DNA of 64,000 nucleotides, taken from contig NMRA01000014.1 in assembly GCA_002633005.1 (NCBI GenBank), forward strand, positions 1,274,838 through 1,338,837, read 5' to 3'. Origin of the DNA: Phoronis australis. Its lineage: Eukaryota; Animalia; Phoronida. The notes beneath the pieces were generated by a model. That model was not told where the DNA came from. It saw nothing but the letters and a program-made list of their open reading frames with translations, and ran no database searches. This document shows, piece by piece, positions 1 through 64,000 of the stretch (position 1 is the first letter of the stretch; every line of letters begins with the position of its first letter). A program made the position numbers and the translations under genes.

Positions 1-41
1 AGATAACCTTAACTGAAACTGAATGGATGAATGAACGTTAC

Positions 42-206
42 CTTGTCTAAAGTTTCCCTCACACCTGGTATTAGAGCAATACAGGCCAGGACGGTACCAA
101 ACAACAACACAAATGCATATGCGATACGCGCCGAGGTCGAGTTCTTACATGACGGACACGCAGCACAGCACAGACTGCAGGCTGCACTGCCGCAGCAACA
201 GGCCAA
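42..206 (-). CDS. SERINC: Serine incorporator (Serinc/TMS family), coding exon 2; gene continues off the left edge
   Basis: LACCCGSAACSLCCAACPSCKNSTSARIAYAFVLLFGTVLACIALIPGVRETLDK is the Cys-rich Serinc N-terminus plus TM1. Acceptor tttcAG at 208-207, donor GTAACG at 41; 165 nt, phase 0/0. Confidence 0.93.
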
Positions 207-1544
207 CTGAAAGACAAGTAAACAAAAGATAAGTGGGTGGACTTAAGAAAATTAAGAAAATCAAGGTGGATCAATCATGGTATTAACACTTTCACTATCA
301 AACCAAACGACTAGCGAGTAAAGCACTTGCCCATTCTTGACCTACCTAATCCTAAATTTTATGGGAGATAAGCAACATCATCAAACGATGGCAAGACAGT
401 TTCACCAAGTGACTGAAGTTACCAGTCACAGACAAGGTCATTGATGATGTAAAGCACAAATCAATTCCCCACTCTTCAACCCTGATGGCAGGAGACAGTG
501 TATCTAGGCTAATGATGCCTCTGAGCTGTTGGTTTTTCACCTTTCAGTGGATAGCCTTGTATAGGCCTGTAGTGTGGAACCCAAAGACTGTTCTTATTAA
601 GTTCTCTAACAATGATTAAACACTTTTTGCAGTGTTGTTCGCAGAAGAAACCTTCGCCTTGTCCCGATATCAAAGACAAAAAGAGATTGAGAGAACATGT
701 CTGCCTTTTCATGCACCTGTCGAATGCCAGTTTGTGCATAAATTTACTATAATAAGAAGTTCTACTACATCGGTTTTAAACAAAAACCAGATATACCAGG
801 CATCACCATTTAGGTACACGGTTTTCAAAATGAATATAGTTCATTACTAATGTGGGCTCAGACACTGGCAAGCTTCAAAACCTATTTTCACAATAGACTA
901 TAGTACATGGACTGCCAACTCTGTACATTTTCAGTGGATGAAATCTGCGATCTTATGCATACACAGTGACGTCACTATCTACTAGTGACACCTGGCAATT
1001 ATAGCACGCTTTGCTTCCGGCAAGTACGTCATCTGCTATACTGGACAGTAAAATAAATCTGCAAGAATTTCCCATCACAATACACTAACCGGAAGCTGAG
1101 TTTGCTGTGTTTAGAGGCTGACACCTCCTCTAGGGTATTTCCTAAGAAAATGTCAGAGTTCCGAATCTGTCATCTATAATCTGTGTTTTTTACTAAATAT
1201 CCGGAGTAGGGCCAAACCGTTTCACAGCTTTTTCGGTTTCCATTCATATAGTTTTCTTTTTTGGGAAAAGCTGGACAAATATAGGTATCCAGAAAAGCAA
1301 TCAGTATATAACATGTCTTGAAACCAAGAATCAGTTCAAAGCATTGTGTGAAATGAGGTGAGACTGCGAAATAAGTGGAGAATTACTAAATTTAGAAGGA
1401 CGGTCATTAGTCAGTAGTATTTTGGATTTTTTGATGAATCACAGGGAAGCTAAGAAAATTGCTAATCTGGCTATGACATCTGCAGCTACTCACCATTGAA
1501 GAAAAATAAGTATGAAGAAGCTTTAAATAATAACAGTAACGCGC

Positions 1545-2440
1545 AGCGTAAAAATTGCCAGTTGCCGATTTGCGTGACTGAATGAAGGACTGTTCAAAAA
1601 GATTGATTACGCACTGGCTAAAGTATGAAGGTCACATTCTTGTAAATACCTTTTGCGTATAGAGGGACACCTTAGGAGGTTGGCGGTGTGTATAATTCCT
1701 TCCAACTTGAACAAATACTTCCGTTATCGAACTTTTTGTTCGAGCAGTCACTCGTTCATTTCCCAAAATCGTGAACTCACCATTTTTATACTGCGCACGC
1801 TCCAACTTTTACCGTGCTCGCTAGGTGATGTGACTTCATGACCTCAATCTTTAAATAGGCCAAAGGTGAGCCATTGCGGTCTTGTCAGTCAAATGTTCGT
1901 TTCCAAAATGCCACCACTTATACTTGTCTTTAATTGGCGTTACTTGAAACTGATTGTATTTCAATGAATTATTGTTTGTATTTGATAAAAATAAATGCTG
2001 TTGATACGACATTTAATAGTCTTTGTGCACATATTTGACATTTTAATAATGTTTAACAACACGGCAAATGCACGGCTGGTTTCTGGCAGCACGTACGCAA
2101 AGGGCGGGAACTTCAGCTTTCAAAGTTCGCCGGTAGGACCGCAACTTCTGATCTTCGGCCTGGTTAAAAGAATCTCTTTGCGTGCACCGAGTGAAAATGT
2201 TGAGTTAACGATTTTGGGAACTGAAATAGGGACTGCTCGAAGAAAAAGCTTGATAACGGGAGTATTTGTTCGAGTTGGAAGGAATTAAACACATCTATGC
2301 GCAAAAGGTATTTATAACAACGTGACTTTGATGGTTTAGTCGGTACGAGGCATAATTCGCCGAAAAGCTTCCGGCGTATGGAGTGCCTATAGGAGCTGCA
2401 TCGCCTCTGGTTCGGGCCAACAGAGGCGATGGTCATTGCC
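1545..2440. mobile_element. Foldback/MITE-like dispersed repeat; inverted arms at ~1640-1800 and ~2180-2320
   Basis: aattccttccaacttgaacaaatacttccgttatc (~1695-1728) is the near reverse complement of gataacgggagtatttgttcgagttggaaggaatt (~2252-2286). The same family recurs at 38225-39200. Confidence 0.7.
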
Positions 2441-2766
2441 TAACACTCCTACAGTCCTACAGACCAGTCCAGATGGTGTCTTTGTTTACAACTGCACAAG
2501 ACAATCTTGCGCCTGTGTGTTACTTAAGGTCTATCAACCCCTCCTTGAGGAGCTATGGACTCTCATATTCAGCCGATGTACACAGTCATATATTCGCACA
2601 ACTTTTGTCGATAGGCTTTGTGAGCTTTTTGCGTACGTCAGTCGTCAGGCAATGACGTTTTGAGTGTGACTCTGACTGTGTCCATGAAGGTCAATTACAC
2701 AATAGCTGTTTTAACAGTGAATCTCGAAAATTTGCTGGATTAAGAACAGATTTAAACTATACTTAC

Positions 2767-2787
2767 TGATCCTATTATACAACCCAT
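2767..2787 (-). CDS. SERINC: Serinc coding exon 1 (MGCIIGS)
   Basis: ATG GGT TGT ATA ATA GGA TCA followed by a perfect GTAAGT donor (2766-2761). Splices in frame to exon 2, giving MGCIIGSLACCCGSAAC, the typical Serinc start. Confidence 0.88.
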
Positions 2788-2870
2788 TGGAAAGTGTGGC
2801 TGTTACAGGAGTTGAACCTGGTGAACAAGCTGAAAATGTTTCGCTTTCCTTTTCCTAGAACCTTCGCAGT

Positions 2871-2894
2871 AAAAATGGCGATTGGTCATGTGAC
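2871..2894. promoter_or_regulatory. Putative Serinc proximal promoter motif cluster (YY1-like AAAATGGCG, inverted CCAAT, GTCATGTGAC E/M-box)
   Basis: Three abutting motifs about 90-110 bp upstream of the Serinc ATG; motif match only. Confidence 0.4.
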
Positions 2895-3302
2895 ATTGAT
2901 AAATATTTACCGTGAAAAGAAAATCCTATAGCGTACTTTGAATAGTGAATGTAACAAGACTACAAGAAACCTTCAAACCATAGTTTGAGGTGAAAATAAA
3001 TAATAAATATGGCAATTTTGAAGTTAAAATTAAATCACTTTGTATTATTTTTTACTATTTATTCTTGATGCTGTCCAATATTCCGACCAAATATGTTATA
3101 ATGATTAGTTATCCCAACAGCGCTTCTTTCTTTTTGAGATCAACGTGAAAAGGCAGGTAAGCCTACATTTTGTTCTGTTGTCTTCTTACCTCTCATAAGT
3201 TACAGAATTGGGTAACGGACCCAGAATTGTGTTATTATCTATAACGACAGCGAGCCAGTAAGTATAGGTAAAAATAAGTGCAGTGGTCTACTCCCACAGT
3301 TG

Positions 3303-3347
3303 GACACACACACACAGTGACACACACACACACACACTGTGACACAC
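3303..3347. repeat. Interrupted (CA)n microsatellite
   Basis: gacacacacacacagtgacacacacacacacactgtgacacac. Confidence 0.85.
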
Positions 3348-3599
3348 GGCCAAGCCGCTTGAGCCACAGTCAGGGCAGTGTCAGTGCCAGTGCCAGTACT
3401 ACTAGTAGCCACTTGTGATTCGACTTGCACTAGTAAGCAGCAAGCTGCATGAAGAACTATCGTGTGTTAAACTCCTATAGACCTCGAAATTTCACACTGC
3501 CATTGTACTCCTTGTAGTTCTGCTCGACACCTTGTTGTCGCGAAACTTTACATTGAACTAATGACGGGAGGGGGGGGGGGGGGGGGNAAAATCTAGGAA

Positions 3600-4072
3600 T
3601 CTACTAGGCAACATGTAGCCCCTTGGTTGGCCGGTTAGGGGCTATAATACTTCCCATCTGTACGAATTTTGTACCGTGTATTTTAAACGGGCAGTAGGCC
3701 AAATCCGGCCACCAATTAGGAGTTTTCACCTCGTCAAAAATACATTCCACACTTAAAACTATCACTTAAAAAAGCACTTACTTTCTTCAGTGATCCTTTC
3801 TATTTCTACACATATTTTCGATTAAGCTTAGTTACAAGAATTAAGGTGATTTTAGCAAAGAATTCCAACGCCACTTTTTTGGTCACCGTTAACTTTTTCA
3901 CAACACGCGCTATAAGCACAAAGTATTTCAACTGAGTCACGTGAGTTAGGCAAAGGCTAGAGCGAGACTAAGCGAAGTGCGTGATCTGGCGCATGACACT
4001 TGCAAAATAGCATGGGAAGTTATCAGGTGAAATTTGTAAGATTTGTATCCCTTGAACTTTTTATTCGTCAAC
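3600..4072. repeat. ~470-bp dispersed repeat; second copy inverted at ~52015-52497
   Basis: For example tttttggtcaccgttaactttttcac and tatttcaactgagtcacgtgagttag occur as reverse complements at 52140-52212; homology extends over the whole block. Confidence 0.8.
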
Positions 4073-4319
4073 ATGGCCATGGGTGATTTCATGTAACTTC
4101 CTCAAAATGGCACTTGGTATTAGAGAAACTTGAGCAAACCGTTGAAATTACCATGACTGAATTGTCTCCAGACGTATTGTATATGTTAATTACAACTCCA
4201 TGTCCATGTCTACATTTTTCATTTGATTTTATTTCCTGTATTTTGAAATTCATAACTTTTTGTGGGGATGCACTATCGCCCCTGTATGTCTGCGGCATCC
4301 AGGGCTATGTAATTGCCTA

Positions 4320-5360
4320 CGAGTCAACCTGTCAACCGACACTCACCTTACCTGTTGCAACCGTTAAAGTGAAAAACACGTCATTTTCTTGCATAATTCT
4401 CCTATTGTAACAAAGAAAAGTTTATCGTAGTTTTGAAAATAGTACACTCGTGACACGCGCACATGCCATTTCCTAATTGTTTGCAACATCTCTTGTGGGA
4501 TGATGGCAGCTTCATAGCAGCAAAATTTGTTCTGAAACTTGGATTCCTGTTATTTAAATAACAAAAACTTATAACGATAATTTGTTGTGCCATGTGTGCA
4601 ACCTCGTTTAAGAAAAGCAGTTTATTGACGAATCAGTAAAAAAAGAAACTGGTCACGCTTTTTTCATAGTGCGGGAAGCCAATGCATAAGACCCCTCCAT
4701 ATATTTAACAGCAGAATAATGGTAAAACGTCTATTAACACCAGTAAATAATTTAGTTTACTGCAGAGGGTATTTTTTAATGTCGCTAATTTTGTGTCAGA
4801 TATTATTTGGTCTGTTTTTACCCACACATCGGTGAAAAGGTTTATATAAATATTCAGCTTTGCACCAAAGTAAACTAGCCACAGGCATTCTCATTAGCCT
4901 TGGTGCAAAGTTGTATACTTTGTGCCGATGTAGGTAAAAAAGTGCGTAAATAAAATGTGACACAAAATTATTGTCATTAAAAACTACTTTTCCTCATTGA
5001 ATTGTTTACCGATATTAATAAAATTGACATTCTACTGTTATTCTGCTGCTAAAGTTGTGGAGACATCTTATGCATCAGGTAAAGCATCACCTATTGCGTG
5101 GTTTCTTTTTTGGGGGATTCTTCAATCAACTGTTCTTCTTCCATGACGTTATGCACATGTCACAACAAATTATTGGAATCAGTTTCATTTTGTTATAAGT
5201 TTTCATTATCAGCAAACTGACTTTCAAAACAAACTTTGCTGCTGCGGAGCTGCCATCGAGAGATGTCTCAAAAATTTTGGAAATGGTACGTGCACGTGTC
5301 ATGAGTGTACCATTTTTAAAACAGTATAGACTTTTCTAAGGTGAGTGTTGCTGACTCCCA
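4320..5360. mobile_element. ~1-kb imperfect palindromic foldback element centred near 4885
   Basis: acactcacctta (4340) pairs with taaggtgagtgt (5337); gatggcagct..gcagcaaa (4502) pairs with tttgctgctgcggagctgccatc (5235); centre is tttgcaccaa...ttggtgcaaa. Confidence 0.7.
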
Positions 5361-5519
5361 GATTTTGCATGCACTTCGTTGGTTTTAGGTCTACATGTTG
5401 ATATTTGTTTCACGACGAGGTGACGAATACAACTATCTGGCGGTGTGTGAAATTTCGAGGTCTATTGGAGCTTAATGTATAGTGGTTCCTAGCTGTATTT
5501 TGATGGTAGTCTTCATACA

Positions 5520-6400
5520 ACTGGAAACTCACAACACTTCAAATAGTGCTACCTGGAAAGTTTCTTTCAACAGAATTTTTTCTTGTTCTGCCTTACTTGT
5601 TGTCTTAATAGCCAAACTGAGACTTGAAGTCCCTATTGTGAATTTCCGGTTTCGTGTACGACGTAGAGTTGAAGAAAGCCTCTCCATATTAACTGCTGTT
5701 GGAGAATTCCCTCCCGACTGAACAGTTTGGGCATCTGACTAGCACGCTGAAGATGCCTGGTTCAAGTCTTGGTAATGGTGGATTTTTTCAGCTTTACTGG
5801 CACCCAACAACGGAGAGATCCACCTGAAGAAACATACAAAAGCCTAAAGGTGGTCACTGCCACCACAAAAAGCTTCAGCCTGGCAAACGATCCAGCATAC
5901 ATGGTGTCACTGATGGAAAATTCCAGGACTCGTTTGAGTGTCACTACCAACAGACAGTTGCTTCTTGGCCGAATGGTTTGGTTGCATGATTCAAACGCTG
6001 AAGGTGTCTGGTTCAAATTTTGGCACTGGTCGATTTTTTCTACACAATTATCTCTAGCGTGTGAGCTAAGTGTCCAATATAACTGGCAATTGCCCATTGG
6101 CAAGCGATTTGGAGATTGGCTTTGTATGTCACATCTGAAGTCATGTAATGTAACAATCCTTCCTCTTCCTGACACTGTTGCGCTTCCTGGCTATTGATCT
6201 CTCGGCAACACTCCTTGCATCCTGGAATTGACCTGCAGCAACACTAACCTGTCTCCTGGAATTCATCTTGTGCGATACTCTGCTTGTGTTCTGGATCTTA
6301 CGTCACCAGGCTGGCACACCTCCATCTACCCTTTGGAAGCCTTACGCAACACCTCTGGGTTTCCTAGGTCTCACTTTAGCTGGGTGCCAATGTTGAAAAA
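5520..6400 (-). pseudogene. Degenerate Gypsy LTR-retrotransposon pol/integrase remnant
   Basis: ORF 5762-6175 reads ...LYW....DNCVEKIDQCQ...DTMYAGSFARLKLFVVAVT, matching the decayed integrase pattern VWWP..D..VKSC..CQ...HVDYAGPF.G.MFLVVVD. Multiple frameshifts. Confidence 0.55.
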
Positions 6401-6857
6401 TCCTCCAGTAACGAGAATTGAACTTACTTGAACCTGGTATCTCTGCCAATAGGCAAATTCCTTTTGGTAATCAATTTGGAAATGGTTTATTTTACTGTTA
6501 GTCACACCTGGAAGTCTCATGATACATTGTTCACAATTCAAGGCCACTTAAGCCACCTGTGATAATTGCCCCTAACATAGACAAGAACTTAAAGGCGAAG
6601 GCAACCTTTTTCCATGTCATTTTGAGCTAAAATAAGGTTGGTTGGTTATCCTAGACATATTTTTCACTTAATTACAGCTTTTCGTAATTTTATTAACTAT
6701 TCGTCCGCTTTTCCGGAAGTGACGTTTTAGGAGGCAAGCGCTTCCCGCCAATTTCTTTTCACATAGTCTGACTGTGAGAGCTGCCGAGTCAGTCATTGTT
6801 CTACCTCGGTTGTGTTAAGTTCCGTCGTCGTTCGCTTTCATTTACTAGTCAGTCAAC

Positions 6858-7935
6858 ATGCCACACTGTTGCTGCGTACCGGGATGTAGTAATTATCGGC
6901 TCACGCGCGCTTTGGGAGTGCCTTTGCATCGCTTTCCGATGGATGACACACTTCGCCGTACTTGGCTCGTTCGTGTGAAGAACGCAGCGTTACCCGTCCA
7001 CGCAACGTACAAAGCAGTGGAGAATTACCGTGTGTGTGGCAAGCACTTTCTGCCGTCCGATTACGAAAGGGATTTGTACGCTGAACTGATGAAGGTCCCC
7101 GCGAAACAACGCTTGAAGAAGGATGCCATTCCGTCTGTGTTGATTCCCGGCAGTGCCCCGTCGCCACCCCCGAGAAGTGCGTTTTTGAAGCGAGAAGCCT
7201 CGCGAGCTGTGGCCAGTACAGTGACTGGAGCCAGTGGAGGCACTTCATCTACTGTCACCCGTGCCTCCGAACGTACCCCAGAGCGTGCAATTCCTGGAAC
7301 CAGTAGTGATTCGCCCTGTGCTGTTTTCTCCAGCCCAGAGCCTCTAAGCAGCCCTGCAGCGATATTGAGTAGTGGGAGTGATTACAGGCCCAGTTCGACA
7401 CCCAGTGAAGAGGACAGTTCGTCGTCCAGTGAACAGATCGGTGAGCCAAACTTTGATAAGTTTATTGTGGACTTGTCTAAAGTGTTGGAGCTATTTAGAA
7501 GGTGCCAGGTGTGTGGCGAGGGAGTCACACGACACAATGTAAGCAGTTTGGGTGCTCAGGTCACCATCCAGTGGGAGTGTGTCACGGGACACTCTGGCAA
7601 GTGGGACAGTTGTTCCTCTGTCCGTGGTATGCCGGAGGTCCACTTAACCATGTCCAGTGGTGTGCTCTTCACTGGAAACACGTTTCAGTCGGTGAAGACA
7701 ATGATGGACTTTGGAAAAGTCAAGTTTTTTTTCGAAAACAACATTCAACAACATTCAGAATTCCTATTTAATACCAGTTGTCAATGACGCATACATGTCA
7801 CAACATCTCGAGTTGGTGGCGGAATTCATGGAGAAGGAGAACTTGTCTGACTCACCAGGGCGGTCCGCCAAGTATACCACATACACTCTAATGGAGGAAG
7901 AGACCAAAAAGATAATTGATGTGGAACTCGGAACA
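6858..7935 (+). pseudogene. THAP-domain Kolobok-type transposase, frameshifted and truncated
   Basis: THAP finger MPHCCCVPGCSN...LHRFP...W...RVCGKHF...LKKDAIPS; C2CH motif FRRCQVC...WECVTGHSGKWDS. After a frameshift in the T-run near 7725 it continues as SDSPGRSAKYTTYTLMEEETKKIIDVEL; the remainder is deleted. Confidence 0.88.
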
Positions 7936-8199
7936 GCACAAGCATTCAATTGAGGTAGGCATAACAACGCACACAGTGCATTTGCACCAAGATGTGTCAC
8001 CACGTCTGTCTTCAGTAGCCGCCTCGTTTCTCTCAACAGCTGCCTGTGCCTGTGTGTACTCTGCCTCGTTGTACTCGGGCTCAAACATGTACCCACCCAC
8101 TGAATGTCCGTGAAAAAATTCCTCGTCACCACTGCTGTGAACAAGGTCTCCGTCACTCACACTACTGTCACTGTGATACGGGTCACCGACTCCAGCCAT
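7933..8199 (-). pseudogene. Truncated KolX-like accessory ORF with a P2X7 C-terminal (ballast)-like Cys motif, convergent to the transposase
   Basis: MAGVGDPY...GYMFEPEY...DTSWCKCTVCVVMPTSIECLCCSE (WCxCxxC..M....ECLCC); cut at the deletion junction near 7935. Confidence 0.7.
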
Positions 8200-11100
8200 T
8201 TTCAGCTTACAACACACTAAACAATCCCTAAATCCAACGCAGTTGAGTTCTCTACTAACCTATCTTGCCGCAGAATACTCGCCGATGGAAAGTGGTGGCG
8301 ACAATTGGTGAAAAATAGCACAAAACAAAAGTAGAATAGAACAGATTCGCACAGTAAGCTCAACGCAAAACCAAGTGGCGGGAAGCGCTTGCCTCCTAAA
8401 ACGTCACTTCCGGAAAAGCGGACGAGTAATTAATAAAAATACGAAAAGCTGTAATTAAGTGAAAAATATGTCTAGGATAACCAACCAACCTTATTTTAGC
8501 TCAAAATGACATGGAAAAAGGTTGCCTTCGCCTTTAATACCCACCCTGGATACCCATGGCAGAGAGTAGTTCTACTGGAGCATAAAGGAGAGATTGCCAC
8601 TTGCTGTGAATATCCTCAATGATGCTCAAGGAACTCGGCTTTTAGTCTAATTTATATTTAGTCACATTGGAGTTTAGGAAAGTGCATCGCTCACTCAAGT
8701 TTCAGCACTATATGGGTGCCAGATTTTAAGAACAAGTTTAACCAGTTTGATACATATTAACCGCTATTCACAGGAGGAAGGTGCAGCTCCTCAAATTCCT
8801 GGGCCCCGATAAGTGACTTACCCATGGCTAATTTTAGGATTGTCCCCGCACGTCTTTGATGCACTGTGAATACTATAGTCAGGCCAACTAGTGTATTAGA
8901 ATCATGAATCTTTTTTGTATAGCCACTGGTATAATACACGTTACATTCAGATCTTAATACAACAGCAGTGCAGCACAGCTGATTATTATTTTAAGACCAA
9001 GCTACAAATTCAATCTCAGCGATGGGAGGGTCTTGCATACAAGGCATGTAGGAAGGTAGAAATTCTAGGGAGGGGGCTTCAGAAGAACTCAAATCTTGTC
9101 ACACCCTCAGTTGTCTTTGCTTTCGCCAATATCGAATTCCTCTATCACGGCAAATGTAATTAGCCTATTGAGGGCTCTAGCTGTATATTGTGAAAATATA
9201 GATTCCAACTGTGGATTTACGTGTTTCGTTAAAACTAAAAAGTGGTTGACCTTCAGGCCTATCCTTGTCATAGGACATACTCTAGTTGCATACAAAATAA
9301 CACGTGAAAGGTGCTTCTTACAAAAATTTGAATTAGAAAATAATATATGCAGAATTTGCAAGTTTTATGTGCAAAAATCATGTTTGTGGAAAAAAGGAAT
9401 CACCTGTCTTCGAGCATATGGGTAATATTTCCGTGTACGTATTAAGATTCTGTGATCACCAAAGACTTTGAAAATATATAGTTTTGTTTTGTTTTGAATA
9501 ACTTATTTCCCTTAAGTTACGATTAAAGTCATGGCTGTTTGGTGTTAAGTCGAGCCTTGGTATATTCCAGCAGAACCACTTGCTTATGTTTCTGTGGTAT
9601 TTTGCCCCCTCCAGTTTTAGGATTGTTTAATTACTCTGTTGGAAGATTCTTTTACTTTGTAACTTCAAAGAAGCATATCTGTTGTTAGAAGCATACAATA
9701 AATATCTTGGTTCTTTGACATCTCAAGAGTTTGTCATGTCCTCAAATAATATTATTTTTCCATTATGTTGGTTAGCCATTTTCCCCAGTGTCTCTGTAGT
9801 GATACTGACTATCTGAATGTTGTGGCCTAAGTGTGTCACTCTAAACCCATCCATCATTCCTATCCAACGGCAAGAATTCTCTGCAGTTGAAAAGCCTTCC
9901 CTTCTATTATTAATGAGTGTTCACTTAATACTTAATTCTTCATAGCTACATGTAGGCCTCAAGCTCATTTTGACCAAATCTTTGACTGATTCTAAAGTCC
10001 AAATGATTTCAATGACAAAAAGATTTATTGCCATAGTTGAGCTCTGTTTGCGATGCATACTTTTGAGTTAATACACTGCGACTGCCTACTGCAGTGTTGC
10101 CGGAGGTGCTTCTGTAAGGCTTGTGTTTAACAGAAAGGGTCTTATCTATCTAGTAATGTATCACAGCATTCAGGGACATAGCTAGCCGCCCACCCAGTTT
10201 TCAATTTAATTAGGAAGACTTTGGGCAAGCAGAGGTTTACTAGCTGGTGCACAGAGTTGGTAATTAGCCAATGTACAGAGTAGTTAATTAGCCACTGTAT
10301 CGGTGTTCTGTGTTGAATTGAAATTAATCTCCTTACTGTGGTGTTTTTACTTGGCCTCTTTTTGTAAACTTATATTAAGCACCTAGTATTGTTTCAGTGG
10401 TTTTCTAAACTGTTAACACATGGAAGCAAAAGTTTGGGTCGTTCTTGCCGATGTATTTGAATCAGTGACATCCCCTCTTAGTGGGTTCTCGGTGCAGTCG
10501 CTGTGTTGGAAACAACATAGTCATCCTCAGACTTTCATTTTGTGCCGCAAATTAATTTTCAAAAATAATACGTCTTTTGTCACAGTTTTAGAAGCCATGC
10601 TTACTTGGTTCTAAAGTTTCAAACAAACATGGTGGGTTCACGTGTTCTAATGACCTATTTTTTCCGTATGTGGCATATTTGGATTAACTCCTTGCGTCAA
10701 GTGAGCGATGCTGCTATTATGATTTGCTAACAGTGCTTTAACCCAATAATTCCCGCCACCATTCTGTATTCCCTGTGAATACTTATCATGCTTCAAACAT
10801 TTTTTTTGATACTTGTCGCAATGCGAACAGAATTTTTTTAAGTATCCACACAGCACATTTTCTGCGAAGGTGACCGAATAGTGAGGATATCTATTGAATA
10901 TAGGTTGCCTCACTGGAAGGAGGCTGAAGAGCAAGGCCCTCTCTATTAATATAGGGTAGTCCACTGTTGAGGCCCAAAATTGAATTTCTTGCCTATGTCA
11001 TTTTAATAAGGATACGGTAATTCGTTTTAAATAATAAGCTATTTTATGTTTATTTTTTGTCTTGCCTTACGATCTGTTTATAAGAACTGCTACAGAATTG

Positions 11101-11559
11101 ACGACTGCACATTACCAGAGCGTGTGCGTTTTAGTGACCTCGTCATCCAAACTACGCCAAAGAGTATCCTCTTGGACACCGTGGTCACCCTCAGTCTCAG
11201 TGTGGAGACCAACTCCAAAAGGTTTTTAGAATTTAGTTCAGTGCATGATGCAAATGTCATTGTTTTGGTTTCCGTCGTCTGCTTCCTTATTCTCCAAATT
11301 TTTTGAAGAATCATATGCAAAAGTGGTACATATATTTTATTGGGTTCATATGAACACTACGTTGCTCTTTTGTTTGTGAATAAAATGCATGCAAAGTGTC
11401 ATATTGTCCTAAATGTCTGTTGTCATGAGCAGGGAAATGTTATTAACAATACAATGACTACTTATCAAAAATTGACTCGTTGATAAATTCGTTAGAATGG
11501 TTAGTCGATTCCACGTACCTTGGAGTTTCAACGCAAACTCGTTGGCAGCCAGAGAAAAT

Positions 11560-12680
11560 GAGGCGTCATGAACATGAGTGATAACTATTGACATTCGAAC
11601 TTAACTATAATGAAGAAATAATTGAAAAAGAGATAATGACCTGTTCTAGAAGATCATTATCCCCACTTGGCAGAATTGCTGTAAATTCTCTCGTTACTTA
11701 TAGCTGGTTCATTATTTGCTCTTTGTTTAGCCATCACCGTCAAGACAGTCAGTTAAATGTCTGGAACGTTTTTTTAAGTTTTTTGTCAAGGCAAAACTGG
11801 TAGAATAAGTAGAACTGAAATGGTATGGAATTTTTCATGAGGAGGTTGTAAAATGATCACATGGAATTTATCAAATCTCCTACAGCTATCCTGGTTCCAC
11901 ATACTGATTTCAACTAATGACATTTTTTTGGAAAGACTTGCTGTTGTAACTTGCCTTATTGTGTGGTCATAACTTATTTAATTTTATGGGTGCTTTTTGC
12001 AGTATATGTTCACAGAAAATGACAAATTTATTTTAATCTAAGGTGTTTGTTTACTTTGCCCTAATTTGGGACACTGAGGAAGGATAAAAATTTTCCTCAT
12101 CGCCCAATCTGGTATACTGGCAATAATAAAGCAATAGTCTTCTATAAATGCTGAAGTCATTTGCTAGACTCGGATGAACTTTTTATGTCTTGCGCATCAT
12201 TGTTAATGTTTGAAGTATGGTTTTTCTCCACTGTTTACAATTTGTGACAGTTGTCAGAAGATTGTCTATAGATACATCCTTAGGAATCATAGATACGTTA
12301 TCATAACATTAAACACTCTTCAGTCCTTAGTATACGTTAATTGTGGGACCATTTCTCAACTTAATCAAAAATATTTCGCACTTAATATGTTTGTCCCATT
12401 AAAATGTGATCAATTTGAATGATGTCCAAAAGGTATTTTGAACTTGCAAACATTTTAAGTCTTGACATATTCATATAATTTGAAGTTGGTCCTTAAAAAT
12501 GCGTCATTGAGATTTGTAATGGTCTGATATAAGGTGCCCAAATTTTTAGAACCAGTTTTCTCCACTAAATAACAGGCATCAAACTGGTTCTCAAAATACG
12601 GGCACGTTATATCAGACTATTGTCGAGAAAACACACCTTTTCTGTAGCTGTATAACCTTCTATATTTCCTCCAGAATTCT
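11560..12680 (+). pseudogene. Highly decayed L1/Tx1-like LINE ORF2 3' fragment
   Basis: LNYNEEIIEKEIMTCSRRSLSPLGRIAVNSLV resembles WSRRxLTPLGKITVIKSL; a GG(L)KM motif follows near 11840. Many stops. Confidence 0.55.
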
Positions 12681-12749
12681 GAATTGTTTTTCAATGCTTT
12701 GGAATCTGTGAACAGTTTTGCTTTCCTCAACAAAATTAGAAAACTAAGC

Positions 12750-13900
12750 TTTGGTTACTCAGAAATTTCACACTGTTGGTGACGATGTATGTCTATTTGT
12801 TGCAGATGTCAAGGAAGCATTCTGTAATCGTTGGAGAAATTTCAGCAGTTTGTCTGGAGAGAGCTGGAGTATTCTGGCATCAGCCCTTGTTGTTTATCAC
12901 AAAAATGTTGAACTCAAAGTTTCAAAGGTCAATCTTGTTGGAGGAAACAAACACTGGCTGTTGGTAGATACTTGTGCTGACTATTCCAGGTTTTTAGATG
13001 TTTCTAACCTAGCTGCTAGGTCTTTGTTCAAAGCCAGACCTTAATCCTAATTTGCAGTTATTACACGGTCTTGTCAGTGAGCATTGACTCATTAATTTCC
13101 AGTATTGATTGACAGCTCTATTCTGCTCCTATTCCTGCGAGCACACAGTTATTCATGCATTGATCTCTTCCTCTAGCTGATGACAAGTCGTACATCTGAT
13201 ATCGAGGAGAACAAGTATAGTCAAAATCTATGGTAAGAACCTATCGTCATAAGGTGAATTTAGAAGAAAAAAACAAAACAGGTTTTTTTGGTATTTTTTA
13301 TTTTCAATGTGGCTTTGTCTGGGTAAGGAATAAAACTAGTGTTAGATGGTGCAGCTGACTGAAAAACCTGAGCACCGTGCTTCTGTCATCATTGAGTCTG
13401 GCTCCATTTTGATACAGATAAGAATTCAATGTTTCTAATTAATATTTGTATTGTTACTTGTACTCCTTGAACTGGTTATATCTGGACATTTGATAGTGTA
13501 ATCGGCTTCTTGTGGTCACTGTGACCCTTCATGCTTCATTTTTCCCACTAGGTGTCTCAAGTGCTTCCTTCCACGTTTTGGTGAGACATCTGTGTCTATG
13601 ATACTGTTAGGAGAAATATTTGTGGCAACTCCCAGATTTGCCGGATTTCTCGCTGCTTTTGTAGTGGTCTATCATAAGAATGAAAATTGCATTTTTCATC
13701 CAATCTACATGTAGTTTACACAAACACATTTATCTCATGAAAAGCTCGACCTATGGTTTGTTTTAGTGAAATGGGACATGTTCTCCGAGGCTGTTCTATG
13801 CACTGTCAATGGTGAAGTGACCATTGTTGTCTAAGGAGACCATGCTTTCTCCATTATTAGCCAATTTTGCCCAATATCAGTCCATGAGAGCACTTTCATG
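12750..13900 (+). pseudogene. Possible decayed DNA-transposon remnant with XPG/PIN-like motifs (Academ-like)
   Basis: Only faint motif traces: LxxxG..R.LDVS.LA (~12950-13020), LP.FH.F..D..S (~13560-13600), FS.I..Q.HE (~13840-13890). Confidence 0.25.
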
Positions 13901-15284
13901 TGATGTCATATCTGACCACTGAAGTTTCCACTTCACTACGTGATTGAATCAAATAAGCAGATCACTTCTTAAACACACATTTAGCCGTTCTTGTTTTACT
14001 GACTGATAATAAGTGTGTCATTTCTGCATTGACCAGTTTCTTTGTTGACATAATTTGCGCAACTAATGTCGATGTTTTTATTGGTTTACAAACAATTTTG
14101 TGGTCACATAGTTAGCATCATGTTCAACAGCCATTGTTATCTTTGATTGTGCGTCAATCTTTTCAAAAACTGCTTCAGGGATCAAAATGAATTAGCACAT
14201 TTTTATGGCGAGCAGGTGCCACCAACTATCTGTTTCCGCACGGACTCAACTTCCATGGCATCCTCTGTTGGCAATTTTATTTTTTTAAAAGAATTACCTT
14301 ATGTGTTCATGATTATTGAAATGACTGAATGTTAAACTGGTATGTGGTGGGAATGCACTGATGCCAGTTGATTTTCAGAAGGATTCAGCTACCGTCACAC
14401 TCTCTGTTGCCAATTTTAGTTTTCACATTGCCTGTTAATTATTGCCAAAATGACAAAGTGAATTGATATGTGACAAGTACGTGCCGGAATTGTGGCAGGG
14501 ATGTGCCGAAATGAATTCGTATGTGGCAGGGATCTGCCGCCACCAGTTGATTTTTGGATGGTAATTACTTTTACCAAGTGTGTGCAGGTTTGCAACCACA
14601 CTCTTTTTGTACCGGAGTCAGTTACTAGAACAACCTATCCTACCTTGATCAGGTACAGGTAAGTTGTCACACTTCTGTCAATTAAGTAGACCAAAGGCAA
14701 GTAGGATCAACACTAAAAACCCAGCTAAATCTCATTCCAGGAGTATCTTGGTCTTGGATAACTCATGTGGGTGGCCTTTTGTGTGACCTGGGAGATTGAT
14801 TAGATTAGATTTCTCAGTATGAATTCTTCTCTTGGCTAATGGATTTCAAGACAATGGCAATGTGTAGGCTATTTGGATACAACTGCTTCCTTGCTGGGCA
14901 ATTAATATTGAGTTCCCAAGTCGTCATGGTTTCCAATAGCCATTTACTGAAATATCACAGGAAGCTAGATCTGATTCTGCAATTCCTTAGAGCAGTCGTC
15001 CCGTTGCTAATCACTATTTTACACCAAAATTGGTTTTCCATTCTAATGCATATAAAATATTACTGTGTTGTATAGTTTGCCGCACTGCTGACATAGATTT
15101 TTTTATAGTTGAGTGGGGTGCAAAAATCATTCCTCAGTCAGCTGGCTTTACTTTTTGAAAACTAGGTCTATCACGGAATGTGTTTATCTACCTTTGCAAA
15201 GAAGAGAGTTGAATTCGGGATGTGGAAATGGAAATTGGTGTTTGTTACGGAGTTAAAAATAAGACGTTGCAGCACAGCATTAAA

Positions 15285-15627
15285 AGTGCTTGGCTTTGAC
15301 ATTAAGGGTGATTCTTGATACTTTGACATTAACCGTGATACCTTATACTGTGACAAAAACAGCGATTCCTTATACTTTGGCATTAATAGAGGTTTTTTAT
15401 ACTTTGACATCAGCACCGATTCCTTATATGTTGACATTAACAGTGATTCCTTATACTTTGACAGTAACAGGATTCCTTGTACTTTGACAGTAACAAGATT
15501 CCTTATACTTTGACAGTAATAACAATTCCTTATACTATGACATTAACAGGATTCCTTATACTTCGACATTAACAGGATTCCTTATACTTTGACTTTAACT
15601 GGATTCCTTATACTTTGCCATTAACAG
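15285..15627. repeat. Minisatellite, ~27-30-bp unit (GATTCCTTATACTTTGACATTAACA[GT])
   Basis: About 12 tandem degenerate copies. Confidence 0.9.
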
Positions 15628-18600
15628 TATCACTGCGTATACCCCAAAGGCTTTATATGTTGTCTCAAAAAGCCAGTAATGCAATCAGGTATAAGACTGT
15701 TCCTCTTGCTGGCACTGCTTATGGTTTGAGTTACCCCCAAAACTGCTGGCATTTTTGTTAGTATTGGGTAGCCAATCCTCTTGCTTCAAAGGGCACACAT
15801 GAGCAGCAGGTATTTGTTTATTATGGCATTTTTCTAATAATGGCAGAGTGTGAACCTGTTTTGATGTTTTGCTTACAAGTTATTTAGGTGTTGAGGAAAC
15901 AAACTGGTGGCAAAAATCACCTTGTGGACAGGTCATGTGCCTGACTAAAAAGTCTCATTTTCACTAGCATGTTAACCACACGTATGAACCTTATAGTTAT
16001 TTTGCATTTAAATATTTGTCTAAATTGTGCTCTGTTTTTATTTTCCTGGTTGATTCATGAACAAAAATAATGAATACACCAAGTGATTTTCTGCACCATA
16101 AACCATGCCTATAACGATTGTTATCCAAATTTAAAGTTCATTTAGTACTTATGTGTAGATTTCAGATGGGTTGATTTCGTGGCAAGTGCTCTGACTGAAA
16201 AATACAATCTAGAGTTTAGCCATCACTGTGAAATGGTGAACTGAGAAAGCTTTAATTTGAAATTTTGCAGTGATCACATGTTACTCTTGGTAAACTGTCA
16301 CTCAAAATCTGGATGTGTGGCTCCAGTTTGTGCTATAAGTTTTAAGCTTAGTTATCCTGGGTTTTTAAGAATACCATGCGTACAGTAGTGAAGGATAAAG
16401 GTTTTGCAGTAATTTGGTGACTTGGCATTATCAAATTGTGGTACAGTAAAAGTGGTTGCTGTAGCAATTTATTGATTTCCTTTTGAGACAAGTATACCAA
16501 TGAAACATAAGCTCAAAAGCTTGTTATCAGTTATGAATTACAATCTAAATCCGTTGAACAATATATACACGTGTGGATATACCGGTGGTAAAAATACCAT
16601 TTATATATTACCTAATTTATTAGGTCAGACGGATAATACTTTATAAAACATCAAATGCCATCTAAAAATCTGACTATTTAGTAAAGCTTGTATCAGTTGA
16701 ATCCGAGGAAATCAAGATTCATCCTGAGTATGATGAAGTCTGACTTATTTGAAAGCGTGAGTGCTGTATTTATTTGTCCCCTCACATATACTGCCACTAC
16801 AAAGGAGATAGACTTGTCAGGAAATCAAAATATTTTCAAGCAATAGAACTGCAGTCATGATAAGTGTAGGAAAATTTTCTTCAGTAGATGCCGAAGGAAA
16901 TAGCAGAATACCACCAGTTTGCCGCCTCCTTCCCAAAAAGCAATTCAAAAGACATTTTCTTCGCGTCCTGTGCCTATGACTAAAGTGTTCACTCTACTGA
17001 AAAAGAGTTTGAATTAAAGAGGCATTTTTACCATAGATACAGTCCGTAAGTTGAGCACTATAGATGTGGTCATCAGTGTGCCGTGCTTACATATTCGACA
17101 CAACTTGAAGACAACGTTCCTCGTTTTTTTGGACGTTTTATACTGGGTTCACAAGGGTGTCGAAAATTCTGGCAATATTTCAATGGCAAAAATCCTAGCG
17201 ATTTAGGAGCCATTGATGCCAGCATGTTTCTTCACCGCCCGAATGTAAGAACATCATATGTGCTGAATGAATGATCAAATCCATGTGAAACATCCATCCA
17301 GTTGTGGAGTGAATGTAGTTATAATAAATCTAGACTTAATGCCAAGTTCAACACCCCAACCAGTGCGCATTCGATCTGTAGAAGTGTCCCAGATGGGGGC
17401 ACCAGGTCAACAACAAAACTAGTAAGCCCAAAATTTGATTTATTCTCATTATATTTATTCAAATTATTTTGCATTGTTCTCCTAAGTTCTGTTAGGAATT
17501 GTATTTAAAATGTTACACTTTTGTTTGAGCAGCGATATAAAAACTAGCACTTTCGATCTTCCTGAAAAACTCAAAAATTGCAGAAAATGGAAACTAAATG
17601 ATGGTTTAGAAAGCTGCATTTTTGAGAGTTTGCTTTTTAACTTTTATCAAATGAAGTTTGGTTGTTATATTGATACCATTGAATTGCTGTCAATTTACCA
17701 TTTGTCTTTTGCTAACTTTTACTATATAGACATACTTACGTGGCAAAATTCGGCTGCATGGATTATTTTGCAGGCAAAATATATACAAGTATCGATTCTA
17801 TGTACTTTTGCTCATCAAATTTCTTGTTAACATTTTTGGTACGTATTAAATCTTACACCATTTTCTTAACTATATTTTTAATACCATATTTTCTTTTTAT
17901 CAGGATCCTATTGGAGACCACCTTTTTGTTACTGTATAGGTTTTATCATGATATTAACATATCTTACAATAACACAAACAACAAGAAGTTTGGTAGTAAA
18001 TCAAAAATCAAATTTTACTGGCTTTCTAGTGTCAGGAAATATATACTAACCTTTACTTAAAATGGTTTTTAGATATTTGATTAAATCCACAGACTTGCTA
18101 GTAAAAAGGTGTAATAAGTTCAAAGCAATTAAAGTTGTTTTTGTGATATGAGGCAGACTGAAAACCTGCCCTTAAACAATCTCAGCTTTTAACCCCACCA
18201 ATTATGGTAAACTAGTGTGCTCTAGAAATACAATGCTCTTATTCTTGATCAATATCTAGCAGTGGATATGGGTTAGGGGAGACGTGAGGACGTCTATATT
18301 ATTGCACATTAATTTTCTTTATTTCCAGGTAATAATGGTTCGTCACTGTCGAGAAGAAAAACGGATGGTTACCTCCATATTTGTTTAGTGATCCCATCCA
18401 CTGTAAACAGTTGAGCTCCTACTGTTTACTGAAGCTGGACTAAACTAGGAAGTAAGTACTTTTTCCGGGGAGGGGGGTGTTACGTTCGTGTCGCACTTTG
18501 GAAATATCGCTCAGAAAAATGACTTTCTTGGCCAGATCCGAAGAAAGGGTCAGTTATTAGGTGACGAGACTGGCTCAACCACAAGTGAGCTCACCAACAA

Positions 18601-20474
18601 CTTCCAAAATAAGTGCTAGAAATCAACCTTCCGTGAATCCGCAAAAAATACTACAAGTGGTAACGTGTTGAGACAACTCCGACTGGTTATTATTGGGATG
18701 ATACTGACCAGTGTTGGCCTATGTAACAAACAAAGAGTGGGTGCCTTATCAATTCTCATTGCCATCAAATGGCTCATTTCTGGGGTTGGTAACTCAACAA
18801 AAGAGTTAATTTTTGCATCGACTATACAGGTAGATCATATTTTATTCAGATTTGTGGGGTTAAAATTTGCAGGAGCTCATCCTACCTGTTGGTTTCAACA
18901 ATTTAGGCTATGAAATTGGTCTTGGCTTGTTCAGTGCTGAAATTACAGGTGATTTCTGGGCATTTAAAAAATGGCCATTGCTTGGGAGCACATTAACCTA
19001 CAGGGTGGCTTTTTATGGCAGTGTATATTATGCTTGCAACATTGTTTCTAGCTGTATCGACTAGCCAATTTTTCCAAGACCAGAAACCAATTTTGATCTG
19101 AGAAAGAAACAAGAAATTTGAGACCTGTTTTTTGCGTTCAAGATCTAAAACAAAATTGACCTTCTTTGGTGGAATACATGCTTATTGCAGCTTTTAGGTG
19201 TCATCCCCAGGTGCTTGTGTGGTAATAATCTGTGGTCTGACGGAATTTGACGCATATGGTGCGTTTGTGATACACCAATTTGGCTTCAGTACTCTTCTTT
19301 TTCTTTACTTTTACCATGTTTTTTTTCTATGTATTGGGCATTCAATTATTCTTATAAATTATGTTTCTTTAATGACCTAGTTCATGTCAAATAATTGTTA
19401 ACTGGCTGTATTGAATAGTCACAGAATTTTCCTTAACATGCTGATCAGTCAGCATGCAATACAGTCATCTATTTATTTATTTTATTTTATCTGAGAACAC
19501 CTCTCATCTATCCATTTTATTTGATACCGTAGACAACTTGTGATGTCATAAATGTTGTCAAGAAAACCGTAGTGATCATTATATGACAAAAGCGCATTAG
19601 CATCATAGAAAAAATGAGAGCCATTGCAGTGAGATGTTCATGGCTTGTGTTGGTGTAACGTGTAAAAACGAAAAAGTTATGTCACAGAAACAAGGTACGG
19701 GTGAGAACTGTCTGGAAGGTTAAATTGATTTCTCAACTGTTTTGATCCTCATCTTTGTGAGACATGCTTGTGTCAACAGAGATGTAAGCAACAAAACATT
19801 TTTTTATTTTTCAATATTTTATTTATGTAAAAGTCCCAAAAGTGTCTGGGTAAGGGTGCTTGGCTTATAATCACAATAATATCAATTATGGCAACGAGAT
19901 ATAGAACTACTTCGGTTTCATTATGAATACTATTTTTTACTTAAGATGCTGCTGTTTCGTGCTGTTACTGAAACACCGAGGCACACAACAGCTAAATCCG
20001 TCGGCATCTCTCATCACTACATTACCAAGTCACCAATCTGGGAGAATACAAAGTTTTTACTTGGGTCTATCCCACGATGCACCACGCCACCAGAGGGTGC
20101 AGTCTTCCAAATGTCAGATCTGGGGCACTGAAAAATCTGTGTGGCCATTAAGCTAATCGTGGGCGTTTTAACTTTTGAGAAGTCAGGCATGAATGTTTAC
20201 CTGAACGGTCCATTCACTAACAGTAAAGCTGCTACCATTTTTGAGAAGCCAGGAATTAACCAGAACAGTCATTTTACTCACACTAATGCTGCTACCATCT
20301 TTTCACACAACTAAGATGATATTACAGTAGAATGCAGATGAGTCTAAAGTGGCATTTCACATCTCCTTTTGTGAAAAGTGGATGTTTTGGGACCTAATGC
20401 ACTCGCGAGATGGGCGTTCACATGAAATACTGACACTTTTAAGGGCAGGGATTAAGCCAATTATGAGCGTTAAC

Positions 20475-20800
20475 CTGGATGAGTATGATACAATAGACTA
20501 CTACGATACGAGTAGGGGAGTGCGGTACGACTAGACAAGTGCGGTACGACTAGACGAGTGCAGTACGGCTAGACGAGTGCGGTATGGCTAGACGAGTGCG
20601 GTACGGCTAGACGAGTGTGGTACGGCTAGACGACTGCGGTACGGCTAGACGACTGCGGTACGACTAGACGAGTGCGGTAAGATGAGTGCGGTACGACTTG
20701 ACAAGTACAGTACGAGTTGTGTGTGGTACAACTAGATGAATGCAGTACAACTTGTCGTGTGAAGTACCACTAGACAAGTGCAGTATAGCTAGATAAGTAT
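20475..20800. repeat. Minisatellite, ~19-bp unit (GACGAGTGCGGTACGRCTA)
   Basis: Near-perfect copies at 20518-20680, decaying at both flanks. Confidence 0.9.
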
Positions 20801-21199
20801 GGCAATGTGTGTCGGTAGTAGACATTCTACGCTAAAGTTTGTTTCTGAAGTATCAATTTCAGGTAGTCCTTGTTGTGGCTTGTTTTATGATTTCCAAAAT
20901 GTTATATATAGATGCTGGATTAAGCAGATGTATAAGGCACATATTTGCTGATGAACACTGCTTTATGAACACTTTGTTCATGTACATGTAGAGAATGTTT
21001 CAAGTTTGGGATTGGGACTAATTAATAAGGATTTACTGTTTGTAGATGTATAATTTTTGTTCCAAGTTGCTTGCATTTGATGTATTCTGAAATAAAAAAT
21101 GATTTCTGCAGAATGGTGTGGGTCTAATTGCTGTCATGTTGAGTGCCTTTCTGTGTGCATTGTTGTCCCATTTACCCATTGTTGGCATATTTTGTGTGC

Positions 21200-21752
21200 T
21201 AACAAGGTACAGTTGTAAGTCTTGACAAGGTGCATACTGACAAGGTGTAGCTTTACAACATTTTTGATGTGGAGTATACTGACAATGTGCAGCTTTACGA
21301 CACTCTTGACACGGAGTATACTGACAAGATGCAGCTTATTTTTACGACTGATGACATGGAGCATAATGACAAGGTGCAGCTGTATGACAATATTGACACG
21401 GTGCATACTGACAAGGTGCAGCTTTATGACACTCGTGACATGGAACGTACTGACAAGGTGCAGCTATACGCCACTCTTGACGTAGAGCATACTGACGAGG
21501 TGCATCTTTACGACACTCATGACATGGAGCATACTGACAAAGTACAGCTATACGCTTTTCTTGACATGGAGATTATTGACAAGGTGCAGTTTTATGACAC
21601 TCTTGACAAGATGCAGCTTTACGAAACTTTTGACACTGTGCATACTGACAAAGCGCAGCTGTACGCTACTCTTGACGTAAAGCATACTGACAATGTGCAG
21701 CTATACAATACTTTTGACACGGTGCATGCATATTGACAAGGTGCAGCTATGC
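21200..21752. repeat. Minisatellite, ~42-bp unit (GCATACTGACAAGGTGCAGCTTTACGACACTCTTGACACGGA)
   Basis: About 12 tandem copies; these generate the repetitive ORFs 21222-21485 and 21269-21736. Confidence 0.9.
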
Positions 21753-22576
21753 ATGTGAAGACAACTTGACATGGAACAGATTCACACAGCAGTGTCAGTC
21801 ATCCTTTTTGAAGTAGTTGTGCCCTGCTATCTTTTCCCCGTGTCTACACCTCATCTAAACTCAAAGTATTGTTTAGATTAAAAGCCATACTTGCTATTGT
21901 AATTGTGTTTATACTCACTGGTATTTACTGCCAAGATGGACATGCATGTATGTATGTATGGGTATTCTCTGCAAATCTGAACTTTCCACCAGTCCTGTGT
22001 TCTATGTTCATGTATTCACTGCCAACCTGAACTTACACGAGTGTATTCTACAGATATTCAATGCCAACCTGAAAGTACTCGTGTATCTTCAGGTATTCAC
22101 TACCAACCCNACTGACAAAGCGCAGCTGTACGCTACTCTTGACGTAAAGCATACTGACAATGTGCAGCTATACAATACTTTTGACACGGTGCATGCATAT
22201 TGACAAGGTGCAGCTATGCATGTGAAGACAACTTGACATGGAACAGATTCACACAGCAGTGTCAGTCATCCTTTTTGAAGTAGTTGTGCCCTGCTATCTT
22301 TTCCCCGTGTCTACACCTCATCTAAACTCAAAGTATTGTTTAGATTAAAAGCCATACTAGCTATTGTAATTGTGTTTATACTCACTGGTATTTACTGCCA
22401 AGATGGACATGCATGTATGTATGTATGGGTATTCTCTGCAAATCTGAACTTTCCACCAGTCCTGTGTTCTATGTTCATGTATTCACTGCCAACGTGAACT
22501 TACACGAGTGTATTCTACAGATATTCAATGCCAACCTGAAAGTACTCGTGTATCTTCAGGTATTCACTACCAACCC
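21644..22576. other. 466-bp direct duplication separated by a single N at 22110 (probable scaffolding artefact)
   Basis: 21644-22109 repeats at 22111-22576 with two substitutions visible by eye. Confidence 0.85.
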
Positions 22577-23390
22577 AAACATAGACGCATGTACCTACAG
22601 GTACTACAAACCTGAACGTACATGTGTGTATCTTCAGATATCCACTGCAAACCAGAACATATGTCAAGTGATGTCCAATCAGTAGCTTGTGTATTGACAT
22701 GGTCCCCCCCCCACATCATCTCATGCCGTTTCATGGTGTCTTATGTTAAAATATAATATGGTGATAGTGAAATGCTACATAATGAAACAAAATTGATCGT
22801 TAGCAAGTGTGGGTTCCCAGCTTTACCTCAGATTTAAATACACACATGAGTAGACTGACCTACATCAGCTCTGCAAATGTTGGCATTTTTGATACTACAA
22901 ACATGTGTTGTAATCCCTTCTATACAGCATGAAAATGACATACCGTATGTACTGTTACTCTGATGGTATGATTATTGCATTAACCTTCATGGATAGAGAC
23001 TTGTTAGGCAGTACATGCTCATGTTCCATAGATGCAAGACACATGAGAATAGCTAGACCTGCATGATCATGCATTTTTGTGAGTTGCGCCTCCAGTCCAG
23101 TTCAGATGTCATCTGCTTGTGGTTAGACAAGTCAATTATCTTTGACAAGGAAATTAACCACTGACAGCAGAAATGCCTTGTTGTAATATTGGAAAAGAAT
23201 TTCTAATAATGCGGTAAGATGTAGAACAGGATTTTTTCCACTGTTTCATTTGTTTAATAAATATTTCCTGTGTCAGAACTAAACAAGTCTGTTGACTTTT
23301 TCAGGAAGTTATTGAAGAATACAAATGTCATATTGGTGTAACAATTAAGCAAACTATCCTCTTTGTCTCCTCCAACTTGCAGAATCTCAG

Positions 23391-23562
23391 ATGCCAATGG
23401 CAGAGATGCACTTGTCTGGTGAGGCCAGTGTGGAAGATTTCGTCAATACAGGGAGGACGGGTCGACGTAATGCCCTGCCTGATGTGTTAGATCCCCAGCA
23501 TGCTGCCGTCGGTACAGGCAACCTGGCTCTTGATTTACAAAAGTTACAGTGTTCCCCTGCAG
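23391..23562 (+). CDS. PKI: cAMP-dependent protein kinase inhibitor (PKI family), first coding exon
   Basis: VEDFVNTGRTGRRNALPDV is the PKI pseudosubstrate (F...GRTGRRNA); LALDLQKLQC resembles the PKI leucine-rich NES. Acceptor ttgcAG at 23382, donor GTAGGG at 23563. Confidence 0.92.
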
Positions 23563-23679
23563 GTAGGGTACAGCAGCTGACATCATGGGGTGGGGTGCAG
23601 GGGCGGATCCAGGATTTTGAGTTAGGGGGGGGGGGGCAGGGCAGAGAATTAGCCAGAATTTTGTCCGTCAGAAATTCGC

Positions 23680-23960
23680 ACCACTGTGGTGGGGTGTTGT
23701 GTTATTCAGAACAGTAGGGATGACACCATGTGGCGTGGTTATGTGTTATCCAGGGCAGTAGGGCTAACACCATGTGGTAGCGTGTTGTGTATTCTGAGCA
23801 GAAGTGCTGACACCATGTGGTGGGGTGACGTGTTACCCAGGACAGCAGGGCTGACACCATGTGGTGGGGGTGATAGATTACCCAGAGCAGTAGAGCTGAC
23901 ACCATAAATTGGGGTGACGTGACGTGTTACCCAGGGCAGTTAGGGCCGACACCATGGGGT
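23680..23960. repeat. Minisatellite, ~44-bp unit (GACACCATGTGGTGGGGTGACGTGTTACCCAGGGCAGTAGGGCT)
   Basis: About 6 degenerate tandem copies in the PKI intron. Confidence 0.8.
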
Positions 23961-24630
23961 CGAAGGCTGATGCTGTGCAGGTACATATCCAACACCCCAC
24001 AAAGTCAAGTAAAACCTTAAAACCTTAATATCTAATGAATGTGGTTTCCAACTTCTTTCCTCTTTGCTCGCCAAAAAGTGTACTATTGTCTCAGGAACTT
24101 AAAATTAACATCTGTCGGTCAGTGCTGTTAACATGTTAGCCATGTAGTGATGAACAGAACAACATCTATAATTATAAACATAACATCATCGCATTAGCCT
24201 TCAAGAAAACGCATAGCGGAATTCAAATTATGGAATTTTAATACTGAACACCACCAAAATTTACACTTACTAAATTACTTGCTTTTCAAAGTTTTCTCAA
24301 AAAGTCCTATCTGATCTGTTGTCAAAACTGGAGTCTTTGACAGATTTAAAAAAGGACTGCTAAGGAAAATGTAGAAATGTTGCAAACTGATTTGTGCAGA
24401 AATATGGGGTGGAGTGTGGTAATTGTGACTAATAAGCATGTTGCAATGTATTCAGCATCTCCGAATTGTCCCTATAGTCTAGGTAGATGTGAACTAAACA
24501 ACAGTCACAATCATAGGTTACTAATCTGCTGTCAGTGACCTATGTAGTGACCACGAGTGCACGACTGTTCATCTGTAGGATCTGCACACTTCTTAAGTTT
24601 TCATTCACAGCCTCTCTTTATGTTCAACAG

Positions 24631-24660
24631 CTCGAATACTCCACGACTGCCTGTCCCCAG
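24631..24660 (+). CDS. PKI: Candidate 30-nt in-frame PKI micro-exon (ARILHDCLSP)
   Basis: Pyrimidine tract plus caacAG acceptor, CAG|GTAAAT donor, phase 1/1, no stop codon. Confidence 0.5.
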
Positions 24661-26744
24661 GTAAATTGTTTATTTGCCATTGCTTGTGCTTTTAACACTA
24701 GATGTTAACACCTTGCACGATCACCTGAATTACCATGAGAGACAGATTTATTGTTGGTTTACAAAGGGAGCTTGCTTGCTGTTGGTGGATCCTGATGCCA
24801 CTTCATCTCCTAGCTGTCATTTGCCATGCATGTTGCTGTATTAGGGAGTTTGATTGCTGTTGATAGATCATTAAGTCATTTCATCCCTCACCTGTCATTT
24901 ATTGTGCCGTTGCTGTACTTGAGAGTTTGATTGTTGTTGGTGATCATGAAGCCATTTCACGTCTCAGCTGTCATTTATTGTGCATGTTTCAAGTTGCTTA
25001 CTGAAATTCTTTGAGTTTTTAGGTTACGGTTCCATTTAAAATGTAATCCATAGAGTACCAACTTCATTCTTTTGCATTCATTTGTTACATGCATGGATCT
25101 TCCATTAGATTATCTTTCACGGATTTTTAGGTGCATATGTCAACACCAAGGTCATTGTTATCCATCAAGTACTTTAATTTGTTTGCTGTTGATGAAATTT
25201 GATTACGCATATGACACTAAAGGAGGGGTCAGTGTTAGATGATTTGATACAGACATGTACATCAGGGATAGGCCAGTAATATGATTTGACACAGACTTGC
25301 ATATACAGAAGGGATGGGCCTGCCGTGACGAATGATTGTTACAAACATGTACATCAGGGAGGGGTCAGTCTCAATGTTTGACAGACTTGCATGTGCAGAG
25401 GGGAGGGCCCAGCAGTGGTAGTTTTCAGATAAACCCGGCTTCCTTGATACCCCTTGGTGGCCATTTTGATATGGTACAAATTATCCTATTCTTGAGGTTT
25501 TACATTTTTATTGGGATAAATTTTGGTATTTTTTGCTAGAATTTGGCTATTATCTTCTACTACGTAGTGGTGGTTATGTATCTTGAGTAGAATTTGAATT
25601 TGATCTACAAAACGCCATGTGCTAAAGGTCCCCACAGGACTGCTTAATGAGAAACCTTGGAGGAAAATGTGAAACGGACATCAACAGAAACATGAAGAAA
25701 TATTTGACTTTAACATAAATTGATTATCAACAAAACCACATAAACAGGAATAAAAACTCATTTTAGGAGCAAGCACCAGGAAGCACTTGGCCTATTTTAT
25801 TTGTGCATCCGAGGAATGCGCACGCTCTGAGAACTTTGCCCGTTTCAGTAAAATAACACCATTGTCATAAAAAAGCACTTAAATTTGACCGCTTATTTTG
25901 AATGTTACATTCCGTTGTTTTTGCTGTGCTTCATTGTGGGTGCATGTCGATGTTGAATTTTTGCTGTAGCGACTTTGTGCAGCTCTGTCCTATTCCATAG
26001 TGCAAAGCACCAGTAGACCACTACATTTAAACTCTAGCCTTTTGCTTTCCGTTGAATTTGGCTAGCCTTTACCAAATATTTTTCACAATCTTTTCAATTA
26101 GATGACTTGTTCACATGTGCCATGTTACATTACCGGTAAGGGAGACAATCTAAATTTATGCAGTTATATACAACATTGATTTCTGTCCATTATGTTGTAC
26201 ATGTAGGTATCCTGAGAAGCCAATGTGTAACTTTGACAGGATAATGTGCTAGCTCAACAATTGTTTAGAATTCATTTGTGGGATGCTTTCTAAGCCATTC
26301 TTGTTTAAATGTGACCGAGCTTTGTCATGCATTAGTGCTGACAACAAAGTATCTGCATTCTTGTTTCAGGCCATGTTTCTGCATTGTGCATAACTGTTAC
26401 GGTAAAATCTCACCAATTTCGGACAAAAATAATTGCTAAAAGTAGTCTTTTTACATTTTCAAACCCTTCTAATATTGTTTTGAATGTCCACAATTTCCCC
26501 AAAATGTCGTCTGAAGATGGGCATGGCATAGACTTTGAAAATGTTATAACATTTATTATTATTATAGTGCTACTAATCTTTTATTTAAAGAAATGAAAAC
26601 GTAAATTTCACTTGTCCACCATATTGTGTCCTAAATTGGTACGATTTTACCAGAACAATAGTTCAGTTTAGTTTGTGGGCGACTAGAAGCACACGTGGCC
26701 CGCTCACCTGCCCACCTGTACTCACCTGACATCTTATGTTTCAG

Positions 26745-26833
26745 ATGACAACGAGGCCAACAAGTCAAGTATAGCATGCACTGATCACCAAAGTCAGAAT
26801 AAAACAAACAGTGAAACGGAGGGCAAGACATAG
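26745..26833 (+). CDS. PKI: PKI last coding exon (DDNEANKSSIACTDHQSQNKTNSETEGKT*)
   Basis: tgtttcAG acceptor, phase 1 consistent, polar/acidic tail, TAG at 26831, AATAAA at ~27032. Confidence 0.75.
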
Positions 26834-27814
26834 CTGCAATGTAGAGTCTAGTTCCAGTTTGTGACCAAAGATATGATTTATTTAATATCAAGACAGAGAC
26901 TTGTTCTTTCTACTTTGTAAGGTTTTTCATAAGTATATGGACTAGTGTTATTTAATTGAGTATTTGTAATCATCTAGTGCAATGCATCGGCAACACGTTA
27001 ACCATAGATTTCTTGTTTTCAAGTAAACTGAAATAAAAATGTTGTTTCTTTAAGTCCTCAAACCCGTGTGTAGAATGTTACTGTTTTTATGCACCCACAT
27101 GTATCTGTGGGCGCGTTATACCATCATCCCATGTCGTTAACCCCTTCCATGCAGTGCCCACTGCTGTTTTGATTTCCAAAACCCTAGAACAATGTCTGTG
27201 AAAGTGAAACGTCCCTGTAATGTGTCGAGCCGTCACCTGTTCAAACCTTTTGAATACCACTTCAAGGTGCGCTGCGGCTCAAAGGCATTTCCGACTGCCT
27301 TTTAGTGGAGTCAATTGTTTTCGTTAGTTATTACCCCTGCGTGATTTTGATTACTGCGGGTTAAGCAATCCAATCACTGCTCTTTGCTCGGTTTCAACTG
27401 TCGCACACCGCTTTTGTGCAATTTCTGCTTTTCAATTCAGACTTTCCTGAAGGAATTAAATAAGCAACACACCTAGGACTAGAACGCATCTTGCATAGTT
27501 AATGAGGTAGTCCAGGATACCACTTTATCGAGAACTCTAAGTCCCCCGCTGTTCATCATAAAAATGACTTCTTGTCACTAGGAACAGGACACTTTGAATC
27601 TAAGATTGTAAAAGCGTACGTTGTGAAGGATTGTAACTTGTACTAAAATACGTTATGTAAAATGGTGACTTCAAAATGGTAAGTTGTAACAAGGTTTGAC
27701 TGTAGTGAGTTGATTTCTAAGATGGATCGACAATAGCTTAGTCTAGTTTATTGTGGTTGGGCACTGCTTTGTTGGAAGTTTGAAGAGTTATTTGCATAGC
27801 TCCGTGTCCTGCTA

Positions 27815-28022
27815 CTATGCGTTGGTGTCTGGTATGACATAACTGTGTCCAGGTGTAATGTGTTGACATCTGATGTGACCCTAGCTATGTGTTGACATCT
27901 GGTGTGACCTACTCCCTTGCATAACTCTGTATCCAGCTATAATGTGTTGACATCTGATGTGACCACGGCTGTGTGTTGACATCTGGTGTGACCACATCTG
28001 TGTTGACATCTGGTTTGACCAA
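27815..28022. repeat. Minisatellite with core TGTGTTGACATCTGRTGTGACC
   Basis: About 6 copies with variable spacers. Confidence 0.8.
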
Positions 28023-30500
28023 TGTTTTCTTGGTGCAAATCTTCCCTCTTTTTCTGTTCCCTTGTAGTAGCTATAGTTGGTTATACCACATTTTGATATG
28101 AAATACTGACAACTCAAATCAGCCAAACCTAGAGATGGTAACTTATTAAAGCGAAATCCAGCCGTTATTTAATACCAGAGTGCTTGACCTTGAAGCAATT
28201 CACTGCAGAATTTCGCGTAAGTTAGCAAAAGATGAATCTGTTCATCCGACTTGAACAAGTATTCCCCTGGTGTGTTGTGGACACTTGGCTGTATGTAACA
28301 CTTAATCTAGTCAAAAAAATAAATGTTTCTTGGCAATTTTTTGAGAGTTGCGAAACGCCAAAATTAGACCAGGAGTTTTTTGTAATTGAATAGTAAGTGG
28401 GTCTAGGACCTTCGTTTGCTGAAGTGTGGTGATTGTGGGAAGAGCACTGTTCTGATTCCGCGTATAGGCCATGATTGACTCGTGGACCATCACAGTTTGG
28501 ATCATTTAGAACAACAGCTGATCAAGGTAAATATAACCTTATTACCAAATCTGGGCACTAACAAATATCTTCAGAACTGTAGAATTTAACTCAAAAATTC
28601 ATATTTTTTGAACGTCTGGATAATTTCATTTTCGACTTGGCACTGATATGACATTGAACCTCAAAAATGATGCTTGATTTCTAAAACGCTTCATTTTTGT
28701 TCCATGCAACGTTTTTTCATTCAAATGCATTAGCTTTTTAATGGATCGCACAATTTAGTAAAAGTTTCGAATGATCAACTGTTGATTTCAAATTTACTGG
28801 AAAGTTGTTTTATGGTTCCATCCAGCACCAAGTCCCATGCAACACAAATTAGGTCAAACCAAAATAGCAAATCTAAAATTGTAATAAATCGAGCTAAATG
28901 CAACAAATCGTCCCGTTGAAGCAGTCAATGAACTCTGTCCAGTTCATTGTTTTGTCATGTGCAATTCAGAATTCTCGCCATATAAAATAAAAGATTTCAC
29001 CTAAAACATAAACCAAAATGATGGTTTTCATAGTACTGCACAGCACTTTAATCTGCATAAATAGTCAACTGTGATGCATTGAATACCATTGCTGCAGTGG
29101 GTATAACCACGTGTTTGTGGGAGTCTTGTGTGTCAAAATGTGTGTGACATATAGTGGCTGTGAACCTCTTCACATCAGCACAATGCAAGTTAAGGCGTCC
29201 ATCAATTTTATTTACAGTGTTTTGTTTAGCTACAATAATATGGCTTGGACAGACATTGCCATACATCAACGTGCCACTACAGAAATAATGGATTTTTGAA
29301 CCAAACTTTCCAGTTGTTAACTCATCCGAGTGATTTATAAAATATCAAATAAATGATACTCCACACATGGTGTCATTTGCCATGCTGATCTATTCTCACG
29401 ATCTATTAATACTTTCCATGTCATAAACAGATCACTCCCGGAAGTCTGTAGAATTGCGACTTTTTATTCACCCGAGGAGTCCCAATGTACTTGTGGAGAA
29501 TTAAGAGCTGCATTTTTACATCAACCCATTTATACTGGCCATTCACTACTAAATGTTTCAATATATCGACTCATGGGTGCATTGCTTGAAAAGCCCTGGT
29601 ATCATCAAGCCGTGATGCAAGTGCATGGTGAGAAATTTCTTGGATTATCTGTGTTATCGCACGTCAGAACAGTACGGGAGTGTGTCCGTTTTGACAAGTA
29701 TCCACAATGGCACCATTAACCCTTTCTTGCAGTGCTGATAACAGGCAGTATAACTTTATGTAATGTTTTGAATGGCTAAATTTAAATCAAGCCCCAGGAA
29801 TCTCAATTTCAAGACTTTTTTAAACATTAATCTGCGTGCCGTGTTACAAAGCTTGATGAGTATCTTCTCATATTTCTGACCAATCGAGGTTATATCAATT
29901 GTGTGTTACCCTCATTGAAATATAAAGACAACAAGAAAATTGAAAAATTTATTATTTCCACTTGTAACAAGTCAAGATCAACATTTATGACTAAATCTTC
30001 CATGTTTCACTGATTCTTCAGTAACTGAAGTAGATCAACCATAGTCCTGGTTGAATCTGACCTATATCAGACAATTGTTGAAGACACGGCTAAAGCGTAC
30101 ATATAATACGATACTTGTCAAGAACAGTAATACAAACAGCAGTTAAACAAAGTTTTGAAGTTGTTTGTTAAGAGTTTTGTATATATAGTTCATGTTGCAC
30201 GTATTTAAATGTTAAATGAGTCTTTTTCACAGGTAATTAATAGTGCTATTGATTTCAGCCAATAGGTGTTAATTCATTTCACACTGAGTTTTTGGCTGTG
30301 AATGAGGTTTAAGTTTGTATTCAAGATGTAAATGTGTTTTCATGCCTTTTTATAAAATAAAAAACAGTGCTCAGTTGCAAGTTCTGTCTATGTCTCAGCC
30401 ACTCTGCATCAACCTGCCTCTTCATTCAGTTATTGAGGAGTAAACTAGCAGTGCTCATTCAATGCTATGACCACTGGTCAGGACCACATTTGACTGCTGG

Positions 30501-33500
30501 TCAGTCCTTATGACTGTGACCATGTTTCTTGTGTTTTTTGTGCCTTCTGTCTTTATCCCGTGATCTACTTCTGCTTCTGTAAAATGCAAACCAACATTCG
30601 TGCATTAGTAATTATTATTCATAAGGTGAAAACACAGTACATTTTTGGCAAGAAGTCCATCAAAATCCATTAACTGTCTTCACTGGGCTTCTAGATAATG
30701 GAATTACGTTGGCAACCAATTTGAAGCCAGCCAACAGAGCCATTGACTTGAGCATAAAATAATTCCATGCCTGAAACAAACCTGCAATATCCAAGCACTG
30801 ATGGCATTCATTGCTGATCAAGTACCACTTTAGACTAACTGGGTTACTATTGAATCAAGTTTTGAGAATCTGGATTAGCAGCTCACATACATGTGATCCA
30901 TGCATTTCTTTTCCTAAATTAAATGATTGGTCAAATTGCTGGTACCCAGAGAGTTTGTTTCAAAACTCCCTTCAAATTACAATGGGCTGCACCACAAAAA
31001 GGTTCAGTAAACCAGACTTGTTCATTTTAAATAAGGAATGTGAAATATAAATAATTTGGGCTTTGCCAAAGAAGTTGTTTCAATAGCCATAAGTCAAAGA
31101 CCATTATTTTTTTAAAAGACTACAGCTGGATAAATTCTTTTCAGAAACACCGTGCCCTTAGTAATTGAACTTTTCATTCAAGCACCGAATCTAACAAACA
31201 TTCTTTGATACAGCGGAGAACTTTCCAGTGAAACCAATAAGCTGAACCAGCCTGTACAACCAATTGGCTAATGACATTCACAGAGTGTTTCAGTGATTGT
31301 CACAGGCCTCTGAATGCCTACACACAGGCACTAAATAATACAAAATGGAAACGAGTCCTCCACAGTAATTACAGTGTTTCTTTGAGTTGTAAATGAACTA
31401 TCTGTTCAACTTGAACATTATCCATGCATACGCATTCAGGATTCATCAGCCTATCTTGAAAGAAGATAATTTACGTTCTGTCACCTCGTCCTTATCATTT
31501 GAGAATAATTCATCTGTTGTTTCCTGCTCAGTTTTGAATAAACGCATAGTGTTCAATGAGATTAACAGAGAATAAACTTATATTACAATATTTGAACAAT
31601 TGGTTACACAGAGTCAATCAACTATTGTGATAGATTACGACTCCAATTTACTCAATGTCAGCTTCACTGATGTTACAAAAAATTTCTCAGGTGCTTACTA
31701 ATTTTAGTTTGACATACGTTGGTACGAACTCCCAGGCCAGTTGTCAAACAAAAGCACTTGAAAAAATAATTGCAGGTGTTCTGTGGGCCCATTGCACTGA
31801 TCACCCGGAACCATTTTTATACTTAATCAATATGTAATTAAAACCGAGCTGAGGAGCTTATGACCTGGCTCATTGGTCTAGCAGCATGCCCTAGTGGGAT
31901 TTGAACCCCAAACTTCAAGTAAAGGAAGTAGACACCTTTCACACCTGGCCACACTGTCTCCCTAACACGTACACTTCCAAGCACTACACTTCATAATTTA
32001 CCTGTGTTTCTTTTTCTTTTTGTGTTTCGGACTGCGTTCTCTTGATGACCTTAGGTCACGTTCACTACGAGGGCTGGACCTTGTTGACCCCATAATCCCA
32101 ATCTCCGAGGTCTCCTCACAGGCTGAATCAGCAAGTCTTTGATCTTCCACTTTTTCTTGCTTTATCTTGACGGCCATAGCTGTGTTATCTTTGCATCTTT
32201 TTTCCAAAATCTCCATCTGGTTGTTAATTACTTCTCGCATAATCTAATAGAATATAGAACAATTGTAACTGGAAAGTTCAACGTACATAAAGAATAAAAT
32301 CATGGCTCCTAAGATACCGACTAAACTAACAATATGAGGAACTGTATGTTTCAATCAACATCACACAAAACTTACACCACACCAACCATTCTATTAAACT
32401 GTTCATTCTATCGCGCTGCTCATTCTATCGCGCTGCTCATTCTATAGCGCTGCTCATTCTATCGCGCTGCTCATTCTATCGCGCTGCTCATTCTATCGCG
32501 CTGCTCATTCTATCGCGCTGCTCATTCTATCGCGCTGCTCATTCTATCGCGCTGCTCATTCTATCGCGCTGCTCATTCTATCGCGCTGCTCATTCTATCG
32601 CGCTGTTCATTCTATCGCGCTGTTCATTCTATTGTACTGTTCATTCTATCGCACTGTTCAATCTATCGCACTGTTCATTCTAATACACTGTTCATCAGGG
32701 TAGAGTTCAGTAGCTATCTCGCAGCTAGAAAAATTTAGCCAAAATCACGTTCTCAATACATTTAAAATACACAGCAATATCTCACATTTCGCAAAGTCTT
32801 AGTTTTTAGCGAGGTCCTAGTGTTACTGAACTCTATCCAAGTACATGATCAGAGTGGAGATCGCCTGATGGAAAAGCAGAAAAGCACATAAAGGAGCACA
32901 TAGCAAAAAATGTGAGCCCTGTTTGCTGTGTAACATAAGTGTGCTGTCTCTTCAGCTAATGAGCTTAGTCAATACCCAGTTTAATTAAAATGGTAGTGTC
33001 CTGTGAAATTGGTCTCGGTTATTGTTATGTGATTTGACCATCTTTCAATACAAGATTTAACACCGACCTCAGCTCATGTTGATGCTACTGACTGGTAATT
33101 TATCAGTGTAACTGAAAGCCTTTATAAACCTATGTTCTCACATAGAAACTACAAAAAAACTAAAAGAATTAACTTATGATTTAGACTACTTGCCATTATC
33201 CTTGAGTCTACGCTCCACAAATAAAATGACATGATGTGAAAGGTGGACTTTAAGAGCCTGGTCTCAAGCAATAATGAATTGCCATTTTTTTTCCAAATGC
33301 TAGATATCTCATTTACTTGGACTAAGCAACAATTTGTTACCAATTTCATAACCATAAATGGTCTACATCAAAAGTTGTTTCTTGTGACTGAAGGCGGGGT
33401 CATTGTCATAGCTGGTTCAAGTAAACTGAATATGATGACAACTGATGGGAAACAAAATGTTGTAAGTTCACTACCTCTGTCTGACTTTTCTTTGTTGTGT

Positions 33501-36500
33501 GCACATTTTTGGCTCTATATGACTGTCTTCTACGCTTATAATCGCGTTCTTCCGCCAGCACTTCCAAGTAACTCTTTTGCTGACCTTCCTCTGCAAAATG
33601 TGCACGTGAACAGTACAAATGGAGGAAAAATAAATAGACACATAAAAAATGAGTCAAAAATTCATTATAAAACAGTATGCGCTAGCACACTAACAGCAAC
33701 TGTGTTTACCTTCGTTTTTCTTCTCACTTCCGTTGTTCAGAAACATCAACTCATCCTCTGACATATGTACTAACTTCTTTGAATCTTTGGCCGTCTTGAC
33801 ACAGTAGTCATATAGTGCTAATCTTTCAGTAGCTGTCAAAGTCGTCTGAGCTCGTTCAAAGGTCAGTGGAATCTCTTTGTGTAACAGTGGATGTCCTCCT
33901 GTGGGAAATATTGGCAAAACTGAAATGGTACACTACAGCGCAGAAGTGAACATTAAGTCAACAAAGGTACAGACAAACATCCAGTATGTCACTTATGATC
34001 AACGAGCTGTCATTAGACACTCTCCTGACTAGGTGGGTGGACAGCACAATGAGCACACCCACATAGTTAATGGGATAATGGTAATCAAGTCCTCCCACTA
34101 AGTTATTCCCATTTATAATACATGATCTTCCAGACAGGCCAATCACAAGGCACGTCACATGACATCCATCATAGTACCGTACTCGTTCAGTTTACTATAT
34201 AGGACATTTTGATTGGAGAACTCAATACCGGGGGATGAGAGATAAACAAAACATGGATAGTTAACAAAATTCTTAAAAAGTGCGAGGTGGGTGCTTATAC
34301 TAACAGTCAATCGGGTTAACGGCAAGGGAGCTGCATTGAGGTTGGACTTCACGTGACAACGGAATGTAAGACAGTGGAACCTATGACTAGTACTAGAGTA
34401 GTTTCTGTTGAAACTGACAAATTGTTACTCAAAGGCTAGCTTTTTGGGAGATGTAATTTTGATGAAACGAGCATACAAGCCACCAGCACTTTTAAGGAAG
34501 TCTCGGTAATATAATTTGAGGGTGGCGGGCAAGCTGAACATGGGTGCTCAAAAGTGAGAATTGGGAAATTTCAGGGGTGGACAGTAAGCTAAGCATGACC
34601 GTTGACTGAGCATGTACTATAGACATAATTTTCAATAGCACAGTGCAAGATAAAAACAATAATGAGGTGACACATTGACACTTAGGACAATCTGATCCTG
34701 AATGCCTCCACAGATGGGGCCGAGATCACTTCGTTTCTCAATACATTCCACTGAAGAATAGTGGTAGGTAAACAACTCCTACACACGGGGGCTTTCACCC
34801 AAGTTATTACACAATCTAGATACCAGCCCTGAAGCATCTTATTCGAATTCTTAGGTGTAATGAATTAAAAATAGTCCGATAACAGAAATCACATCATTTT
34901 TAACATAACTTACCTCTTAAATACTATAAGTTTGAATTTGTGAATGTAAGCGCAAGGATGAAATTGTTTGACAAATAAGCAAATTCCGATGTGCAAAATG
35001 GAGCTTCAGTTTTCACTTTTCATCTTAACATTTCTAACTTCTTTATAGCTTTGTTAGCATTTAAAATAAGAACAGACAAAAACAGTTTCTATGCCAGGTA
35101 TTTCAGAAGTTACTTTAATGCACAGTGCAATAAGCAAAGAAGTATTTTCCACTTAAAATATTTACCTTTTTATGTACTATTTTGAATGTATTAACAATTT
35201 GGCTTACACACCAACTTAAGTCACAGCGTTGGTAGAATGCATTACAGCAAATATGTAGATTTTCTCATGTTTACAAATGACACAAGCTCATTAAGTACTA
35301 GATCAGCCAAACCAGAGAAATCTTGTGAAATAAGAAAAGGATTATTCAAGGAGTATCAGAAAACTTAATTATCTTTAGTAAGTTGGGCCATCAGTTCTGC
35401 ATAGTCTGGCATAAAATTTCACCTTTGCATATGTGCAATTCTTGTTTACCAATGAATTGTGTATCGCTTAAATTTTAGAGAACACGCAGACGAAACTTTC
35501 TTTTACGGACTACAGTTCGTGACATACAGTGGCTAAGTCCATATAAGAGAGCATGCATTGCAATTTGTACGTATATCCAAGGAGAGCAGTAATACAGCTG
35601 CTTGAACAACAATTACATAATTATTTAGAACTCCATTAAATGTTCAAAGGATACTATGTCTCAATAGGATACAATCTCTGTTAATACGTACTTGCAATAA
35701 GGCTGAAATTAAAGAAGTTAAGGATTAGTAAACTCAGTAAGCAGTATACGTAAGAAGTCAATCATAGATATGTCGCTAAAACTTCAGCCATGACAGATAT
35801 TGAATGCATAGTAAGTACAGGAACAAAGTGCGGAACTAACGACACAATTATATCTTGGTAAATTAGCAAGTGTGAGAGAAGAGCCATCCGTACACCCACC
35901 TTGACTGTTGTTGCTGGCAGCTTGCCTCAGTATATCATTCTGTAGTTGAACATCTGAAACAGTGCACAATAGTTCAACGGGTGACTTATATCAAATAGTT
36001 GGTTCCGGTACGGAGAACATACACAGAACAAACAGCAGTGTTTGCTACACCTATCTATTTCCATTAATACCACTCTAAAAACTAAAACGTGAAATGAATC
36101 ATCAACAGTTGCACATAATAATTTCATGCTGTGAACAGATTTACTCCATGGCAACAGCATTGAGAACAGACAAGTGCAACAATAGATTTACTCTCAGTAA
36201 CTGCACTGACAATACCCATGTTCAACAATAGACTTAAGGACCTCCACTGCCTAATGATCGAACCTTAAAGGAATGTTTCGCACGTTTAGTAAAAATACTG
36301 TCTCCCCAATTACATTTCAAACTATGCAAAATACCCAGCCAGCATTATTACATGTCAAAACACCCCCAATGATTCTTGGGTGTACTTGCAAACAGCTCAC
36401 AGGGCCACCAGCCAACTGCATAACCGTCATTAATTTGCAACATTTTGGGTCATAAAATGAAATTATCGGGTACAAAAATGATTTTCTAAGAACGCCTTGA

Positions 36501-37866
36501 GTGCAGAATCGAACATACAAGTTGCGTGGTTTGAACCTAACAATCTGCTTGCAAAGCTAAAACCCATTCGATTAATGACAGCATATCTTAAAGGTATTTA
36601 ACTGCTTAAGTCACCAGTCTTGACTTAAGCAAATGCCTGGCAAACAATGCCTAGAGCTGGCAATTTGTGATAAAATCACAAAAACAAAGCAGCGGATTTT
36701 ATTTTGTAGCTTTGGTCAAAGCCAAGGACTTCAAAATGTTTATCATAACCAATAACAATCCCAAAAATAGCATTTTCTCAGACGTAAAATCGATAATGTC
36801 TTTTTAAGAGGTGTCTTACTCATCCTGATTGAGTGTACTGTTGGGGTATTATCATAGTAGAAGCCACAGCTTGACACTCCTTCCTGTAAAAACAAGGTGC
36901 ATTATGGTCAGACATTTATCAATAGAACAGTAAAGCAGTGTTCAAATATGGGTGCATATCAATGTGTGCACAATACTAATATGATGGGCAAAAAGCTCAC
37001 GTGCATTCCACAGGTGCATAAATTGTCGATTCTTGAACAAATAACCAATGTACCACAACCCATAGTATCACTCCACTCGGTTTGCCTTGTTACACCACGT
37101 TTTTGTACTTTAATTATGATCAGGCTCCTAGACACATAACCAGGCCACCATAGACGTGCACACTACAGTAGCACTCACTTCACTTGATTTACCTAGCTTC
37201 CTCATCATGATCTGATCACACACCTAGACACATAACCAGATGTACATACCGTAATATCTTGTCTGCTGTATCCTGCCCTCTGCATCCCACATCTGCATTC
37301 ATGATCCTCTAGTTTACAGGCACTCACTTTGTGGCTAGAGTCATGTCTGCACTGCACAAGGTCACTTGAGTCCTAGTGAAAGAAGAGACCAACTGAAGCA
37401 CCGTAACTCCTTGCAGATTTCCAAAGGTTATTCACCACCCATTTTCAGTTGATTCGGTACATCAGCCAACTTCCACAATGTACATCAACTGATTAATATT
37501 TATAGAAAAAACATAACGATTTGCTAAAATTTTCCTGTGATATTTTTTTGGGGTAACAGCATTTGAGATCTTATGATCAATAATATCTCCCATCTTCAAT
37601 AGAAACGTAAATGGTTCCCTTGGAAACGTGTTAAAACCAGAGGTAGCAGAGACAATGACCAAGGTGTTGGGGTAACTATGACCTGGCCCCTACACCCCGT
37701 GAAATAATTAACACATAAAGCCTCTAAGATGACGATCTTTACACATTGACCAACCAACCTGTTGACGGCGAAGTCCTGCCTCAGTCCAACCAACAGCTTC
37801 CAATATTCTATTGAGTTCAGACTCCGATGATTCTATGAAGGCATTCAAGTCAGTCAGTGGATTCAT
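30501..37866 (-). CDS. SNRNP48: U11/U12 snRNP 48 kDa protein; exons 37866-37759, 37372-37250, 36883-36820, 35953-35900, 33919-33710, 33590-33475, 32243-32002, 30576-30501 (~330 aa)
   Basis: CHHC zinc finger VQCRHDSSHKVSACKLEDHECRC; diagnostic KSYLEVLAEERDYKRRRQSYRAKNVHTTKKSQTE-IMREVI; basic RS/K-rich tail. All introns are GT-AG with consistent phases; AATAAA on the - strand at 29953-29948. Confidence 0.93.
31860..31962 (-). mobile_element. tRNA-derived SINE head (degenerate)
   Basis: On the - strand, an A-box-like GTGGCCAGGTG is followed by a B-box GGTTCAAATCCC; no complete cloverleaf is evident. Confidence 0.5.
32398..32695. repeat. Minisatellite, 17-bp unit (GCTCATTCTATCGCGCT)
   Basis: About 17 copies, a homogeneous core with polar decay at the right end. 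Confidence 0.95.
32698..32838. mobile_element. Small MITE-like element with terminal inverted repeats
   Basis: gggtagagttcagta ... tactgaactctatcc. Confidence 0.5.
35646..35672 (-). promoter_or_regulatory. USSE-like element: tandem U12-type 5' splice-site motifs in SNRNP48 intron 4
   Basis: The - strand reads GTATCCTAttgagacataGTATCCTTT, i.e. two RTATCCT motifs with starts 18 nt apart. Confidence 0.85.
35692..35702 (-). other. Candidate 11-nt poison micro-exon of SNRNP48
   Basis: ttctttaatttcAG|CCTTATTGCAA|GTACGT; inclusion shifts the frame to a TGA at 33865-33863. Confidence 0.7.
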
Positions 37867-38224
37867 GGTTCAAAAATCTGGAATAAACAATTTCTCTTTG
37901 CAGACAGCACTATCTTACTTCGACACTCAATGGCCAGGTTTACCCCAGTGCTGAGCCTCAACTTGCGTGAAATGTATTAACATTTGTGACATGTGCAATG
38001 GTGTATGCACAAAAGACATGGCTCGTTAACAATTTCACTAGTAAGTGAATGGACCAGCACCTATAGGAAAGCAATTCCAACTGTCGCAGTATCCGTTTTG
38101 GTTTGAAGGGTATTTGGTCTCACAAGACATCAACTGTTTTAACCAGCCTGAGTAGTAACTGGTTGTAGAAAAATTCTAAAGTAACCAATGGCTAATGTGG
38201 GAAGTGCCGTCATGGCTGGGGGAC

Positions 38225-39200
38225 ATCTAGACACTGATCACTGTCTACAGCTGGCTCAGTAAAGACGGTATAACTTCTATAGGAGCTTCATACACCAGAA
38301 GCTTTTCGGCGAATTATGCCTTACACCCACTAAAACATCAAAGTCACGTTGTTATAAATGTACCTTTTGCGCATAGAGGGACACCTCAGGAGGCCGTCAA
38401 CGTATTAAATTCCTTCCAACTCAGACTACCCGTTATCAAACTTTTTCTTCGAGCAGTCCCTTGTTCAGTTCCCAAAATCGGTAACTTGCAATTTTTAACA
38501 CTTCAACCAGCAGGTGGCATGACATACGTATCCCCTAGCGTGCGCAGCGTGAAAATGGCCAATTACAGAACTGAATGAGGGACTGCTCAAAGAAAAAGTT
38601 TGATAACAGGAGCATTTGTTCGAGTTGGAAGAAATTAAATACATCGACGACCTCCTAAGGCATCCCTCTATGGCTCTATGCCCAAAAGGTATTTATAACA
38701 ACGTGACTTTGATTTTTTTATCAGTGTGAGCCATAATTCGCTAAAAAGCTTCCGGCGTATGAAGCTCCTATAGGGGCTACATCATCTCTACTGAGCCAGC
38801 TAGAGACAGTGGTCACTGTCTGGCCTGGGTGACATCTATTGACAGCTGGCAATGCACGGTCTACATTAGGGGGAAATGACGTCATATCCCTTGGCATGAC
38901 CAGTGTAAAATGGCCAGTTGCCAGAACAGGGGACTGTTTGAAGAAAGTTTGATTGCGGGAGTATTTTTTCGAGTTGGAAGGAATTGAAGACATCGAGGGC
39001 CTCCTAAGCTAAGTCTTAAGCCCGGTCTTAGCCTGGTGTCCCTCTGAGTCTAAGAGCGAAAGGTACTTATAACAACGTAAATTTGATGTTTTAATCAGTG
39101 TGAGGCATAATTTGCTGAAAAACTTCCACCGTAAGAAGCACCAATAGGAGCTTCACCGTCTCTAGTCCAGCTAGAGTCGTAGAGACGATGCTCACTGTCT
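38225..39200. mobile_element. Foldback element (inverted arms ~38230-38510 and ~38545-38822) plus a third tandem arm (~38900-39200)
   Basis: aagcttttcggcgaattatg and aaaacatcaaagtcacgttgttataaat recur as reverse complements at 38690-38750 and 39065-39120; same family as 1545-2440. Confidence 0.75.
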
Positions 39201-42200
39201 GATTGTGGACAAACAATTAACAATGGTCTGCCGTTGGTTAGCAGTGATTCTCTCGTTCTCAAAACCAGGGACGGCGCTAGTCGATATAGCAGCACTGCTG
39301 CCTTCCACCATATTAAAGGCGTGACTTTGACAAAACATGATTCATTATTTACCAGGCAGTCTGCACTGTACAGCACTCCATCAACCGGTGATCAAGTTAT
39401 CAACCTGGCTACACATGGTCGCCATTGTTGAAATGAAGGACATCTATTGGCCAGCAAAAAAAATAAGATTCTTGCTGCTGCGCGTATGAGTCAAGTAGCA
39501 ATAATAACAAATTCATTGAACATTTTTGAATACTTCAATAGATAAACATTTCATGAACTTGGAATACACGTGAAAACTTGACAAGTTCCTTCAAACTCGT
39601 TCACATTGATAAAAATTTATACTGCGCTAAATCAAATTATAATTTACTAAAATAAAGTAAATTTTAAATGAGGAGCGAAACTTGGCGAAATAACAAAAAA
39701 AACACGTTAGAGATGACGAGAAAAGACGACGACAGAGATGATGACGAAGATGACAGCTATGACGACGATGGTGGCTATGATGGACAATGCAAGTTATGAT
39801 ATCATTCATATGACGAACGTAGAGGTCAGAAATCACTAAGAAATAGGCTACTGAGTCTTGAGCGACACTTGGCCAAATTAACTGAAGAAAAGACGACGTC
39901 AGAGATGATGCGACCGTATTCACCAAAAAATAATTGATTTTACTGTTCACATAAACTTCCGATTATTTAACACAACTTACGGCCAAAGGAGAAAATGGGT
40001 GATTACAATAATTCTGACCAAAAAAATATCATCTGACTGCCCAATATTCAATTCCAAGTTCACGCATACGAGATCTTGAGATTACGGCGCAGGATTTCAA
40101 GTTCACACCCAGCCGTTTACAGCGTAAACGCAGTTACCTACCTCGACAATGACCAGATAGAAAAGTTTATTACGCGTTGGGTCGGCGGCTTAGCAAAAGA
40201 CAACATAAGAGACCGGCACGTTCAGGAGATGACTATTGTGCTGTCTCGTGTTCGGACAGTATTTTTATTATTAAAGTTCATTTTTCTGCAAGACGTACGC
40301 AAAGTAGCAGATTAAATATTCCATTTTTATTTCTATATGTTTATTTCGGCTATAAGACGCAAAGTAACGAAATTAAATATACGATGGCAGTAAAAATTTG
40401 TACCGTTTCCACAGTCTGGGGAAATTGTACAAATAGGACTATGTGTTTTTAAAATGCCGCTTTGATAAGGGACGACACAAAGTTGTGTTGTTGATTTTGC
40501 TTTTTTCACATTGTATAAGAATTCACTTTAATTGCTTTATTGTTGTTTTATTAGCTAATAGTTTCCCAGGAAATTTCCAGAAATCCTATAGTGTAACGTC
40601 ATTGAGCTATTCTATTCGGCAGTGACCAAGCAACAGCGGGGCGCACCGAATACGAGATCAGGCCCTTCGCTGGTCGGCGGGCATCGACTTCGGGTATATA
40701 GTTCTCAGTGAGCAGAAAAAAACGTATCAGCCTGCTGTCCCTAATGCACACTCACAATATCGTATGGAAATTGAGAGTTCCACTGGATGTCTAAAGGTGC
40801 GTATCACCGTCGGAGAATTTTACACGCTTAAACGTCCCCATTTTTCATCATTGACGTGAGTCCAGCCCACCCGGCGTGCAGCGCAGCTGGCGATCGTGAG
40901 TAGCGTAGTGAGAAATTGTATGGGTTGGTATGACTCAGCACTGTCTGCAAAGACAACCCATGTCCGTTTCTTTTTTGTCGTTTTAAATAGTCTACCGGTA
41001 CTTTACGAGCACGGAATATCCTGTTGTTTTATTCCTATGGCGTCGACTCCTATCCCGCTGTTCGGTCCGTCGCTATGGCTCAAGCCTGGCTGCCTATCGA
41101 GGTTTGTCTGCAACGCGACAGCAACTCTGTCTCAGCGCACAATATCTCGCCGACCATGAATTTTACGTGACTGGCGGATTGACAAGGCAAGGCGGGAGGA
41201 TGACCACAATTTCGATGTGGATAGGGTCCTCCAAATGGGCAGTGCCGAAGGCATTTGTTTAATCTTGTGTCCGTATTCGGGTGTGGTAGACCCCTTGTCC
41301 ATTAAATCCGCCTACGTGTTATAAAAGTTTAGCAAAACGTGGCCTATAAGTGCGGCTTTGCGGAGCATTTTGTTACCATGTTCAAAAATGATCCTTGTTA
41401 GTGTATAACACAAAAACTATTCGCAGTTACTGAAATTGGCTCGAGTCGAGTAAAAATAGGAAAACCCGGATTTGCTCATCTCGAGGTTTTTTTAAGTGGC
41501 CAGACTGGCTAAAACATACCGCATCACGTCAAATTTCAATAACCAAAGACTACATCGACTATTTATCTTATTTCTAATACAAAGCCGAAGATTGATTGCG
41601 TAAAAGGCGAAAGAAGATAGAATTGCCTTTCATATGCAATCGTGCAGAGCAAACACTAGTTAAGGGTACAAGTGAAGTGGTGTACTTTTTCTGCGGGCAG
41701 GGAAGTGTTGAGGGGGGGGGGGGGGTTCCGGNGGGTTCCGTGGGGTGTAACCATCATTCTGCTTCACACTCATGGACTAACTACACACAAAAATGTCACG
41801 CAGAAATTGAATAAACAGGTAGAGGGAACACTGATGTGATTATGTATAGCTCATTGCGGGAGGGAACATTAAGCTTACAAGGAAGACCAGTGAGGTCCGA
41901 TGGTCAGTACGAGCAGAGAAACAATCGAATTGGGGAGAACATCGACACGAGCCAACATGCAACATCATAATGGAGGAGATTCGAGTGGGACGGGGTGGTC
42001 GGCACTAAAGGGCCGCAGATTTTAAGACGACCTGCTTTCTTACCGTGACAGTGTTGTCGATGCAAAAAAATCATTTTTAGATCAAAAACTGTTTTCCTTT
42101 AAAACAAAGTCAAGTCGACAATGTAATGCATCAAAACACTCTAAAAATTGAATACGTTTGCATGGTCAAAACCGCAGTGTCAGTTCGTGTCGTATTTGCC

Positions 42201-42802
42201 GTGACTCAGTTGAAATTTTAAGGTTCAGTTAAATTTCGTTAAATTAAAACTGGCCAGTTTATTACCGGGTTATAAGTGGCTTAGATGTTGTAATGACGTC
42301 GTGTGCAAGTGCTAGAACTATGTAAGACCTTGAAATCCAAATTGATAATTATCGTCGTGTGCTTGTGAAGCGACTATAAACCTGTCCTCCACCGCTGAAG
42401 ACTTAAAACGGCTACAAATCTGCCGAGCCTCCGTTAAAACACCAACTTGATTTAGGCCATTCAGTTATGAAATTGGTCTAAACTAATCATCAAATCAGAG
42501 ATATAAGTTTTTGGGAAGAACTAAGTTCGTTAGTGATTGTGATCAGGTTCCACAAATTGGTTTATTGTCACACCGACCAATGTCCCAACTATCAGTTCCT
42601 TGCAAATCCAGAAACCATTGGCCACCCGATTAAGAAATAGGTAGAGACCAATTTTCTAAGGTAAGACGGATCTAAATCTAAAGTGCAATTCTTAAGACGG
42701 AAAGTGGGTTTATCAGCCGTTTTCACTAAATTGTCTGAAAGACAAAATGCCTTCCAATTAGACCTATGTGAGAATCTGCGATCAATTTTTGGGGGGCTTT
42801 AA

Positions 42803-43283
42803 AGGTGAAGGCAACCTTTTTTTCATGTCACTTTTAGCAAAAATAAGGTCTGTTGATTATCCCAGACATATTTTTCACTTAATTAAAGCTTTTCGTAATT
42901 TAATTGATCTCTCGTCCTCTACTCCGGAAGTGACGTTTTAGGAGGCAAGAATTTCGCGCCAATTTCTTTTTATACAATCAGACTGTGAGAGCTGTCAAGT
43001 CAGTCATTGCTCTGGCATGTTGACTGACTCGTAAACAAAAGCAAACGACGACCGAACTTATCACAACCGAGGTAGAACAATGACTGACTCGACTGCTCTC
43101 ACAGTCAGACTGTATGAAAAGAAATTGGCGCGAAATTCTTGCCTCCCAAAACGTCACTTCCGCAGTAGACGACGAGTAATTAATTAAATTATAAAAAGCT
43201 GTAAATAAGTGGAAAATATGTCTGGGATAATCAACGAACTCTATTTTTGCTAAAAATGACATGAAAAAAGGTTGCCTTCGCCT
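42803..43283. mobile_element. 481-bp MITE of the same Kolobok-type family, TTAA TSD
   Basis: TTAA|AGGTGAAGGCAACC...GGTTGCCTTCGCCT|TTAA; both arms align to the ends of the 6593-8533 element. Confidence 0.9.
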
Positions 43284-45277
43284 TTAAATGCGGCTTTTAA
43301 CCCGTCGGTGCTCTGTCAAAGAAACTGATTTTCAATTGTACCACAGTCACAAAACTGATCTCACCGCGGACTAGTTCCTTACTCATATGAGAAATGCATG
43401 GTTTTGGAGCTTGTTGTTTCTCGACACCACGGTCGCTACAAATAATGGCAAGCCATGACGAGCGACCTTGTAGAGCTAGCCTGGTTGTCGCTCATGACGA
43501 CTAGTGGAACTTTATCGAACTTGCTTTTTATTTTATGATTTGCGAATTGAACATATGCGCCTAAACGTGATGCAGGGAGACGTGTACACCTGAATTTTGA
43601 AGTGCAATGCTGAAACCAAGAATGTGACAAAAAGACCAAATATCACTGTTGGTGAGCTTCTGTGGTGTGCGACTGTCTGACATTTTGAAAAGCACGGCAG
43701 GTCAATCATGCAATGATTTTTTTCTGTCTCCACTTAAGGGAGTTCAATTCAAAATGGGCTTGTTCAATTGATCATTATCACCATTTTGCGCACCACCCCC
43801 CATTATCAACAATTGTGCACCCTCCCCTGGATGCCGCTGGCGTATCTGAACTACACAGATTTAATGATATTATCAACCTAACACATCACAATTCACCAAA
43901 AAAAAAAATTATAGCTGGTTGTGGCAGAGTCATGATTGAGCAAAGAATCTTGGAGCTCTCTGGGACATTTCACAATACTGAAGACAATAAAATTAATTTC
44001 GAAAATGTAAACCTTTAGAAAATTGTGAAATCAATCATCTCAGGGCTTATAAATTCTATTCGATTTCAAGCAAATGAATGCACCAGCTCAACACTAATGC
44101 TCTCATTCTAGTTTACAATAGGCCCACACCAAAGCTGAACATCAGGAACAAAACAGTTTAAAATTATACATTCAATGTTAAACAGAAAAATAGTAAATAA
44201 AACAAGCGTCTGGTGTCGGTATTAAAATATATTAATGCGGCATTCCAACATCTATTTTGTTTATTGATTAAAGTTCAATATTGTATCTCACCTGTAACCA
44301 TGATAAATTTTACAAATAATACTCATTTTTGACGATTTATACCTGAAAACTATGCCTGCCATGCAGAGATGTTTCACACATAACAATTATCTCGACATTT
44401 TTTTAATAAGGAAAGTTTCCCTGAAAGTCCTGCTTCAGAAACTAAATGCAGCTTGCAAAGTCCACAACATTCACCTTCCATACATCACATCCCGACCGAG
44501 TTAAGACTCGATTCTCTTTTTCAATATTCCACCACACGCTGATATGACTTTCAGAGTTTTAAACCATCTGCAGGGTATGCAATCTTTTTCTGTCAACATC
44601 CACAGAGCCATTGTAATTAATTAACAGCATTGCACAATTCGTTAATCAAAAACAACTGTTTAGTGGCACACTTGGTTTTCCAATTGACCTATCACCAGGA
44701 CTTTGAGTGACGGCTTAAGTGACCAATCAGAACACAGCATTCGTGACACACCTTCGTTTTCAAGCCGCCATTTCACCTGACAAACAACATGTTGCCGGGT
44801 AAAACTTATTGTTCGTTTGTCGACATTTCGAAAGGGGGCGGAGCTTGCGATAAGTCAATTGAGACTATGTGGCGGACATTACAACCATTAGGAGTTTGCA
44901 GTAAACAGAAGAGTTTCCTCATTTAGGCAACGAAGATCAGCGAGTACTGTGCTGGTTGGAAACGATAAGACAATACACAGAGTACATATAACAACTCGTG
45001 TTTTCATGGACACAGCTGATGAAGGAATGGAGTAGAAATTGCTGAAACACTTGAAAAATCACCATGCAGACCAGCACCACAGAGAAGACTGTCCATCATA
45101 CCACAGAGAAGTCTGTCCATCATAGGAATGATGTAGAAACCATCAGTGGGAGGAGCAGGTATTAGTTTAGAAAACAACACACCTCGGCCACTAGAGGGTG
45201 TTACTTGTAATTAAAAGTTCCATAGCACCATGATGAGTAGGAATGATTCAGTCCTCCTCAATGAGATGTGAACTGAT

Positions 45278-48200
45278 TCAGCTCTGATATGACTTTGGTA
45301 CCACCAGCAGTGAATCAGCATCTGGAACACAAATCAAAGAGACATGAACACAAGACAGGTTTCTTCATCGGGAGTTACACAAGGACTTCCAGTGCTTTAA
45401 TTTTGCAACGAGTCCCTAGCCGCCCCACGACAAATGAGATGAAAGTTCAACTATCATAAAAACACAGAAATCAACACGTGTTACAACTTGTTGTCAGGAT
45501 ATATAAAAATATTTATTGATAATAAATTACATGCGCCATGTGAGAGAGCAGTTGTTTTAACCTGCCATGTAAACTAAACATATACACAGAATGAATATTC
45601 TTATTATCCTCATCCATGTACACAGTATTACCATTCATGTCTACTTACATCCCTGGTGCAATAATTTATCCAGTATCAGGCCATAAAATGACTTCCGGTT
45701 AGAAGTTGTATCTGTTGGTGTAAAATACCTATAAATAAAATGAAAACTCAAAAAATTAAAACACTTTACACGTAATTACCAATACAACAACAATGCAATG
45801 ATTAAACACTACAATAAGCACCCAGGCACCTACATCTTGGCAAAAAAACAATTTAAATCTAAAGCTTCGTTCATGAGATATGCCATCAACAATATTGTGT
45901 AACATATGCTTATGAATAAAATGGAACTCCGTACTCTCTTTGATACTCCACCTTCTATTACTTGATGTCTGACCGGTGAACGCAGTATCCCAAATCACAT
46001 TAATTCTTTGAGATAAACAAGTTATGGAACCTCTTCACTGTCCCTCTTTTGTGTTTTTGCAGAATCTCTGATTTGGTTAATGGTTACCTTTCGTTTGATG
46101 CACACAAAATGATAGCAAAAACCACAAACAGATCATGACAAGACGGCCCATGCTTCTGTGATGCCCAATTCACAGTAGGAATGAGGCGAGAAATCGTCAG
46201 TTGATGTGCCTACTATTCTTTCAAATCCTAACCATTAATCAACAACATTTCCTGCATCATTCTGCTTTTCAACTCCCGACATCGCTGCTTATTTTCAAAA
46301 CCATAAGACAAATTCCCCGTGCAAATTCCTAATGTTCTATTTGCTTTTAACTCCTTCAAATGTCATCCATTCATTCATAGTTTTACTGCATGAAATGTGA
46401 CACTAATGCATTTTTATTGATTTGGAAACCATTGACTGTCAAATCACCAGCTTTCACCAGCAATATATGGCCCGTGTTTACTGCTGCAAAAACTTGCCTT
46501 GCTTTGGTTCCTAATGCAACCATGTATGACAAACGAAATGAAAAAGGTCGTGTTAATCATTACTGAACTGCAAACAAAGAGAATACAGAGTGCCTTGCGA
46601 AAAAACGTAAAAAGAAGACTGGCAAATGAAGCAAATTTATTCTCCAATTACATTTGTAATCAAAGAAAGATAAAAGGAGATACATTGAAGAAAACTGAAA
46701 AATATGAAATTTAAGAAGGCCAACAGATATTTAGACCCTAAGTTAGAAAACTGATAATTTGGGTAGGTGGCGAAATGACAACCTGGCAATTTTCTAAGCC
46801 TTAAATCCTGATGGCAGGTGATGTTTTAAGAGCTTCAAACCTACCAGCCAATATGAGTGCCACACTTTGGACAGAGACTGATCTGCCAGGCAAACTCAGG
46901 AAACCAGGAGTGTTCTGGATGAGACTGAAAGTGAACAGTATGCTTAATGAAAACAGGTGGGCAATGTTGGTGCAACTCAGGTGCTTTCCCATTAGGGGAA
47001 ATTCGATTCAGCGAAGCTTTGCCAAAATTTTGCTTATCTTTTTGATTAGACAGCAATATCGAAGGTGTCGTTAAGATGTGAGACGACGCAGTTCGTACTC
47101 TCACACGAATATTAAGTAGTGGGCTCCAGGCTAACTGAAAATTATTCTCCTGACATTTACTAAATGTTTAGGGAAATGATCGGGGTCATTCTTCATAAGA
47201 TATGCTTTCTTTTATTTACGTGCATCTGTTGAGAGCATGTCGGTTACAGTACATTGACGCACACGTTTTGTGATTCTCACGTGACCGTTAATCATTACCT
47301 CGACAGCTACCAATAATTTCGACGAAGCTTTGCTTTGACTGTTCCCACCGAAGTTTCGGTGAGTATCATCACTTTTAAATCCTGCTATTTTCAGCAAAGT
47401 TTCACTTGGAGATTAACTACCGGAGTTAACTCTTCCCACTTACTGTAACTTCGGTAAATGCAAAGTTTTGCCTCCAATGGAAAAGCGATTTTAAACAACA
47501 CTTAAACAATGCATTCATAAAACAACATAGATCTACCAAAAATTTTAATCTACTATTACCCCGGTTTCCACTGTCAAGACGTTCTAAAACACTAATTGGT
47601 AAAGCTCACAGTATTAGCAAACATTGCATTCATCCTTCGAAATCTGGTGATTGCATGAACAAGACAGCAATTTTGCAAATATTAAAAGGATACCACACCT
47701 GGTTTTGGCCCATGAACAGCTATTAAAAACAACTTTCCCATCCAGTTCTCTCAAACAAAATAATCCTCTGTAACCCTTGACAACTCTCAAAATTTTGGAG
47801 TTGGCTAAACAGGCAAGAGTGACCTATGCTTTAGGTGAATTACACCACAACTGTAAGGATAGATCACCCACCAAGAACCATCAGATGATATCTAATCTGT
47901 GACACGGTGAGTTCATAGTTAACTCTTGCTTTTGTCCCTCAATTGGGATGCCAATTACTCATTATCAGGTGAGAGAACGAGGATTGGTTGAAATCATCAA
48001 AACAGGGTTTAGAATCCTTTTAAGTGAATGGTTTACCATATTATGTTCAGTCCTGTTGGTTTGGCATGATAGTGCTCAAAACGTTGACACTCAATCTCAT
48101 AGTGAGTTTAGCTCGGTGTAAAATCGTGACATTAAAATGATAAAATTGGCATTAGTGACAGGTAACATATTGCAAAAGCTAAATCTAATCAAATTATTTC

Positions 48201-51200
48201 TTTTTAATGTTACTGTTTCGTTCACCAAAACCTACCCCATCCATGTTATAGACGCCCACATCTTCATCGCTTAGAGTGATCACTTCAAATGTATTACCTG
48301 AATCATAATGACATGGAACAGATGACTATCTACAAGAATGACCTTTCCATAGATAGACTAGAAAGCACTCAGGGAGCGTGCACCTCCATCAAGGTATCAC
48401 AGATTCCCTACAAATAGACTGTACTACATTCACAAGCTAACATGTTGGAACTTGTTGGTCCTATCAAACAGCATACATGACCATGATCACAACTCTCCTG
48501 TTAAATATGTGAAGTCATCTGAACCTATGTTAAAATGTGAATGTACGTTATGCAAATACACCTCAATATATGTTATGTGAATACACCTCAGTGTTATGTT
48601 ATGTGAATACCTCTGAATGTATGTTATGTGAATATATCTGAATCTATGTGATGCGAATACATCTGAATGTAGAGCACTACATCCACAAGATAACCTCTAT
48701 GTGCCTTCTGACCTCCTACTGGCTGTGTTTTATTGCCAATGAAAGGTTAATAAAAACACCTGAAATACATGTAAGAACTCTGTCGGGTTATTAATAAGAA
48801 GAACTATTAATATATAATCAGAGGGCAAACTGAGAGACAAACTGACAGTTTAAGAACACAATTTCGTAACATTTTCTGTGATTTCTTCTTCAGATTTCAA
48901 GAACAACTTTCTAATGTTTTATTAAAAAAATGACTTCTATGCACTCAGTTGACTCAGCGATGTAATTAAATAACAATATTTCCATTCATTTGTTCTCAAA
49001 GTGTAGATCACTTCGATCAACCTCAAAATGTCATCAATTGTTCCTTTGTTCATATTCGGTCTCTTGAGATAATTTCCAACAAAATTTTCCACACCCCTTT
49101 GACAGTGACGGACAAACAAAAGTACTTGATTTACTTGGCAGATGAGATGGATGGAGGCAATACAAATATTTGGCAAGATATCAAATAACTCATTCATAAG
49201 ATCCTGTGAAAAGAAGTCAGATGTAAAACAAAGAGTGACTTTGTTACCTAATCACTCATAAAAATAATAGCTATTACTTCCTCACCTTCTGGATTTTTAA
49301 ACAGTTGTATTAGCACATGAGATTTGCCAAGAATAGAGTCATTCCTTCGCCGAGTAGACAGTGGTGACTGGATTTGTAAAATATTCTTTCCATCACCAAC
49401 TTGATGTCCACAACTTCTACACAAGATCACATCTAAAATAATAGAAACATCAAAGCAGTTGCAAGCCTGTGTTTTCGGCCATCCAACTCAAAAGAAATGA
49501 ACTTTTGACTCAGGCAACTTACCATTATACACTGACCTCAACTTGTTCCTTACTCAGATAAGAAGTGAAGTGATTCCTGAGTTTGCAAAGAACAGATGGT
49601 TCATTAATCCTCTAGTCTAGTATACTCAGCACATAAAAAGACATGCTGTGAGGAGCCAAACTGTACATATTCGCAGTGGGAAATGTATGGAACAGGCCAT
49701 CCTTGCTTGTCATTTGATATTTTAAAAGGGTTGCCTTTTTTCATAAGACATTAGCACATCCTATTGCACAGAAGTGGAAATTTGCCAGCCTTTATAATAG
49801 CACGAAAGTTGTTATAACAGTCCTTACACACAAAGGGTTGAAACCTTTCATTCGCATTACATGACATCTGCAGATGCTGCTGAACGTCTGTCCACCAAAG
49901 ATCTGACTGCCATTTGGCAGGTTAGTGAATTTCAGTAAGGTGTGACTGCTTCAAAAGTCAACTATTATTGTCCTATTGCCCTTGTTATTGTTGTAAGGTA
50001 TGAAATTATTATTTTGAATCTTGTTGATGAGATGATGTTTTAACTACTGCACCTAATCACTTTGGATTTAATAAATTTACTTTACGAATAAGTGATTAAT
50101 GCCTACACTAGCTTTATGCATTTCACTAGCTTTCTCGATTTAGGTAAGGCATTTGATAGAGTTGATCATGTAAAATTGTTTAACAAACTGATAACTCACG
50201 GAGTGCCTGGTTGTATTATTCATTATTTTTAATGTTTTTGGTAAGCTAACCAAAGGATATGTATACACTGGGGTTGTGTTTTCTCAGATGATTTTACTGA
50301 ATCCAGTGGTGTAAGACAAGGTGGTATCCCGTTCGAATATTCATTCAACATTATGGTGATGGCTGAAGCCTAAAATGATCCATTCAGTCATTGGATGTAC
50401 TAGTATGATTTCTGATATAAAAATGAATCATTTCAAGTATGCCAATGACTTGATCCTTGCACCCTCTGTTGCGGGTTTGAACAAAGTAATAAACACTCGT
50501 CAGGTACATGACATTAAATGTAATCCATGGAAAAATGCAGTCATGGTAAATAAAACTAAGTTACTTTCTGGTGCTAATCTGTATCCCCTCAACCTCCACA
50601 TAGGGTTATTAGACAGGTGAATGAATATCAATATCTAGGTAATATTGTCTCACACATGTGATTTAACAGATTATGCTGATGTTTTACCGCAAAGGTAGAA
50701 AAAACTTGCTCAAACTAACTCATTAACTCATAAATTCCACGTGTGGCACTCCTGTAAAACTCAAATTGTATAGTTCAAATTGTGCGCCCATGTACACTGC
50801 TCACTTATGGTAGACATTTAATTCTCAACTTATAAACAATGCGCTCAAACATTTTCTGGGCTTTTCTAATTTTTCCAGTACTAGCCTTTTTGTACAGTCC
50901 TTGACTTTCAGTATTGTATTGCATTACGATGTAACCTCAGATGCCATTTTTGAGCAGGGTAACAATTCAGTCAATCACTTTCTCATTGTTATTTCTTCAA
51001 GTGACTCTACTGCTCTAATATCTTAGTTCATTGTCAGATGAGATCATTGGTAATTGTTTACCACATGGCGACATTGACCTACACACATGATTTTGGTATC
51101 ATTCGATTACGCCTACAGTTCTCACTATTTTATTGTCAAATTTCAGTTTGCACTCTTTCCCAGTTGACAGAGCTACGTTCCCTCAACTTAAAATTTTAGA

Positions 51201-52906
51201 CAACTTTTGTTAATAAATGAAGCAGTATCATCGATTCTGAATGGTGTTCCTCCTAAAGTTTTCCTGATATAACATGGAGCAACAATTGGAAACATTTCAT
51301 CCTTTTCCATAAATGTTTAGAATTGTGATCATTTTACCCCAGTTTTCCATGAAATTGTCAGAAGTGATATGTACCCTTTTCACGAATTTGAACCTCGAAA
51401 AAAATAATTTTTTGCGAATTCTTGTTGGTGCATGCGTACCAGAGTCACCATAGGAATTTGAACCCTTGAGACCGTAGCTCAGGCCCCAAGGTTGATGGGT
51501 CTCAGTGAATTTGAATTTATTTCTGCAGAATAGGGACATTGGTAGGTTAGTTTAGTTTTTGGCTGCCAGACGACTCCTGCCATTCAACATGTGGTATCTA
51601 TTGGCAAAGACTACGAGCAGAAATTTGACAATAAAATACTACGGGAATGGGGTAGGAGACATTTTCGCGAAAATAATCTGCATCATAGGTCAGTCTTGTC
51701 ATATTGTAAACAATTAGCAGATCATTTATTTAATTATATCACATACTTGCATTTCCTGACATGTTGGTCCTATCTTCATTATTTGCATTATTTGTTATTA
51801 TTATGAGTAGTTCTGCATAGTAATAGCTTGTGTATAGTTTTTGTATGGATCATGGATTATTCATCAGTACATTTGTTATGTATCAGTGTCTTGTCTCGGG
51901 ATATTCCTGACCAGGTTTGATCCTGTGCCCTTAGGGTAAACCTGATAATAAAGTGTGCTTTTTTCAAAAAATTGTGCCCAGCAGACTTAGTTCACTTGAG
52001 TTTCTATCACCGCCTGTTAACGAACAAAAAGTCCAAGGGACACAAAACTCACAAATTCCACCTGATATCTTCCCATGCTATTTTGCAAGTGTCATGCACC
52101 AGGTCACGCGCTTCCCTCAGTCTCACACTAGCCTTAGACTAACTCACGTGACTCAGTTGAAATATTTTGTGGTTATCAAGCACGCGGTGAAAAAGTTAAC
52201 GGTGACCAAAAAGTGGAGTTGGAATTCTTCTCCATAGTCACCTTAATTCTAATAGATATGCTTCACTGACAATATGTGTAGAAGCAGAAAGGATCACTGA
52301 AGAAAGTAAGCATATTTTTAAGTGATAGTTTTGAGTGTAGCATGTATTTTTGACGAGGTGAAAAATCTCAATCAGTGGACAGATTTGGCCTACCGTCCGT
52401 TTAAAATACACGGTACGAAATGTGTACAGAAAGCGATGGGAAGTATTGTAGCCCCTAACCCGACCGGCCAACCGAGGGGCTACGTGTTGCCCAGGCAAAC
52501 GGATGATATACCGATGAAGCCCTTCATAGACCCTGGGGCCCATGTACAGGCCTAATGTAAAGTACATGTACAGGCATAAATGTAAATTGTGAGGTACACC
52601 TGGCTGGTGGCACTCGCTAACGGAAAATTGCCTATTAGCTGAATGGTTAACACGCTCGCCGGTTAAATTGGGGTCGCTCTTTCTATTCCCGGGCAAACTC
52701 GGCTATTACGACAACATACCGCCTTTAACAAAGTTAACGAAAGGTTTTGTCATAAATATGAGCCCAGAATACATACCACTGATTTCATTAGGACACACTT
52801 GTGACAATATCACAATAAATAAAAGACAAACGCGGCGAAGTAGTTCAAAACCGTTAACAAAGTCCGACCGGTCCTTCACAGAACATGACGCATAGGGCGC
52901 AGCCAT
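45278..52906 (-). CDS. Cereblon-like CULT-domain-only protein with N-terminal hydrophobic segment; exons 52906-52777, 49432-49286, 48297-48236, 46924-46845, 45728-45649, 45321-45278 (180 aa)
   Basis: ILCRSCGHQV...LFKNPEGNTFEVIT...[26 protein letters not shown]...FYGLILDKL is a CULT domain with both CxxC pairs. Start context caagATGG, canonical splice sites, consistent phases, no Lon-N domain. Confidence 0.88.
48528..48670. repeat. Minisatellite, ~23-bp unit (TATGTTATGTGAATACAYCTSAA)
   Basis: About 6 degenerate copies. Confidence 0.7.
49960..51000 (+). pseudogene. Decayed non-LTR retrotransposon reverse-transcriptase fragment inside intron 1 of the CULT gene (antisense)
   Basis: FLDLGKAFDRVDHVKLFNKL (50131), SGVRQGGI (~50303) and NHFKYANDLILAPS (decayed YADD); stops and frameshifts present. 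Confidence 0.85.
52015..52497. repeat. Inverted copy of the 3600-4072 dispersed repeat
   Basis: Reverse-complement similarity across the block. Confidence 0.8.
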
Positions 52907-53820
52907 CTTGGTTATACATCTCTCCTAAAAAGCGACAAACAACGGTGTTTTTTGTTAAATACAAGGCTGACAAATCATTACCTCTGTTACGAAAAAATAC
53001 GAAAATGGTATAATTCGAGGAGTTCTCTTTTTTATGTTTCATACTGACGTGTCAAAACTACTACGTTGTTTTTGTAAACATGCCGATAAATGGTGTGTGC
53101 CAATTAATCAGCTATTGTAACAAACTCCCTCTGTAATGCTTTTCGAGCACAATCTTAATGAATAAAGAAAATTAATTTTTCGGCATTTAAAGAGCGTCAT
53201 ATCCTCGTGAAACTGTTTTACACGTAACACTGACTTGAAGAAAAAAGAGATAACAGTTTTCCCGATGAGAGTGGTACGTGCCTGGACAAGATTTCCAGGG
53301 GGAAGCTAAAATGAGGTTTCAATGGAAGTAAACAGCCGCCATTTTTCCCGATTGCGAACTTACTTCAGCATAGTTTTCCATTCTTTTATAAGTCAAAAAG
53401 ATACAGATTTACACTAATAGTAAAACTGTATGATAGGAAAAGTCCTAAAGCTCATTGATCACGGCTCATATGGTCCCTAAATTGTCAAATGTAGCTGATC
53501 TGCATAAAAATAAGCAACAAATGCCGGCTGTTTACATTTGGGTTGATTGACAACTGACGAAACCCGGTCACACATTATCCAATCACAAGGAGGACATCAC
53601 AGAGTTGATCCAATGAACTGCGAATACTTAGTCATATGACGTAAATAACCACACCTCCTTCAATGTACCAAAACAAACCTGTTGGCAGAGAAGCCGGTTG
53701 TCAAAAACAGCTGATCGTATTTCATCATTTTCTTTTACTTTTATGCGTTTTGGTCGGGTAATTCCCGAATGAACCGTCAGTTTTGTGTTGTACAAAGGGA
53801 ATGTTGGAAAATATTTGAAA
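52907..53820. promoter_or_regulatory. Bidirectional promoter / 5'UTR region between the CULT gene and the ZNF395/704-like gene
   Basis: Divergent ATGs ~914 bp apart; CCAAT boxes (~53579, ~53611), TGACGTAA (~53637), YY1-like CGCCATTTT (~53337). Confidence 0.6.
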
Positions 53821-56800
53821 ATGTTCGGCAGCAGAAGGCTCGCTAAACGTTCTATAATTGGAACCCGAATTTGTGCGCCTTGGCAAGATGGCCGGTTTTA
53901 TCCAGGGGTGGTTCAGGCCATGAAAGAGATGGCTAGTGGTCATCATTGGTACTCTGTACAATTCGATGATGGCTACACTGGTGAGTTTACGGAGGCCGAC
54001 ATCGTAGGACCTGGCTTCCAGGGCATTCAGAGTAAATACCTGAAACACGGCCAAAGAGTATTCCTAACTCAGAACGGCAGGGAAGTCGCCGGTGTTGTAT
54101 TGCATCACGACAGACCTTCAGGCGATGTCACGGTGGACGCCAAAGTGAGCGACCATGACCACCAAGAGGTCATGAGGAAAGTGGATGAACTGAGATTGGT
54201 GGAGAGCCGAAAATCAGCTCGGTTGCAAGACACCGATACGGACTACTCAAAGTTGGCTGATGTCCAAATTCAGTTGGATGTGTCCAAAAAAAGGCCAGTT
54301 TCCCATGTCATTGATGTTCCATCCAAAAGCAGGTTTGTTAATGATATTTCCCTCCCTTTACTAGTTATTAATTTTCCAAATTACGATCAATTTCTCTATA
54401 ATTTAAATCTGATTTGCACTGTAATTTTCAGTTGAATGTATGTGTCATGTCTTTTCCCATTATCCATCAATGATGAATTAATGAAGTAAAAAGAGTTGAG
54501 TCAAGGAATTTCCATATATAACGATCAGTGTAAAAATATGTAAACAGTGAACAATTGGTAGGAAGAATCCTGTTATACATTTTTGAAAATTGTGTAATGT
54601 TACAATTGTCGTTTATTACATGTATTTATGGAAATTTGATTCTGGTGAAAATTATATCATGTGTTCTATTGATTCAAAAAGTTCTACTCAGCATTTGTAT
54701 TTTGTGGAAAATATTGTGACAGAGAGAAATCCTTTATTCTCATGTGAAGTAATTTGGAGTTATGATTGCATAACTTGAGCAAAAAAATTTTTACTTTTTA
54801 TCAGTTTCATATTGTCCATACACGTTTGTGATACTTCAGTTATGCAAGACGATCTCAAAGTGAGGAGAGCGAAGACATTGAAATGATGGACGAACACATG
54901 GCGGCCATGGTCTTGACTACACTGTCTTGTAGTCCTGTGTCACCAAAGTTTCCTGTCAGCTACGTAGAAAAACGTGAGTAGTCCCAACACAGGTACAAAA
55001 AGTTTCATTTTGGCCACATTGAAGTCACGTGATTTGCTGATTTTTAGTTACAAGGGAATCTGAAGTGCAATTTCTGAACTTGATTCCTCTCATCCAACCA
55101 CATGATGAAAACTCAAGTACATCTCTGAGCTAAACTGAACCGTAGATGGTAATGGCTACCATGAGCTGGATGAACTTTGACCTCAGCAGCTGGTGTGATT
55201 GACAGTTCATGCCATAAATGAATGACTGAATGACTGAGGTTGTAAAAAATGATTTGTGATTTCAACTGAAACTGGCATTATATTCAGGTCTGAATAATGA
55301 ATTCCTGGGATTTCTATTTTTTTCGTTGTACACAACTATGTCTAATTTGCAGTGAATACAACAGCAGAATCATGAAACGGAAGCAAAAAGTGGTAATTTC
55401 AAATTGCACATATTTATGCAATTAAAATTGTGGATGAGAGGCTTGGATATGCATTAACATGACTGGTGTGCCTTCTTATTGTTAAAGTAGATTTTTAATA
55501 TCTGCATAGAGAGCCTGTTCACTGAATCTATGTTATCAAGTTAAAAATAGCAGAAATTGTAGGCTAGCTACATGTGATTTGATATTTGGAGCGTGCATTA
55601 AACTATGTTTAAACATTAAAACCTTGAAATGTCAAGTTGAATTACGATCATGGAACAGTGGACTACGGTACACTGTATTGGGATTATATTTTATCAGGAG
55701 CACAATTTCTTTAGTTACTCAAGTTCATGTATGGTGCTCTGGCTGTCATGCTTAGTTTCTATGCGCTTGCCATAAAATATTTACTAAAAATTATGTAAAG
55801 TTAGTCCGAACTGTAACTAGTGTAAATAGATGTTAAAAACAATGTTATGTAGTTGTCAAATGTTTCCAATCTTACATCACTCGTTTCATAATAGGATTTT
55901 CCACATATCATAAATTACAACATTGTATTGATGGTGCATTTTACATACCCTCTTCTGTGGGTTAATCCCATTACTTGGCCTACAGGCCATCTCTGAAGTT
56001 TCCGAATTTTCACTTTTAAATATCTTACTCGACTTTCCTCCCACCCGCAGTTCATACAACCATTTTCGTAGACTCTCTTGTTAATGCCTAGCTGTGTATG
56101 TGAATCTCATCTCATCAGAATGTTACCTCCCCAAAAGTACACAACTGACCTTTGAGTAGCAATTAGACATTGTTAGAAGTGTAACTTACCTTCTTTCGGG
56201 CACAAAAGTACCCATCCCCTCCTGCTCTTTACTGAAGAAGACATGAAATCGTTCTTTTCTCTTGTGTCATGCCAATGAATGCTTTTATGAGCGAAATCTG
56301 AAATGTGGGGTTAATTTATCGCTCTGTAATTATGTTATACAATCAATCCACCTTGAAAGAACAAAATCGCTCAAAATGAGGCATTTGTTTCATGAAAAGT
56401 GACAAATATAACGTTTTCATCAAAGCGGTTAACTTTTAAATTCAATTTAACTGACAGTTCTCAGTCCAAAACACTTTAAAATAGGTTTTAAAAGTGGTAA
56501 CTGTAGCGCTGTCATAACCCTCTGTTTGAATGGTTCAGTGAGAGGTTATAAATGCTGTAACTCTTAATTGTGAACACGGCAGTCGCTAAAGTTATAACTC
56601 AGTAGGTGGCGCTGCTGTCAAACCTCGTCAGAAACATTATGGTGCATCGAGGCTCTAACTGGGATGAATCAGAAACCAACAGTACTGACATCTAGATAGT
56701 GTGACTAAAACTATGAACTAAGATTACTACACTTTTGTGAAATAGTAATTACATAACATTTACAATATAGAAAGAGTTACAACCAGGTTTAGTTGGTCTA

Positions 56801-59800
56801 CAAATACATCTTTAAGCTTAAATTAGAAATTTTATCTTACACTCCACACAACTATTTCTAAAAATAATTAAACCTCACTTTAGTAAAAGTGCAGTCTCTT
56901 GGAAAATACACATAGCCACAAGTTTCTGACAAAATTTGTATAAATTATTCCTAGGCTGTTGATAATGCCACATTATTACTTAGGTAAACTTTCACTCAGC
57001 AACTCTCCTAAAGTCTTAATTACGGTACTCTCTTAATTTCGCTGTGTATAACTAATGAGGCTTCAATGCAGCTTACACTACTTCTAATGCACTGAGCTGT
57101 TAGATGTCATTGCATTTAACTCTAATGCACGTGAAGTCTGATGTCTACCCGGCTACCTCCCTGGGCTGGGTGTTAACTTGATCCCTGCACCCGTTTGGGT
57201 AATTGCACCCACCTCCCGACTTTGAAGCGCCCATGTCGAACATAGGTCATGTGTGATAACAACCCCATGTGCCTTTATTGCTGGCTAATACTGCCTCATT
57301 CAACACACCAAGTGCATCTTTTGAAGTGAGTGAACTTTGGTCCTGTGTGTAGCTTGATGATCTCAATGTATTATTGACCTCATTGTCATTATCCCATGTT
57401 CTGGTCACCTGACAATGCCCCTGACCTTTTGCAAATACTTTCTAAAATTTGGAGTGGAACACTGCTGCCCTTTTTGTTTTTGTTCAATTCTAAGCTGCCT
57501 TATTCTCAACCATCATTACCATTAGAGTCATCAAACTCATTTTTTGGTAATCATTCAGTTAACTTCTTCTGTGCTCATTAAGAATGCTGTGGAAATTTTC
57601 AATTTATAGATCAGTTACATGTATGGATTAAATGTTAAAGAAAACATATTTTAACAAGTCATAGAAATTACAGCATCCTCAAGCTCAGAAACTCCTGTTG
57701 TGTGCTGAGATGACGGCTTTTGGGTTTGAACTGAGATACTGGTGATTTAAAAAAGTTCCTTGGGGTCTTGTGGCCATGTGTCTACTGAAATTAAATCATG
57801 ATGGTTAAATGTTAGGGCTCAATTTGACAAGCCGCAGGTTGCCATTGTGACCTCAAATTTTGTTAGGCGACCTGCATGATAAAAGTCCCAGTTCGCAACA
57901 AAGTCGCCAAACGACATCCGAGCATACACAAAATACTACAGAAACAGAAGTCAGAATCATTCAGCATGAATTGAAAGGGTCTCGTTGTGTTTGTGAGCAT
58001 GTGAGTGAGATATTTTGGCCCAAGTGGTGAAAACTGATCATCAAGAACGAGCACATGTTACAATCCTAATTTTACATTCACGCAAAAAATTAAGCCAATA
58101 TGGGGTACACCAGCATGCAGACATTTGGTGAGTTCCTCAATTTTTCACTATAAGGTTTACTTTGTTTTTGACTCTTGCCAACGAGGCTTGTTGTCCTCAG
58201 TTTTTATTTGACTACTGGGGAATTTTGAGGTCGCATTTGGTGAATTGATGGTGTGCTAACCATTGAGCCCTGAGTGTTAATGTTGGATTTTTTATCAAGG
58301 TGGAATTAACATTGAAAGATCCAAGTTATTTACACAATAAACTTTAAATTAATTGGAAGTAATTAGTATAACCTTGTTGAAATGGTCAACAGATACAATA
58401 CTGGGCTCGGGTATGGCAAAATGACCTGACAAGTTTGTAGGTTAATAAAAGCCAAATAGAATAAAGAACAAGAAATGTGTATTTACTTTTGAAATGTTCA
58501 ATGCCATTCTCTTTAGTTTCATGCTTTTTGTTTTGAAGGTGAAGGCGTCCAACTGAGTCCCAAGTCAGAGATTGGTAGCTTTCCTAGTAGTGGATACCAT
58601 AGTGGGACGCCGTCCCCCCCACAGTACCTGAGCACCAGTGCACCTGTACAAGGCAGTGTTTTTGGTGCATTTACTCAAGATGAGGGAATTGATATGGACA
58701 GTGATGAGAAAACAGAGGTAAAGATCTGCAGGGAGACAGCATGCAGGTGTCAATCCAAGGCTTTTGAAAATAGAATGAATATCTTATTTGTTGTACAATG
58801 ATTGTAAGCAACAATGAAGCCTGGGGCATGACGAAAACTGAACTAAGACTTAAGACCAAAAATTTGTCCAAGTTATGACCGAAATTTGGGCTAAGCTATT
58901 ATGAGAACAAAGACGAAAATTCAGAAAGGATCGTTTCGTGAATTATGTTGGACCTTGAAACTCTGAATGAGGATTTAAATTTACATTTTGAATACAGTGG
59001 GAATGTGGTTTACATGAGAACACCTTGTTATGACTGGAAAATACTATGCTGTGTTGGTAAGTTGCAGTGCATTGTATCTACGGCCTTTGTCGGTTATCGA
59101 ATCAAAGGTAGACAATCTTCAATTTGACATTGTTTAGGGACATTTGAGTGAAATTTGTGCCTCAGGAGTTTACAGGGATCGTAGTCCTAGAGTTTGGTCA
59201 TTTAAACCAATAGTCTCATATTATGCTTACTTCTAACTTTCGGACTTAGCTTTGTGGTCTTAAGAACTTGCGTGAAATGGGCTAAGTTAGCCCGATTTTA
59301 AATTAGAATTAGTTAAGACAGAAAAGGTTTTGTGAAACGGGCCCCAGTTCGTTATAAGACGGTGGATTGTCACTGAATTAGCTCTCACCCTTAATCTAGC
59401 TGATGGACATTTACTGGTGCATTCTATCACTTTCCTTTCATTAAACAGAAGTATCAGAGTTGTGACTCTCATGCTTAGCTGCTTTCAGAGGTTTTTGTCA
59501 CATTATTATGAATTTCCCAAACAATAACCAACTGCACCTCTGCGATTGTTATTGTGTCCAAAGGACTAACTGTGTGTTAACTACTATAGATGGCTTACCA
59601 GTACTAGTTTCAACTTTTTCTTTCATCAGTCAACATTTGATGTGATCTGTGGAAGTACAGACAAATTGTTGCTGAAGAATAAACTAAAGTTATTGGAATT
59701 CGCAGATCGTTTTACATATGCACCGAAAGCAATCTGGCTGTCATTTGAATGCTCATGATAACATGATTGTTTGACTGAACGTTACACGAGTGTCTACACC

Positions 59801-62800
59801 AGTGGTTTTTGCTGTATAAACACCAAACAATTTATCCTCAGGGCTCAACACGCACTGTGTTCAAGTGTTCCTGGCCAGGCTGCCTGCAGATCTGCTCTGA
59901 CTGCGGTGACATAGAACGACATATCAGAGTGGAGCATCTCAAGTAAGTATCACACGTAACTAATTCGAAAGCATGAAGGTTTTCTGTGAGGAGCGAAAAG
60001 ATGTTTGCGAAATTCAGAATTTTCTCCTGGTACTTGCGACTTTTAAACTCTTTCCTTGGATGTTGGTGCGTAGTGGTTTTATAGTTATATGCTTTTTTTC
60101 CAATTTGCTACTACACTGTTACTACACTTTTTATAACCTACTCCTCTAGGTCTGCCTATGGTGCTTAAATTTTGGAACTAAAAATCAGTAGGTTGCCGTG
60201 CATTAATTAAGCTAAGCATGATCAAACGCTTCAAAATCAAGTGAACTTTTTGAGAATTTGGACAATCTAACCAAATGATTGGTCAGGTTGATTGCCCACG
60301 CAGAGACATTGTAAAAATTGGCACTTGTCTTTTTTGTTCCAAATGTGAGACCCAAGGAATTTATTCTGTATGGATAAAGGTCTGCAGTTCAGTTAGACAT
60401 CACAAGCATTTGTATGTAAGACACTGGGAAATGTTTTGTAGCCGAAAGGTCTGCAAGTCGCTTGGACATATTACAAAAATTGTACTTAACACCCCAAAAA
60501 TGTTCTGTATATTTTAAGAGCTTTGTTATTAATAAGGGTGGCTTTTTCATGAGTAATGGGTATTGAAATTGACCTACTTATTGACTTCCTCAGCGGAGGC
60601 ACACGTTCACTCATTTTTTTCTGAAACACCCTCAGGTTTGTACACATGTGGCTTTCAATGGTTGTTCACCTATGCTGTCAACTACTACATGTATGACCTC
60701 AAGTATCTTGTAAATGTGTGGTTTGAGGCTAATATATGAGTTAAAATTTTTGATTAGTATTTCATATTATTTTGAATTCCAGATGGTGTTACTTCATTTC
60801 CCGCTTTCTTTAAAGCTGCAGGTTTTAAATTTATGGAGACATTTCTTTCAGAAAAATGCAAAGTGACTCGGGCTTGCCTGATCATGAAGAAGAGTTTTAT
60901 TACTCTGAGGTTGAAGTTGCCATGGATACCATGATGGACCAATTTGCTGACATGGCATGTACATCACCTACAGCTCTCTTTCCTGTCACTAAGACACAGC
61001 CGATTGGCGTGCCAGTACCTGATCATGACTACCAGAAGAAGGTACGGTTGTACTTGGTAGATAAACGCACTACAGTGTTCTTCCGTTGAGTCCAACGTGT
61101 TACACGACTAATTGAGTCCATTCTGGCATTTATGGTTGGAGGGTCAGCTCTCTTTTGTTCGATAATTGCTCTAATCTCCGATAAGATCATATCTAGCCTG
61201 ACTGGGTTGTGAGGTTAAAAATAAAAGTTAAGTTATAAAATGTTTGAGCATAAACCAATAGTTTTTGAAACACCAAAATCGCCCAAGTACTACCGAAGCT
61301 AAGACAATCTATTCTCTCCAAACTTGCCAATGCACTGGGCCTGACTGTGTTAACACATGCTCAGTTACAGTAAGCCTGGTAGACAGGCCTGCATGTTATC
61401 ATACCAGACAAAAGACTGCGCACAACCACTCTATGTCTGGTAGTCACTCAACGAGAGAATGCCCTAATGGTGCTTTTCTTGCAAATCATTTTTGCACATG
61501 AACAAATGGAATCAAGTGAGATAAATTATATAACGCATTGAGTATGATAAAATCAGAATGCACATGGGGCAAAAAAGCACTGATGGACAGATTTCAATGA
61601 ATCTTAACACAGGGATATGTGATGGCAATGCACCAGTGCAAGTCAATTATGGGTCAAATTTGACCTCTGCAGCCAGAGGTCAGTTTGTTCTTGACGGGGT
61701 GTTTTTTAGTATTGTGGAAGGAAAGGAATTTCTGAAAGTATCTAGAGCTGAAATGATCAGTGCATTTCAATGAAATTTTGACACAGGAGTATGTGACGGC
61801 AAGGTGCTGGTTCCGGTCGATTTTTGAGAAATTTGACTACTGCACTTATCAGTTTTCAGTAGATTTCAACAATGTTGTGTCAATTATATCATTTTGTGCC
61901 TATCCATGTTTAGTGCTGTGTCCCTTTGTGGCATATTGTTTTTGTTTTTGTTTCACAAGTTGAAATCTTTCATTTCAAAACTTTTTTTTTTGATGATATT
62001 TTTTAAAGGTGAGATACCAACGCTTTTTTGTCTGTTCTGAGTAAGCTCCTGTGGTCATATATTGTTTGCAGTCCACTCTGGGTGTAACCTGTTGCTGTTC
62101 TTGGCATTATCAAGTACATATATAGTCCTGCCAGTTTCTTGCTTTCATGACAATTTCAGTTGTTTGACTACTCGAAGTTTCACCTGCAATAACTTTGGTT
62201 TTCACCCAAAGAGCCGCTACCAGGTAATCTGGGCTGTACTCCACATGGCTAGTTTCTTGCAAGATCAGACAAGTCTGCCAGATATCTTGCATTAAAAATG
62301 GAGCGTGTGATCTCTCAAGCTGTCACTCACAAGTATCCAGCAATATGGCACAGCCCTGAACTTTGTTGTTTTGCAGGAACCAAAGTTGCAAATTCCATCA
62401 GCTCAAGGATTGTCTAGCTCTGTTCCTATCAACATACCTCATAGTCAACGATCTTGGCAACTACCACAACGCTCATCGGTAAGATGGCTAAATCAATTTT
62501 AAGAGTAAACTCTGTGTTCTGAGACAATAAGAATATACATGTATGTATCTGTCTTGCAAAAAAGAAGTTACGAGAGGCTAAAATGTTTTTCATGCAACGC
62601 AATATTGTAGTTGGTATAAAATGTCATATTTTATAGGAGGACTTCCTTTTTGCTATATAATTAACTTTTGCAAACTTGAAATTTGGAAATGTGTTTAACT
62701 AATCTTGTCAAACAAGATTTTAAAATTTTGTGGCTATGATAACATTGGTTTCAAAATTAGGTAATTTAATGAGACACAGTCGAGTACTAAGCGAACGTTT

Positions 62801-63537
62801 TCATTGCTGCATGCATGTGGTCATCCTCCGAGTGATGGTTAGGTGGACTTGCGGTCACGTGATGCTACCACGGTTCATGGCCCTTGCTTTCCTAATAAGT
62901 AGGTCTTCTTGTATCCAATTCAATTCCGTCAATAAATCAGATGTCACTTACCATTGCGCTATCCGCAACATATAAATTGAGGTAATGTCAAAATTCTTGC
63001 CCATGATACTGGAAAGAAAACACACTGGATAATGCCTTCCCATTTGTCTTAACCACCAAGTAATTTTTCAGCACTATTTGCAGAACATTTAAATTTAACT
63101 AGATGTTTGAGCTCATTTTGCACGTCACCAGATATCAAATCTCAAAACTCGTTATTTGAGTTGAGTTGCCTTAAATAACACCTCTCCTTGACTTACGTGT
63201 TGAAAAAATGTTATGCTTTTGTACTTCTGAAGTGCACCCTCAGGCCAGTTGAGATCTGGTATGTACAATCATTATTTTGCTTTCATTTCGCATTTCTTTT
63301 TTCAAAATTTAGGTGTCCCCACCTTCCCGTGTTATTCGCCACAGTTCTCAAGATCGCATACATCAGTATCAAGGACAGTCTCCAAAGACTTACATGTTCA
63401 CGTCTCCGAAATCTCCAACACACAAGAAAACCCGCAGTGAAGTGAAGAAATGTCGAAAAATTTATGGCATGGAAAACAGAGAGATGTGGTGCACTCAATG
63501 CAAGTGGAAAAAAGCATGTACACGTTTTATGGAATAG
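53821..63537 (+). CDS. ZNF395/ZNF704: ZNF395/ZNF704/SLC2A4RG (GLUT4EF)-family transcription factor; exons 53821-54332, 54840-54973, 58539-58717, 59842-59942, 60852-61041, 62377-62478, 63313-63537 (~480 aa)
   Basis: N-terminal [13 protein letters not shown]; [17 protein letters not shown]; C2H2 finger FKCSWPGC...[10 protein letters not shown]; [10 protein letters not shown]; DHDYQKK; C-clamp [28 protein letters not shown]. All junctions GT-AG and in phase. Confidence 0.93.
58821..59347. mobile_element. Degenerate MITE-like inverted repeat in the ZNF gene intron
   Basis: ctggggc..gaaaact..cttaagacca at the left; tggtcttaag and tttgtgaaacgggccccag at the right. Confidence 0.4.
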
Positions 63538-63879
63538 AAGTTGTATGTGATGGATATTGTGGTGACCTGCTTGACACATGTACACCTGTCATGTAGTAGA
63601 GGCTGTTGTGATGAATATTGTGGGTGTAGTGGACTTGACCAGCCATTTGTATTCATTTGTCTAGCAGTTGAAACAAAGGTATATTTTAAAAGTGGAGGTT
63701 TTTGTCTTCCAAAATTGTAGTTTTTAAACTCAAGGACTTTTCAACTGCTGCTTTTGTGTTAAAAAGTTTTCTGGAACTGATAAAATTTGATAACAGTAAC
63801 ATGCCAATACCAAGACAATCACTTGGCTGCAACAACTGAACCTGATTACTTGGCATTACATGTTATCGTATATATGTGG

Positions 63880-64000
63880 TTGTTGGTTGATCCACTTCAG
63901 GGAGGTGGAAGGTTGATCTACTCTAGGGGGCCCTGGTTGATCTACTGTAGGGGGCCCTGGTTGATCCACATAGGGGTGGTGGTTGATCTACTGCAGCGGG
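63880..64000. repeat. Short tandem repeat, core GGTTGATCTACT..AGGGG
   Basis: About 5 copies running to the window edge. Confidence 0.7.

What the first reader, a model, noticed from the sequence alone, without database searches (positions are those of the whole stretch)
35646..35730. Minor-spliceosome autoregulatory cassette (USSE plus poison micro-exon) in SNRNP48 intron 4
Seen (- strand): tactaatccttaacttctttaatttcAG|CCTTATTGCAA|GTACGTattaacagagattGTATCCTAttgagacataGTATCCTTT. This is an 11-nt exon followed 19 nt later by two U12-type 5' splice-site motifs. Including the exon after exon 4 (phase 1) shifts the frame to a TGA at 33865-33863, about 150 nt upstream of the next junction, which predicts an NMD substrate. 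Established: vertebrate SNRNP48 intron 4 carries a tandem U11-binding USSE that activates an upstream 3' splice site and a short NMD-inducing exon (8 nt in human). Inference: the same U11-sensing feedback loop operates in this invertebrate, in the equivalent intron, with a different exon length. The ORF track does not show it.
Basis: partly seen in the sequence, partly recalled or inferred. Interest (0 to 1): 0.85.

Follow-up and report, generated by a model that had tools for sequence, protein, structure and literature searches.

The report
Invertebrate SNRNP48 U11 poison-exon switch
An intron of an animal's gene for a minor-spliceosome protein holds an 11-base, stop-causing exon that RNA reads show being spliced in, followed by two decoy splice-site motifs that likely switch it on, so this is a real but expected copy of a feedback switch already published for this gene.

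Summary
Real, and a new member of a known system. The gene is an expressed 8-exon SNRNP48 (U11-48K) orthologue. RNA reads show the 11-nt exon (35702-35692) spliced between exons 4 and 5: 5 of 10 junction reads carry its exact letters. Inclusion shifts the frame to TGA 33865-33863, 153 nt before the next junction. One correction: the exon-5 acceptor is 33898, not 33919. Two U12-type donor motifs (8/9 and 9/9) start 30 and 48 nt after the acceptor. The same layout lies in the same intron in 3 of 8 distinct homologous loci. U11 binding, causation and NMD are inferred from the published USSE system, known in animals and plants. The scan noted it before in a worm, a sea urchin and a ray. Against: inclusion is as common as skipping, odd for an efficient NMD target; 5 of 8 homologues lack the element; no close relative was available. 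Interest 0.32.

The parts
37759..37866 (-). SNRNP48 exon 1 (coding part, from ATG)
   Evidence: RNA joint 37371..37758; translation
37250..37372 (-). Exon 2, CHHC zinc finger
   Evidence: Best PDB hit U11-48K zinc finger 2vy4_A, E 0.0064; Pfam zf-U11-48K E 0.025, below its cut-off; joints
36820..36883 (-). Exon 3
   Evidence: RNA joints
35900..35953 (-). Exon 4 (54 nt, ends in phase 1)
   Evidence: RNA joints; phase
35724..35730 (-). U2-type branch-like heptamer TACTAAT (branch A predicted at 35725)
   Evidence: sequence; consensus recalled; use as a branch not tested
35716..35724 (-). 9/9 match to the U12-type branch-site consensus (TCCTTAACT), ending 13 nt before the micro-exon; role unknown
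   Evidence: unique in 128 kb of both strands; the gene's other 7 acceptors score 4-6 of 9; consensus from PMC2846911
35703..35715 (-). Pyrimidine tract and AG of the regulated 3' splice site
   Evidence: sequence; used in RNA
35692..35702 (-). 11-nt poison micro-exon
   Evidence: exact letters between exon 4 and exon 5 in 3 X1 reads and 2 X2 reads
35684..35691 (-). U2-type donor of the micro-exon (GTACGTAT)
   Evidence: 9 of 11 match to the U1 consensus, highest of the gene's 8 donors; used in RNA
35664..35672 (-). USSE motif 1 (GTATCCTAT, 8/9 to RTATCCTTT), 30 nt after the acceptor
35646..35654 (-). USSE motif 2 (GTATCCTTT, 9/9), 48 nt after the acceptor
33899..35691 (-). Downstream part of intron 4; low, near-continuous same-strand RNA coverage, suggestive of an extended-exon (retained) isoform
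   Evidence: summed depth 2.9 versus 0.5 upstream of the acceptor and 13.7 in exon 5
33710..33898 (-). Exon 5 (189 nt; acceptor at 33898)
   Evidence: RNA joints; only PDB hit human U11-48K 141-180, E 0.015
33863..33865 (-). Premature TGA reached when the micro-exon is included
   Evidence: translation: 131-aa product, stop 153 nt before the next junction
33475..33590 (-). Exon 6, most conserved part
   Evidence: human U11-48K 205-239, E 6e-13
32002..32243 (-). Exon 7
   Evidence: RNA joints
30501..30576 (-). Exon 8 (coding part to stop)
   Evidence: RNA joint 30576..32002; 323-aa product

Best explanation
[quoted passage not shown] Shown: the gene is expressed, the exon is spliced between exons 4 and 5 through an AG and a U2-type GT, inclusion gives a stop 153 nt before the next junction, and the layout recurs in the same intron of distant animals. 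Inferred from the vertebrate system: 48K-containing U11 (or U11/U12) snRNP binds the two motifs without using them as donors and recruits major-spliceosome factors to the acceptor 30 nt upstream. If U1 then uses the GT at 35691, the message is predicted to go to nonsense-mediated decay. If not, the rest of intron 4 would stay as an extended exon, which is nuclear-retained in mammalian cells. More functional U11 snRNP would thus mean less productive 48K mRNA.
For: Identity: exon 6 matches human U11-48K at E 6e-13; exons 5 and 2 also hit U11-48K best. Seven RNA joints give an 8-exon, 323-aa gene. Micro-exon letters in 5 of 10 exon 4/5 junction reads from two runs. Premature stop with three junctions downstream. 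Tandem motif chance about 0.0005 per 2-kb intron. In 27 homologous loci (296 kb, both strands) there are exactly three tandem pairs, all in the phase-1 intron after exon 4 and all behind an AG/short exon/GT: L009 (fish-like, 8 nt, frameshift), L008 (12 nt with in-frame TAA), L013 (11 nt with TAA); those exons are predicted, with no RNA. Intron position aligns with the fish locus and with the block missing from a pika isoform. No TCCTTRAY lies downstream of the motifs in intron 4, so they lack a partner for a real minor intron. Same-strand coverage in intron 4 is higher behind the acceptor than before it; an extended, nuclear-retained 48K isoform is described in PMC5473595. Mechanism as published: PMC5473595 introduction, PMC8329584.
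Against: Inclusion is as frequent as skipping at steady state (X1 3-4 versus 2 reads; X2 2 from one start versus 2; the X4 contig skips), which is high for an efficiently degraded message; counts are tiny and mates may be double-counted. The micro-exon has the gene's best U1 match and one of its best pyrimidine tracts, so it might be included unaided. Motif 1 has A at +8 and fails the RTATCCTT rule quoted in PMC2846911. 5 of 8 distinct homologous loci with the whole interval, a bird among them, have no exact pair. No close relative was available, so no conserved island was shown; the four cassettes share layout, not linker sequence. X1 has no depth at 35625-35855 and X3 no listed exon 4/5 joint. 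Intron 3 also has some coverage (1.6 versus 2.95). No G-runs lie between the exon and the motifs (their role in mammals is recalled). The RNA comes from other individuals under the same species label, with about 2-3% exon differences. U11 snRNA of this organism was not seen (no genome held).
Confidence: 0.8

Rival explanations
1. U11 drives the acceptor as above, but NMD is weak here. The off-switch would be mainly nuclear retention of the extended isoform, or the micro-exon message would yield a 131-aa product that keeps the zinc finger and lacks the rest.
For: 5 to 6 of 10 junction reads include the exon without any NMD block known to me. Coverage across the downstream part of intron 4 is about a fifth of exon 5. 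The truncated product keeps exon 2.
Against: Read numbers are very small; library type is unspecified and may include nuclear RNA. The stop meets the usual junction rule by a wide margin. Homologous exons all predict early stops by different means, as expected if only decay matters.
Confidence: 0.1
2. The micro-exon is a poison exon defined by its own strong U2 signals and other regulators; the tandem motifs are a retained relic with little effect.
For: Best U1 match of the gene's 8 donors (9 of 11) and 15 of 20 pyrimidines; motif 1 is imperfect; 5 of 8 homologous loci lack the pair.
Against: An unselected pair would decay, yet motif 2 is 9/9 and motif 1 8/9. In all four cassettes the pair follows the acceptor within 30-79 nt. 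An 11-nt exon is usually too short for ordinary exon definition (general knowledge).
Confidence: 0.07
3. The GTATCCT motifs are true minor-spliceosome donors of a nested U12-type intron.
For: Motif 2 is a perfect U12 donor consensus.
Against: No U12 branch consensus downstream in intron 4, and 4 of 9 at the exon-5 acceptor. No joint from 35672 or 35654 was listed, though the listing needs 3 reads.
Confidence: 0.02
4. Chance motifs plus splicing noise.
For: Single motifs occur at chance frequency in the window.
Against: Pair probability about 0.0005 per intron; half of the junction reads include the exon; three homologous loci repeat the layout.
Confidence: 0.01

Closest known systems
USSE of SNRNP48 / U11-48K (Verbeeren et al. 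2010; Turunen et al. 2013; Niemela et al. 2015; none read, seen through PMC5473595, PMC8329584, PMC3584512)
   Same: Same gene; tandem U12-type donor motifs in an intron; upstream U2-type acceptor; short poison exon with a premature stop; signs of an extended-exon isoform.
   Different: Exon is 11 nt (8-nt candidate in the fish-like locus L009). The motifs are closer to the acceptor (30 nt, against 42, 46 and 79 in L008, L013, L009). No G-runs between exon and motifs. A 9/9 U12 branch consensus sits at the regulated acceptor and is absent from the three homologous cassettes. No functional test exists here.
USSE of RNPC3 / U11/U12-65K (PMC5473595)
   Same: Tandem U11 sites activating an upstream U2-type acceptor; nuclear retention of the USSE-bearing isoform.
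   Different: Different gene; acts in the 3'UTR, changes UTR length and cleavage/polyadenylation, no coding poison exon.
U1-70K / U1C cross-regulation and other splicing-factor poison exons (cited in PMC5473595)
   Same: A snRNP component's message is diverted to an unproductive isoform according to snRNP status.
   Different: Uses U1 and major-spliceosome sites, not tandem U11 sites.

Membership tests
USSE of SNRNP48 (U11-48K) | Lies in the gene for U11-48K | tested here: met
   Exon 6 versus human U11-48K E 6e-13; exons 2 and 5 best hits U11-48K; alignment with named vertebrate orthologues
USSE of SNRNP48 (U11-48K) | [quoted passage not shown] | tested here: met
   8/9 and 9/9 to RTATCCTTT, 18 nt apart, in intron 4; motif 1 departs at +8
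USSE of SNRNP48 (U11-48K) | An upstream U2-type 3' splice site at a short distance is used | tested here: met
   Acceptor 35703, 30 nt before motif 1, used in 5 reads with exact letters. The published range of about 25-50 nt is recalled, not read.
USSE of SNRNP48 (U11-48K) | Inclusion of a short cassette exon creates a premature stop | tested here: met
   TGA 33865-33863, 153 nt before the next junction
USSE of SNRNP48 (U11-48K) | Same intron as in other animals | tested here: met
   Phase-1 intron after exon 4 in the window, L008, L009, L013; border aligns with vertebrate proteins. The number 'intron 4' for human is recalled.
USSE of SNRNP48 (U11-48K) | The motifs are not used as splice donors | tested here: inconclusive
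   No joint from either motif listed, but depth is low and listing needs 3 reads; no U12 branch site downstream
USSE of SNRNP48 (U11-48K) | Sequence between acceptor and USSE conserved among related species | tested here: inconclusive
   No close relative available; distant cassettes share layout only
USSE of SNRNP48 (U11-48K) | Extended-exon isoform retained in the nucleus | tested here: inconclusive
   Same-strand coverage 2.9 behind versus 0.5 before the acceptor; X3 depth stops at 35702; no joint listed, no fractionation
USSE of SNRNP48 (U11-48K) | U11 snRNP binds the motifs and is required for acceptor use | not testable with these tools
   Needs mutation, U11 block and compensatory rescue
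USSE of SNRNP48 (U11-48K) | Micro-exon isoform is degraded by NMD | not testable with these tools
   Needs NMD inhibition; steady-state inclusion of about half is a mild point against
U12-type intron | U12 donor paired with a downstream U12 branch site near an acceptor | tested here: not met
   No TCCTTRAY in 35640-33899; exon-5 acceptor scores 4 of 9

The most novel reading that the evidence does not exclude
In this lineage the cassette is read by both halves of the U11/U12 particle: U11 on the tandem motifs behind the micro-exon and U12 on a perfect U12 branch-site sequence in front of it, overlapping the U2 branch site. The exon would be bracketed by minor-spliceosome signals in reverse order, and U2-versus-U12 competition at the acceptor would set the choice between micro-exon, retention and skipping. 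That would make it a sensor of the intact di-snRNP rather than of U11 alone.
Probability: 0.12. Interest if true: 0.65.

Novelty: new member of a known kind. Interest (0 to 1): 0.32.

Why it matters
It adds an RNA-supported invertebrate example to a published feedback loop of the minor spliceosome. With L008, L009 and L013 it suggests that the layout and the early stop are kept while exon length (8, 11, 11, 12 nt) and linker sequence are free. A specialist would expect the element and would not be surprised. The one unexpected feature is the perfect U12 branch consensus at the regulated acceptor. If it is functional, it gives a natural substrate for asking whether U12 takes part in USSE action and why the element is read by the di-snRNP.

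Tried and rejected
No whole genome is held, so U11/U12 snRNAs and RNPC3 of this organism could not be examined. Niemela 2015 (PMC4829294) and Turunen 2013 (PMC3677248) are not held; Verbeeren 2010 was not requested; a search for U11-48K + intron 4 + NMD gave 0 papers. Exon 5 found no homologue in the word-indexed search. A search with L013's protein gave no named close relative (at most 42% identity), so the lineage of L008/L013 is unresolved. Rfam finds nothing in the window. The cassette has no stable fold (z +1.31), so an RNA-structure explanation was dropped. Acceptor 33919 was rejected on RNA joints. I looked for a true U12 intron elsewhere in the window: the lone GTATCCTTTT at 47693 (-) lies inside what reads as a GT-AG intron (by eye), and the branch-like site before 19449 (+) is followed by no open frame. 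No listed run was indexed as an RNA holder; the evidence comes from laying raw reads of runs with the same species label.

Full report
Observation. Against the consensus RTATCCTTT (PMC2846911, passages) they score 8/9 and 9/9. Single RTATCCT motifs are at chance level in the window (14 seen, 11.9 expected). A pair within 40 nt appeared in 10 of 300 simulated 128-kb sequences at each of two Markov orders, about 0.0005 per 2-kb intron, and this is the only pair in the window.

The gene. RNA joints define eight exons on the - strand: 37866-37759 (from the ATG), 37372-37250, 36883-36820, 35953-35900, 33898-33710, 33590-33475, 32243-32002 and 30576 onward, all GT-AG. They encode 323 aa. Exon 6 matches human U11-48K residues 205-239 at E 6e-13, its only PDB hit. 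Exon 5 matches residues 141-180 (E 0.015, only hit). Exon 2 hits the U11-48K zinc finger best (E 0.0064), though Pfam zf-U11-48K stays below its cut-off. Identity to the nearest full-length homologues is 33-39%. That the organism is an invertebrate is inferred from this distance to vertebrate orthologues and from unchecked notes on the same genome.

RNA evidence. Three raw-read runs and one contig set with the same species label were laid; about 18-19% of each raw run was read. Exons differ from the window by roughly 2-3%, so these are other individuals. At the exon 4/exon 5 border there are 10 raw junction reads. In X1, 4 reads sit in the row without placement ambiguity, 3 of them with exactly the 11 micro-exon letters (the fourth has no listed letters), and 2 skip. 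In X2, 2 reads from one start carry the 11 letters and 2 skip. X3 has none listed, and the X4 contig skips. The exon is therefore real. Inclusion gives a 131-aa product ending at TGA 33865-33863, 153 nt before the next of three downstream junctions. Use of the acceptor without the micro-exon donor gives a stop after 135 aa. Intron 4 carries same-strand coverage behind the acceptor (summed depth 2.9, against 0.5 before it and 13.7 in exon 5). Introns 1 and 2 have 0, intron 3 has 1.6, and introns 6 and 7 have 0.2-0.7 in the bins used, which left out repeat-dominated bins. X3 depth ends at 35702 to the base, which fits one read of an extended exon, but this is bin arithmetic, not a listed joint. 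X1 has no depth at 35625-35855. Inclusion as common as skipping is the main result against efficient NMD; counts are small and mates may be counted twice.

Homologous loci. A scan of metagenome contigs with an exon-6 alignment returned 27 loci. Fifteen were dropped before counting: L002, L004, L006, L016, L023 (exon 5 not held or not mapped), L003, L007, L011, L015 (only the 3' end of the intron), L012, L014 (no intron here), L024-L027 (exons 4/5 not mapped). Twelve hold the whole interval; five of these (L017, L018, L020-L022) are over 99.5% identical, leaving 8 distinct loci. Three of 8 have an exact tandem pair, and these are the only pairs in 296 kb of both strands of all 27 loci. Each lies in the phase-1 intron after exon 4, behind an AG, a short exon and a GT. 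L009 (best hits are fishes) has 8 nt and a frameshift; L008 has 12 nt with an in-frame TAA; L013 has 11 nt with TAA at the same place. L008 and L013 also allow a 4-nt exon; their exons are predictions without RNA, and their lineage is unresolved. Acceptor-to-motif distances are 30 (window), 42, 46 and 79 nt. The linkers do not align. The window's intron aligns with that of L009 and with the block missing from a pika isoform. Five of 8 lack an exact pair: L001 (bird-like; only a degenerate 8/9 pair near the 3' end), L005, L010, L019 and the L017 group. The element is thus old but patchy.

Mechanism. Shown: expression, splicing of the micro-exon, the premature stop, and recurrence of the layout. 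Inferred from the published system: U11 snRNP binds the tandem motifs without splicing there, activates the upstream U2-type acceptor by exon-definition contacts, and yields a poison-exon message for NMD or an extended, nuclear-retained isoform (PMC5473595: introduction read, and passages including the S8 Fig legend; PMC8329584 passage). Since 48K is part of U11 snRNP, this is negative feedback. The motifs have no U12 branch partner downstream, so they do not open a minor intron. Confidence 0.8. Rivals: weak NMD with retention or a truncated product as the main outcome (0.10); a self-sufficient poison exon with relic motifs (0.07); real U12 donors (0.02); chance (0.01).

An unnamed feature. 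It ends 13 nt before the micro-exon and shares one base with a U2-like TACTAAT. It is the only such 9-mer in 128 kb; the gene's other 7 acceptors score 4-6 of 9. A looser form occurs at 2 of 510 other pyrimidine-rich YAG sites. PMC3584512 gives an optimal U12 branch-to-acceptor distance of 11-13 nt (passage); I did not see how it is measured, and the branch A here is 16-17 nt upstream. PMC8848931 reports that a reporter with TTCCTTAAC binds U2 poorly (passage). Against a role: the match was noticed after the fact, it also fits the U2 branch pattern (recalled), and the three homologous cassettes score only 5-6 of 9. I give 0.12 to the reading that U12 reads this site.

Comparison and novelty. 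USSEs are described in SNRNP48 and RNPC3 only (PMC6865273 passage), conserved in plants and animals, best in vertebrates, and absent in Diptera (PMC3584512 passage). Eight paper searches showed no paper devoted to an invertebrate SNRNP48 cassette. The three primary papers with species surveys were not read (not held; the 2010 paper not requested), so I cannot say that this lineage is unreported. Other papers seen as passages only: PMC12179342, PMC8034651; term look-ups in PMC7244321 and PMC6865273 gave nothing. No supplement was opened. This scan noted the same element earlier in a worm, a sea urchin and a ray, and its absence from octopus SNRNP48 (unchecked AI notes). Five defining features were tested and met, three are inconclusive, two are untestable here, and none failed. 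Verdict: works like, and very likely is, the SNRNP48 USSE; new member of a known kind; interest 0.32.

Noticed in passing
window 35724-35716 (-): Perfect U12 branch-site 9-mer at the poison exon's acceptor, overlapping a U2-like branch heptamer; unique in the window, not in the three homologous cassettes.
   Followed up: partly
L008 1836-1905 and L013 892-961: Two loci of an unnamed non-vertebrate lineage carry a SNRNP48 USSE with a 12-nt or 11-nt candidate exon that holds its own in-frame TAA (or a 4-nt exon through an earlier GT); a way to be a poison exon without a frameshift.
   Followed up: partly
L001 689-3324: Bird-like SNRNP48 intron 4, complete, has no exact tandem U12 donor; only a degenerate 8/9 pair at 3130 and 3164.
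   Followed up: partly
L012 and L014: SNRNP48 copies that are largely or wholly intronless (retrocopies, transcripts or intron loss), so without the regulatory intron.
   Followed up: no
window 33920-33921 (-): A second in-frame AG 21 nt upstream of the exon-5 acceptor; no listed joint uses it.
   Followed up: yes
window 32440-32680: Tandem array of an 18-nt unit, roughly 13 copies by eye, in SNRNP48 intron 6, next to an abundantly transcribed dispersed repeat at about 32790-32835.
   Followed up: no
window about 49432-46840 (-): Exons that read like a cereblon/yippee-type (CULT) zinc-binding protein upstream of SNRNP48; label recalled, Pfam gave no hit on the one piece tried.
   Followed up: no
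window 6849-7787 (+) and 7888-8259 (-): THAP-domain ORF (E 4e-15) facing a P2RX7_C-like ORF (E 6e-5), possibly parts of a DNA transposon.
   Followed up: no
window 23349-23717 (+) and 53773-54435 (+): Exon of a cAMP-dependent protein kinase inhibitor (PKI, E 4e-13) and a DUF4772/Tudor-like exon (E 7e-27).
   Followed up: no
window about 38200-39200: Several copies of a roughly 300-nt dispersed repeat in both orientations just upstream of SNRNP48, with similar copies near 2000-2450; seen by eye.
   Followed up: no
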